Positions 1 through 64,000 of a DNA stretch of 64,000 nucleotides are shown piece by piece. The notes beneath the pieces were generated by a model. That model was not told the origin of the DNA and made no database searches. It worked only from the letters and a program-made list of their open reading frames with translations. This DNA comes from Mobula hypostoma (taxonomy: Eukaryota): contig NC_086097.1 in the NCBI RefSeq assembly GCF_963921235.1, positions 60,328,001 through 60,392,000 of the forward strand. The letters are read 5' to 3'. Position 1 is the stretch's first letter; every line of letters begins with the position of its first letter. The translations under genes were made by a program, and so were the position numbers.

Positions 1-365
1 AAAACTAAGGGACAGAACACAATTTGAAATATGTTACCATTTAAAGGGGCAATCTTTTGAAAGTTCAGGGCAAACTGTTTAAACACTTTCCAAAGCGTGA
101 AGTGTTCTTAAAATAACAATATGAGTTTTCTCTAACACTATGCTGCTGAGAAACTCATTCAGTAGATACCCAAGTAGTTACACTGCTGGGAGTACTCAAT
201 TACTGGAAATATCATTAGTGTGGGCGAAGTACCTTGAGTCGGGGGAAAGGTATTCCCTTCAGTGGACAACCATCTGCCTTGAAAGACATCACATCCTCTC
301 TGGAATTCCCAATGAGTAATGTATTCACAGACTCAGGCTTTGCAACTTTTTCATCATGGAGCCAC

Positions 366-775
366 AGAGTCATAGAGCAATACAGCATGGAAACAGGCCA
401 TTCGACCCAACTGGTCCATGCTGACCGCAGCATGCTCCCTGCTAGTATCAATTTCCTATGTTGGCTTATACACCATATAAGCCACTCCCCTGCATGTACC
501 TATCCAAAAGCCTCTGAAATGTTACAGTTGTACCCTCCTCAATCACTTTCCTCAGGCAGCTCATTCCAGGAACTCATGTCCCTCTGTGCAAAGAAGTTAC
601 ACCTCAGGTCTCTTTTACATCTCACCCCTCTTATCTTCCACCTGTGCACTTTAATTTTGAACTCCCAACCTCGGGGGAAAAGGCTATCCGTACCCCTCAT
701 GATTTTAAAAATTTCTGTGAGATTATCCCTCAGTCTCTTGTGCTCTAGGAGATCCAGCAAGGCCAAATGCTTCCT
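366..775 (-). mobile_element. CR1-type LINE, decayed 3' end
   Basis: ORF 539-784 has CR1 ORF2 C-terminal motifs (LEHKRLRDNLTEIFKIMRG, FFAQR..WNELP); CR1-like 3' UTR follows. Confidence 0.75.
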
Positions 776-782
776 ATTAAAC

Positions 783-1382
783 AAATTTCATAGTAAATTC
801 ATCATCAAAGTACTGTGCATTATCTTACCGTATACTATTTTGTGGTTCATTTTCTTGCAAGCATTTACAGGGAAAATATTAATACAATTGAATTTTTAAA
901 AACCTATGCATAAGCAAAGACTGACAAATGGAAAATATGTGAAAGGAGACAAACTGTGCAAATAAAAACATTACTGCGAAGACGAATTGTAAAGAGTCCT
1001 TGAAAGTGAATCTGTAAGTCTTCTAATTAGTTTTGAGTAGGGAATGAAATTACCCATGCTGGTTCAGGAGCCTGATGGCTGAAAGCTAACAAACTGTTCC
1101 TAAATCTGCCGGTGTGGAACTTAAAGCTTCTGTATCTCTTGCCAGATAGTGGGAGAATGAAGTGGGCATGACCTGGATGGGCGGGATGGCGTCTTTGATG
1201 ATAGTTGCTGCTTTCTTGTGGCAGTGCACCAATGTAAAAGAAGTCCATGGTGGGGAGGGTTTGTCTGTGATGGAATGGGTTAATTCCACCATCTTCCGTA
1301 GCCTTTTCCATTCCTGGGCATTGGTATTTACATACTAGACCGTGATGCAACCAGATAGGATACTCTCCACTGTGCACCCATA
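783..1382 (-). mobile_element. Rex1/Babar-type LINE, decayed 3' fragment
   Basis: ORFs 1027-1377 and 1086-1292 give KKAATIIKD..HPGHA..SGKRYRS..RFRNS, matching the C-terminus of the better copies at 4149 and 14567. Confidence 0.7.
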
Positions 1383-1394
1383 GACGTCTGTCTA

Positions 1395-2545
1395 CATAAG
1401 CCCTCTAGTCGAGGCAGATTCCTTTTAGATCTCTTCCGCACCCTCTCCTGCCTGTCTATGTCTTTCATATAACAAGGTGACTATAATTGTACACAATACA
1501 CCAATGTAGCCTCTCCAACGACTTGCATAAATGCAACAAAATGTCCCTGCCCCTTATCTTAATGCATTGGCTGATTTGAAGGCCAGCATGCTAAACTCCT
1601 TCTTTTCCATCCTGTCTACATGTGAGGTCACTTTCAGGAAAGTATGCACTTGTACTCGCATATCCCTCTGTTCCACAACAATCATCAGTACCCTACTATT
1701 CACAGTATGAGTTCTACCCTTGATTGACTGTCCAAAATGCATCACCTCACACTTATCAAAGGTGAAATTAATTTGTTATTCCTCTGCCCATGTCCCTAAC
1801 TGGTCAAGATTTCTTTGTAATTCATTGTAATCTGCTTTATTTTCAACAAGACCCCTTAGTTTAGTAACATCAGTAAACTTGCTAATTGTGCCAAGTATAT
1901 TAATATCCAAATAATTTACATAAATAATGAATATCAGAGGTCTCACACTGATTACTAGAGCACCCCACTGGTCACAGGCCTCCAGTCAGAGAATAGACCT
2001 TCAACCATTATCTTCTACATCCTATTCTTGAGCAAATTCTGAATCCACCTTGCTAACTCCCTCTAAATTCTATGTGACCTAATCTTCCAGATCAACCTGC
2101 ATGAGTGACTTGTCAAAGGCCTTACTAACTACCAACATCCACTGCCCTACCTTCATCTATCCCCCTTAACTACCTCCTTGAAAAATGCCAAGAGATTTGT
2201 CAGATATGACCTCCAATGCAAACAATAGTGCTGACTATTCCTGATGGGGTCTTGACTATCCAAATGATCATAGATCATTTCCTTAAGAATTCTCTCCAGT
2301 AACTTTCCTACACTGAAGTCAAGGTTGCCATCCTGTACTTCCCTGGCTTGTCCTTGCTACCATTCTAGAACAACGGAACAACATTAGCCACCTTCTAGTC
2401 TTCTGGAACTTTGCCAGTGGCTAATGATGAAGCAAATATTTCTACAAAGGCTTCCATGATTTCTTCTCTGGTCTCCAAAAAGTTCTGGGGACCTCTGGTC
2501 AGGCCCTAGGGATATGCTTACTTTAATGTACTTCAAGACTATAAA
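1395..2545 (-). mobile_element. CR1-type LINE RT fragment, decayed
   Basis: ORF 1554-1745 (MHFG..VEQRDMRVQVH..LKV) and sequence similar to the younger CR1 at 60738-64000. Confidence 0.7.
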
Positions 2546-3963
2546 TACTTCTGGAAGACCTCCATAATTTTTCTATAGTCATCAAGAAATTAATTCAGAC
2601 TCGCCATTGAGATTTGCTCAATAACTACATTCTCTCTCCCACTGTAGTATTTCTTACTAAGTTCTTCTTATTGTGGTTCCATTTGAACAGAAATTTTCTC
2701 ATCGACCAGGACTTTCATGACACGTAAAATGTTCTGGGAGCTTCTTCCCTTGCCTTAGCAGTCTCTCACAACCCCCTGTCAACCATACTGTGTAATGATC
2801 TGTGATTGTCACAGTTAGTGTATCTCTAATGGCTGATGGCCTTCTGTCATTGGTACACAGCAAGGCGTTGTCAGGTGTGTTCACTTGAGCCAGGTCCTGA
2901 CAAACAGGACAAACAAAGAGTTAAATCCCATTTTAACTCTTCTGGGTGCAAAATTCAATAATATTGTTTCAAAAGAATTGTTCAATTTCATATTTTGCCC
3001 CTCATTTAGCATTAAGACAAAACATATTATTTATTCAATACACAAGGTGAAGTCCAATTTCCATGTTTTCTACTATCATGGCTTGAAATAAAGTGGCCTT
3101 TTCAGATTAGTTTAATTTGAGTTCTCATTTCAGATTAATTTTGAATTGCACAGAATTAATTGTGTATATTATTATCCTGAATAACTGGTACAAACGTACA
3201 AGGCAGTATGTTATACGTCGTCACCTGTTTATGTGTCTTGTGCCTTTATGGTACAGAGAGGATTTAGTTCTTTTCGGTTAATCATTGTTAGGTGAAGGAT
3301 TTGTGTTGGAGGAGAACGTGTAAAAAAAGAAGCTAACTGCAGGCTGAATTTTCCATCATACATCCACACTTCCCCCAGAGAATTAATACATGAAAATAGC
3401 AGAGAATATGTCCTATTCTTTTCGTCTTCTGAGCTCTCTCTTACTTTCAGAAAAGAATTACATTGCCAAAATGCCTTTTAGTGTTTGCCTTGAGGGTACA
3501 CATAAATGTATACATAAAAATCTGCTTTGAGCATTAAGTAACAGCTCACTGGAGATTTACTTTATCAATTTTTGTTTAGTTCTGTAGGTGTCATAGCTTT
3601 ATACCAGTACTTGGTATCTAATTTCTCCAGAGCCATCCTAAAAATAAAACAATACAGCAAATTCTTAATTTTTAAGAACTTATATTAAAATAATATCCGG
3701 TTATGACCATGGCTTGAATGAATTTTTCTACATTATGAAGCGTTACTTTGAGGCACATTACAATGGTAAATTCAGTTATTAATAACCATTATACCTTGAT
3801 GAATACCTGTATATTACAAACAACAGCAATAGGATTAATGGTGAGGTGAAATGTTGACCATTCTTTGGTTCAGACCAAGTCTGCAGCATGGGGTAGGGGA
3901 GATAACAGCAGAAATGCTTCATGTTCTTACTGGCTGGTAATGTTGAATCAGGGTCACGGGTCT

Positions 3964-5182
3964 GACTTCAGTTCAGCATTCAACACAATCATTTCTCAGA
4001 AACTGATTGGAAAGCTGAGCCTACTGGGCCTGAACACCTCCCTCTGCAACTGGATCCTAGACTTCCTGATTGGAAGACTTCAGTCAGTCCAGATTGAAAG
4101 CAGCGTCTCCAACACCATCACACTGAGCACGGGGCCCCCCAGGGCTGTGTGCTCAGTCCACTGCTGTTCACTCTGCTGACTCACGACTGTGCTGCAACAC
4201 ACAGCTCGAACCACATCATCAAGTTCACCGATGACACGACCGTGGTGGGTCTCATCAGCAAGAGCGATGAGTCAGCATACAGAGAGGAGGTGCAGTGGCT
4301 AACGGACTGGTGCAGAGCTAACAACCTGTCTCTGAATGTGAATAAAGCAAAAGAGATGGTTGTTGACTTCAGGAGGAGACGGAGCGACCACTCTCCACTG
4401 AATACTGACGACTCCTCCATAGAGATTGTTAAGAGCACCAAATTTCTTGGTGTTCTCCTGGCGGAGAATCTCACCTGGTCCCTCAACACCAGCTCCATAG
4501 CAAAGAAAGCCCAGCAGTGTCTCTACTTTCTGCGAAGGCTGAGAAAAGTCCATCTCCCACCCCCCATCCTCACCACATTCTACAGAGGTTGTATTGAGAG
4601 CATCCTGAGCAGCTGCATCACTGCCTGGTTCGGAAATTGCACCATCTCGGATCACAAGACCCTGCAGTGGATGGTGAGGTCAGTTGAGATGATCATCGAG
4701 GTCTCTCTTCCCACCATTACAGACATTTACTCCACACGCTGCATTCGTAAAGCAACCAGCATTATGAAGGACCCCAAGCACCCCTCATACAAACTCTTCT
4801 CCCTCCTGCCATCTGGTAAAAGGCACCAAAGCATTCAGGCTCTCACGACCAGACTATGTAACGGGTTCTTCCCCCAAGCCATCAGTCTCCTCAATGCACA
4901 GAGCCTGGGCTGGCACCAACCTACTGCCCTCTACTGTGCCTATTGTCTTGTTTATTATTTATTGTAATGTCTGCACTGTTTTGTGCACCTTATGCAGTCC
5001 TGGGTAGATCTGTAGTCTAGTGTAGTTTTTGTGTTGTTTTACGTAGTTCAGTGTAGTTCTTGTATTGTTTCATGTAGCACCATGGCCCTGAAAAACGTTG
5101 TCTCGTTTTTACTGTGTACTGTGGCAGCAGTTATGGTCGAAATGACAATAAAAAGTAACTTGACTTGACTTGACTTGACTTG
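3964..5182 (+). mobile_element. Rex1/Babar-type non-LTR retrotransposon, 5'-truncated
   Basis: RT motifs [43 protein letters not shown] (ORFs 3865-4179, 4149-4967); AATAAA then (GACTT)n tail at 5147-5182. Confidence 0.85.
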
Positions 5183-5940
5183 CAGAAAACAATGATTGCA
5201 AATAAGTGAGTAAAAATTTGACCAAACATTCATATTCCCCGTGTTACAGTAACTAGAAAGCTAAAATTTCAACAAACATTAGTTAGAAGTGCGCGCAAAA
5301 TGTACCTTCCCAATGGTGATGTGCATCGCCTGCCTTAAACAAAGAGAAAGAAAGAACCTCCTGCACATACTCCCTATATACCCATGATAATTGAAACTGG
5401 ACACCAGGCAGCTATTCAATGGGGAGAGCACCTGCAGTTTCTAAACTAACCAATCATGACTAAAGTGACTTTTGACAATCAGAACAAGTGACACCTCCCC
5501 CCCCAAAAAAAAAACTCCATTGGACATGACCCCAGCTTGCTTCAGGTACATTTGGTGAAAATTATATTCCTTGATATTGTTGGCTAGCTCAGATGGAATT
5601 TTGTTCTTAATCTTTGTAGGTATCGTCTTCATCACATTTTGTTTTTCTGAAACTTCGCATACACATGGGATGGGGTTAAGGGTGAAGTATCTAGCATGGA
5701 TCATTCTTCTTCCTTCCCCTTACTCTAGTGATGTTAAAGTAAAAGCATGCTGATATCACCCACTGGAATTCCCAATGAGTGGGCATCAGTGGTTGAGTGA
5801 GTTGCCTGCCCTGTTCGAAGTAAACCAAACAACAAAAGAAATTAAAGCAGGAGGATCCTACCATTCTGCACCTTCCAATAAAATTACTGGCAGATCTATT
5901 ACTTTCCTGCAACATACCCATATCTATTGGTTCCCTTCAA

Positions 5941-6389
5941 GAAACTAGAAGTAGAAAAAAAACACATGACCCTTGAACATATTCTGCCATTCAATAGCAT
6001 CATGGTTGATCTAACTGTCATCTTAACTCTGCATTAACACCCGCTTTCAATCTATCACCCCTAAACTTATCAAGAATGAATCTAATTCTGTCTTTAAAAT
6101 ATTCAAAGATTCTTTTTCTACTGCACTTCACGAAGAGTTCAAGAGACCTATGACCATCTGAGAGAAAAAAAAACCTCAATATTTCCGAAATGGATGAACC
6201 CTTATTTGTTAACAATAATCCCTAGTTCTGATTTCTCTCACAAGAGAGATAATCCTAACTCTCAAAATCCACCCCATCGGGGTCTTGTATATTTCAGTCA
6301 ACTCACAATGCACCCCTTTACATTTCAGTTCTCGCTTGTCCAAATTTCCTTTTTTTATCAGCCAACCTGCCCGCACATTTCAGATATTA
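5941..6389 (-). mobile_element. old CR1 3' remnant
   Basis: Degenerate similarity to CR1 3' ends elsewhere in the window. Confidence 0.45.
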
Positions 6390-6405
6390 GTTTGGATTCT
6401 CTAGT

Positions 6406-7422
6406 AACACACATAAAAGTTGCTGGTGAACGCAGCAGGACAAGCAGCATCTCTAGGAAGAGGTACAGTCGACATCTTGGGCTGAGACCCTTCATCAGGA
6501 CTAACTGAAAGAAGAGCTAGTAAGGGATTTGAAAGTGGGAGGGGGAGTGGGAGATCCGAAATGATAGGAGAAGACAGGAGGGGGAGGGATGGAGCCAAAA
6601 GCTGGACAGTTGATTGGCAAAAGGGATATGAGAGGATCATGGGACAGGAGTCCTAGGGAGGAAGAAAAGGGGGAGGGGGGAAAACCAGAGGATGGGCAAG
6701 GGGTATAGTAAGGGGGACAGAGGGAGAAAAAAGAAAGAGAGAAAAAGAATGTGTGTATATAAATAAATAACAGATGGGGTAGGAGGAGGAGGTGGGGCAT
6801 TAGCGGAAGTTTGAGAAGTCAATGTTCATGCCTGGTTACCCAGCCGGAATATAGGGTGTTGTTCCTCCAACCTGAGTGTGGCTGCATCTTGACAGTAGAG
6901 GAGGCCGTGGATAGACATATCAGAATGGGAATGGGACGTGGAATTAAAATGTGTGGCCACTGGGAGATCCTGCTTTCTCTGGTGGACAGAGCGTAGGTGT
7001 TCAGCGAAACGAGTTCCCAGCCTGCGTCGGGTCTCGCCAATATATAGAAGGCCAAATCGGGAGCACCGGACGCAGTATATCACCCCTGCCGACTCACAAG
7101 TGAAGTGTCGTCTCACCTGGAAGGACTGTCTGGGGCCCTGAATGGTGGTAAGGGAGGAAGTGTAAGGGCATGTGTAGCACTTGTTCCGCTTACAAGGATA
7201 AGTGCCTGGAGGGAGATTGGTGGGGAGGGATGGGGGGTATGAATGGACAAGGGAGTCGCGTAGGGAGTGATCCCTGCAGAAAGCAGAGAGAGGGGGGTAG
7301 GGAAAGATGTGTTTCGTGGTGGGATCCCGTTGGTGGTGGCAGAAGTTACGGAGAATTATATTTTGTCCATTGGAGGTTATATGTGTGTTCCTTGAAATTC
7401 CAGCATCTGTAGACTTCCTTGT
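6406..7422 (-). mobile_element. Penelope-like element 3' part (GIY-YIG endonuclease plus terminal repeat)
   Basis: ORF 6826-7116 FTCESAGVIYCVRC..LYIGETRRRLGTRFAEH..VATHFN; 16-bp direct repeat GTTTGGATTCTCTAGT at 6390-6405 and 7423-7438; short inverted terminal copy at 7381-7422. Confidence 0.9.
6467..6502 (-). ncRNA. hammerhead ribozyme-like motif (mutated) in Penelope terminal repeat
   Basis: Minus strand AGTC-CTGATGA-AGGGTCTCAGCCC-AAGATGTC-GACT; GAAA core changed to AAGA. Confidence 0.55.
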
Positions 7423-7800
7423 GTTTGGATTCTCTAGTTTCTGAATTGCTAATTCATTTACATTATTCTTTAAGTACCAGAATGAAAACTACAACAAAGA
7501 CCTCAAAGTTGGTCTCACAGGTCCTGCATGTAATTGAAGCATGTCCTGTCTGCTGTTCTATTTTATTCCCCTTCACAATGAACAATAACATTCTATTAAA
7601 TTTCCCAATTACTTCCCCTGCATGCATACAAGCCTTTGGGAATCTTGAACTAGGCCAGCTAGATTCCCCTACATCTCAGAGCTCTGCACTCTCTCACCAT
7701 TGAGATTAAAGTTCAAAGTAAATGTATTATTGAAGTACATATATGTCCCCATATATGTCATTTTCTTGTGACATACTCAATAAATCTATAGATTAATAAC

Positions 7801-8389
7801 TGTTGCGAGGAATGGGTGAACCCAAACGTGGGACACTTTCACGGAGGTAGAATAATCTGAACAGTGTTTATTAATGGTTACAAGGAAGGCAGTGGAGTGA
7901 GGATTAAGCCGAGGAAAGCAAAGGAGAAAGAGCGAGGCTTGACCGGGGATCGAACCCGGGTCGCTGCGGTGAGAGCGCGGCGTTTAACCGCTAGGCCAGC
8001 GGAGAGTGTAGGACGGCGGCAGGACGAGGCAGAGCAGGGATGCAGACAAGGGTGTGAGCGTGGCTGGAGGAGAACGACAAGCAGGAGGGTGAACGGGAAG
8101 GCAGGCGGAATGCAATGCTCCTGTTAACACGGAAAGATGGAGTTAACATAGGCAAACAACGGCACGGAAACAGAACTTAGAGTACGCAATTCTAAGTGGC
8201 CTAGAACGTGAACTACCACACTGGCTGAAGCAATGATCTGGCGATGGGTGGATGGAAAGCCGGGGTATTTATGCTGCAAGTTAGATGAGATTCAGGTGCA
8301 TCGCAATCAGGAAGCCGGGGAGAAACATGGGGAAAAGGGAATTAGGAGAACATGAGAAATAAACAGGAGGGATGGCCGGGACCGTGACA
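7801..8389 (-). repeat. 3' LTR
   Basis: Direct repeat of 10943-11529; minus strand TGTCACGG...CGCAACA; ATAAATA at 8272-8266; AATAAA near 7866-7871. Confidence 0.95.
7935..8005 (-). other. tRNA-Glu(CTC)-derived module inside 3' LTR
   Basis: Minus strand TGGCCTAGCGG (A box), GCG-CTCTCAC-CGC anticodon arm, CCGGG-TTCGATC-CCCGG T arm (B box); acceptor stem does not pair, so not a functional tRNA gene. Confidence 0.85.
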
Positions 8390-8392
8390 GTA

Positions 8393-8406
8393 CCCCCCTC
8401 CCCCCC
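8393..8406 (-). promoter_or_regulatory. polypurine tract
   Basis: GGGGGGGAGGGGGG then TAC immediately before the 3' LTR. Confidence 0.9.
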
Positions 8407-8551
8407 AACGGGAGCCTCCAGGCGAACCACCAAGCTTGCTCGGATTGTCGACAACCTGAGTGGGAGGAGGGGGTTTGGCAGGAGGGCACAGAGGGCTGAC
8501 AGATACAGGTTTCAATTGGGAGACGTGGAACGTGGGATGAATGTGCATAGA
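8407..8551 (-). pseudogene. Gypsy integrase C-terminal tail
   Basis: [20 protein letters not shown] motif typical of the integrase GPY/F region in this lineage. Confidence 0.85.
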
Positions 8552-9262
8552 TTCATGAGTTTTATTTTGTTGTCTTTTGCATTCTGGATTTGCTTCTCCT
8601 TTATGCTCTTGTTTAATCACAGGAGATGGTTGATTTCTTGATCTTGTTACTGATACTGGTGCTGAAGATGTTCCCAACCTTAAACCAGTTGTTGGTTTCT
8701 CTTTTGTGGAAGTCAGAGAATGCTTTTCTTACTCAGTTACAAACAAATGCTCAGGACTGCTTACCTTCTTAGCTGCACGAGTGGTTGGTTTATTCTGGCT
8801 ACTTGCATCACTGGTCAGGTTTCTTGCTTTATCTTCAACCTTTGTAGTCTTTTCTTGCAATTGTGTTGGACTTTCTTCCTCTTGTGCTTGAACTGGTATG
8901 GCTTCAGCAGGTTCATCCACTACAGCAGATTTCTCCTCTAATTTGTCTTCAGATTTTATCAAATTTTCAATTTGCACCATGTTTCCTGGAGAAGTGTGTG
9001 CAATTTTCTTAGTATCCAGTCTGCTTTCTTTTAAATGCAACTGGGAATTTTCTATATTAGTTCCTTCACTACCAGACTGATCATTTTCAAATCTTTCCCT
9101 TGACCTTGGGAATGTATTTTCAGACCTTTCTTCTAATTTCTCATTACAAAGCTGTTCTGCACTTTGTCCTTAAAACGTGACTGAGTTGTTTCAAAATTAC
9201 CCTTTTCAGATGGTTTCTCACCACCTTGTGCTTTACCTTTTGGGTTTTGCTTGCATGCCTTT
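8552..9262 (-). pseudogene. captured coding-like sequence (E/K/S/T-rich), origin unknown
   Basis: AT-rich relative to flanking Gypsy DNA; one frame is open from 9169 into the integrase tail except for a TAA at 8729-8731; no RT/RNase H/integrase motifs. Confidence 0.6.
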
Positions 9263-9915
9263 TGGACGGGACAGGCTATACAGCTGACTGGTGGGTAATG
9301 AGGCTCCAAGGAGAAGGTCAATCGCGCAGTTGTAAGGGCGATGTGGAGGCAGAGAAAGGGCCCAATGCTTACTAACACCTCTCTAAGATCACGATATTCT
9401 ACTGGAACGGTGGACAAGTCGAGGGGTCAGAGGCGGACGAGGTAGCAGTGATCTCCACTGGGGGGGGGGGAGGGCTGATTGCAGACAAGAGGAATGGCAG
9501 AATGAGCTCCAGCTGACAATCTTCCTGGTGGACCAGTCAATGTGGGAGTTATGTCGGCCTAGCCACAGGTGGCCAAGAAATAAAGGGGCATGAGGAGAGG
9601 AGATTAGATTCAACCGTATCTGTTCCCGATGGTTTCCGGAGAGAAGGAAAAGCAGGGGTTCTGTGCAGTGCGTGACACGGTCCAGGAGTCTACCGTTTAG
9701 CGCATTGACGTCCGGGGGGTACACAGAGGCTCACGAGGAATACCGGCTTGGAGGGCTAGGTTTTCATCCAGGAAGTTTCCCTCTGTGCCAGAGTCCACCA
9801 GTGCTCGCAGAGGCAAGGACTGCTGATTATGATATAGAGTGGCTTGAAGCTGCATTCGGGGTCGGGGGACGAAAGGGAAGGTTGTCTGGCTCACCAGGGT
9901 CCCCACTGCTACTGG
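9263..9915 (-). pseudogene. pol: Gypsy aspartic protease and pre-RT linker, frameshifted
   Basis: [57 protein letters not shown]. Confidence 0.88.
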
Positions 9916-9929
9916 TGAGCCCCACCTTT

Positions 9930-10926
9930 TTGGCCGAAGAGGACAGGAGGCAAGAAAGTGGCCAGACTGACTGCAAAATAGTCACTCACCCGCTCTCATT
10001 CTCTGGAGTCGTTCAGCGGGAGAAAGGTGGGCCCGCCCCAGCTGCATGGGTTCCTCTCCTGGGGCAGTTGAATCGGCAGGGCTGGGAGCTACTTGGGGTG
10101 CAGAAGTGGGAGAGAGGCTTGTTCTGGCGAGAGACGGTAAAGAGAGCCGAGAAGTGGCCAAAGGTGGTTGACGACCAGTTCTCTCTCTACGGTGCTCCCA
10201 GAGGCGATTGTCCAACCTGGTGGCCAGGGAGATCAGGGAATCCAGGCTGTCGGAATCGTCTCTCGTCGCCGGTTCGTCCTTCACCAGGTCGCTATGTCCA
10301 CACAGAAATCTCCCCGGAGCGACTCATCGTTCCACCCTGAGTCGGCTGCCAATGTCCGGAACTCCACTGAATATTCAGCAACTGCGGGAGGCCTGGCGGA
10401 GAGTGAGTAGGCACTTAGCTGGGTGATCGAAGACCTTTCTCATCTCTGCAATGGGACTGGCGAGAGAGGAGCAGATATCAGATTGGTTGTCCCAAACTGC
10501 TGTGGCCCACGCTGATGCGTTTCCCCTTAGCAACTCAATGACATAAGCAACTTTAGATTTATCTGTGGAGTAGGTCAACGGCTGCTGCTCAAACACCAGG
10601 GAGCATTGAAGGAGGAAACCCCGGAACTTCCCCAGATCTCCAGCATAGTGCTCCAGCTCTGGTACGTGAGGGTCTCTGGGCGGGGGTGTTGGTGAAACTT
10701 GGGGGGTTACCGCTACAGGCTGTCTGGGCTGGCTAGGCTGGGTTCCAGGTGTGGGTTGAGTGATATGAGTGGAGACACGGTCCACCTGGTTACCGATCTG
10801 TGTGATGTGAGCAGACAGGGAACGAAGGTTCTCCATCACCTCCCGGAGGTGTTGGTCGTGCTGTCCCAGTAGGGAACCCTGACTGGTGAGGGCTTGTTGG
10901 ATGGTGTTTGTGTCTGCTGGGTCCAT
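9930..10926 (-). pseudogene. gag: Gypsy gag (PEG10/RTL1-like capsid, CCHC knuckle), disrupted
   Basis: GCCACCATG start; YAGDLGKFRGFLLQCSLVFEQQP, WATAVW, FDHP, LISLATRLDNRL, EEPMQLG, *LFCSQSGHFLASC. Confidence 0.9.
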
Positions 10927-10930
10927 GGTG

Positions 10931-10941
10931 GCCAGATCGTT
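10931..10941 (-). promoter_or_regulatory. self-priming primer-binding site
   Basis: AACGATCTGGC 1 nt after the 5' LTR, not a TGG-starting tRNA PBS; complementary to LTR sequence at 11374-11383 and 8232-8242. Confidence 0.75.
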
Positions 10942-10942
10942 C

Positions 10943-11529
10943 TGTTGCGAGGAATGGGTGAACCCAAACGCAGGACACTGACATGGAGGTAGAGTAATCT
11001 GAAGACTGTGTATTAATGGTTACAGGGAAGGCAGGGGAGTGAGGATTAGGCTGAGGAAAGCAGAGGAGAAAGAGCGAGGCTTGACTGGGGATCGAACCCA
11101 GGTCGCTGCGGTGAGAGTGCGGCGTTTAACCGCTAAGCCAGCGGAGGGTGTAGGTGGGTAGTGGGACGAGGCAGAGCAGGGATGCAGACCAGGGTGTGAG
11201 TGTGGCTGGAGGAGAACGGCAGGCAGGAGGATGAACGGGAAGGCAGGCGGCATGCAATGCTCCTGTTAACACGGAGAGACAGAGTTAACACAGGCAAACA
11301 ACAGCGCGGAAACAAAGCTTAGAGTACACAATTCTAAGCGGCCTAGAACATGAACTGCCACACTGGCTGAAGCAACGATCTGGTGACGAGTGGATGGAAA
11401 GCCGGGGTACTTATGCTGCAGGTCAGATGAGATTCAGGTGCGCCGCAATCAGGGGAACAGGAGAAACACTGGGAAAAGGGAATTAGGAGAACATGAGGAA
11501 TAAATGGGAGGGACGGAGGGACCGTGACA
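10943..11529 (-). repeat. 5' LTR
   Basis: Direct repeat of 7801-8389, roughly one mismatch per 10 nt by eye. Confidence 0.95.
11077..11147 (-). other. tRNA-Glu(CTC)-derived module inside 5' LTR
   Basis: Minus strand TGGCTTAGCGG A box, CTCTCAC loop, GGTTCGATCCC B box. Confidence 0.85.
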
Positions 11530-11672
11530 ATAACAGAATCATTGAAACATTGCCCAGCCCAGGCATTCAACCAAAGTGCAGAAAACAGCAAACTGTGCAA
11601 ATAAAAAAAGAAATAATAAATAGATAGAGAGATAGACAGATAACTAAATACGCAAGCAAGCAAGCAAGCAAT

Positions 11673-12214
11673 TGTTGTAGCGTGGATGAATTTACCGGAG
11701 AGACAGTCACTGGTAGATACAAAGCAACTTCTTTATTCGACACAACAAGGTACAACAGGCATCTCGAGGCGCTTTCCGCAGAAAGGTCTGCTAGCTAAAA
11801 TGTGAGCTCGATATTTATATGCTAAACACAAAGGCAATCGCTACTTAAACAGTTACAGACAATGCTTCCTTTTGAAGTTACATACAAACATCACACCTTC
11901 GGATTTCATCCTTTCCTTCTGATGCCAACATGTCCATGTTGGTATCCACAGCCTTTAGTTCAATCCACAATACATTTATTTGGCATTTTACATGCTAACA
12001 TAGAAGACAATTAATATTTATAATGTATAGATAAGACTATCTTCAAAACTACAGCATCAGGCACCAGAAACATCTGGTATTTACACCTTTTAGGAAGCCC
12101 ATTGTGGTGGACTCAATCCACAGTCCTTTGTCAAACAGTTAAAATAGACGTCTGGTGGCCAAAGTCATTTAAGTGTTAACAAATCATCTACCCAAAAAGA
12201 AATCCACTCTAACA
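11673..12214 (-). mobile_element. solo LTR
   Basis: TGTT...AACA ends, perfect 5-bp TSD GCAAT, AATAAA on the minus strand near the end; related to 16013-16424. Confidence 0.85.
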
Positions 12215-12455
12215 GCAATAAATATCGAAAACATAAGATGAAGAGTCCCTGAAAGTGAGAACATTGATTGTGGGAACATGATGGACTGTGCTATATGTAC
12301 TACTTTTTATAGGAATTTCTGTTCAAAGGCATTGGTGTTTCCATATCAGGCTGCGAAGCAGCAAGTCAGTATACTCTCCACAACACATCTATAGAAGTTT
12401 TGCTAAGTTTTAGATGTCATGCTGAATCTCCGTGAACTCCTGAGGAAGTAGAGAG

Positions 12456-13380
12456 CATACAAGGCATTGAGCTAATCTGGAAGCAAAGCCCTGCTGTCAC
12501 CTATGTCACTTGATTTAACTTTGTAAGAGGTGTTAGTATTCAACCCCTGCCACAACTGTCAAGCATCCTTCAGTGATTCAGAGTTAGTCTAGAATTGCCA
12601 CTTTGCCCATGAGATAGCTTTCCAGAGATCATACCTGGACCTTTTGTAACTTTCTTGGTCACCAGACTTGAATGTCCTTAGCAGACTATGGATCTCATGG
12701 TTCAATCAGGACTTTTTATTGGGGAAGACTCTGAATATTTTATGGAGACACACTCATCTACTATTGCTTTAATAAATTCTGTTACAATCATTGTGTATTG
12801 ATTCAGATCCACAGAGTCTTTGAACATGGCCCAATCCAACTACTCAAAGTAATCCGGTAGCCACTCATCTTCCTCCTGCAACCATATCTTTGTTGTCCAA
12901 ATCTCAGGAGCTTTGCTCTTTAGCCTCTACCTCTATGCAGGTAGAAGAAGGACAGCCAAGTGATCAGATTTATCAAACTGCAGTCTAGGCATGGAATTGT
13001 AGATATTCCTTATCTTAGTGTAACAGTGGTGTAGTGTGTTGAGACCTCTGGTGCTATAGGTTATATGCTGATGGTAATTGGACAGGATTTTCCGCAAACC
13101 AGTCTGGTTGAAGTCCCTGACTATGATTTGAAATACATTGGGATAGACTGTCTCTTGCTTGGAGATGATGTCATGCAGTACCTCAAGTGCTTGAATGTAA
13201 TTGGCTGCTGGTTGGTTGTATGTAAACTGCAACTGGTATCACAGATGAGAACTCCCTAGGTAAATAGAATGGATGGTATTTGACTGTTAGGTGTTCAAGG
13301 TTGGGTGGAACACAAGTTCAACAAAACTGCTACATTGGAGCACCTCCAAGAGTTTATCATGAAACATTCATCTCCATCTT
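12456..13380 (-). mobile_element. Rex1/Babar-type LINE endonuclease region
   Basis: ORF 12933-13232 IVRDFNQ..TRGLNTLHHCY..SDHLAVLLLPA (APE-type endonuclease motifs). Confidence 0.75.
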
Positions 13381-13678
13381 TTGTTTAATTTATTTGTTTT
13401 ATTGTTATACAGTGTAGAGTAGGGTCTTTCAGCCCTTCAAGGTGTGTTGCCCAGCAACTCCTGATTTTACCCTAGCCCAATTACAGACCATTTACAATGA
13501 CCACTTAACCTACCAATCGCTATGTCTTTGGAATGTGGGAGGAAACAGGAACACCCAGATGAATCCCATGCAGTCATGTGGAGAACGTACGAACTCCATA
13601 CAGACAGCAGTGGGATTTGAACCTGGGTTGCTTGTATTGTAAAGTGTTGTGCTGATCACTATGCTACCATGCTATCCC
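13381..13678 (-). mobile_element. tRNA-derived V-domain SINE (HE1-like)
   Basis: tRNA-like head (GGTAGCATAGTG, GGTTCAAATCC), V-domain-like GGAGTTCGTACGTTCTCC..GTTTCCTCCCACA, A-rich tail. Confidence 0.75.
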
Positions 13679-13800
13679 ACTTGTCTTTTCCTGAATCTGC
13701 AGTTTGGTCCATTTGATAAATTGAGAAGCCTTCCGGTTTGTGTGCTGCATCTGGCATGCTGGGAGACCTCCAAATTTCACCAGACATAGAATACAACAAT

Positions 13801-14294
13801 CTCTCTTTCTTTCTTTCTTTTTAAATCTTTTTCTTAATTTTCCAAAATTATAAACAGAATAACAATATTGATACAGAGAGATTGGAATAATCTTATTGCT
13901 GATAAACATGTACAAAAAAGATTTCAAATAATACAGATGTAATAGACTTCCAAACTCTTAATATAGTCGATCATAGAGAAAAAAGAAATAAAAAGAAAAA
14001 AAAATACAAAGAAAACCCCCCCCAAAAAACCCCCAAAAAACTAAATACTAAGCCCCCCAAAGAAAGCAAATGGAACAAAACAAGGCTGGACCAATATGTT
14101 AAATACAAAACGTTCCATAATGTCGTCAACTCCGCTCCTCTATTCATATATTTTAGGTTAATAAGAAGGATTTGGAAAGGTCAAATTACATCATATGAAA
14201 ATGTTGAATAAATGGTTTCCAAGTCTCTTCAGATTTAACTGAAGGATCAAAAATGTCACTTCTGATTTTTTGTAAATTTAAACATCATATAGTT
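13801..14294 (-). mobile_element. L1-clade LINE 3' end
   Basis: Minus translation CLNLQKIR..EETWKPFIQHF resembles the fish-type L1 ORF2 C-terminus; T-rich UTR and A-rich tail. Confidence 0.6.
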
Positions 14295-14550
14295 TCAAAC
14301 TTTCAGTTCCTTCTGATACAGCAATCTTGCCCTCAAGTTCCCAGTTTTGTTCTCCAGCAACTGCACATTTGCTAACAAGATGCTGGGTTCATCGCTTTGT
14401 GTTTCAGCCTGGTCTGCCCACCCAGCCGCCACCCACCTCACTTCCAGCCGTGGCAGTGAAGCAGACCAGAACATTTGTCTGCTTAAAGGTGCCATATTTG
14501 TCTGGTCCACCAAGACCTTCAGTCGATCATGAAATCTGTAGATCATTAAA
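14295..14550 (-). mobile_element. Rex1/Babar-type 5' fragment
   Basis: PSILLANVQLLENK..LRARLLYQ (endonuclease N-terminus); plausibly the upstream part of 12456-13380. Confidence 0.65.
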
Positions 14551-14679
14551 CTAATTTAAATGTACATTGTTTAGAGGGAAACTACATGCTGCAGATTGCA
14601 GTGAGAGTAATTCAAAAGAGGTACACTTAAAGAGCATGTTTAGAAGTATTGTCCACAGCCCAGAGAGCATCACCATGGT

Positions 14680-15466
14680 TCCAGATGTTAGGAAGGGTAA
14701 GGTGAAGGGACACATACCAATCCTCATAGAGGGATCAGAAGTGGAGAGAGTGAGCAGCTTCAAGTTCCTGGGTGTCAAGATCTCTGCGGATCTAACCTGG
14801 TCCCAACACATCGATGCAGTTATAAAGAAGTCAAGACAGTGGCTATACTTTATTAGGAGTTTGAAGAGATTTGGTATGTCAACAAATACACTCAAAAAAT
14901 TGTATAGTTGTACAGCGGAGAGCATTCTGACAGGCTTTGTTACTGTCTGGTATGGAGGGGCTACTGCACAGGACCGAAAGAAGCTGCAGATGGTTGTAAA
15001 TCTAGTCAGCTCCATCTCGGGCACTAGCCTACAAAGTATCCAGGACATCTTTAGGGAGTGGTGTCTCAGAAAGGCAGCATCCATTATTAAGGACGTCCAG
15101 CAACCAGAGCATGCCGTTTTCTCACTGTTACCATCGGGTAGGAGGTACAGAAGCCAGAAGGCGCACACTCAGCGATTCAGGAACAGCTTCTTCCCCTCTG
15201 CCAACCGATTCCTAAATGGACATTGAGTTTTTGGACACTACCTCACTTATTTTTTAAATATACAGTATTTCTGTTTTTGCACTTTTTAAAATCTATTCAA
15301 TATATGTAATTGATGTACTTGTTTATTTATTATTATTATTATTTTTTTAAATTTTATATATTATTTTTTCCCTGCTAGATTATGTACTGCATTGAAGTGC
15401 TGCTGCTAAGTTAACAAATTTCATGTCACACACCGGTGATAATAAACCTGATTCTGATTCTGATTC
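14680..15466 (+). mobile_element. Rex1/Babar-type LINE 3' fragment
   Basis: VERVSSFKFLGV..LTW..LLPSGRRYRS..RFRNSFFP; AATAAA then (CTGATT)n tail. Confidence 0.85.
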
Positions 15467-16012
15467 ATTTAACTTATCTAATATCCTAAAGCTCCCTTTT
15501 ACACATCTTATTTTCTATACTGAGTAAGTGTCAGCTAAATTGTCTTTAATAGCCTTCATCCAGGTTAACTATACAAGTTTTAAAAATGGGAGGGCTGGGT
15601 GTTGATCCCTGTGGTACATTACTCATTACTTTATTGCCAACTAGAGAAAGATCATTGTCTGTCTTCTTTCTGTTTTTAGTTGGCCAAACAATTTTCTATC
15701 CAGGTCAATGTGTTACTGTTAACACTAAAAAAGAGGATGTGCTGGAGCTTTTGGAAAGCATCGAGTTGGATAAGTCACCGGGACCGGACAAGAGATACGC
15801 CAGGCTACTGTGGGAGGTGAGGGAGGAGAATACTGAGCCTCTGGTAATGATCTTTGCATCATTAATGGGACAGGAGTGGTTCCGTAGGATTGGAGTGTTG
15901 CAGATGTTGTTCCCTTATTCAAGAAAGGGAGTAGATATAGTTCAGGAAATTATAGATCAGTGAGTCTTACTTCAGTGGTTGGTAAGTTGATGGACAAGAT
16001 CCTGAGAGGCAG

Positions 16013-16424
16013 TGTTGTCGCGTGAATGAAATCACCAGAGAGATAGTTACTGGTAGATACAAAGCAGCTTCTTTATTCGACAAAACATGGTTCAGCAGGC
16101 ATCATATAGACAGAGACGCTTTCAGTGGAAAGGTCTGCTGCCCAATGTGGGGCTCGATATTTATTTGCTACACACAAAGGGCAATTCATATTTACAAAGT
16201 ATAGACAATGCTTTTTTTTGAATCTATATACAAAACTTAACACCTGATTACATTCATCAAACAGACACCAGCAGGTCTGGGCTGGTATTCACAGTTTGGG
16301 AAATTGTTACAAATGGATTCGGATTCTGATATCCACAGCTTTAGGAAATGCATTGTTACAGAAGACTGGTGGCCAAAGCCATTTACTAAGTGTGAATGAC
16401 CTAAACCCAAAAATTATTCTAACA
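16013..16424 (-). mobile_element. solo LTR
   Basis: TGTT...AACA ends, TSD GGCAG/GACAG, cleanly interrupts CR1; homologous to 11673-12214. Confidence 0.85.
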
Positions 16425-16815
16425 GACAGGATTTATGAACATTTGGAGAGGCATAATATGATTAGGAATATTCAGCATGACTTTGTCAAAGGCAGGTCGT
16501 GCCTTACAAGCCTGACTGAATTTTTTGAGGATGTGACTAAACACATTGATAAAGGTAGATCAGTAGATGTAGTGTATATGGATTTCAGCAAGTCATTTGA
16601 TAAGGTACCTATGCAAGGCTTATTGAGAAAGTAAGGAAGCATAGGATCCAAGGGGACCTTGCTTTGTGGATCCAGAATTGGCTTTCCCACAGAAGTCAAA
16701 AAGTGGTTGTAGGCACGTCATATTCTGCATGGAGGCCAGTGACCAGTGGTGTGCCTCAGAAATCTGTTCCTCCTCTTCATGATTTTTATAAGTGACCTAG
16801 ATGAGGAGATGGAGG

Positions 16816-17265
16816 CACGAGGAATTCTGCAGATGCTGGAAATTCAAGCAACACACATCCAAGTCGCTGGTGAACACAGCAGGCCAGGCAGCATCTCTAG
16901 GAAGAGGCACAGTCAATGTTTCGGGCCGAGACCCTTTGTCAGGACTAACTGAAAGAAGAGCTAGTAAGAGATTTGAAAGTGGGAGGGGGAGGGGGAGATA
17001 TGAAATGATAGGAGAAGACAGGAGGGGGACAGATGGAGCCAAGAGCTGGACAGGTGATTGGCAAAAGGGATATGAGAGGATCATGGGACAGGAGGCCCAG
17101 GGAGAAAGAAAAGTGGGGGGGAACCCAGAGGATGGGCAAGGGGTATAGTGAGAGGGACAGAGGGAGAAAAAGGAGAGAGAGAGAAAGAATGTGTGTATAT
17201 AATAAATAACGGATGGGGTACGAGGGGGAGGTGGGGCATTAGCGGAAAGTTTGAGAAGTCAATGT
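16816..17265 (-). mobile_element. Penelope-like terminal repeat
   Basis: Close match to 6406-6825; hammerhead-like motif at 16911-16946 (CTGACAA...GAAACATT). Confidence 0.85.
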
Positions 17266-17822
17266 TAAGAGGCTCCTGGATAGGTACATGGAGCTTAGAA
17301 AAACAGCAGGCTATAGGTAATCCGAGGTAATTTTGAAAGTAAGTACATGTTTGGCACAGTATTGTTGGCTGAAGGGCCTGTATTATGCTTTAGGTTTTCT
17401 ATATTTCCTCTGCATTAGCCTTTTGAAGTTATGAACTGTCTGTTCTAGTTGAACTTGCCCCATAACTAACCTTCCAGCTCCCATTTGTTTACAGAATTTT
17501 AAAGCTTCACCGTGCTCTTTGTAAGGTATTGCTTCTCATCTAATTTCTTAATACGTGTCTTCTTATCTGGAGACCATAACCCCTAATTCTAATATTTCCA
17601 ATCAGGGTGTGGGAGTTGCGGCAGGGCAAGGGCTGAAGACTATGTCCATGTTAGCATAGCCTGTGGTACTTGTCATGAACCCAGACAGTGGGGACTTTTG
17701 AAGTGAGACCTTTTCTAGAAAGGTCGTTGAAGAACATAGCCTTGCTTTACATTGTAGGCAGCACCAAAGACAGACAAGATAAGAATATAATTGAAAGATG
17801 CAAACATACCCAACAACTAACT

Positions 17823-18117
17823 CAAACAACAGGAATTCTGCAGATGCTGGAAATTCAAGCAACACACATCAAAGTTGCTGGTGAACGCAGCAGGCCAGGC
17901 AGCATCTCTAGGAAGAGGTGCAGTTGACATTTCAGGCTGAGACCCTTCGTCAGGTTCTGACGAAGGGTCTCGGCCTGAAACGTTGACTGCACGTCTTCCT
18001 AGAGATGCTGCTTGGCCTGCTGCGTCGAAGGGTCTCAGCCTGAAACGTCGACTGCACCTCTTCCTAGAGATGCTGCCTGGCCTGCTGCGTTCACCAGCAA
18101 CTTTGATGTGTGTTGCT
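17823..18117. mobile_element. fold-back insertion made of Penelope terminal repeats
   Basis: 13-bp TSD CCAACAACTAACT (17810-17822, 18118-18130); inverted arms meeting at CGTCAG-gtt-CTGACG; ~67-bp tandem duplication in the right arm. Confidence 0.9.
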
Positions 18118-20428
18118 CCAACAACTAACTGTTGCTTTGCTAACTTCAAGATATAACCAGTTGTCAGCTCGTAGTTCATATTGACTTTTAACACCTCTAT
18201 TGTGAATGGCGATTGATCATGCAAGTAAGTAATTTAAGCATACACAGTTTACCAGATGGTCAATATCCATCACTGAGGAGCCAATTGTATAAAAATAGCA
18301 TTTTTCTGTCTTGGCTTGAAAGTGTGTTGACAGGGGCCATGCTGTTCTCCTTGCTCACAAGTAAAATAAGGTATGATTGAGGAGTAAATATGCGTGTGTT
18401 TGTGTTCTGAGGTCTTGTTAATCGGCAATGACAAAGGGGAAAAGCCAATCCTTCTTCTGTCACGTAAAGCTCTGTAAAAATACTTTGTTTCAGTCACTTG
18501 TCATTCTACTAAACTCAAGCAAATGTAGGCCTGATCTGCTTAGCCTCTCATCATAGAATACATTTGCCATCCCAGAAATCAACCTGGTGAATCTTTGCTT
18601 CACTTCTTCTCTCACAAGTATACGCTTCTAATTGAAAGGAAGTCCGGATCTGCACACATAATCTAAATGTAGTGTCACCAGTGATCAAGACATCGACTTA
18701 AGCCCTGATTCAATAAAACAAACATAAAATTTCCCATTTTAATTGTCAGCTGAGCCTGAACATTATCCTTCAGTGATTCACACACAAAGGTAAACAGATC
18801 ACTTTGAACACCAATACCTTTCAATGTCTTACCGTTTATTAAAAGAAACAATGTTCCCTATTTTTTTCTACTAAGGTTGTCATTTTCTTATTTTTCTATT
18901 ACATATTCTATCTATTGTTGACCATTTATCAACTGAACTAGGTTAGGAAACTTACAACCCAACTTTTAATTAATTGAAGCTCTCACTTTATTGTCTCTGC
19001 ACAAACAGCAACATAACTATTTTGACCCTGGGCCAACAACTTAGAACATGAATTCTACTGTTCCCTTTGTACCAATACTCAGTCAGACTACTTTTCTGAA
19101 ATAAGAGATCCCCGTTGGCCAGATAGTTGATCTTTTCTTCTCCCAGCCCCTGAGTGGGGGTTCTTCCTTGTGATGGTGATTTTCTGGATTTATCCCTAAT
19201 AACACACTCAGAGTGTCTGCTTTATATTCATTCCTTACCAATTCAAATGTAGTGTTCCGGGATCATTGGATGTATGTTACCTGATAACATTTAACACCTT
19301 TTATTGGCTCTGGTCCAGGGCTGCAACCAACCATCCCCCCCCTCCCCACCCTCATGCCTCTGTTCCTTTCAACTCTGACTGGTTCAAACCAGTCAATCTA
19401 GGTAACACAGACACTGAGGCTACATCTACACTAGACCGGATAATTTTGAAAACGCCAGTTTTGCGTAAAAACGATAGGCGTCCACACCAAGCATTTTTGA
19501 AAATATCTCTGTCCACATTAAAATGGGTATTTGGCCGAATCTCCTCCTACTGGGCATGTGGAGGACACATCTACAGAAAACAAGCAAAGAGGAAACAGTA
19601 TACTTGGTGTGCATTTGTCCAGTTACAGACTAGAAAAACTTAAAAGGAAATTGCCAAACGAAAGACTTGGTGTGCGTTTGTCCAGTTACAGACTAGAAAA
19701 ACTTAAAAGGTGAAATTGCCAAATGATGGATGGCTGTTGGCTGTCGCGTAGGAGGACTTAAAACTGAAAAAACAAATACTGGAGCGTATGGAGGCAACAG
19801 ACAGGGAGTTCATGGACAGTGTGACCCGGCTGACAACGAACATTGAAAAACTGACTGTTGCAGAGGGATTTGCAATGATGAGGAATATGATGACTCCTCC
19901 CTGGCCCCCGCAGTACTTTTCACTGCCACAATACCAGCCTCACAGCCACTACAATAGCTACACATATGGACTCACAGACCTCCATGTGGCCCTACCAACA
20001 TCTTCCCCACTCTCACAGAAGGGTTACCCTGGAAACATTTCCTACAGCCATAGTCTCTTCATTGATGAAAGGGGTGACAGCTACAACTAAATGCAATAAA
20101 GGCTTGTCACTGGGCAAAAGTGAAATTTGCTGTTTCCTCATTTGTTTGCCTTTACTTTTGCCATGTCTTTCTGTATTATTTGGCTGTATTTAACATATGT
20201 AATAAAACGAGTTACTGGGCAAAAGTGATTTTATTTTTACCTGAGTAAAAGTAAAACTTACAATTTTCCTTTTTTGGCCTTAATATTTTCACGTCTATGC
20301 CAAACATAAGCGACTACTTAAAAATAACATTTTGGAAGTTATGACAATTGCATCTATTGAATGTTTGCACAAGCAATACATTAATAAAGCACCTTGTTAA
20401 ATGTATAAAACATGTCTGCATCAGTGTT

Positions 20429-20797
20429 TGAACACTGAATTCTCCAATTTCCGGTAATTCCTTCCCCCTCCCTTCCCCCAACCCAGTTTTACTCTGCACC
20501 TTCCCCCAGCTGCCTATCACCTCCCTTATGGTTCTGCCTCCTTCTACTACCCATTGTGCTTTCCCCTATCCCTTCTTCACCTTTGTTGCCTATCCCCTCC
20601 CCCACCCCTTTATCTTTCCCCTTACTGGTTTTTCACCTGGCACCTACCAGCCTTCTCCTTCCACACTCCCCCCACCTTCTTTATAGGGCCTCTGCCTCTT
20701 CCCTCTTCAGTCCTGACGAGGGCTTCGGCCCGAAACATTGACTGATCGTTTCCACGGATGCTGCCTGACCTGCTGAGTTCCTCCAGTGTGTTGTGAG
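20429..20797 (+). mobile_element. Penelope-like terminal repeat inserted in the Harbinger element
   Basis: Pyrimidine-rich body, GATGCTGCCTGACCTGCTGAGTTCCTCCAG end; ~16-bp duplication TGTCTGCATC(A/G)G(T/G)GTT. Confidence 0.8.
20707..20746 (+). ncRNA. minimal type I hammerhead ribozyme motif
   Basis: TCAGTC-CTGACGA-GGGC-TTCG-GCCC-GAAACATT-GACTGA: 6-bp stem I, intact core boxes, UUCG-capped stem II; stem III ACGT changed to ACAT. Confidence 0.8.
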
Positions 20798-21140
20798 TGT
20801 CTGCATCGGGGTTATCTTGTATTTCCATACAATGTTATATTAGGCTGTTAGACATCTATTGTCAGATATTGTCGTTCTGGTGTTGGAGGTTGCGTTCAAG
20901 AAAACAATGAAATGCCGCGCTGCTGCCACCATTTGTTCCGGCACGTCATGACAGCGGTTTTAAAAATAGCCAGTTACCCCGTACACACTACACCGGATAT
21001 TAGGCATTTTCAGATTTAAATACTCTGGAGAGTGTTTTAGAAAAGCTCCATTTTTGGGGGAGGAAAACGCCATTTCAGTGTGGACGGAGGGTCAAAACGA
21101 AGGGAAAAAGCTTTGGTTACAGATTTATCCGGTCCAGTGT

Positions 21141-21920
21141 TGCAGATGGAGTTCAACCCAGATAAGTGTGAGAGGGTTTATTCTGGTAGGTCAAATGTGA
21201 TGGCAGAATATAGCATTAATGGTAACACTCTTGGCAGTGTGGACGATCAGAGGGATCTTGGGGTCCGAGTCCACAGGACACTTAAAGCAGCTGCGCAGGT
21301 TGCCTCTGTGGTTAAGAAGGCATATGGTGCATTGGCCTTCATCAACCGTGGGATTGAGTTTAAGAGCCGAGAAGTAATGTTGCAGCTTTATAGGACCTGG
21401 TCAGATCCGACTTGGATTACTTGCTCAGTTCTGGTCAGCTCACTACAGGATAGATGTGGAAACCATAGAAAGGGTGCAGGGGAGATTTACAACCTATGAG
21501 AATAGGTTGAGTGAACATGGTCTTTTTTATTGGAGCAATGGAGGATGAGAGGTGACCTGATAGAGGTGTATAAGATAATGAGAGGCATTGATTGTGTGGA
21601 TAGTCAGAGGCTTTTACCCAGGTCTGAAATGGCTGACATGAGAGGGCACAGTTTTGAGGTGCTTGGAAGCAGGTACAGAGGAGATGTCAGGGCAAATTTT
21701 TTACAGAGAGTGGTGAGTGCATGGAATGGGCTACTGGCGACTGTGGTGGAGGCAGATATGATAGGGTCTTTTTAAGGGGCATCCCCTTTAGGTACATGAA
21801 GCTTTGAAAAATAGAGGGCTATGGGTAACCCTAGGTAATTTCTAAAATAAGTACATGTTCAGCACAGTACAGTGGGCAGAAGGGCCTGTATTGTGCTGTA
21901 GGTTTTCTATGTTTTCTATG
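21141..21920 (+). mobile_element. CR1 LINE 3' fragment
   Basis: QMEFNPDKC, QRDLGVRVH, GIEFKSREVMLQLY, RGDLIEVYKIMRG; TTCTATG tail. Confidence 0.9.
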
Positions 21921-22624
21921 GATACCTTTATTTCTCTCTCCTGGTTTTAAGATGGGAACGAATGGTCCATTCTGTACTTGTACTTCTGTCACCTGACACT
22001 CATGAGGTTTACCCCATTAAGTTAGATTGTCAGCCAACATGTTTGTACTGTTAACACATTCAACTGTGACATTACGACCCTGTAATAACAAAGTCCATTG
22101 GACTAGTTGAGTTTGACTTACTGTTCCATCCTTGATACAACCAAAAAGTAAAAGCTGAATCAGAGTATGCTGCTAAAATGGTTAATGGATAAGACCGACA
22201 ATATAAGTGAAATGTTTAACTGCCCAAAACTCTGCTAAGTGTTTCAGCACAATTGAGTGGAGCACACGGAGTTGTCCCAACTGTATGTTCAGAGGTGTAG
22301 CAAACTCCACTACTTGTGAGTGTCAAGCAAATCCAGTGAAAATAATAGTGTCTTGTATTTCCCAAACTTGGTGCATTGGATGTGGATGTATTTAGGATGG
22401 TTTGAAAGCCTTCTGTATCTTAAAGATGTAGATTGTTAATTGTAACTCTGATTGTGCTGGTGCAACCCTGAGTTGTCTCCTAAAATCTGACCTCTTTGGA
22501 TTTGAGTTTCAAATGCAGGCACCAAAATACTGATCTCCTCTATATCCGTATTGACCATTAAGCAAGTTCTCCATGTTATTTTTATTTACAGATACCTATA
22601 TGGCCTGGCCCTTCTATATCCAGC

Positions 22625-23395
22625 AGGTGGAGCAGCATGGCAGCAGCGGCCTTTCGGATCTGGTGCTACTTTAATTTAGTTTTTTAGTTTAATTTTAAGG
22701 CACAATTAGGGTTTAGGGCAATGGATAACAGCGCGACTATCTACCATCGCCAGATACTGCTACAATACAGAGATCACCAAAAAACAAACCTTCATGAAGA
22801 TCTGCTGGTTAAATTGCGCAACCTCGGCTTGCTGAGAGAATCGGGCCCGCAGTCCTCGGATTTGCCTGATGCCGGTGGCCGGAGGTGGGGACATTGTAAG
22901 CGGTGTGCGAGGAAGCGGAAGCGAGGTGAGCGGGCAGGAGCCCGTGCCAGGAAAAAAGCGAGCCCTAGCCGGCCAGCTCTCCCGTCCACTCTGCTCTCCA
23001 ATGGACATTAAATTGGACTACATCCAACTCCAATGAAATACTCGGCGGGAGTACAGAAACGGACGTGACCCCAGACGTCGCCATTCAACTGTTTATTTAT
23101 GTAACCGCTTTTCCCCCAAGCCATCGGACTATCAACCTACTGCCCTCCACTGTGCCTATTGTCTTGTTTATTATTTATTGTAATGCCTGCACTGTTCTGC
23201 GTACTATATGCAATCCTGGGTAGGTCTGTAGTCTAGTGTAGTTTTTGTGTTGTTTTACATAGTTCAGTGTAGTTTTTGTATTGTTTCATGTAGCACCATG
23301 GTCCTGAAAAATGTTGTCTTGTTTTTATTGTGTACTGTACCAGCAGTTATGGTTGAAATGACAATAAAAAGTGACTTGACTTGACTCGACTAGAC
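22625..23395 (+). mobile_element. internally deleted Rex1/Babar-type element
   Basis: 5' part encodes [20 protein letters not shown]; 23110-23395 is nearly identical to the 3' end of 3964-5182 including the GACTT tail. Confidence 0.75.
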
Positions 23396-23399
23396 CTTT

Positions 23400-23698
23400 G
23401 CGCTCACCTTCAGCCATTGCAATCTTTCATTCTCATTCAACCACTCGGACATCCTCACTTTGGTTGCAATTTTTTCACTGTTTGCAGTTATATCTTCGGT
23501 TGCAAAGACACTTCTTCGGACTCTTTGAATCTCTGCTTCTTCATCTTCCTTTAAGGAACTCTTTAAAATATGTTACTTCACCTTAGATGATCATTTCTGA
23601 TATCTGCAGTATTTACATAGTTCACTATAAAATGTTGTGCCTTAGGAGGCATCGTTAACTTTGAAGAGCTACATTAATGGAAGTTGTTGCTGCTGCTG
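23400..23698 (+). mobile_element. old L2-type 3' tail remnant
   Basis: Ends GCTACATTAATGGAAGTTGTTGCTG, resembling L2/Deu-SINE-type tails. Confidence 0.35.
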
Positions 23699-26650
23699 AC
23701 ATGAATACTTTCTAACTTGGCCATGTGTTAGTGGAGAAGATTGGTATCATGGATTCCTGAGCCAAGATGTACAGATTTGAAGTGCATAGAATTGATCATC
23801 CGCAATGTTATGCCATCTGTGCAAGTGAATGTGTTCACTCCTCAGCTGTAATTTATTTATAACGGTACAACATTGATGTAATAAATAATAATAATTATCA
23901 TAAAAGTAAAAAAGCATATTAAAAAGTTATAAAGTATCAGTTTGTTTTTTACTTGCTTTGAAGAAGGCTTAACCATAGTTTCCCCTGGTGCATTGTAACA
24001 GAACTAAAAGGTGAAGGTATCAACTGAGGAAGACAATGCTTCTCATACTGATAAGCATAACCCTGATGATGGAAATAAGGCCTCCTTGGTCATTGAGTTA
24101 TTTGGTTATCCAAAGCTACTTGTTTCTGTTACAGTTCACTGGAGAAGATCTCAAAGTTCATAGAACAAGGATCAAGAAACGTAGGAAAAAAATATAGGAG
24201 CGTAAAATTCAAGGAGCAAAGCCAGTTATGGGTGACGAGCGGTTTAAAAAATCAGAATATGAATGATAGGTTGTAAAACTGATTTAGCTATCATCTTTTG
24301 GTAGAAGGATTCTCTACATTTAGTGATGATTCATTTACTGCTGCTATTTAAACAGTAAATTATCTCAAGTCACATCACGTATATTCATTATAAAGATATT
24401 TTTTTAGGAATCATGGTTAAACCTGATCAATGATATGGCTTTAGGAATAGAAATGGGTACAGAAACAAATAACTTTGGGGACAAAACACCAGAATTCAAA
24501 ATTTTCAAGACTTAACAGCACATAGATTCTGCACTTTGAGCAAGAGGTTTATTGCATACAGATGCTATTGAATCAGTTATTGATATCGACATTACTCAGT
24601 GTTGATCACGTTCAGACATTGCAGGTACTCAGAAAGTCAACACAGAATGCAGATAGCTCTGCACTTTACCAGTAATTCCTTCAGACAATTAGAAATGGTG
24701 AAAACTGAGAGTGCAGCAAATACTGTTCCTTTGAGGTTTTGGGTGTGATTACTAAATTCTCACTTGTGTATATATTTTGAGTGAAGATATCATTCAGTGT
24801 CAAATGTGAAGAATCTACATCAAGTTCTTATATATTTCTGAACCAATGATAGGGAATAGCTTTCGTGATGTGACAGAGTTTCAATACTGAATTTAAACCA
24901 GTGTTAAATCATTTGAAACTACAATGTCCATAATTCAGGCCTATAGATCGACTTCAATGCTATTAATTTGTAATATGTGCTAGGAAGTAAGTGGTTGGAC
25001 ACAGTGTCAGAATTGGATTAAATTCTCTGGATCAGGAAAAATACTCATACAATTGTCATGAGTGTAGTTATGTAAACCTTATGGCTTACGTAGATAATTT
25101 CCATTTGTGAGGGGTGGTCAGTATATATTGAGACATGGAATCCCGATAGAGCAGGACAGACATCACCTTCATTAAAGGTATCTGAAATTTGAAAAGACAG
25201 TGTTAAGGCAGAAGGCTCTCACTTTGTATATTCAAAGGACTGCAGAATAATCAGTCAATAAAATCTGATTACTAACACTGGAAAATTTACAAGATCTTTT
25301 TTCTGTAAAGAATGTCTAATATTCTTGACTTCTGCAACAGACCATCCATAATTATTATCGGAATAGATTTGGTTAGTAGGTGTTCTACAACAGCAAACTT
25401 TACTTATCATTGTAGGAGTATGTTTTGCCTTTCTGCTGAACTGTATTTATAATCAGCATCAACATCTGAGCTGTTCTAAGTATTATTTAACACATTCAAG
25501 TTGGCAATGGGCCAATCAAATATAACCTTTCAAAATTATATTTGCTGCAATATTTCACTATTGATTCTAAATATAACCGTCATATTTGACATTTTCATGG
25601 CTCTAAGGTAAATTTATGTAATGATTTGAAGTGTCATTCATGTTATCTGAAATATCTTTCATAATATACTGATTTAACAATATCACTCTCATGACAATTT
25701 GGAAGTAACCCTCTAATTACAATGTAATAACACAAGAACAAACAAAAGTAGAATCATAATATTAAAAAAACATATATTTTACATTTTAAGTTACAGTTGT
25801 GTAAAAATGCCATCTCATATTTTCAATTTCTAAGATTCAATTTCCTCTTCAAAACTGAGTATCAATGTTGAGACATCGTGTAGTTTCATACATAAATTTC
25901 TATTGAGTTGCATCAGAAAAACAAGGGAGTTGGAGATCAAAGTCTGCCTCACTTTACAACATCCTAGATACCACGTGAAAGAATGATAAATTGAGGTGTT
26001 GAATAATCTCTCTCAATTAAACAATATTGATTTAAATTAAGTTGAGTTTTGAGCAAAGTAGCTCCATGTTATTTCTTCCATCTTACTCGAAAACTTTCGT
26101 ATTTCAATTATTCTTCACATTCTCACCAACGTATTTTATTCTAAGGGAAAAATCATAAATTTCCATTCATTTTTTCAAGAAAATTTTCATACCTTAACGT
26201 CTTAATGAATTAACATAGAGAAATTATAATCCTCAAAAATAGACGTGCTTTGGGTGAATTAAGTCAGAAGATAAAATGCTGATACTCTAAATAGATAATC
26301 CATATCTCATTTTAAGACTGAGTGACAAACATGCTCCCAAAGTGTCATTAAAATGTTATATAGTAGACGTCTCTTATTTTAATAAAACTATTACCTATCC
26401 CTGTTTATCCCTGAGTTTTCTAAGCCTCATGAAGTCTGACTGGTAAACTGAATCAAAAAGGGCTAGATCCAGCAATTAAGCACCATTAGGGTACCATTTA
26501 ATAGGAAATTTTCCTTTGGGCCCTATAAACACTTCCTTGCCGGTGAGCTTATTTATGATGGCATTAGTTTAATATCATTGAGGGTCTCAACATCATTTTC
26601 CATGAATATTATATTCTCTCCAGAAGAGTAATGGTTATTTATGTTTTCCT

Positions 26651-27655
26651 TTCAAAGTTCAAAATAAATTTATTATTAAATTACATATATGTCACTGTTT
26701 AGTCACTGGGAGTCATTTTCTTGAGGGCATTCACAGTAAATACAAAGAAGCACAAAAGGGTCAGTGAAAATCTGTGCAAAACAAAAATGACCAATGTGCA
26801 ATAAACAACAATTTGTACAAATAAAAAAAGAAAAAACAAACAATAATAAAAAATACATAAACAATGAATATGAAGAACATGAGATGAAGTGTCTTTGAAA
26901 GTGTGTCCACATATCATGGGATCAGTTCAATGATGGGGCAAGAGAAGTTGAGTGAAGTTATCCCCTCTGGTTCAAGAGCCTGATGGTTGAGGGTTTATAA
27001 CTGTTCCTGAACCTGGTGGTGTGGGGCTTGAGACTCCTGCAACACTTTTCTGATGGCAACAGCGAGATGAGAACTTGATAGGGGTCCCTGATGATAGATG
27101 CTGCTTTCCTACAAAAACACTCCTTGTAGAATGTGCTCAGTTGTGGGGAGGACTTTACCCATGATGGGCCGGGCTGTATCTACTACTTCTTGTAGGCTTT
27201 TCTGTACAAGGGCTTTGGAGTTTCCATACCAGGCTGTGATTACACCTGTCAGTATAGAGTACTCTCTATCATGCATTTACAAAGTATATAAGTTTCAGTT
27301 GACATGCCAAATCTTTGCAAAAGTAGGGGGCTGACATGCGTTCTTCATAATGGAACTTACTTGGTGGACCCAGGACAGATCCTCTGAAATAATATCACTA
27401 TGGAATTTAAAGTTGAAGTTGCTGACCCTCTCCGTCTCTGATCCCCTGATGAGGACTGGCTCATGGTCTCTGGTTTCCTCCTCCTGTAGTCAATAATCAG
27501 CTTTTTGTTTTGCCGACATTAAGTGAGAGGTTGTTGTTGTGGCCCCGTTGATTCAGTCAAAAGCAGTAGTGTCATCAGAAAACTTAAATATAACATTGGG
27601 CCTGTGCTTAGCCTCACAGTCATAATTATAATGTGAGTGAGACAGGGAGCTTCTC
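26651..27655 (-). mobile_element. Rex1/Babar-type LINE 3' fragment, decayed
   Basis: TTCAAAGTTCAAA tail; similarity to 44578-45660 and 783-1382. Confidence 0.75.
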
Positions 27656-28425
27656 CATGTATGAATCGAAATAAAACTACATTTACTAGTTAATTGCTTT
27701 GTAAAGATATCTTCCTGTAAGTTGTTGTGCACAACTTTGATGCCCCATATTATCTTCTGTTAAAGAAGAGCAGGAAACACTCAGCAGATCAGTCAACATT
27801 TATAGGAGAAATAGTTTCTTTCTTCCAAAGCTTCAGAGCTCTTAATATCAAATTACCTTAAAACTTAGTGATTTCTGCTTGAAATTCCTAGTTGGAGATA
27901 AAAAATAAAGACATTAACAATGTCACTAACACAGATCCCTAAAAAATCTGCAAAGAATACTGCTGGTAATATGCTTCCATGCTAACAATGAATTTTGTGC
28001 AACTACCCTTAGGGTTACATTGGACAACTAATTACATTATCAAGTTTAAATGTTTCCATCAAGTTCCTAGTCCTTTATTTCTAGTACTAAATTTATTAAG
28101 TCCCTTAAAGGGGACTTAATGCAGCTCAGGTTTAATGCATAAAATATCCTATCACTATTAATCTTCTTCATTATCTCCTCAAAGCAAATCCAACAATTAG
28201 ATTGACAAGGCTTCAAATAATTAACCTATTGTTATCTTTTATTATTTTATTTTGATTCAAATGTGCAACTAGCTTATCATAAATGAGAACAACTGTAACT
28301 TTATCTGCAATGAATTTCAGCTGCCCTAGTTTATAGTTTAAAATTACTTTTGATAACTTTATAAAATGAGTTAAATCAGCCTCTTATAGTTCATGAGCTC
28401 CTCTCAATATTTCAATATTTTGAAA

Positions 28426-28970
28426 GGTTATGAGCCAGAGTTCCTGTGATTTTCTCCTTTTGTTTTCCGCAATTTCTATAATGCTTCATGTCCTAGAAAA
28501 TCATCCATGCATGAAGATAGTGCGCAAAAGTGGTGCAGTAGACGAGGGCACAGTAGTTTGTTCTAACCATTAGCATGCGATCTTCACGCGTACACCTCAC
28601 GCAAGGACCAATGTGCTTTGGAGTTGCCAATCAGTATGTTTTCACCATTAGTGTGTAGCCTCAGGAATCCTGGGGATCGCTAGGTGGATAACACCTTTCA
28701 AGAGTCATAGAAGCAGTTTATAAAAATAAGAACCAGTCTTTAATCTAAGATAAAAATAAAACACCATTGTCTGCAAGGACAGCTATCTCTCAAAGCAGTT
28801 GTACTAGATGTCGGAATTTCCAATAAAGCTGTGAGCACCTGCTGTGGTGTTCATGTCAGTTGTAATTTGCTCCTGAGAGATTCTTTCAGAACCCCTGCAT
28901 ATTGTGCTTAATAAAAACCTTTTAACACTTACAGCCTCAGTCTCCACATGGCTTATTCACAGTCACAACA
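28426..28970 (+). mobile_element. possible solo LTR
   Basis: CCAAT boxes, TATAAAA (~28718), AATAAA (~28910), TCACAACA end; no TSD found. Confidence 0.3.
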
Positions 28971-29361
28971 CAGAGGATCCACAACTAAAAATGTCAAGTA
29001 ATGCTCTGCCTCCCTCTTAGCTACTGAACCCAAACTCTACTGGGAAACATCATACAGCCTGGGCAACACTGACAACAGTAAGACAACCAAGGTTTGAGAG
29101 GGGCGCTCTGTTTCAAAATGATGAATGTCCAAAGAAAGTCCAAATAAAGACATGGACCCAAGAATCAGGACAAGATGGCTGAATTATCAATGCATACAAT
29201 AATGTATTTCCTTGTGACAAGGAAGAAAAGCATTTCAGCCCATTGAGTTTGTCGTTGTGTAAACAAAGTCATCGGAGAGACGCAGCTAGTAGGTATAAAA
29301 GTAGTCTTTTCACTTGATACACACAGTCACTTATAAGCTGACAGCCTTTTGATATGATTAA

Positions 29362-30170
29362 TAGTGGAGAGGGTTTACCCGTGATGGACTGGACCATATC
29401 CACTACTTTTTGTTGGATTTTCCATTCAAGGGCCTTGATGGTTTCATGCCTACCTGTGATGCGCAAATCAATATACTCTCCACCTCACATTTTTTGAAGT
29501 TTGTCAAAACTTTAAATGTCATACTAAATGTTTGTAAACTTCTGAGAAAGTAAGGGTGCTGCATTGTTTTCTTCATAATTACACTTACATGCTGGGCCCA
29601 GGATAGGTCTACTGAAATGATAACACCAAGGAATATAAAGTTACTGACCCTTTTCACCTCTGATCACCTGATGGGGTCTTGCTCATGGACTCTGGTTTCC
29701 TCCTCCTGTGATCAATAATTAGCTCCTTGATCTTGCTGACATTGAGTAAGAGTTTGTTGTGACACCACTCAGCTGAATTTTCAGTCTCCCTCCTATATGC
29801 TGATTCATCACCACTTTAATTGGCCTATGACAGTGATGTTGTCAGCAAACTTAAATATCGCAATGAGACACTATTAGCTACACAGTCATCAGTGTAAAGC
29901 GAGTGAAGCAGGGGGCTAAGCACACAGCCTTGTGCACCTGTGCTGATGGAAGTTGTGGAGCTGTTGCCAACTCAAAGTGACTGGAGTGTGCAAATGAGGA
30001 AATCAAGGACCCATTTGCATAAGGAGGTATTGAGGCCAAGGGCTTGAACCTTATTGATTAGTTTTGAGGTGATTATAGTATTGAACACTGATCTATAGTT
30101 GATAAAGAGCATCTAATTGTACGCGCCTTTGCTGTCCAGACATTCTAGGCATGAGTGAAGAGCCAATGAA
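29362..30170 (-). mobile_element. Rex1/Babar-type RT fragment
   Basis: ORF 29403-29657 RVSNFIFLGVIISVDLSWAQH; KFADN-like motif near 29845. Confidence 0.75.
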
Positions 30171-30332
30171 TTTTATGGTGCAGTCTCATCTTTGACTGTT
30201 TACATAGAAAGTTAGTGCTGAATGGAAACTGGGGGTGGGGTGGAGCATGGGGGGGGGGGCACGGGATTGGGGAAGCCCAAGTAGTCACAGAGAGTATATG
30301 GAAACTCCACTCAGACTCACAATTGACTGTAG

Positions 30333-31269
30333 GGCTACGTCCACATTAGACCAGATAAATCTGTAACCAAAGATTTTTCTCTTCGTTTTGACCCTCTGTC
30401 CACACTGAAATGCCATTTTCCTCCCCTGAAAAAGGAGCTTTTCTAAAATGCCCTCCAGAGTGTGTAAATTTGAAAATGCCGATTGGGCAGAGTAGTGTGG
30501 ACGGGGTAACCAGAGATTTCTAAAAACGCTCTCATGACGTGCCGGAACAGATGGCGGCAGCGCGGCATTTCATTGTCTTCATGAACGCAACCCCCCACAC
30601 AACCTAACAATTTCAGAACCGACGGCCACGAGGCTGAAGCCGGAAGGGTTAGAAATGTACTCACCAAATACTTTGACCCATAACTCACTGAATAAATAAG
30701 TATACTCACATTGCCCAGTTTTCTATCCTTGCTTGTATGAAGGTGGTTTACCTATTTATGCAAGTACTTTTCTGACAATAGATGAGTAACAGCCTAATGT
30801 AACGTCGTATGGAAATAGAAGACACCACTGATGCAGACATGTTTTATACATTTGGCAAGGTGCTTTATTAATGCAACAGAGTTAGTCAGTTTTTCAATGT
30901 TCGTCGTCAGCCGGGTCATACTGTCCGTGAACTCCCTGTCGGTTGCCTCCATACACTCTAGTATTTATTTTTTTTTAGTTTTAAATCCTCCTGCACGAGA
31001 GCCAACAGCTGTCCGTCGTTTGGCAATTTCCTTTTAAGCTTCTCTCGTCTGTAACTGCACAAACGCGCACTTTCACAGCGAGCTTCGACACCAAACATGG
31101 CGCCTGTTTTCTGTAGATGTGTGCTGCGCATGCCCAGTAGGAGGAGATTCGCCCAAATACCCGTTTTAATGTGGACAGAGGTATTTTCAAAAACACTTGG
31201 TGTGGACGCCTATCGTTTTTACACAAAACTGGTATTTTCAAAATTATACTGTCTAGTGTGGACGTAGCC
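30333..31269 (-). mobile_element. PIF/Harbinger non-autonomous DNA transposon (short form, complete)
   Basis: TIRs GGCTACGTCCACA / TGTGGACGTAGCC, 3-bp TSD TAG; inverted homolog of 19418-21140; sits inside a SINE remnant. Confidence 0.88.
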
Positions 31270-31514
31270 TAGGTCACTGGTCTTGTGAGAAAGCAGCTCT
31301 ATTAAATTACTCCACATGTGATCAAGTGCAATAAAAACAGTTACAGTTTAACAATTGCACTACCATACACACGCACACACACAAAATCATTCTCTCTCTC
31401 CCCAAAACTGCAATACCTGCACCTTATACACATTTATAAAAACTTGGACTTACCATATACATATATTGCATATATATACATATATCTATGAATCACCTTC
31501 CAATTTTCTTTACT

Positions 31515-31768
31515 TTTCTTTATTTTTTGAAGTACAGCATGGAATGCTCTTTGAGCTGTGTCGCCCAGCAATCCCCAATTTAACCCTAGCTTAATCACAG
31601 GACAATTCACAATACCAATTAACCTGCCAACCGGTGTGTCTTTGGACTGTTGAAGGAAACCCAAGTGGTCATGTATAAATGTACAAACTCCTTATAGACA
31701 ATGGTGGGAATTCAACCCCGGTCACTGGTACTGCAAAGAGTTGTGCTAACCGTTATGCTACCGTGCCA
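31515..31768 (-). mobile_element. tRNA-derived V-domain SINE
   Basis: Same family as 13381-13678; head GGCACGGTAGCATAACGG..GGTTGAATTCC. Confidence 0.75.
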
Positions 31769-32384
31769 CTTCTCTCATTGGAGAACCAGTCACAATTACA
31801 GGAAGCTGGAGGTCTGGCTCAGACATTTGGTAGGAAAGGTGCTGCCGGTCACACGTTAGGCCGCTGATGGTTTGTCATTACTGAAAGTGACAGAATCTCA
31901 TCCTCCATCCCAAATCCCATATCCTCTCATCCCACAATCTCTTCTGCTTTATAAAATGTGGATGGTTTCACTACATTTCCTCTCCCTTGATCATTTAAAT
32001 ACTATTGTCTTTTTCTCAGTTTAGTTTCCCGATACATATTATTGGACCACGGCCAACAGCAGGAGCAGCCCATTCTATGGAGTAATGGTTGGTGTATCAC
32101 TGCAGACAACCATCAGCCCTGATGTTGCACTAGAGATCATAGTTCTTATTGAACTCGAGAAATGAATTCTGGAAGTTCATTTTTATACAATATTGCTTAT
32201 TGGGGAAACAGGATTAATGAAATTTGTTGCTTCTGTGCATAAAGTTCTTACACCAATGAAGTTAAATATTACAATGGAATTTACTTCTGCACAATGGCTG
32301 GTGGTCATTTGGAAAGGTGTATGTAGCAGGGCTACATAATGCCAGAGAATAGGTGTCATAACAAACATAAGTGCTACAAAAATG

Positions 32385-33135
32385 TCATGGAGTTATCTGA
32401 TACGGAAACAAACTTTTTGGCCTAACTCTTCCATGCCAATCTCATTTGCACCTGTCCTTATAAACCTTTACTAACTGTGCACCTGTCCGAATTTTTTTTA
32501 ATGTTGTAATAGTACCCATCTTGACCATCTCTTCTGGCAGGTTGTTCCACATAGATGACTAACATCTGTATGAAAGACTTGCCCTTCAGATCTTGTCTCA
32601 CTTTTAACCTATGCTCTTTAGTTTTCTCTCCAGGGAAAAAGGCAGTGAATACCTTGCCTAACAATGCCTGCTATAATTTTATAAACTTCTATAAAGTCAC
32701 CAGTCAGCCTCCTTCATTCCAGGGAAAACAGTCCCAGTCTATACAATTTCTTCTTAAAGCTCAAGCCCTTTGGTTCAGACAGTATCCTTCTGAGCTCTAT
32801 CTAACTTAATCACATTCTTCTTGCAGCACGGCAACCTGAACTGCACACAATCTACGTTCTCTCTCATCACTGTCTTTTACAGCTGCAATATGATGTCCCA
32901 GTTTCTGTAACTCATTTCCCCAACTAATGAAGTTAAACATGCTGTATGCCTTCTTCACCAGCATCTCTACCCGCATTGCCACTTTCATGGGACTATGTAT
33001 TTATATCCTGGGGACCCACGGTTCAACAACACTCCCCAGAGCCCTGCAATTCACTGTGTATGTCCTGGCCTGGTTTAACTTTCCAAAATGCATGCTACAC
33101 ACATACACAATTTAAATTTCATCTGCCATTCCTTT
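32385..33135 (-). mobile_element. CR1 3' fragment, decayed
   Basis: LVKKAYSMFNFIS motif and CR1-like 3' UTR. Confidence 0.7.
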
Positions 33136-34130
33136 TCACTCTTGGTCCAGATCAGGAGATGAATTTCCCACAGGGCATAAATGAAACACCAAAACTGGGT
33201 GCAGCATTGCTCTACTCTGTATTTTTCAATTGTATACTCTCAACAATTTTTGAATTGAACAAATATATTTCAAGGTAAAGAGAATTCTAAGTCATATTAT
33301 TATTTGAAATTCTGAATGGCTTGCTTTACTATTGGAGTACATTGACTGTCCCCCTCACAAGCTGAAAAAGAATTTCTCACAAAAAGATTTACTGAACTAT
33401 GCTGATCCCTTTTTTTTATCAGTAATTAAACTCCAACAGCTGTGTCCTTTTTCCACAAAAAAAATCCTGCACTAATTAGTAGATGTTTCCTTGCCAACCA
33501 TTCCATCAGTTAAAAAAAATCCAATTAAAAATTTCCACAGCCAGATTCATGACAACAAGTAAAATAGAATCGCAGCCCTCCCCTTCTCTTTTATATGGAT
33601 GATCATGTTATAACAGAAGAGACATATTGTACTCTCTGTCATCATCTTCCAGAGAACTGATGGCCAATTTTCATGTCCTTATATTTGCTATTCTTGAATG
33701 GTACGGAAAAGTAAATAACCAACAGTGTTGTCTGTTCACAAAAGAAATAATTTCTTTGAGAAAATACTCCTTGCAGTTTGTGAAAGCTCAGTTGTATGGA
33801 TGTTAAACACCTCAATTTAAAACCATGTCAACCTCCTTTTTCACCTCACAGCATTAACTGATGGCTGCTCCCGGAATGAGCTGCGCACAGAGCCATTCAA
33901 GTGTACTGTAAGATGCAAGACACCACTATCTATAGCATTCCTCTGCCAAGACTCCAAAAAATGTTTGAGAACAGATAAGCTACTTCCAAAAATTGCAAGA
34001 TCAATTTCATGAAATTGTAAAATAAAAGATAATCTTAAGTGAATGATGTATCAGCTGAGCGCATGAATAAAAGAAAAATTTCCACCAGTAAAAGGGCCTG
34101 ATCACACTTAAAACAAATTAATTAAATTTT

Positions 34131-36700
34131 ACAAACGAGAAAATCTGCAAATGCTGGAAGTACAAGCAACACACACAAAATGCTGGAGGAACTCAGCAGT
34201 CCAGGCAGCATCTATGGAAGAATAGTACAGTCAACATTTTGGGCTGAGTCTCTACGGCAGAACTGGAGAAAAAAAGTTGAGGAGTAGATTTAAAAGGTCA
34301 GGGGAGGGGAGAGAGAAACACAAGGAACACAGTACATGATCCCAACAGGTGAAGCATTGCCTCACCTGGAAGGACCGTTTAGGGCCCTGAATGGTAGTGA
34401 GGGAGGAGATGTAGGGGGAGGTGTAGCACTTGTTCTGTTTGCAAGGATAAGTGCCAGGAGGGAGATCAGCGGGGAGGGACAAATGGACAAGGGAGTTGCA
34501 TAGGGAGCGATCCCTGCCAAAAACAGAAAATGGGAGGGAAGGGAAAAATGTGTTTGGTGGTGGGATCAAGTTGGAGATGGCAGAAGTTCTGGAGAATTAT
34601 GAGCTGGAAAAAGAGGCTGGTGGGATGATACGTGAGGACAAGAGGAACCCTATCCCTAGTAGGGTACCGGGAGAATGCAGTAAGAATCCAGTGAGTATGA
34701 AATGGATGAGAGGGAATTGAGGGCAGTGTTAAAGGTGAAAGTCTTTTCTTTGAAAAAAGGACATATTTTTTGCTCTAGAATTTAAAGCCTCATGCGAAGA
34801 GCAGATGCAGTGGAGATAGAGGAACTGAGAGAAGGGGATGGCTTTTTTACAAGTAACAGGGTGGGAAGAGGCATAGTCCAGGTAGCGTGACAGTCCATGG
34901 GTTTATAATAGACATCAGTTTATAAACTGCCTCCAGAGATGGAGACAGTGAGATTGAGAAAGGAGAAGGAGGTGTCAGAAATGGACAGGTAAATTTGAGG
35001 GCAGGATGGAAGTTTGAAGCAAAGTTGATTAAGTCGATGAGCTTGGTATGGGTGCAGGAAGCAGCACCAATGCAATTGTCGATGTGGCATAGGAAAGGTG
35101 GGGGACGGACACCAATGTAGGCTTGGAACATAGACTGTTCCACATAACCGACAAAAAGGCGGGCATAGCTGGGCCCATGTGAATGCCCATGGCTACATCA
35201 TTTGTTTGAAGGAAATGGGAGGAACCAAAGAAGAAATTATTAAGAGTGAGAACAAGTTCTGCCAAGTGGAGGAGAGTGTGGAGGGGAAATGGTTGGGTCT
35301 GGTGTCCAGAAAGAAACAGAAAGCTTTGAGGCTTTCCTGGTGGGGGATTGAGGTGTATAGGGACTGGACATCCATAATGAACATAAGATAATGAGAGCCA
35401 GGGAACTAGAAATCATTGAAAAAATCCAGAGTGTGTGAAGTGTCACAGATGTAGGTAGGAAGGGACTGAACTAGGGGGAGATAAGACAGAGTCGATATAT
35501 GTAGATGTGAGTTCAATGGGGCAGGAACAAGATGAAACAATGGGTCTACCTGGACAAGCAGGTTTGTGGATCTTGGGTAGGAGGTAGAAACAGAAGGTGC
35601 GGGATGCGGGAACTATGAGGTTGGTGGCAGTGGATGGGAGAGCCCCAAAGTCAATAAGATCGGTGATTGTGTGGGAGACAATGGCCTGGTGTTTCTTAGT
35701 GGGTTCCTGTTCGAGAGGTAAGTAAGAGGAGGTGTCTGAGAGTTGGCGCTGGGCCTCAGCAAGGTAGAGGTCAGTACGCCAGTCTACCACAGTAACCCCT
35801 TACCTGCGGGTTCGATGATGAGGTTAGGATTAGTACAGAGGGAGTGGAGAGCAAAACGTTCAGAAGGAGTGAGGTTGAAATTGGAGAGAGGAGTGTTGAA
35901 GTCGAGACAGTTGATGTCCCATTGGCAGTTGGCAATGAAAAAGTCCGGATCAGGCTGAAGACCAGAGCAGGATGTCCACTAAGAGGAGGAGGGGTGAAGA
36001 CAGGAGATAGGGTCATTGGTGTGGGGTAGAATGTCCTTACCAAAGAAATAGACTCGGAGTAGAAGGTGGCAGAAGAAAAGCTCAGCATCATAGTGGGCGC
36101 AGAACTCACTGAGATTTGGCACTGTGGGACAAAAATGAGGTCCTTACTGAGGACAGAACCTTCTGCCTCAGTGAGGGGAAGGTCAGAGGGAATGGTGAAA
36201 ATTCAGCATGAAAGCTGCGTTCGGAGGGAGAATAGGGTTGGTAGTGTCTGAGGAGAAGGGATGTTTGAGGTGTTCGGGGAAAGTGAGGTGAGAGGAAGAT
36301 GGAATCTATAAGGACCCAAGAGCTGGCAGTGGGACCTGAGAGAGATGAGATTGCAGAGTGGTGGTGGGGGAAGGGGAGACTGGGGGTTTCAGCGGTAGTG
36401 TGTGAAGACCCGACCTGGAGGTCAAGGCTGGAGTTAAAATTTGGAAGTTGCGCAATTGGCACTTTGGAGATGTCCGAGGTAATTGGAACCTGCATTGATG
36501 GAGGTGGAGTCTGGGTTTTGAATCTGCTCGAGATTGTTAGAGCCATTGAGATCGGTAGCGAGGATCGCAGTCTGGAGACATCTGGACCTGCCGGCATTGG
36601 AATGGTGAAGCATCTGTTATTACTACGCTTTGTCTTTTCTCCAGTTGCAGCATCCAGAGCAGTAGAGGGGAGGAGTTAGCAGCTTTTGTTAAATGGTGTC
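34131..36700 (-). mobile_element. Penelope-like element, long decayed copy with RT
   Basis: FYLLPKIHK..PGRPIVS, FIMDVQSLYTSIPH, FLQTNDVAMG..MGP, FLCHIDN; terminal repeat at 34131-34300; GIY-YIG region largely deleted. Confidence 0.88.
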
Positions 36701-36889
36701 ATTGGCTATGACTTTGGCAACTCAGCCAATAAAAGAAAGGTAGCGTAAAGTGGAGTGGGCTAGAGCAAAAGTGGGAATCTGAGGCTTTGGTGAGTAGCAT
36801 GTAAGGATTTTTATAGTAGTTAAATAAAAAGACACCAAATTAAAACTAATTAAATATGTAGAGATGGTGGACCCCATTTTGGTTCTTGG

Positions 36890-37980
36890 TGACCATATCT
36901 GCAGCAAGAGTTAGCTGTTTGAGGAATTTAGGTTCAAAGATGATGAACTTGAATCTGAGCTTCAAACATTGTGATGCACCAGAGAGGGTGTTGACTTATC
37001 TGGACACTGTGTTTCAGGAGGCTGTCACACTCAAATTTGGTCTGTGATCTGGGACAAGATAATGTGACTGTGAGTGAGGCCGGTAGGAGGATGCAAGATG
37101 TAGAGCTGGAGAAGACTCAGCCCTTGAGATTGTCTAACAGGTCTGAGATTGTTGCTCCTTATGTGGATGGAAGTGGGGGCCGTGGGGAGGACGAGCAACT
37201 GAACTGTGGCATTATTGTTCAGGAAGCCATTCAAGAGGGGGAGGAGAAGAGAAATGCAGTTTCACTTGGGGACTGCTTAGCCGGGGGCAAAGACACAATT
37301 CTCTACTGCAAGGTCTGAGACTCCTGAATGCGGTGTTGCCTGAGGTACAAAGGGACTTGGAAGACAAGTACAGGATTCCCTAAAGGTGAGTTGGTTGTAA
37401 GGAAGGCAAATGCAATGTTAGCATTCATTTTGAAAGGATTATAATACAAGTATGCAATGCTGAGGCTTTATAAGGCATTGGTCAGCCCATATTGCGAGCA
37501 TTTTTTGGACCCAAACCTAAAGAAGAATGTGCTGATATGGAGAGGTTCCAGAGGACGTTTAGGAGAAGGATCCTGGAAGTGAAAGGGTTAACATAAGAGG
37601 AGAGCTTGATGGCTCTGGGACTGTATTCATTGGAGTTTAGAGGAAGAGTGGGGTATCTCATTGAAACCTATGGAATATTGGAAGGTTGGTCATAGTAATA
37701 TGAAGAGGATGACTCTTTTCAAAAGAGGAAGCCTTAAGGAATTTCTTTAACCAGAGGGTGGTGAATCTGTGGAATTCATCACTATAGATGGCTGTGGAGG
37801 CCAAGTCATTGGAGTATATTTAAAGTAGAGATTGATATGTTCTTTATTGGTAAAGGGTGTCAGAGGTTATGGGGAGAAGGCAGGGGAATGGGATTAAGAA
37901 GGGAAATAAACCAGCCATGATTGAATGGCGGAGCAGTTCGACAGGCTGAATAGCTTAATTTTCTTCTGTCTTATGGCCTA
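36890..37980 (+). mobile_element. CR1 remnant (ORF1 fragment joined to 3' end)
   Basis: PLRLSNRSEI ORF1-like motif, then CR1 3' coding region and UTR. Confidence 0.65.
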
Positions 37981-38030
37981 TATATGCATTTTTATTTATC
38001 AGCATTACTTATTTTGAGGTTTCACTTATA

Positions 38031-39243
38031 ATTAGATTAGATTATGAGAACGCTCAGTTCTCTTTTATTGTCATTTAGAAATGCATACATGAGGAAAGAC
38101 ATTCTTGCCATAGAGCGAGTACAAAGAAGGTTCACCAGATTGATTCCTGGGATGGCAGGACTTTCATATGATGAAAGACTGGATTGACTAGGCTTATACT
38201 CGTTGGAATTTAGAAGATTGAGGGGGGATCTTATCGAAACATTTAAAATCCTAAAGGGATTGGACAGGCTAGATGCAAGAAGATTGTTCCTGATGTTGGG
38301 GAAGTCCAGAATGAGGGGTCACAGTTTGAGGATAAAGGGGAAGCCTTTTAGGACTGAGATTAGGAAAGACTTCTTCACACAGAGAGTGGTGAATCTGTGG
38401 AATTCTCTGCTACAGGACACAGTTGAGGCCAGTTCATTGGCTATATTTCAGAGAGAGTCAGATATGGCCTTTGTGGCTAAAGGGATCAGGGGGTATGGAG
38501 AGAAGGCAGGTGCAGGGTTCTGAGTCGAATGATCAGCCATGATCATACTGAATGGCGGTGCAGGCTTGAAGGGCCGAATGGCCTACTCCTGCACCTATTT
38601 TCTATGTTTCTATGTTTCTATGTTTCTATGATACAATGTTTCTCCGGAGTGATATCACAGAAAACAGGACAAACCAAAGACTAACACTGACAGCACCGCA
38701 TAATTATAACATATAGTTACAGCAGTGCAAAGCAATACCATAATTTGATGAAGAACAAACCATGGGCACAGTAAAAAAGTCTCAAAAGTCCCTGAGTCAA
38801 TTGACTCCCGAGTCCCTGATAGCAGGCGACAAAAGGGAGAAACTCCCTGCCATAAACCTCCAGGCACCGTCAACTTGCCGATGCCTTGGAGGCAGCCAAC
38901 CACAGCCGACACTGAGTCCACCGTCCGAAAACTTTGAGCCTCCGACCCGCCCCTCCGATACAGCCTCCCGAACGCCATCCTCTGCCGAGCGCCTTCCACC
39001 GTGCCCCAGCCGCCGAAACATGCAAAGCCGAGGATTTCGGGACCTTCTGCTCTGGAGATTCTGGTTACCACACAGTAGCAGCGGCAGCGAAGCGGGCATT
39101 TCAGAAGTTTTCCAGATGTTCCTCTGTACTCTCACATCCGTCTCCATCAAATCAGAATTGTGCACAGTCCCCTACTTGACAGATAACAGATATTCATCAC
39201 CAGAGAGGCCGTTCATGCTGCCGTCGTGCCGCCATCTTCTCCT
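38031..39243 (-). mobile_element. non-coding GC-rich retroposon (split by CR1 at 38091-38630)
   Basis: Full-length homolog at 56101-56797; starts AAGATGGCG, ends AATAAA plus (AATCT)n. Confidence 0.75.
38091..38630 (+). mobile_element. young CR1 3' end
   Basis: ORF 38203-38523 EFRRLRGDLIETFKILKG..FFTQRVVNLWNSL; (TTTCTATG)n tail. Confidence 0.92.
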
Positions 39244-39889
39244 CATGTAGATTTTGAATGGAATGCGTTAGAAATTCAATAGTATTACTTGAGCCTTTAT
39301 TTTGTGCATTGTATACCCAGCTGTGAAACGGAGAACTCCAAGGAAACACGATTTTCAGCTGAAAAACTCCTTGTTACAGTTCCTCTAATTAGTAATGAGG
39401 GTTGCAATGCTACTTGGAGGAATATGACGAGTCCACTGTGATTCCTAAAACATAACTCAGCATGTAAGCTTTCAAAATCGTATTTGTCCTTCAACTGACA
39501 AGTAGTTAGCAACCAACGTCAAAAGCTGATCATGGTCAACCCATACACCCAACAAGTGTGTATATTTCATTCATGATCAGACATTTTGAAATGCTAGCTG
39601 TTTTGTGCCAGACCAACAGATGATTCATAGGGTCATAGGCTAACCGCTCACTTTATGGCTCCTCATTGCAGTATGCACTTAAAGAGATTCTGGAGTCTGT
39701 AATTGTGATAACTACCATTGCACCATTGGCAACGTTGTGGAAACTGCCACTGGGCTCTACGGGCAGAGATTTTGTTACCTTCATGGCTTTCCAGAAAGAC
39801 CTTTCTGCAAACGTACTTTGTAGTTATCTACAGAAGCTTTCCATAATGTTCTCACTGCATAATGCAAGCAGTGTTTAAAATATGGAAAG

Positions 39890-40178
39890 AAGGTAGAAGG
39901 AGATGAGTTATTAACTTCAAACTTTCTGCATAATCGCTCAAAGAGTTGAATTGCACATGCATGTAACGAGAGCTGTATAACTCATCTCCTTCTACTTTAG
40001 GCCACAAACTTGGAGGTCCAAGACGACGACTTCTACAAAGAAGGGATCCGGATGCTCCAAGACCACTGGACTAAGTGTGTAAATGTCGGAGGGGACTATG
40101 TTGAAAAATAAATGTGCTAGGTTTTCTAAAATAGACTCCTTCTGCCTTAGGCCACAAACTTATCAATCACCCGTCATA
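39890..40178 (+). mobile_element. mariner-family deletion derivative
   Basis: Encodes FYKEGIRMLQDHWTKCVNVGGDYVEK*, a mariner transposase C-terminus; right TIR ending at TA; internal inverted repeat. Confidence 0.8.
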
Positions 40179-42047
40179 TGTTGCAGCTGCTACATTTGAA
40201 TAAGCTGCTCCTATTGCATCACAATGATTTCAGGAGGATATCTACATATTTCAGTGATTCCAAATGAAGGCAACTTATTGCTATTTCCAAAAGATTATTT
40301 CAAAGCTCATCTGAACTGAAAAGACACACCATCATAATTAATACAGTAATTTTAATGTTGAAATAATTAGTCCTTTTTGTATTTGCTTAACACTTCATTG
40401 GTTCCCTTGTTTTTAAAGTGGCTAATATACCTACTTATGAATAATAAAATTGGGATCATGGTTAGTAAAATGTCCTTCAGAAAGTTCATTTCCTGTGGCC
40501 AGTAATTGCAATGTAGTTTTCTTAAGCTAATGTGGATATAGAAAGTGGTGGATAACATATTAATTTACTGAAAAAACATAACATTTCCTTTCACAGTTAA
40601 ATGATTGCAGAAAACTAGCTTACATAATGGAACAGAATTACTCAATGGAAATAATACCACTTGCATTTTCAAACTATATTAACAATATTATAAATAGGGT
40701 CTGGCAACAAATATTTCAAAAATGGACAAAACTGGAATTAGGAAAAGTTTTTGAACAAAATAAATATATAGGACAATTATTAAGCCAACTGTCAAATCCA
40801 TGATAAATAAGATGTGTTCTGTTTGTAAACGTGGGTTGCTTGGAAGACCTATTTAAATCAGATACATGTTTTATCTGCTTAAATCACAGCAGAATACTGC
40901 ATCAGTATTCTAGCAGGCAAAACACTGGCTGAGAGATTGATATTTCATTCCTAAGTCTTCTCACCATCTTTCAATGATGCAATAACTCCAGCTTAGAAGC
41001 ATCCAAAGCCAAGGCTTTCTTCCACAAAAGCTACTTATGGAATCTCACCTGCTACAGTACAGCACAAGAATAGGCCCTTTGGCCCCCAATTTTGTGCTGA
41101 GCCAATCAAATTAGCAATTAAATGACCAATTAAACCAATCACAAACAAATATGTAATCAAATGGCTATTAAATTGAACTTTTCTGCCAACACAATGTCCA
41201 TATCCTTCCATTTCTGTCACATTTATGTACCTATTTAAATGTCACTTAAAAGTCGCCAAGGTGTTGTGTCTGCCTCTGCCACCGCAGGCAGCTCATTCCA
41301 GGCACCTACCACTCTATGTGAAAATAAAAAAAATCTTGCCCCTCAAATATCCTTTGAAATTAGCTTCAATTTAAATGCATGCCCTCTGGTATTAGACATT
41401 TCAACTGTGGGGGTAAAAATGATGCTGTCTGTCAACTATCTATGCCTTTCATAATTTAATAAACCTTTATCAGATTTCCCCTCAGTCTCCACTGCTCCAG
41501 ACAAGGTAACTGAAGTTTGTCAAGACTATCATTATAGCCCATGCCCTCCAATCTAGGCAGCAACCTGGTAAGTCTATTTGGCACCCTCTCCAAAGACTTG
41601 ACATCCTTCCTATAAAGGGGTGACGAGAGCTGTATACCATACTCCAGATGCAGCCTAACCAGGGTTTTATAAAGCTGCAACGTAATTTCCTGACTTTTGA
41701 ACCCAATGCCTTGACTATTAAAGGCCAGCATGCTATACTATCAGTCTGTGTAATCACTTTCAGGGAGCTGTGAATTTAAACCCCAAGATCCCTCTAGTTA
41801 TCAACACTGTTCAGGGCAATACTATTATCAATGTACTATATCTTTACATTTTCCCTACCAAGGTGCAACACTTGATATTTATCTGGGTTAAACTCCATCT
41901 GCCATTTCTCCGCCCATATCTGCAACTGATCTCTATCCCATTGGGTTCTTTGCCAGACTTCGACGCTATCCACAACACCACCGATCTTTATATCATCTGC
42001 AAATTAACCCATTCATCTGCATTTTCATCCAGGTCATTTATAACATC

Positions 42048-42715
42048 ACAAAGGCAAGTTTACTTGTATAGTATAGCACTTTTCAAACACAAGACAATTC
42101 AGAGTGCTTTACATAGAGTAAGATATAAATATCAAACATGAAATTTCAGACAATATAAAAGAGAATAAAAACACGCAAAAATAGATATGATAAATAGATT
42201 AAAAAACAACTAAAAGTTACAGTGCAGGAGATTCTAATTAAAAGCTACAGTGAAAAGAAATGTGTTAAACCTTGATTTAAAGGAGCTCAAAGTGGGGCAG
42301 ACCTCAGATCCTCTGGAGGGTTATTCCAGATATATGGAACACAGTAACTAAAAACTGCTTCTCCATGTTTAGTTTTGACCCTGGGCACGATAAGCAGTCA
42401 CGTCTCAAATGATCTGAGAGCTCAGGAAAGTTCAGAATGCAGCAAGAGTTCGGAGATGTATTTTGGCCCTAGACCATTCAGTTTTATAAACCAGTAGTAA
42501 TATTTTAAAGTCAGTCCTCTGATGGACAGAAAGCCAGTGTAACGATCTGAGAACTGAAGTGATGTGTTTTACTTTCTTGGTCTTAGTGAGGACTCTAACA
42601 GCAGTGTTCTGAATGAGCTGCAGCTGTCCAAGGGATTTTTTACAGAGACCTGTGAAAATGCCATTACAGTAATCAAGCTTAGTAAAAATAAATGCATGGA
42701 TGAATTTTTCTAGAT
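42048..42715 (-). mobile_element. L2-clade LINE 3' fragment
   Basis: Minus translation EKFIHAFIFTKLDYCNGIFTG..LQLIQNTA..HITSVLRSLHWL..DFKILLLVYK; L2-type tail. Confidence 0.85.
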
Positions 42716-42896
42716 ATTGGTGAGACAGATAGAAAATCCCTGCAGAACACTGGTAAACACAGACCTCCAGTTAGAACAAGTCCCTTCGACCACTACCTTC
42801 TGTCTTTTATGGACAAGCAAGTTCTGAATCAAAATGGCTAATTCACTAAGGATCTCATTCACCTTAATCTTCTGGATGAGTCTCCCATGAGGCACC

Positions 42897-43091
42897 TGTT
42901 GAGTTCTGTTTATGTGGGACATGTAAGGATTTAGTACGAATGCGCTCTCTCCCTGTTATGCGCATGCATGCAAGAAGGGAGGAGGGAATTGTTGGATGGA
43001 AAGGTAGAGGCCCTCAGGTATAGAACAAGACTTTGAAAATAAAGTTGCTTAAACAAAACAAAAATGTGTCCTTGTTGTTTGGGAATTAACA
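42897..43091 (+). mobile_element. short solo LTR (195 bp)
   Basis: TGTT...AACA ends, TSD GCACC/GAACC, AATAAA near 43038; interrupts CR1. Confidence 0.7.
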
Positions 43092-43184
43092 GAACCTTGT
43101 CAAATATCTTATTAAAACCCATGTAGACAACATCCAGAACTCTACCTTCATCAATCATCCTCGTTACCTCATCAAAAAATTCAA

Positions 43185-43470
43185 TCATAGTCATAGTCAT
43201 AGTCATACTTTATTGATCCCAAGGGAAATTGGTTTCCATTACAGTTGGACCATAAATAATTAAATAGTAATAAAACCATAAATAATTAAATAGTAATATG
43301 TAAATTATGCCAGGAAATAAGTCCAGGACCAGCCTATTGGCTCAGGGAGTCTAACCCTCCAAGACAAGAGTTTGATGGCCACAGGCAGGAATGACTTCCT
43401 ATGACGCTCAGTGTTGCATTTCGGTGGAATGATTCCCTGGCTGAATGTACTCCTGTGCCCAACCAGTCTA
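43185..43470 (-). mobile_element. non-LTR 3' end with (ATGACT)n tail, Rex1/Babar-like
   Basis: TCATAG repeats next to TTTATT on the plus strand; upstream sequence resembles an SF.P.AI-type C-terminus. Confidence 0.55.
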
Positions 43471-43769
43471 TTATGTTAATAAGACACAATGAGGTTAATA
43501 AGACACAATTTGCCCCACACAAATTCATGCTGGCTTTCTCTAATTAGGCCATAATTTTCCAAAATGCTCATAAATACTATGCTTAAGAATTCTCTCCAGT
43601 AATCTCCCTACCACTGCTGTAAGGATCACCCATCTATAGTTTCCAGGACTTTTCCTGGTTTCCTTTTGAATAATGGGACAACATTAGCTACTCACCAGTA
43701 CTCTGGGACCTAGCCTGTGGCTAGAGTGAACACAAAGATATTGGTAAAATCCAAGGTCATGGCTTTGAC

Positions 43770-44570
43770 CAACTGATCGTGGCTGACCCATTACCTTCTC
43801 AATCCCATTCTCCTACCTTTTCCCCATAAGCTTTCACACCCTGACTAATCAAAACACTATCAATCTTTGCCTTAAATACACCCAGTGACCTGGCTTCCAC
43901 AGCGACCCGTGGCAATAAATTCCACAGATTCAACACTCTCTGGCTAAAGAAATTACTCACATCTCTGTTCTCAATGGACGTCTCTCTATTTTGAGGCTGT
44001 CCCTTCTGGTCTAAGATTCCCCCACAAAGGAAGCATAATTTTCACATCCACTCTATCTAGACCTTTCAACATTCGAAAAATTTTAATTAGATCCGCCACC
44101 CCCCCCTCCATTCTTCTAAATTTCAGCAAGTACAGCCCCACAGCCTTCATTTGCTGCTTATTCCTGGAATCATTCTCGTGAACCTCCTCTGAACCCTCTC
44201 CAACGACAGCACATCCTTTCTTTAATAAAGGAAAGGTACGTCGCATCCGGAGTTTCTCCGGTTAGCGGACGATTTCCCTTCACGCCTCTCTGGCGTACGA
44301 GGCAAGTTACAGCAGTGGTTTGCCATTGCCTTCTGCCGGGTGAGTATCCAAAGAGACTACCAGCTCGTAACCCAGCATGGATGGAAGTGTACGGGGAGCC
44401 AGCTGGAATCGAATTCAAGACCTTTCGTCCCGAAGTCCAATGCTGATGCCACTACGCCACCAGCTTGGTCCCTTTCTTTAATAAGGGGCCCAAAATTGCT
44501 CATAATACTCCAAGTGAGGCCTCTCCAGTGCCTTGTACAGCCTCAGCATAACATCCTTGCTTTTATATTT
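43770..44570 (-). mobile_element. CR1 3' fragment
   Basis: DLIKIFRMLKGLDRVDV; interrupted by a SINE. Confidence 0.75.
44229..44470 (-). mobile_element. tRNA-derived SINE with RTE-type body
   Basis: 14-bp TSD CCTTTCTTTAATAA; head GGTGGCGTAGTGG..ATTCGATTCC; GGCAATGGCAAACCACTG motif. Confidence 0.8.
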
Positions 44571-44577
44571 CTTTACT

Positions 44578-45660
44578 TGCAGTCAGTTTGGATGGCACCA
44601 TCTCCTCCATGATGCCCATCAGCACGGGTGCACCACATGGCTGTGTGCTTAACCCCCTGCTCTACTCAATTCACACTTATAACTGTGTGACTAGGCACAG
44701 CTGCAATGTCATAGGCAAGTTTGCTGATGTAACTACAATCAGCATACAGGAGGGAGATTAAAATTCTGGCGGAGTGGCATTATATCAACAATCTCTTACT
44801 CAATGTCAGTAAGACCAAGGAGCTGATTATTGACCATGTGGAGAAAACCAGAGGTCCAGAAGCCAGTCCCCTTTGGAGGATCAGAGGTGCAGGGAGTCAG
44901 CAACTTTAAGTTTCTCGGTGTTACTACTTCAGGTGACCTGTCCTGGGCCCAGCATGTAAGTGTAATTATGAAGAATACACAACAGCACATCTACTTCCTT
45001 AGGAGCTTGAGAAGATTCGAAATGACATCTAAAAATTTGACAAACTTGTAGAGATGTATCGGGGAGAGTATATTGACTGGCTGCATCATAGCCTGGGATC
45101 GAAATACCAATGCACTTGAATGGAAAATCCTACAAAATGTAGTGCATATGTAGCAGTTCATTATGGGTAAAGCCCTTAACACCATTGAGCACATTGTTGT
45201 CACAAGAAACCAGCATCGATCATCAGGGGCACCTGCAACCCTGGTCAAACTCTCTTCTGACTGCTGCCATAGAGAAGGCGGTACTGGAGCCTTATCACTC
45301 ACAACACCAGGTTCAGGAACAGTTATTATCCTTCAGCCATCAGGCTCTTGAACCAAAGGGGGTAACTTTACTCTTCTTCTCTTGTCCCATCATTGAAATA
45401 TTCCCACAGTCTATAGGCACACTTTTAAGCACTCTTCTTCTCATGTTCTCAATATTTGTTGCTTATTTACTATTTCTTTCTTTTGGGATTTTCACCGTTT
45501 TCTGTCTCTTGCACATTGCCCAAGTAGTGCGGTCTTTCATCGATTCTTTTATGGTTATTCTATGGATTTTTTGAGTATGCCTGCAAGAACATGAATCTCA
45601 TGATTCTACATGGTGACGTGTATGTACTTTGATTATTAGTTTACTTTGAACTATGAACTT
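44578..45660 (+). mobile_element. Rex1/Babar-type LINE 3' half, decayed
   Basis: KFAD motif, VSNFKFLGVTTSGDLSWAQH; TTTGAAC tail. Confidence 0.8.
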
Positions 45661-46485
45661 TATCCACTTCAATACTCTTTAAGAGACCAAACATTGCCTC
45701 CTTCTTTAACTCGATATGCCATAGCATATTAATATGCTCAGCACTAACCTTCCTATCATTCACGCCCTTCACCTTAGTAAATACTTTTGTAAAGTACTCA
45801 TTAAGCACCTCATCCACATCCTCCACATCTAAGCAAATGTTCCCCTCTTTATCCATCTGTGGATCTACCCTCTTCCTAGTTATCCCCTTATTCCTAATTT
45901 ACTTTATGACTAGATTGCCTTTATAATCCTACTTGCCCAAGACTTTTCATGGTCCCTCCTGGCTTTCCTAATTTCCTTCTTGAGTTCTTTTCTGGCTTCT
46001 TTATAATCCTCGAGGGCTCTGTTTGAATTTATCTTCCTAAGCTTTACATACTTTTCCTTTTTCTTCTTGATTAAATTAATCACTTCTCTCGACATCCAAA
46101 GTTCTCCTTGTTCTTCGTTTCTACTGCAACGTACCTGTTCTGTACTCTGTGTAGTTGGTCTTTAAATACCCTTCTGATGTCAGATGTGGACTTGCTCAAA
46201 AACAGCTGTTCCCAGTTAACTCTCCCTAGTTCCTGCCTAATGCTCTCGTAATTTTCTCTGCTCCAGTTTAATACTCTTCTGTTAGGTCGATAATTATCCT
46301 TATCTATAGCCATCTTAAAACTTAAGCAGTTGAGGTCACTTCTCACTCATTGAATGTTTGGTCACATGGCCAGGCTTGTTGTTCAACATAAGGTTCTGCA
46401 GATTCCTGAAAACCAGAGCAACACACACAATACTGGAAGAACTCAGCAGGTCAGGCAGCATCTACGGAAATGAATAAACAGTCGA

Positions 46486-46516
<31 letters not shown>

Positions 46517-46822
46517 GTGTGTGCTGCTTGTTATCCAACACTAGGTACAGTACAGCCCCTCCTCTTGTTGGATTATCTTATGTCGATGTAACAAACCCTC
46601 CTGGATGCACCTACCACATTCTGCCCCATCTAAACCTCATACACAGACAGTCCCAGTTTATATTAGGGAAGTTAAAGGCCCCGTGACAACAACCTTATTC
46701 ATTTTACACCTTTCTTTAATCTGCCTGTATATGTGTTCCTCAATGTCCTGATGGCAATTGGGGTGTCTGAAGTACAATCCCATCAGACTGGTTACACCCT
46801 TCCTATTTTTGAGTTCTACCCT
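45661..46822 (-). mobile_element. CR1 endonuclease/linker fragment
   Basis: VELKNRKG..GLYFRHPN, KKEIRKARRDHEK, EVLNEYF. Confidence 0.75.
46394..46523. repeat. Penelope terminal-repeat fragment followed by (TG)n microsatellite
   Basis: GCAACACACACAATACTGGAAGAACTCAGCAGG as at 34165; (TG)n at 46485-46523; diverged ~20-bp flanking duplication. Confidence 0.7.
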
Positions 46823-47294
46823 TATGGCGGGGTGGTGGGGTAGAGATATATCTCCACCAAAGGAGGTTCTAGGGCATTCCTTCCCTTTGTCAGCCTTCAG
46901 GTCACCCTTGGGAAGGTGTAGCGCCTGCCTAGCATCCCAATCAGGGTTACGTGAAGCTATGGGTTGTGGTGGATGGTCATATGAGCAGATGGTACTCTTT
47001 GTTCTATCTCTGTATAACTGGGTACACCCATACATTTTGTAAAGGAAGTTGGTCTGGAGGTGGTCCAATTGGCCTTTGTCATCTGTGTCTGCATTATATT
47101 CAGAACCTGCCTGGAACCTGGTGTAAGCACTTCCAGGAAATCTTGAGGAAGTAGTTCACGTGTGAGTCTGTCAGGGTCATCTGTTGAATCCAACCCATTT
47201 AGGTGGTCTCTAACACCGAGTGGGAGACCGTATTTTCCGGCACCTTTGCTCTGTCTAACATGAAAGGTAGGATCACCTGATAGCTACCTATTTC

Positions 47295-49052
47295 AATTCA
47301 GATACAGCATATAAAGAGTAAAAGAGAGGCAAGAATGAATATTGGACTGCTGGAAAATGATGTTACTGAGGTAGTAATGGGGAAGAAAGAAATGACGGAT
47401 GAACTGAAGAAGTATTTTGCATCAGCAAAACGCAAGCAATATACTTGAAATCTGAGTGTCGGGGCAGAGGTGAGTGCAGTTGTTATTATTATGACGTAGC
47501 TTGGGAAGCTGAAGGCTAGATAAGTCATGGGGATCAGATGGACTACATCCCAGCATTCTGAAAAAAGGAGCTGAAGAGATTGTGGAGGCATAAGCAGAAA
47601 TCTTACAAGACTCACTAGATTCCAGAGAGGTCCTGTCACTCTTCTCTTGAAGAAGAGAGGGAGGCAGAAGAAAGCATATTATAGGCCAGTTAGGCTGACT
47701 TCAATAGTTGGAAAGATGTTGGAGTCCATTATTATGGATTAGATTCAGGCATGTAATAGAATAGACCAAAATTATCATGGTATCCTGAAGGGAAAATCTT
47801 GCTTGACAAATCTGTTGGAGTTCTTTGAAGAAATAACAAGCAGAATAGACAAAGAAGAATCAGTGGATGTTATTTACTTGTTTTTTTTTGAAGACCTTTG
47901 ACAAGGCGCCACATATGATGCTGCTTAGCAAGGTAATATCTCATGGCAATACAGGAAAAAATACTAGCATGTATAGAAGATTGGCTGATTGACAGGAGGC
48001 AAAGGTGGGGGGGAATAAACGGAGCATTTTCTGGTTGGCTGCTGGTGACTAGTGATGTTTTGCAGGGGTCAAAGTTGGGACATTTCTTTTCACATGATAT
48101 GTCAATGATTTAGATGATGGAATCGATGACTTTTTGGCCAAGTTTGCAGACAATATGAAGATAAGTGGAGGGACAAGAAATGGGGAGTCTGCAGAAAGGC
48201 CCAGACAGATTAGGAGAATGGGCAAAGAAGTGGAAGATGAAATATGGTGCAGGTAAATGTATGGTTATGTACTTTAATGGAAGGAATAAAGGCACAGACT
48301 ATTTTCTAAGAGGGGATTAAATTAAAGAATCAGAGGTGCAGAGGACTTGGGAGTCTTTGTACAGACTTCCTTAAAGGTTAGCTTGCAAGTTGAGTTGATG
48401 GTGAGGAAGGCAAATGCAATGTTGGCATTCATTTTAGGAGAACTAGAATACAAGAGTAAAGGTGTAATGCTAAGACTTTATAAGGCATTTGTCAGACTGC
48501 TCTAGGAGTATTGTGAGCAATTTTGAGCCCCTTGTCTAAGAAATAAATGTGCTAGCATTGGAAATGTTTTAGAGGAGGTTCATGGGAATCATTTTGGAAA
48601 TGATAGGGGTTAATGCATGAGGGAAGTTTGATGGCTCTGGGCCTGTACTCACGTGAGAAGAATGAGGGGATATCATTGAAATCTATGTAATATTGAAAGG
48701 CCTGTGCAGACTGAATGTGGATAGGACTTTTTCTATTTTGGGTGAGTCTAGGACCAGAGGGCACTGCTTCAGAATAGAGTGACATCCATTTAGAACCAAA
48801 ATGAAGAGGAATTTCTTTAGTTAAAGTATAGTGAATCTGTGTAATTTATTGCCACTGCCAGTTGTGGAGGCCAGGTCGTTGGGTATATTTAAAGCAGAGG
48901 TTAATGGGTTCTAGATCAATCAGGGTGTCAAAGTTATGAAGAGAAGGCAAGAGAATGGGGTTGAGAGGGATGATAAAGAATTGATGGAATGCCAGCCCAG
49001 ACCCGATGTGTCAAATGGCCTAATTCTGCTCCTATGTCTTATGGCCTTATGG
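47295..49052 (+). mobile_element. CR1 ORF2 3' half, decayed
   Basis: YRPV.LTS, GKSCLTNLLEFFEE, KFADN motifs; CTTATGG tail. Confidence 0.85.
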
Positions 49053-49640
49053 ATTCCCATTCCCATTCTGACATGTTGGCCCATGGTGCCTTCTACTGTC
49101 AAGAAGAGACAAAATTCTGGTTGGAGGAGCAGCAGCTCATATTTGGTCAGAGTGGTCTTCAAGCTGATGACGTGAACATTGATTTCTCTAGCTTCCAGTA
49201 ATTTCTCTCTCCCCCACCCCCATTCCTCCCTCTCTTGTTCCATTCATCATTCTGGTTATTCTCTCACTCCTGCTTTTCTCCTCAGCTGCCCATCATTTTC
49301 CTTTGGTTCTCTTCCTCATTCTCTTTCTTCCATGGTCCTCTATCCTCTCCTAGTAGATTCCTTCTTTAGCCCTTTACCACTACCACCTATCACCTTCCAG
49401 CTTCTTACTTCATTACTACTTCTCCCCCACCTACCCACCCACTTTCCACCTCACCTGGTCTCACCTATCACCTCCCAACTTTCTTGTTGTGGTTTCTGCC
49501 TCCTTTCACTTCCAGTTCTGATATAATGTCTCAGCCTGCTATGACAACTCTTTATTTCTCTCTATAAATGCTGTCTGAATTATAGAGTTGCTGCAGCATT
49601 TTGTGTGTGTTGGACAGAATTCCCAGCAGCACTTGTGTTT
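49053..49640 (+). mobile_element. Penelope-like 3' fragment, decayed
   Basis: SHSHSDMLAHG..LEEQQLIF matches the 6826-7116 C-terminus; terminal repeat follows. Confidence 0.8.
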
Positions 49641-49799
49641 AACAAAAAAAAACCCAACTGGAAGTGATACAATTTTGCTGGCCATGCTGTGTCTGGCACT
49701 ATTGACATTTTCATCCAAATATGTTTGTTAATCACACATAAGATAATTTGCTTAGCAAGTTTATAAGCACTTTACAAATCCACATTAATCATTGTGGAA

Positions 49800-50100
49800 T
49801 TTCGATTAGTTTTATTTGCAAAACATACAGTGAACACATGCAGCAAAATGCATCATTTGCATCAACAACCAACACAGGACGAGGATACGTGGGGGCAGCC
49901 TGCAAGTGTTGTCATGTTTCTGTCACCAACATAGCATGCCTACGACTTACTAACTCATACATCTTTAGAAATGGGAAGAAACTGGAGCACCCAGTCACAT
50001 GAAGGACATACAATCTTTTTACAGAGAGCAGCAGGAATCGAACTCTGATTGCCGGCATTGTAATACCATTGCTCTAACCACTGTGTTTCCATGACACCCT
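49800..50100 (-). mobile_element. tRNA-derived V-domain SINE variant
   Basis: Head with GAGTTCGATTCC B box; GGGTGCTCCAGTTTCTTCCCA V-domain-like block. Confidence 0.6.
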
Positions 50101-50169
50101 TCTGTAGTCTTCATTCCAGTCATCTTCACCTGATAATAATTTGTGCTATAAGACTGACAGTCAAACCTG

Positions 50170-51640
50170 CTTTAAGAATAACTAATGAACATAACGCTCA
50201 GGAGAAGGTGTAGGTCGTTGCTCAAAAGCCTGCTCCATCATTCATTAAGACTCTGGATGATCAACTACCTTAGCATCATTTGCCAGCCCTAATCCTATAA
50301 CCTCAATTCTCTCAACAACCAGAAATCAATTCCTCTTTTTTAAACGAATTATTAAATTTCCACAGCCATCCGGGCTTGAAAATGTGAAGTTTCAAATTTA
50401 TGGTTTATTGAATTTTTCTAAATTTCAGGTTTATTGTCATGGGCATACATGCCTAGGGTAAAAGAGCCAAGAAAATTAGCTTTTTGCAGCAGCACAGTAC
50501 ATTTGAAGCATGGTTAACATAAATTACACAAAATTAATAAATTATATGTGACTTAAATGACACAATAAACATAAATAACATAATGCCATTAGTGAAAGTT
50601 GAAAATAAGATTGAAGTCTTTCAGATCATTTCATGAACATGATGGTTGTGGAGAAGAAACTGCTGTTGAACCTGATGTTGAAGTTGTTGGGCTCCTCTAC
50701 CACCTGCCTGATGGGAGGAATGAGATGAGAGCATGGACCAGATTGTGAGAATCCTCAGTGATGGACGTTGCCTTCCTGAGACGTTGACTGTCTATGTCCT
50801 TGTGAGAGAAGCTGTACCTGTGCTGGAACTGGATGAGTTTATCACACTCTGTAGCCCTCTGAATGAAGTAACATATCCATGTCTCACTCTTCAAAAGCCT
50901 TCTATATTTTTTAAATGTATCTCCTGATCCAGAGTACTTAGCAGTGGAAACATCCTCTACCTGTCGAGTCTGTCAACCCTTTAAGAATTTTCCAAGTTCC
51001 TATAACATTGTCATCTTTAACAAATACAGTCCCAGTCTACACAATCTCTCCTCACATGGCAAATTCATCATCCTTGAACTCAGCTTTGTGAATCTCTGCT
51101 AAATTTCTTCGATAACAAAGACGTATATTCTTTCTTGGGAAAGGATACCAAAGCTGTACACTATACTCACGGTGCAGCTTCACCAAGGTCATAAAGTTGT
51201 AGAGCAATACAGCACAGAAATAGGCCCTTCAGCCTAGTCCGTGCCAAACTATTATTCTGCTTAGTCCCCTCAACCTATTCCTGGAACATAGTTCTCGATC
51301 CCCCTTCCATCTATGTAATTATCCAAACTTCTCTTAAATATTGAAATCTAACAGACGCCCATTATTTCTTCTGGCAATTGATTCCGTGCTCTCACTACAG
51401 TCTGAGTGAAGAAGTTACCCCTCATGTTCCCATGAAACATTTCACCTTTCATTCTTAACCCGTGACATTTTTATCTAGTCTCACCTAAACCAAGTGGAAA
51501 AAGCCTGCTTACATTTACCCTACCTAGACAACACATGATTTTATATACCTCAATCAAATTTCCCCTAATTCCTCTGCACTCCAGGAAATAAAGTCCTAAC
51601 AAATTTAACCTTTCCTTACAATTCAGGTGTTCAATTTGCA
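50170..51640 (-). mobile_element. cluster of old CR1 3' ends with a nested Rex1/Babar fragment (~50420-50870)
   Basis: LRKATSITED..LPSGRW; CR1 3' UTR-like sequence at 50180 and 51190. Confidence 0.55.
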
Positions 51641-52246
51641 AAACAATTCCTTACAGGAATTCCTTTCAACAATTCTTTCAGGCCATCCCAGGTCTTGAAA
51701 ATGTTGCCATAGTTGTAATGTTGTGAATAGGAATTTTCACAATGGGAAATCTGTTGTACATGAGCTGACTCCCTCATCTAGTCTTTAAGTAGACCTTGAG
51801 TATCGTGACAATCTGTTCTACCACAAATATGTGGACTCTCTCTTGTTGACTGTTCCAATGACAGTGGTGATAATAATGCACTGACTGACCCAGGCAGAGT
51901 AGAAAATATTGCGTCAGTGACAGTAGACTGAGAAACTTATAGCAAGACAGAGGGAATTTGTGACCAGTAGCTTAACAGCTAATCTTGATGGTAATGGAGG
52001 AAGCTTGATGCACTGACTGAGATACCAATAGATCATGTCACAAGAAGCAGCAGTGGCCAACAATAATCTCCACCAAGACTGCACCTCAGATAAATCTAGA
52101 CAAATAACTCTTGTGCTACATTGAATACAAGATGTATTCTGTATTGAGCAGTTATGATATTGGACGTTGCCAACTGATTAACATTATTGATGTTTCCTTC
52201 TCTTGCTCCTCTTCCTTTAAAATTGTCAAAAAGGCACCAGGATAAA

Positions 52247-54480
52247 CCATAAGACCAGAAGACCTAGGAAAAGAATTAGGCTATTTGGCCCATCGAATCT
52301 GCTCCACCAATCCATCAGGGCTGATTTATTATTCCTCTTAACCCCATTCTCCTGCTTTCTCCCCGTAACATTTGACACCCTGATTAATCAAGAACCTATC
52401 AACCACCAGCTTAAGTATACTTAGACTGCACAGCTGTCTGTGGCAAAGAATTCCACAACTTCACTACCCTCTAGCTGAAGAAATTTTTTCCTTATTTCTG
52501 TTCTAAATGGACATCCTTCAATTCTGAGGCTGTTTCCTCTGGTCCTAGACTCCCCCACTATAGGAAACATCATCTCCACATCAACTCCATCCAGACCTTT
52601 CAACATTTGATAGGTTTCAATGAGATCACCCATCACTCTTCTAAACTCCCGTGAATACAGGCTCAGAGGTATCAAATGCTTTTCATATGTTAATCGTTAT
52701 ATTCCAGGGATCATTCTTGTGAACATCCTCTGGGCTCTGTTCAATGACAGCACATCTCAAAACTGCTCACAATACTCCAAGGGTGGTCTGACTCATGCCT
52801 TTTAAAGCCTCAGCATCATATTCTTGTGTTTGTATTCTAGTCCTTTCAAGATGAGTTTTGCATTTGCCTTCCTTACCACCAACTCAATCAGCAAATTAAC
52901 CATTAGGGAATCCTGTACGAAAACTCCGAAGCCCCTCTGCACCTCTGATTTTTGAATTTTCTCCCCATTTAGAAACTTGGCCAGAAAGCCATCAAGTCAT
53001 AAAACGTGAAAAGAAGCAGTCCGAACAGCGACCCCTGCAGCACACCACTAGCCACCAGCAGCCAACCAGAAAAGGCCCCCTTCATTCCCACACTTTGCCT
53101 CCTGCCACTCAGTCAATCTTCTATCCATTCCAGTTCCTTTCTGATAATACCATGGGACTCTATCTTATTGAGTAGCCTCATGTGAGGTACTTTCTTTATA
53201 CTTTAGTACTTTATACCTTATCGTCACCAAACAATTTGTACTGGAACGCACAATCATCACAGCGATATTTGATTCTGCGCTTCACACTCCCTGGATTAAA
53301 AATACTAAATATTAAAAATAGTTAAAATTAGTAAATATTCTTCTCAAAGGCCTTCTGAAAATTTACTGTAAATGAACAACATCCACAAACTCCCCTTCAT
53401 CCTTCCTGCCAGTTAATTCCTCAAAGAATTCCAAGAGATTTGTCATGCAAGATTTCCCCTTTGAAAACCATGCTAACTTTGGCCGATTTTATCATGTGCC
53501 AACAAGTACCTGAAACCTGATCCTTAATAATAGACTCCAACATCTTTCCAAACACCCATATAGTATAATATAACTGGCCTATAATTTCCTTTCTTCTGCC
53601 TCCCTCTCTTCTTAAAGAGTGGAGTGACATTTGCAATTTTCCAGAACTCCTGGACCATTCAAGAATCTAGTGATTCTTGAAAGATCATTTCTAATTCCTC
53701 CACAATCTATTCAGCTACCTCTTTCAGAACCCTAGGGTGTAGTACATCTGGTCCAGGTGATTTCCAACCTTTGAGCTTCTCAAGCACCTTTGCCTTAGTA
53801 ATAGCAACTACACTCACTTCTGCTCATTGACACTCTCGCATTTCTGGAATTCTACCAGTATTTCTCACTGTGAATGCTGACACAAAATACTTAATAAGTT
53901 CCCCCTCCATTTCTTTGCCCTCATTATGACCTCTTCAGCATCATTTTCCAGTGGTCTGATATCCACTCTTGTCTCTTTTATACGCCTTATAGATCTGAAA
54001 ATACTTCTTGTGTCCCCTTTTATATTATTGGCTTGCTCACGTTCATATTTCATCCCTTCTCTCTTTTTGGCTTTTTCGTTGCCTTCCGTTAGTTATTAAA
54101 ACCTTCCCAATTCTCGAACATCCCACCAATATTTGCTATGTTATATTAAATATCTTCTTTTATGCATTCTTTGACTTCCCTTGTCAGCCTCAGTTGCCTC
54201 GTCCTCCCTTTAGAATACTTCTACATCTTTGGGACACATCTATCCTGTGCCTTCTGAGTTGTCCACAGGAACATCATCTGTTGCTGCTCTGCCATCATCC
54301 TTGCTAGTGTCCCCTTCCAATCAACTTTGGCTAGTTCCTCTCTGTCATTCTGTAATTCTCTTTGCTCCACTGTAATACTGATAAGTCTGATTTTAGCTTC
54401 TCCTCAAATGGCAGAGTGAATTCTGTCCTATTATGATCACTGCTTCCTCAGGGTTCCTTTACTTTAGCTGCTAATCGAAC
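52247..54480 (-). mobile_element. CR1 ORF2, decayed
   Basis: GDLIETYQMLKGLD, GKMLESIIKD; CCATAAGA tail; short AT-rich insert at ~53195-53340. Confidence 0.85.
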
Positions 54481-55053
54481 CTGAGTCAACCAGCTCCATG
54501 GCATTCTAAAGTGGGAGGGTGGGCCGTCATAAGGTTTGGTACATCTTGGCACCAATGACATAGATAGGAAAAGGGAGGAGATCCTGAAGAGAGAATTTAG
54601 GGAGCTAGGTAGAAAGCTGATCTCCAGGGAAGATATCTCTGGCTGTGCCACACACCAGTGAAGGTAAGAATAGGATGATTTTGCAGATGATTATCTGGCT
54701 AATGAACTGGGGCAATGGTCAGCGTTTCAGATTTCTAGATTATTGGGATCTCTTCTGAGGAAGGTATAACCTGTTCAAAAGGGATGGGTTATACCTGTAC
54801 CTGAAGGGGACCAATATGGTTGTAGGCAGGTTTTCTGGAACTGTTCGGGAGTGTTTAAACTAATTAGGCAGGGGGATAGGAAAGAGTGATAGAACTGAGA
54901 GTGGGGCAATTGGTATATAAGCAGGCACTGTGTGTAGTGAGATTGTCAGGAAGGGCAGGTAATAGGGCAAATTTGCAGTCTGTGGGATGAGTTGCAGTGT
55001 AACATGAGGACAAAATCAAAAATGGTGACGAATACAAGATTGAAAGTGTTATC

Positions 55054-55256
55054 CACACAAAATGCTGGAGGAACTCAGCAGGCCAGGCAGCATCTATGGG
55101 AAAAAGCACAGTTGATGTTTTGGGCTGAAACCCTTCTGTAGTCCTGTAACTTGTGGATTCTGATTTTTTCTATTGATGCTACCTGTTCTGCTGAGTTCCT
55201 CCAGCATTTTATGTGTGCTGCTTAGATTTCCAGCATCTGCAGATTTTCTCGTGATT
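55054..55256. mobile_element. second fold-back of Penelope terminal repeats (different subfamily)
   Basis: CACAAAATGCTGGAGGAACTCAGCAG ... CTGCTGAGTTCCTCCAGCATTTTATG inverted arms. Confidence 0.8.
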
Positions 55257-56100
55257 GTGATCAGAAGTGCTAAATTCAAATGCACACAGTATATGGAATA
55301 AGATAGATGATTTTAAAATGCAGTTAGAGATTAGCAGCTATGATGTTGTGGGCATCACTGAGTTGTAGCTCAAAGAAGATTATAGTTGGGAGCTTAACAG
55401 CCAAGGATATACATTGTATTAAAAGGTTAGGCAGGTAGGCAGAGGGGTTGGTGTGGATCTGTTGGTAAAAAATGAAATTAATCTTTAGAAAGGAGTGATA
55501 TAGGATTGGAGGATGTAGAATTGTTGTGGGTAGATCTAAAGAACTACAAGTGTAAAAATACCCTGATGGGAGTTATATACAGGCCTATAAACAGTAGCTA
55601 GGACTTAGGTTACAAATTGCAATAACAAAGAGAAAATGAATGTCAAATGGGCAACCCGAGAGAGAGAATTTGTAGAATGCCTATGATGTAGTTTTCTAGT
55701 GCAGCTTGAGATTGAGCCCAACAGGCAATCAGCTATTTTAGTTTGGGTGTTGTGTGATGAATCCAATTTGAATAAGGAGCTTCAGGTGAGGAAACCCTGA
55801 GGAAAATGATAGAATTCACTCTGAATTTTAAGAAGGAGACACTAAAGTCAAATGAGTCTCTATTATAGTTAGGTAAAGGGAATTACAGAGCCATGATAGA
55901 GGAATTGGCCAAAGTTGATTGGAAGGGGACACTAACAGAGATGATGGCAGAGCTGCAATGGCTGAAGTTTCTGTAAGCAAATTGGAAGGTGTATGATAGA
56001 TACATCCCAAAGGAGAAGTATTGTAAAGGTAGGGTGACAGAACTGTAGCTGAAAAGTGAGGTCAAAGCCAACATTAAAGTAAAAGAGAGGGCATATGATG

Positions 56101-56797
56101 CCCAAGAGATGGCGGAAACGAGAAGATGGCGACGCGACGCAGCGGGCGCGGCCTCTCCGGTGAAATAATATTGTATTTGTTAAATAGGGGACGTGCACAA
56201 TTCTGATTTGATGGAGACAGACGTGAGAAGCATGGAGGAACATCTGGAGAAACTTCTGAAATGCTCGGTTCACTGCCGCTGCTACTGTGCGATCGAGAAT
56301 CTCTGAAGGGAAGTCCCCAAATCCTCGGCTTTGCCTGTTGCTGGCAGCCGGGGCCGGGGTCGAAGCGCTCGGCAGAGATGGTGCTCGGTGCTTGGTGTCG
56401 GAGGGCTGGTTGGAGGCTCGAAGCATTCGGATGACTCAGAGTCGGACTGTGGTCAGGTGCTTCCAGGATGCTGCATCGGCAAGTTTGTGTCACTGGAAGC
56501 TCATGGCAGGAAGAGAGTTTTCTTCCTTCTCCTGTCTGCGTGAGATAATGGGACTTTCGAGAGACTTTGAACTTTTTTTACCGTGCCCATGGCCTGTTCT
56601 TCATCAAGTTACGGTATTGCTTGCACTGTTGTAACTATATGTTATAATTATGTGTTTTTTGTCAATTTTTCAGTGTTGGTCTGTCTTGTGTTTCTGTGAT
56701 ATCACACCAGAGGAACATTGTAACATTTCTTAATGCTTGCATTACTAAATAACAATAAAAGAGGACTGTGTGTCCTCATAATCTAATTTAATCTAAT
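56101..56797 (+). mobile_element. non-coding GC-rich retroposon, full length
   Basis: Interrupts CR1; AAGATGGCG start, AATAAA plus (AATCT)n tail; homolog at 38031-39243. Confidence 0.8.
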
Positions 56798-57149
56798 GTA
56801 ATAGAGCAAAAATTAGTGGGATGTTAAAGGATTGGGAAGCTTTTAAAAATCAATAGAGGACAGTTAAAAAGCTATAAGGAAGCAAAAGATGAAATATGAA
56901 GGTAAGCTAGCCAATAATATCAAAGAGGATACCAAAAGCTTTCTCAGACATATAACATGTAAAAAAGAACAAGAATAGATATTGGATTACTGGAAAATGA
57001 TGTTGAAAGGTAGTAATGAGGGACAAGGAAATGGCGGTTGAACTGAATAAGTGTTTTACATCAGTCTTCACAGTGGAAAACACTAGTATTATGCCAGGTG
57101 TTTGAGAGGGTTGGGGGCAGAAGGGTTTCTTTCTGCTATGACTCAGAGA

Positions 57150-57425
57150 TCATACCTGCCAATCTCTAATTGCACTGTAAGATCATTTACCTTATTCTGT
57201 ATACTGTGTGCATTGAAGTACAACATCTTCAGTCCTGTATTCATCACCATTTTTGATTTTTGTCTCCTGTTACACTTTAACTCATCCAACCAACTGCAAA
57301 TTTGCCCCATCATCTGCCCGTCCTTCCCCACAGTCTCACCATACACTGCATCTGTTTGTATACCAACTACCCCATCCTCAGCCTTATCACTCAGCTTTCC
57401 ATCCTTCTGCAAATTAATTTAAACC
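57150..57425 (-). mobile_element. CR1 ORF1/ORF2 junction fragment
   Basis: GLKMLYFNAHSIQNKVNDL..YD endonuclease N-terminus. Confidence 0.75.
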
Positions 57426-57805
57426 AGGAGAACTTAATCAGAACAAGGCAAGAGAAATGTGGAATAAACAATTGTCATTTTCCTGACGAAGTAGATGAAC
57501 ATGTTGATCATGATGCAAGTTGCCTCAATATCTTGAATAACACTTATTGGCTCAAGGACAGCCATTCATCTCGGTTTTATGGCTAAATCTGGAAATCCTG
57601 CAGGATCCAACTGATTATAACTTTGAGTCAGTTGGAAAACTACAGTCCCCTTGGCCCTATTGCAAAGGGTGGATTAAAATCCCTTTGTTTAACTCACAGT
57701 TACAGAAATGAGTTTTAATTTTCACTGATACCTTCAATTAGCAATCAAAATGAGTGTACTGATAGAGTCAGCGTGCTAAAAGAGATCAGCAATATACCAA
57801 TCGGA

Positions 57806-58160
57806 GCAAATGGCTGAGAGTGAAGGAGTAAGGAATCTCGGAGAGAAGTGTTTTTTTTTTCTACTGCTTGGGGAAAAGAGGCTAGACTGCGCAAATGTGT
57901 GACGTAAAGCGCCAAAGGTTTAAAAAGGAGAGGAATTTTCAACGGCCTTTTTAAAATTAGAACAAGTGGCTGAGAGTGAAGGACTAAGGAATCTCAGAGA
58001 GAAATGTTTTTTTTTCTCCACTGCTCAGGGAAAAGAGGCTAGACTGCGCAGGTGCATGATGTAGAGTATCAAATGTTTTAAAAAAAGACCACCATATACA
58101 GCAGGCAGTGGAGTGAGAGGGAGCAGAGTGGGACGGCTTTGGCTCAACAGGCTTTGGCTT
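57806..58160 (+). repeat. tandem duplication (~157-bp period), probably a CR1 5' UTR
   Basis: TGGCTGAGAGTGAAGGA...GACTGCGCA...TTTAAAAA occurs twice. Confidence 0.6.
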
Positions 58161-58164
58161 TTAC

Positions 58165-60737
58165 AGGCAGACGTGAGGATAGGTTCCAAATTTCAGTCCT
58201 GGGTATGACTTTAAACTGCAACTGGTGATGAGGCTCTGATTGGGGACTTTCAGAGCTTTGGGGAAAGTGGAGCCACTCTGACCCGGAATGGTTGCACCTG
58301 CAAGGGTTCCTGCTCAGGATATGAGCGAAGGCCAACGGCAGATCCGGCTGGTTCAGTAACTGAACTTATGATGGAGAAGGCGTTCGAGCTATGATCTCAA
58401 ATGTCAACAGCTATAGTACAGGCAGGTGAACATTTGGGAAGAGAAATGCCGATTTCTTTAGTTAGCCCAACGGTAGGCAATAGCAACCATCGTTGCAATT
58501 TGCTAAGAAAACAATGGTCAAGCTCTCAAAATGTATCACACAACAACAGCGTCAAGAGGATCTTCAAGACAACTCTGAAGATGTTTCGCTGGGTAAGGTT
58601 GATTCTGGTCAGCAGGGGATCCCCGACCATCATCAAGCTACTGTTCATAAAATTCAAGTAACACTAAAGAAAATTATTACCACTTGGAAAGTAAGAACCC
58701 TATATCAAGCAGGAGGATTGGACAATGTGATAAATAAAATGGAAAGACTAAAGATTAACATCATGGGAATTAGCAAAGTTCCTTGGATACGTTCTGGAAC
58801 ATGTCAGATTAGAAATAAAACACTAGTTTATTCTTGTGGAACTTCCCATACTAATGGAGTAGGAATTCTTATGGATGAAAAGATGGCAAAAAGTGTTTTA
58901 GGACATTGGGTAATATCAGAAAGAATGCTCCTTGTTAGATTCAGAGGACAACCATTTGATTTAGCAATTATACAGGCATATGCACCAATAACAGATGGAA
59001 CAAATTAAGATATAGGTAAATTCTATGAAGAGCTTGAACGAGCAAAGAATGGATGCAAATCTCAAGATATTGTTATTGTCATGGGAGATCTAAATGCTAA
59101 AGTAGGACAAGGTGCTGATGGAAATACCATAGGGAAATTTGGACGAGGGGAAAGAAATGAAAGAGGTGATAAATGGGTAGAAAAGTGCAACATGAATAAT
59201 TGGGTCATTACGAGTACCTACTTTAAGAACCATCCAAGATGCTTGTGGACCTGGAAAAGTCCAGGTGATAACACTAGAAATCAAATTGACTTTATTACTA
59301 TAAACCAAAGATTTAGAAACTCAGTGACTCAATGCAAAACATATCCAGATGCAGACTGTAGTAGTGACCAAAACCCAGTAGTATGTCATGTAAAAGTAAA
59401 ACTTAAAAAACTAAAGAAGCAAAAACCTGAACAATCCCTTGATTACTTGCAATTAATTAAAGAAGAAAATTTAAGACAAAAATTTACAATTGAAGTGAGG
59501 ATTAGATTTCAAAGTCTAGAAATAGAATCTGTTGAAGATGATAGCAATCATGCAGAAATGAAATTTAACTCTCTAAAGGATGCCTTGGTAGAATCAACAA
59601 AGTCCGTGATTCCTAAGAAAGAAAAAAGCACAAAGGATAAATGAATGACAGATGAAATCAAAATTCCAATGGAAGAAAGGAGACGGAAGAAAGCAAATCC
59701 TATAGAATATAAGTCCTTAGATAAAAAAGTTAAAAGCTTATGTCAAAAAGCAAAAGAAGAATGGTTAAACTAGGAATGTGAGCAAATAGAAAGAATCCCT
59801 ATTACTGATCCAAAAAGGTTACATTAACAAATCAAGAATATCACTAGTAAAAAGTTCCTCTGTTCTTCAGGTGGATGTTTGAAAGCAAAGGACAGTACCA
59901 TTATCATGAAAAAAGATGAGATTATGAATAGGTGGACTGAGTATATTCAGGAATTCTTTGAAGACAATCGAGGTGAAAAACCAGAAATGAAGAAAAACAC
60001 TGAAGGTCCAAGTATTTTAAAATCTGAAGTTCGTAATGCAATAAATAAGATGATGAAAGGAAAGGCAGCAGGTCCTGATGAATTAGTAATAGAACAAATT
60101 ATTGCCCTTGAAGATTATGGAATTGAAATACTTACTGATTTAATCAACAACATTTATGAGACTGGAATAATACCAGACAGATGGAAAAAAGTCAGTATTT
60201 ATCACCCTTCCTAAGAAACCTATGTGAATTACATAGGACCATAAGTTTAATGAGTCATATCACCAAGATACTTCTAAGAATTTTGATGACAAGAGCTAAA
60301 AGTAAGATACAAGCTGAAATAGGCAAAGAACAATGTGGTTTTGTGAAAGACAAAGGTACAAGAAATGCAATATTGATGTTAAGGATACTATCAGAACAAG
60401 CTATTCAAGTGCAAAAAGATTTATTTGTTTGTTTTATCAACTACAAAAAAGCATTTGATAAAGTGAAGCACAATAAGTTATTTGAAGTATTACAGAAAGC
60501 TCTAGATCTAGATTCGAAAGACCTCCGCCTTATCAGAAATCTGTACTGGGAACAAACTGCTGCTATATGAATAGATGGAGAAGTGAGTCAGTTTACGAAA
60601 ATCAAGAGAAGCGTTAGACAAGGGTGTGTTTTCTCCCCTGATATAATTAATGTGTACAGTGAGACAATATTACAAAAAAATAAGAGACATCCTGGGAATC
60701 AAAGTTGGCAGAGAAAACATCAATAATTTTAGATATA
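58165..60737 (+). mobile_element. RTE-clade (BovB-like) LINE, 5' UTR through mid-RT, disrupted
   Basis: WKVRTL, IIQAYAP, MGDLNAKVG, NQIDFI, KAAGPD, RTISLMSH..K, YKKAFDKV, VRQGC.FSP, INNFRY; cut by CR1 just before the catalytic DD. Confidence 0.92.
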
Positions 60738-63700
60738 CATAGAACATAGAACATAGAATAGTACAGCGCAGTACAGCCCCTTCAGCCCACAATGTTGTGC
60801 CGACCCTCAGACCCTGCCTCCCATATAACCCTCCACCTTAAATTCCTCCATCTACCTGTCTGATAATCTCTTAAACTCCACTAGTGTATCTGCCTCCACC
60901 ACTGACTCAGGCAGTGCATTCCACGCACCAACCACTCTCTGAGTAAAAAACCTTCCTCTAATATCCCCCTTGAACTTCCCACCCCTTACCTTAAAGCCAT
61001 GTCCTCTTGTATTGAGCAGTGGTGCCCTGGGGAAGAGGCGCTGGTTATCCACTCTATCTATTCCTCTTATTATGTTGTACACCTCTATCATGTCTCCTCT
61101 CATCCTCCTTCCCTCCAAAGAGTAAAGCCCTAGCTCTCTTAATCTCTGATCATAATGCATACTCTCTAAACCAAGCAGCATCCTGGTAAATCTCCTCTGT
61201 ACCCTTTCCAATGCTTCCACATCCTTCCTATAGTGAGGCAACCAGAACTGGACAAAGTACTCCAAGTGTGGCCCCAGAGTTTTATAGAGCTGCATCATTA
61301 CATCGTGACTCTTAAACTCTATTCCTTCGCTTATGAAAGCTAACACCCCATGAGCTTTCTTAACTACCCTATCCACCTGCGAGGCAATTTTCAGGGATCT
61401 GTGGACGTACCCCGAGATCCCTCTGCTCCTCCACAATACCAAGTATCCTGCCATTTACTTTGTACTCTGCCTTGGAGTTTGTCCTCCCAAAGTGTACCAC
61501 CTCACACATCTCCAGATTGAACTCCATCTGCCACTTCTCAGCCCACTTCTGCATCTTATCAATGTCTCTCTGCAATCTTTGACAATCCTCTACACTATCT
61601 ACAACACCACCAACCTTTGTGTCATCTGCAAACTTGCCAACCCACCCTTCTACCCTCACATCCAGGTCGTTAATAAAAATCACGAAAAGTAGAGGTCCCA
61701 GAACAGGTCCTTGTGGGACACCACTGGTCACAATCCTCCAATCTGAATGTACTCCCTCCACTACGACCCACTGCCTTCTGCAGGCAAGCCAATTCTGAAT
61801 CCACTTGGCCTAACTTCCCTGGATCCCATGCCTTCTGACTTTCTGAATAAGCCTACTATGTGGAACCTCGTCAAATGCCTTACTAAAATCCATATAGATC
61901 ACATCAACTGCACCACCCTCATCTATATGCCTGGTCACCTCCTCAAAGAACTCTATCAGGCTTGTTAGACATGATCTGCCCTTCACAAAGCCATGCTGAC
62001 TGTTCGTGATTGGACCATGATTCCGTAAATGCCCATAGATCCTATCTCTAAGAATCTTTCCAACAGCTTTCCCACCACAGATGTAAGGCTCACTGGTCTA
62101 TAATTATCCGGACTATCCCTACTACCTTTTTTGAACAAGGGGACAACATTCGCCTCCCTCCAATCCTCCAGTACCATTCCCGTGGACAACAAGGACATGA
62201 AGATCCTAGCCAGAGTCTCAGCAATCTCTTCCCTCACCTTGTGGAGCAGCCTGGGGAATATTCCATCAGGCCCCGGGGACTTATCCGTCCTAATGTATTT
62301 TAACAGCTCCAACACCTCCTCTCCCTTAATATCAACATGTTCCAGAACATCAACCTCACTCATATTGTGCTCATCATCATCAAGTTCGCTCTCATTGGTG
62401 AATACCGAAGAGAAATATTCATTGAGGACCTCACTCACTTCCACAGCCTCCAGGCACATCTTCCCACCTTTATCTCTAATCGGTCCTACCTTCACTCCTG
62501 TCATCCTTTTTTTCTTCACATAATTGAAGGATGCCTTGGGGTTTTCCTTTACCCGACCCACCAAGGCCTTCTCATGCCCCCTTCTTGCTCTTCTCAGCAC
62601 CTTCTTAAGCTCCTTTATTGCTTCCCTATATTCCTCAATAGACCCATCTGATCCTTGCTTCCTAAACCTCATGTATGCTGCCTTCTTCCACCTGACTAGA
62701 TTTTCCACCTCACTTGTCACCCATGGTTCCTTCACCCTACCATTCTTTATCTTCCTCACCGGGACAAAGTTATCCCTAACATCCTGCAAGAGATCTCTAA
62801 ACATTGACCACATGTCCATAGTACATTTCCCTGCAAAAACATCATCCCAATTCATACCTGCAAGTTCTAGCCTTATAGCCTCATAGCCTCATAATTTGCC
62901 CTTCCACAATTAAAAATTTTCCTGTCCTCTCTGATTCTATCCTTTTCCATGATAATGCTAAAGGCCAGGGAGCGATGGTCACTGTGCCCCAGATGTTAAC
63001 CCACTGAAAGATCTGTGAGCTGACCCGGTTCATTACATAGTACTAGATCTAGTATGGCATTCCCCCTAGTCGGCCTGTCAACATACTGTGACAGGAATCC
63101 ATCCTGGACACACTTAACAAACTCTGCCCCATCTAAACCCTTGGAACTAATCAGGTGCCAATCAATATTAGGGAAGTTAAAGCCACCCATGATAACAACC
63201 CTGTTATTTTTGCACCTTTCCAAAATCTTCCTCCCAATCTGATCCTCTGTATCTCTGCTGCTACCAGGGGGCCTATAGAATACCCCCAATAGAGTAACTG
63301 CTCCCTTCCTGTTCCTGACTTCCACCCATACTGATGCAAAAGAGGATCCTGCTACATTACCCACCCTTTCTGTAGCTTAATAGTATCCCTGATCAGTAAT
63401 GCTACCCCTCCTCCCCTTCCCCCTCCCCCATCCCATTTAAAGTACTGAAATCCAGGAATATTGAGAATCCATTACTGCCCTGGTGCCAGCCAAGTCTCTG
63501 TAATGGCCACTACATCATAATTCCATGTATGTATCCAAGCTCTCAGTTCATCACCTTTGTTCCTGATGCTTCTTGCACTGAGGTACACACATTTCAGCCC
63601 TTCTACCTTACTACCTTTACACTGTTTATTCTGCTTCTCTTTGCTCAAAGCCTCTCTATATGTTAGATCCGGCTTTACTCCATGCACTTTGTTCACTGCT

Positions 63701-64000
63701 CTATCGCTCTGGGTCCCATCCCCCATGCAAATTAGTTTAATCTCTCCTGAACCATGCTAGGAAACCTACCTGGAAGGATATTGCTCCTCCTCGAGTTCAG
63801 GTGCAACCCATCCAATCTGTACAGGTCCCACCTTCCCCAGAAGAGATCCCAATGGTCCAAAAATCTAAAACCCTGCTCCCTGCACCAACCCCTCAGCCAC
63901 GCATTCAACTGCCATCTCCTCCAATTCTTACAATCACTGTCACGTAGCACTGGCAGCAATCCTGAGAACACCACCCTTGAGGTCCTGTTCTTCAGCCTTC
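60738..64000 (-). mobile_element. young CR1 LINE (ORF1 end, ORF2, 3' tail), few frameshifts; runs off the window
   Basis: Long ORFs with SGVPQGPVLGP, KFADDTK, NYRPVSLTS, endonuclease and esterase motifs; (TTCTATG)n tail. Confidence 0.96.

Follow-up and report, generated by a model that had tools for sequence, protein, structure and literature searches.

Both LTRs of the Helenus (TRIMp3) elements described by Kojima in 2024 carry a tRNA-derived sequence that forms a non-functional cloverleaf and includes A and B boxes, with examples from coelacanth, sturgeon and zebrafish (PMC10886601; here and below, the portion of the article available to us). These elements are 311 to 1263 bp long, non-coding and tRNA-primed, their TSD in animals is 4 bp, and a Pol III promoter has been proposed as their driver (PMC10886601). 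The same source mentions that "not a few LTRs" in Repbase have tRNA-like parts, its own analysis having covered only elements under 1 kb, and argues that TRIMp3 elements should not share LTRs with coding partners (PMC10886601).

The element described here lies on the minus strand of the window, by which we mean the entire 64,000-nucleotide stretch of Mobula hypostoma DNA that was analysed. tRNA-bearing LTRs are known already; the case described here is a tRNA piece in the LTRs of a coding, self-priming, sushi-type Gypsy element. The question raised in the initial annotation, whether such a feature had already been described, received a divided answer: tRNA-like LTRs are on record in Helenus (PMC10886601), and the ray family did not appear in the literature searched. 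In titles and abstracts we found no description of the ray Gypsy family or of an element bearing BOD1L1; Repbase or Dfam may hold the family. Our preferred explanation, in which we have moderate confidence, is a single capture of the module, made when reverse transcription switched template to a tRNA-derived RNA packaged with the element. The module would since have been a dispensable passenger, the element retaining its Pol II promoter and self-priming.

Architecture of the element and its captured host mRNA

The window copy (Table 1) is 3729 bp long, with gag and a protease region present and RT-RH-IN gone; in family members L207-L209 and L211 the order Gag-PR-RT-RH-IN is found by tblastn coverage. 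The integrase C-terminus of a further member, L062, carries a chromodomain (PF00385, E=4.7e-12). A manta ray sequence gave the best Gag match (70%); the others stand at about 50%, and those that carry a species name are from teleosts. In viral contigs we found no Gag relative and no module pattern.

Table 1. Features of the window copy and its flanks
Feature	Position	Strand	Remark
Whole element	7801..11529	-	sushi/chromovirus-type Gypsy, non-autonomous copy; LTR pair differing at 11% of columns
TSD, upstream copy	11530..11534	-	GTTAT, 5 bp
TSD, downstream copy	7796..7800	-	GTTAT, 5 bp
5' LTR	10943..11529	-	587 nt, TG..CA ends
3' LTR	7801..8389	-	589 nt, TG..CA ends
TATA-like box, 5' LTR	11408..11415	-	3' LTR copy 8266-8273; putative function
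Self-primer	11374..11383	-	10 nt complementary to PBS; putative genomic RNA 5' end; mechanism by Tf1/Tj1 analogy (PMC4600332, available part)
PBS	10932..10942	-	self-priming type
gag	9890..10926	-	stops and frameshifts; DUF4939, weak Ty3 capsid
Protease region	9262..9889	-	up to RT start, broken
Captured BOD1L1 mRNA	8558..9261	-	spliced host mRNA covering the 3' part of the coding sequence, with an internal deletion in the window copy; in place of RT, RNase H and integrase core
Integrase C-terminus remnant	8407..8545	-	SH3 end; chromodomain deleted in the window copy, present in L062
Polypurine tract	8393..8406	-
tRNA-Glu(CTC)-derived module, 5' LTR	11077..11147	-
tRNA-Glu(CTC)-derived module, 3' LTR	7935..8005	-	A box 7988-7998, B box 7947-7955
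Probable true insertion	7923..8005	-	about 78-80 nt; TCTCC repeats at 8001-8005 and 7923-7927; from alignment to L121
Block missing from sister subfamilies	7854..8036	-	about 180 nt; leader, module, pyrimidine tract, AATAAA
AATAAA, 3' LTR	7867..7872	-	first letter 72 nt short of the LTR end, where fish sushi LTRs usually have it

The PBS is without an initial TGG and, at 10932-10941, is complementary to the LTR at 11374-11383 in 10 of 10 positions. It was assigned to the self-priming type from this match to the element's own LTR, the comparison with the host tRNA set having been non-exhaustive; the earlier statement that the element does not use tRNA priming is in line with this assignment. 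Some 25-30 nt separate the TATA-like box from the self-priming site that follows it, and the RNA would start near 8241 in 3' LTR coordinates. As first proposed, the module has the self-priming site on its 5' side and AATAAA on its 3' side; the 5' LTR counterpart of AATAAA reads AATACA. The module itself was rejected as a primer, having no complementarity to the PBS, which pairs with the LTR site upstream of it.

The BOD1L1 part is a case of LTR-mediated retroposition as outlined in the available part of PMC5131818. An open frame in member L061 matches elasmobranch BOD1L1 proteins at 53-88%, and the host BOD1L1 gene, located on C5, has exons nearly identical to a Mobula protein. In the element copies six BOD1L1 exons are joined at approximately 85-97% identity and five introns are absent, the host sequence having GT after the exon ends; intron-less host exons have replaced the internal ORFs between the LTRs. 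The insert was scored at about 40 loci (at least 40) and is also present in other organisms. Little sequence is shared at its 3' junction, and no microhomology was evident at the junctions inspected, the pol side of the 5' junction being outside our view. Since this lineage has captured a host mRNA, a template switch would also account most economically for the tRNA piece.

Identity and distribution of the tRNA-Glu(CTC) module

The initial annotation had reported a tRNA-Glu(CTC)-like sequence at one site in each LTR, and both its coordinates and its identification proved correct. A short-pattern search of the host genome gave seven identical tRNA-Glu(CTC) genes, which were used as the alignment reference. 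Local scores against it were 86.5 for the 3' LTR module and 72.5 for the 5' LTR module, compared with maxima of 43.0 and 42.5 among 500 shuffles each; the isotypes compared were Glu CTC and TTC only. Letters of the host gene are found at 54 of 72 positions, and at 37 of 41 from the anticodon arm to the T arm. The 18 positions that are mostly non-tRNA among 55 distinct module-bearing LTRs comprise seven in the acceptor stem and discriminator, seven in the D arm and four of the 41 between the anticodon arm and the T arm.

Alignment bore out the presence of an A box, a B box, a CTC loop and a T arm, together with a non-pairing acceptor stem, as the annotation had described. Both window copies fit the A and B boxes and the T stem is unchanged from the tRNA, while the anticodon-stem pair 28/42 is a mismatch. 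The module has neither an acceptor nor a D stem, and its predicted folds contained no cloverleaf; ARAGORN called no tRNA in the window and Rfam gave no match in 5000-15000 at E<=1, a silence consistent with a broken cloverleaf. The module has neither the paired-acceptor cloverleaf nor the nearby T-tract of a functional tRNA gene. These features bear on the proposal that the module works at the RNA level by mimicking a tRNA at either end of the genome transcript, as a packaging or synthetase decoy, an RNase P/Z cut site or a strand-transfer aid. Its probable location in R, the unchanged T stem and the good match from the anticodon arm to the T arm would suit such a role; against it are the absent acceptor and D stems, the negative ARAGORN and Rfam results, the folds, the 28/42 mismatch, T-stem sites that are unconserved among copies (divergence 0.105) and the dispensability of the module, so that we regard this proposal as highly improbable.

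The distribution of the module was assessed from an LTR search (891 candidates) and a gag search (584 candidates), with 40 of each scored. All 30 LTR-selected loci, a biased sample, carried the module, as did 15 of 30 gag-selected copies. The other 15 gag-selected copies are without one precise block of about 180 nt, and 12 of these have RT coverage of at least 0.98. No module was found in 20 RT-selected loci (some without a whole LTR) or in 28 metagenome relatives (14 with a located LTR end). There are three module-free LTR forms in all: besides that lacking the block, one seen in L172 has a 288-nt gap, with similar joints in two other organisms, and another retains AATAAA (six pattern matches). 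Ray subfamilies have also multiplied without a canonical poly(A) signal.

The module is present in both window LTRs, in 55 distinct LTR copies and in both LTRs of the pol-covering copies L209 and L211, and the claim that it was replicated within the LTR is upheld. It was also read through in contigs from four other organisms. Among the 15 module-bearing gag-selected copies, four have coverage of at least 0.90 for RT, RNase H and integrase (as tblastn coverage, not intact frames), one is truncated and ten adjoin BOD1L1 matches. A reading in which the module belongs to non-autonomous copies only is ruled out, as pol-covering copies make up four of the five further module-bearing ones. LTR-pair divergence was 0.106 in module-bearing copies (n=9) versus 0.093 (n=14) and 0.083 (n=10) in the groups compared, which is a trend only (p=0.053).

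Origin of the module and tests of its function

The closest relative, L121 from a metagenome, is free of the tRNA sequence. Its alignment with the window LTR scored 146 on the 5' side of the module (shuffle maximum 111.5) and 67 on the 3' flank (shuffle maximum 75), the latter being not significant alone and in a low-complexity region; the module itself scored at shuffle level. The 5' part of the LTR matches L121 to position 461 and the 3' part restarts at 456, and the spacing between two anchors is 192 nt in the window LTR versus 112 nt in L121. Relative to this tRNA-free fish relative, the tRNA piece is probably an insertion of approximately 80 nt between TCTCC repeats. The alignment to L121 takes in the first five letters of the "tRNA", TCTCC, which for this reason probably belong to the LTR. 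AATAAA or a variant was found 67-93 nt before the LTR end in 12 of the 14 metagenome relatives with a located end (16 examined), compared with 72 nt in the window element. Judging from this position and the L121 alignment, the pyrimidine tract and AATAAA probably belong to the ancestral LTR, and a deletion probably removed the 180-nt block from the module-free ray subfamilies.

Phylogenetic trees were built with metagenome relatives as outgroups, the free tree excluding five incomplete ray or outgroup rows and six without a match. Free trees placed the module group nested in or next to other subfamilies with weak support, while a tree constrained to have it as sister to all others had an lnL 9.6 higher and a p-AU of 0.73. 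At diagnostic sites the outgroups divided evenly (12:11 and 10:11). The idea that the module block was gained in a nested clade is weakened by the constrained tree and by this even split.

By switching template to a co-packaged RNA of tRNA origin, reverse transcription would have put approximately 80 nt into R in one subfamily. A single capture there would have been copied to both LTRs of all progeny, so the presence of the module in both LTRs needs no function. The module would then have been carried as a passenger by an element that kept its Pol II promoter and self-priming, a reading that draws on the 15 of 30 sister copies that multiplied without it. A search for the donor RNA found none.

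It is also conceivable, though rather unlikely, that the module arrived by insertion or recombination, its source being an older tRNA-Glu SINE head or a Helenus-like LTR, and that the box-sparing changes predate this arrival; this concerns its origin only and is compatible with a passenger. The module differs from the tRNA by about 20-25%, versus about 6% at non-CpG sites between copies and the commonest letters, and its D and acceptor stems are broken with the boxes intact. SINE heads typically show this pattern of degraded D and acceptor stems beside preserved boxes. The same combination is likewise stated for Helenus, and Kojima proposes SINE insertion as a source of tRNA-bearing LTRs (PMC10886601). 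The flanking 5-nt repeat would fit as well. On the other side, no free copies were found: all 30 best matches of a 171-nt block lie inside family LTRs, as do all 18 exact matches of a pattern search, and 19 imperfect tRNA-Glu matches examined have no flank in common with the module. An A-rich or microsatellite tail is absent, and an anticodon-loop 10-mer is missing from the available part of the Helenus supplement. Among the best-scoring matches there were no dispersed SINE copies with their own tail and TSD outside LTRs, and repeated module, pattern and tRNA-Glu searches gave no free SINE donor.

The initial annotation interpreted the module as co-opted for a promoter, insulator or RNA-structure role and named higher conservation of its boxes than of the rest of the LTR as a test. 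The excess did not appear: non-CpG divergence among 55 module-bearing copies was 0.083 at the boxes and 0.055 in the LTR (P=0.95 for lower divergence at the boxes), in a comparison of low power in which most differences are later than insertion. Both boxes fit in 18 of the 55 copies, and B-box A58 has become T in 15, including both LTRs of the pol-covering L209. The first T4 lies 499-1851 nt past the module in the 13 copies measured out of 15, versus 5-33 nt in the seven host genes. At the LTR site, 12 of 15 module-bearing copies and 10 of 15 module-free ones have kept a self-primer match of at least 8/10. Any Pol III transcript initiated in the module would begin approximately 240 nt downstream of the self-primer and therefore could not prime its own reverse transcription; as a replication promoter the module was rejected on this geometry, as the transcript would exclude the self-primer.

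A contrary hint comes from the fixed changes from the tRNA: none of them falls at any of the 14 box positions, while 11 of the 46 remaining positions are affected (p=0.039). As judged from the sequences, this sparing of the boxes suggests a promoter-type constraint at an earlier stage, either in a SINE-like life or in master elements. One form of this possibility is that the master elements of the subfamily retained working A and B boxes, that these recruited TFIIIC to serve as a chromatin barrier or as a second Pol III promoter, helping the element to evade silencing, and that sister subfamilies later did without. Besides the unchanged box positions and the fit of both window copies to both boxes, it could draw on the presence of the module in gag-pol-covering copies, 55 distinct LTRs and contigs of four other organisms, and on the existence of LTR Pol III units in autonomous retroelements, namely foamy viruses (PMC3993851, available part). 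The loss of A58 in 15 of 55 copies, among them both LTRs of one pol-covering element, the boxes without excess conservation, the absent terminator and the assignment of the youngest-looking copies to the module-free line argue against it, and we consider functional TFIIIC use of the module unlikely.

Co-option in the form originally put forward is not borne out, with the module missing in 15 of 30 sisters and the boxes without excess conservation, and the case for a functional reading is weak. Absence from most family members had been named as evidence against function; it is seen in part, as the module is missing from 15 of 30 gag-selected copies and was found in 0 of 20 RT-selected loci, while it is present in the other 15 of 30. 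The more ambitious variant, in which a full-length self-priming chromovirus captured a tRNA gene head into R and its boxes were selected as a TFIIIC barrier, which would make it the coding equivalent of Helenus and perhaps a stage on the way to TRIMp3 elements, is in our judgement quite unlikely.

Significance and comparison with known systems

Our results show that the LTRs of a coding self-priming Gypsy element can take up a tRNA head and retain it. Such uptake is a step required by the Helenus model and earlier documented in miniature elements only. The genome offers natural contrasts in the form of module-bearing LTRs, three module-free LTR forms, and A58 versus T58 copies, with which the barrier or promoter idea could be tested using unaltered sequences. 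In the same family, a host BOD1L1 mRNA has also multiplied in the form of a non-autonomous LTR element. Should the module be a passenger, it is chiefly a clear example of RNA capture by a retrotransposon and a caution for tRNA annotation.

The ray element resembles Helenus in having tRNA-derived A and B box sequence in both LTRs, whereas it is 3.7-5.5 kb long, gag(-pol)-coding and self-priming, has a 5-bp TSD and a TATA-like box, and can dispense with the module. Given its size and coding capacity, its lack of tRNA priming and its TSD length, it is not a Helenus (TRIMp3) element; it is a chromovirus of the sushi type whose LTRs have one feature resembling Helenus. Cassandra TRIMs, as presented in PMC10886601, likewise have small-RNA-gene sequence in both LTRs, but they are plant elements, 5S-derived, non-coding and Pol III-transcribed, while the ray sequence is tRNA-Glu-derived and its element gag(-pol)-coding. 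From both Cassandra and Helenus it would further differ in that a Pol III transcript of its module could not serve to prime reverse transcription.

With Tf1 and sushi elements, as far as the available parts of PMC4600332 and PMC3601003 describe them, the ray element shares a PBS complementary to the 5' part of the LTR, TG..CA ends, a T-rich LTR, AATAAA near the 3' end, a DUF4939/Ty3-capsid Gag and, in family members, an integrase with SH3 and chromodomain. It differs from them in its tRNA-Glu insertion, found in none of the 28 metagenome relatives (14 with a located LTR end), and in having sister subfamilies entirely without AATAAA. The foamy-virus Pol III miRNA cassettes (PMC3993851, available part) also place Pol III promoter-like boxes in the LTR of a coding retroelement; they lie in U3 and have terminators and hairpin miRNAs established by experiment, whereas the ray module is tRNA-derived, probably in R, and without a terminator. 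In the LTR-mediated retroposition of Tan et al. 2016 (PMC5131818, available part), as in the BOD1L1 chimera, internal ORFs are exchanged for a section of spliced host mRNA while the LTRs stay intact, and the non-autonomous product goes through more cycles. The ray chimera differs in its spread, to about 40 or more loci and to other organisms, and may differ in microsimilarity, none being clear at the inspected junctions.

A host transcript in a non-autonomous subfamily

In a non-autonomous subfamily of the sushi-type Gypsy element, the reverse transcriptase, RNase H and integrase region has been replaced by spliced BOD1L1 mRNA, in which six exons are represented and five introns are absent. 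This BOD1L1-bearing subfamily occupies approximately 40 or more loci, and its insert occurs with both LTR types, those carrying the tRNA-Glu(CTC)-derived module and those free of it. In one BOD1L1-bearing sub-lineage (loci L036, L041 and L044), a unit of approximately 49 nt was expanded in tandem in the late gag region.

Features in and beside the window element
Feature	Window position	Loci	Remark
BOD1L1 insert	8558-9261	L061, L062, L064, L223, L268	host gene, L265-L267
Second short LTR-like repeat	11673-11763 and 16013-16103		opposite orientation, just upstream of element

LTR junctions and other tRNA-Glu-derived sequences

The short LTR-like repeat listed in the table also interrupts the LTR at locus L077. 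At L194 (approximately 1390-1545), the LTR starts exactly at the first position of the module and is adjoined by a truncated foreign LTR, an arrangement found in 1 of 18 pattern hits. At six loci (L245, L247, L249, L250, L251 and L255), a full-length but decayed tRNA-Glu(CTC) copy has a second sequence, resembling a SINE head, immediately after it. These loci possibly represent a dimeric tRNA-Glu SINE family, which was rejected as the module donor.

The ray sushi lineage

The module-free ray sushi subfamilies (L169-L188, L212-L226), which comprise many copies, including the youngest-looking ones, carry neither AATAAA nor ATTAAA within 110 nt of the 3' end of their LTRs. In the tree of L171-L188, the ray sushi elements form a single ladder-like lineage with terminal branches shortening from approximately 0.08 to 0.01-0.04. 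This ladder shape, together with the shrinking terminal branches, suggests one founding event followed by long continuous activity.

Follow-up and report, generated by a model that had tools for sequence, protein, structure and literature searches.

The 64,000-nt stretch of the Mobula hypostoma genome that was analysed (the window, whose numbering is used below) contains a 3,729-nt LTR element on the minus strand, a dead copy of a non-autonomous family of ray Gypsy LTR retrotransposons. All of the parts of the element described here share its orientation. The 5' LTR (10943..11529; TG...CA) and the 3' LTR (7801..8389) differ by a K2P distance of 0.121 over 591 columns and are bordered by GTTAT target-site duplications (TSDs) at 11530..11534 on the 5' side and 7796..7800 on the 3' side; TSDs matched at both of the loci that were read, strict end patterns having missed other loci. 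Between the primer-binding site (PBS; 10931..10942) and the polypurine tract (8393..8406) lie a decayed gag with a 3'-terminal zinc knuckle (9950..10926; DUF4939, E 7.8e-9), a decayed protease together with the protease-RT linker (9263..9950), and an integrase tail (8407..8551) whose match to SH3_Tf2-1, at E 0.006, was below the cut-off. No env was seen in the 3.7-kb element. As the original prediction had stated, pol breaks off after its last residues LYSLSRP (9263) and restarts with the integrase tail at 8551, and translation of the intervening DNA bore out its description as an E/K/S/T/Q-rich insert with one stop; its AT richness was likewise evident, with GC falling to 0.36-0.42 over the insert against about 0.55 around it. 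The span of pol that is missing here amounts to 2,323 and 2,340 nt in RT-bearing sister copies, values that come from the two of seven such copies in which the distance between the two insert points was measurable with the patterns used.

The view that all cis signals have been kept holds for the LTRs, the polypurine tract and the TSDs; the PBS, however, resembles a site for self-priming more than one for a tRNA. A stretch of the LTR at 11372..11384, 31 nt past a TATA-like box, is complementary to the PBS at 10 of 12 positions and is likely to be the self-primer. A match of at least 10/12 to the copy's own LTR was found in 11 of 18 copies, where a shuffled PBS averages about 8 and reaches 9-11, and the best-matching site lay 31 nt past the TATA-like box in 10 of the 18, a pattern that is suggestive of self-priming. 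Elements of the Tf1/Sushi group of Ty3/Gypsy elements are described, in the part of the source available to us, as self-priming, their PBS pairing with a stretch of the LTR itself (PMC6317226), and the ray element resembles them, in a comparison by features, in its gag DUF4939, its Tf2-like SH3 integrase tail and its 5-bp TSD and, more tentatively, in a PBS that may pair with its own LTR. Other repeats lie nearby. A 91-nt direct repeat (87%) that starts with TGTTGT adjoins the element at 11673-11763 and recurs 4,340 nt away at 16013-16103, and the pair could represent the termini of another LTR element; an open frame (6826-7488) that we take to be a Penelope-like GIY-YIG is associated with direct and inverted terminal repeats (6393-7490 and 16837-18117).

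The insert corresponds to a host gene. A Pfam search on the cargo alone gave nothing usable, and searching the genome at the protein level with the cargo led to a 1,091-codon open frame on contig C5 and to two short matches 18-19 kb downstream. Across the 421 residues that were searched, the open frame was 100% identical to a M. hypostoma record named BOD1L1, and it was 86% and 69% identical to records from the rays Hypanus and Pristis, respectively. Six exons joined at GT-AG sites gave exactly the last 1,259 residues of the protein record P0001. The exon stretch immediately upstream of the captured part has a single match in the genome, indicating a single-copy gene, and no free BOD1L1 retrocopy was found in the genome searches. 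BOD1L1 has one Pfam domain (residues 15-110), which falls outside the captured part. An acceleration of the parent gene on the Mobula line, of the kind expected from host-element conflict, was considered and rejected: the captured region is fast in all lines, with 10 changes on the Mobula stem and 12 on the stingray stem in the 5' captured part.

The large exon supplies two of the five pieces that make up the cargo of the window copy, and exons downstream of it supply three. Piece 1 (9127..9262; C5:89736670-89736807) starts at residue 1239 of P0001, at a 5' switch point (9258..9262) where the word GAAAG is common to the RT-bearing copies and BOD1L1 and is mutated in the window copy. Piece 2 (8932..9134; C5:89737087-89737288) comes from the same large exon, an in-frame deletion of about 290 nt, found in six loci, separating it from piece 1; piece 3 (8823..8939; C5:89755516-89755633) follows an in-frame deletion of about 700 nt that occurred at microhomology and not at a splice site. 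Piece 4 (8643..8822; C5:89756440-89756619) and piece 5 (8558..8642; the last BOD1L1 coding exon, from C5:89757723) are each attached by a splice junction, and the four joins are thus two true GT-AG splice junctions and two internal deletions at microhomology. Alternative splicing as the source of one piece join (A/B) was rejected, the donor side having microhomology in place of GT. The sole stop in the insert, a TAA at 8731-8729 inside piece 4, is private to this copy, and piece 5 ends about 10 codons short of the host stop. In all, the cargo covers, with gaps, residue 1239 to about residue 1804 of 1814, a low-complexity C-terminal third of the protein. The start of the insert at 9262 was placed correctly by the original prediction, but host sequence ends at about 8558-8562 and not at 8552; the 3' switch point (8552..8562) shows the imperfect similarity AAGACTGAAG / AAACTCAAG together with a private net loss of 7 nt, which brings the window copy into frame with the integrase tail. 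The first 90 nt or so of the cargo are indeed open only in a neighbouring frame here, through a one-base gain and a one-base loss that are private to this copy and do not characterize the family.

BOD1L1 cargo was present at no fewer than 59 loci, and at least 71 loci carried some host piece; these counts, drawn from the loci fetched and with the window included, are lower bounds that include a few duplicated regions. The DNA search with the cargo had given at least 57 matches, from 40 scored of 71 candidates, and all 19 other loci from the first DNA search lay inside the same LTR element. The BOD1L1 loci sit on many contigs and share their junctions. Cargo with all six exon pieces measures 1.7 kb (five copies), and further classes of 1.0 kb (nine copies) and 0.7 kb (six copies, the form seen in the window) are accompanied by shorter ones; the five longest copies have five exon junctions and the window copy two. 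The window copy is a double-deletion derivative of the 1.7-kb cargo. Among the 30 fetched loci with a pol flank, 19 run into RT and 11 into BOD1L1, with GAAAG at the switch in both. Paired LTRs differed by medians of 0.10-0.14 in the classes with cargo and by a median of 0.10 among 12 RT-bearing copies, and this similarity points to one old burst in which helper and passengers moved together. A tree of 47 rows and 343 columns, built without 13 loci that lacked more than 60 columns, was star-like, with the parent gene in a basal polytomy; a clade of 13 CUL1-bearing copies plus L084 was supported (95/98), and most inner branches were weak (9 of 44 starred). Because resolution in the cargo tree is poor and the window copy does not fall together with four other copies of the 0.7-kb form, nested breakpoints are the basis for the order of events. 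The same tree paired copies of different structural classes with strong support (L084/L111, L086/L095 and L077/L078), which suggests recombination or conversion between subfamilies. Tandem, side-by-side pairs of cargo-bearing elements were present at L089, L145 and L150.

What the original prediction missed is that the window copy is shortened and that sister copies carry three more host genes. At 40 of the 71 loci, most of gag and the protease have been lost and other spliced host pieces are present: a ROCK1 piece of three exons on C1, which matches PDB 3o0z (E 2.7e-25); a CCDC93 piece with up to six exons mapped on C18 (Pfam CCDC93_N, E 1.9e-13); and a CUL1 piece with up to eight exon pieces on C5 (Cullin, E 9.7e-11), identical to solved cullin-1 at 56 of 56 residues. 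The shared words observed at the switch points are AGCA at gag/ROCK1, TTGAAG at CUL1/BOD1L1 and the 5-nt GAAAG at pol/BOD1L1, with imperfect similarity at ROCK1/CCDC93 and at the 3' switch (9-10 nt). A piece of pol persists between CCDC93 and BOD1L1 in L101, and L094 and L099 combine ROCK1, a long CCDC93 piece and BOD1L1 without CUL1; on the strength of these intermediates and of the shared TTGAAG, the likely order of capture is BOD1L1, then ROCK1 with CCDC93, which would have displaced most of gag and the protease, and then CUL1. In L099 (G000:C5:198664100-198670600), the longest CCDC93 piece is split by about 700 nt with a poly(A) run. This stretch was considered as a fifth captured gene and rejected, reading instead as what we take to be the 3' end of a LINE with its poly(A). 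At L139-L143, L145, L146, L149, L157 and L158, ROCK1, CCDC93 and CUL1 pieces are kept and no BOD1L1 was seen, and at L151-L155 and L164 about 300 nt of cargo lie between the LTRs, near the size of a TRIM.

Comparison with other rays bears on the date of the first capture. At 19 positions where both Mobula BOD1L1 proteins carry a derived residue, most cargo copies have the ancestral state at 18 and neither state at 1; at 16 positions derived in stingrays, the cargo is ancestral at 14, has the stingray state at 1 and neither state at 1, a further 8 positions being ones that could not be polarised. A RefSeq model from the stingray Hemitrygon akajei (P0019) joins gag to BOD1L1 and contains the same EDKLEE/KSAV deletion join. 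Because the cargo is without Mobula-derived residues and the stingray model has this join, the capture appears to be as old as the split, which places the uptake of the BOD1L1 mRNA probably in, or close to, the ancestor that devil rays and stingrays share; a possible alternative to common descent is transfer between ray lines. Contigs clearly bridged exon or deletion joins of the cargo in two of four other organisms, with shorter overlaps in the other two, and one contig from organism B, differing at 3 of 192 nt, ran across the junction between pol and cargo, which is therefore not an assembly chimera. Runs that we guessed to be RNA yielded mostly parent mRNA and one contig across an element-specific junction.

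We suggest that the window holds a dead non-autonomous Gypsy copy where spliced BOD1L1 mRNA has taken the place of RT, RNase H and the integrase core through template switching, the product having been mobilised in trans, and we put the probability of this reading at about 0.9. By the route proposed by Tan et al. in 2016, host mRNA would have been packaged together with element RNA, and RT would then, in two likely template switches, have jumped to the BOD1L1 mRNA and back at short shared words. Such a product would keep both LTRs, the primer site and the polypurine tract and could be copied, most plausibly in trans, by the RT-bearing sister family, with repeated rounds adding genes and deleting sequence to leave the nested cargoes of 1.7, 1.0 and 0.7 kb and shorter. 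Capture of a host mRNA by template switching had been put forward from the letters of the window, and the checks proposed with it (a parent gene, joined exons, junction microhomology and further copies with the same cargo) led to the single-copy gene BOD1L1, to exons joined at GT-AG sites, to short shared words at the switches and to many LTR copies; the segment matched this host gene and not another transposon. Joined exons would also result from a DNA-level event in which a LINE-made processed BOD1L1 pseudogene landed in an existing LTR element or recombined with one, and L099 demonstrates that LINE insertions into these elements occur. However, pol is replaced, with about 2.3 kb missing, and not interrupted; the host piece ends before the host stop codon and has neither poly(A) nor a TSD of its own; both of its ends coincide with words that pol also has; the genome searches revealed no free BOD1L1 retrocopy; and four genes would call for four such events. 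This origin is largely refuted and we regard it as extremely improbable.

The function of the cargo, if any, can be approached through its reading frames. The 5' junction of pol with BOD1L1 was in frame in 16 of 16 copies, and the original 3' junction was out of frame with the integrase tail in 45 of 47, the exceptions being the window copy and L097, which have each undergone a separate small deletion; the in-frame link to the integrase tail noted at the outset is therefore real in the window copy and untypical of the family. In another subfamily, 9 of 10 copies do read from BOD1L1 into the integrase tail in a single frame, through a separate, later deletion. Compared with the parent gene, and with CpG sites and two probable duplicates set aside, the BOD1L1 cargo had nonsynonymous and synonymous (N/S) counts of 404/159 among private variants and 206/79 among shared variants (p 0.94), and this comparison gave no sign of purifying selection on the captured coding sequence; the amino acids of the BOD1L1 cargo drift neutrally, and the cargo protein is not conserved. 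Stops accounted for 26 of the 589 private variants, close to the expectation of 4.0%, and for 7 of the 332 shared ones, a depletion that was not significant (p 0.095). For ROCK1, CCDC93 and CUL1, N/S was lower among doubletons than among private variants (0.62, p 0.027, uncorrected) and no different from private among variants present in three or more copies (p 0.24). L027 (G000:C21:136.40-136.41 Mb) has, at about 4063-6249 in element orientation, a 729-codon open frame that runs from a tandemly repeated gag segment through the protease and the BOD1L1 cargo to the integrase tail and is unusual at the age of these copies.

The cargo is most likely a passenger spacer and not a working protein. 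A functional chimera, whether protease-BOD1L1 or Gag-ROCK1-CCDC93-CUL1-BOD1L1 and whether serving element or host, could be argued from the L027 frame, from the doubletons with their reduced N/S (0.62, p 0.027, uncorrected) and from RefSeq gene models over cargo copies in H. akajei (P0019) and Mobula birostris (P0018, a 433-aa isoform X1 of X1-X3 that reads protease-BOD1L1-integrase tail). We consider it very unlikely, given that the BOD1L1 cargo is neutral, that in the other three genes the variants common to at least three copies are no different from private ones (p 0.24) and that the captured part lacks the sole BOD1L1 Pfam domain and has been shortened again and again; moreover, L073 (G000:C52:66599600-66606300), the copy in the genome closest to P0018 (95% over 267 aa), has its cargo frame broken into three frames. 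The M. birostris locus of P0017, P0018 and P0020 is likely to be the orthologue of L073.

A wholly passive spacer does not predict the bias of the junctions. Shared non-terminal junctions were in frame in 15 of 19 cases (p 0.0012 at a null of 0.42 and 0.0096 at 0.5; exact microhomology pairs alone give 0.31-0.55), 4 of the 19 having been scored by eye and three terminal ones set aside after inspection; with three junctions into the integrase tail included, 16 of 22 were in frame (p 0.0035 and 0.026). The excess (p 0.001-0.01 for the 15 of 19) goes beyond what passive carriage would give. One reading, which would add to capture and not replace it, is that lineages keeping a single long open frame through the cargo were favoured, the frame and not the protein sequence being selected, for example through RNA that escapes nonsense-mediated decay or stays on the ribosomes making Gag. 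All five host-piece entry junctions are in frame (gag/ROCK1 in 3 of 3 copies, ROCK1/CCDC93 in 35 of 36, CCDC93/CUL1 in 27 of 27 and CUL1/BOD1L1 in 11 of 12, besides pol/BOD1L1), as are 10 of 14 shared internal deletions, and shared variants include fewer stops than private ones (7/332 against 26/589). That stop deficit is, however, not significant (p 0.095), imperfect microhomology may favour in-frame joins above the exact-word null, and, of the 27 multi-gene copies, 19 have a chain severed from the gag ATG by an early out-of-frame deletion in gag, a small deletion reconnecting it in the other 8. The gag deletion is already present in L094, which lacks CUL1, and so later joins, though in frame, may not be translated from the gag ATG. 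We therefore offer selection on the frame tentatively, as an addition that is worth entertaining though the odds are somewhat against it. A broader proposal, that the ray Gypsy family has been a standing vertebrate machine for collecting exons, with successive captures, selection on the element RNA that keeps its frame whatever the amino acids, and fusion frames scattered under an LTR promoter, some still transcribed to judge by the RefSeq models, is speculative and in our estimation rather unlikely.

Retroviruses transduce oncogenes by a template switch onto host mRNA that leaves a defective, helper-dependent element; the ray element differs in that no env was seen in its 3.7 kb and no selection acts on the cargo protein. 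LTR gene capture is known, by our comparison, from flies, fish, mice and maize. In the portion of their article available to us, Tan et al. (Genome Res 26:1663, PMC5131818) attribute LTR-mediated retrocopies in metazoans to template switching, draw the analogy to retroviral oncogene transduction, and report microsimilarity at the switches with a median of 6 bp, a four-gene mammalian "Super" retrocopy in one locus, multi-gene cases also in Drosophila, and 5 of 7 young zebrafish retrocopies of the LTR-mediated kind. The ray element resembles those loci in having a host piece between the two LTRs of one element, without poly(A) or a TSD of its own; in a partial, intron-free mRNA that replaces an internal ORF and has an intron-bearing parent; in microsimilarity at the switches (GAAAG exact on the 5' side, an imperfect 9-10 nt on the 3' side); and in further non-autonomous rounds with shared switch points (PMC5131818). 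It has every sequence-level feature of an LTR-mediated retrocopy. The mechanism is already published, by Tan et al. and for Bs1. The loci described in the same portion of that article are young and have one or few insertion sites (PMC5131818), whereas here at least 59 BOD1L1 loci are accompanied by a nested deletion series and three later captures, in a cartilaginous fish and in more than one ray lineage. The maize element Bs1 (Elrouby and Bureau 2001, 2010, as cited in the available part of PMC5131818) combines pieces of three unlinked host genes in one LTR element, with switch points shared among copies, a copy number of 1-5 in each Zea species and one of the pieces out of frame. Unlike Bs1 as described there, the ray element has four genes, dozens of copies and entry junctions that are all in frame, and its cargo shows no sign of protein-level selection.

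Searches of open-licence PMC and bioRxiv found no papers on such elements in cartilaginous fish, and the same two sources yielded none on BOD1L1 retrocopies. The BOD1L1 parent, the order of capture, its date relative to the split of Mobula from stingrays and the census of frames are new here. In this family, LTR gene capture can be followed through many copies in a vertebrate, with the first capture, the deletions and the second and third captures all kept as fossils, so that a single genome suffices to learn how template switching proceeds and which parts a non-autonomous element cannot lose. Through cargo copies, ray annotations also come to include spurious gene models, and spurious paralogues of BOD1L1, CUL1, CCDC93 and ROCK1; in the M. 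birostris models P0017, P0018 and P0020, isoforms other than X1 exit the cargo where an exon piece ends.
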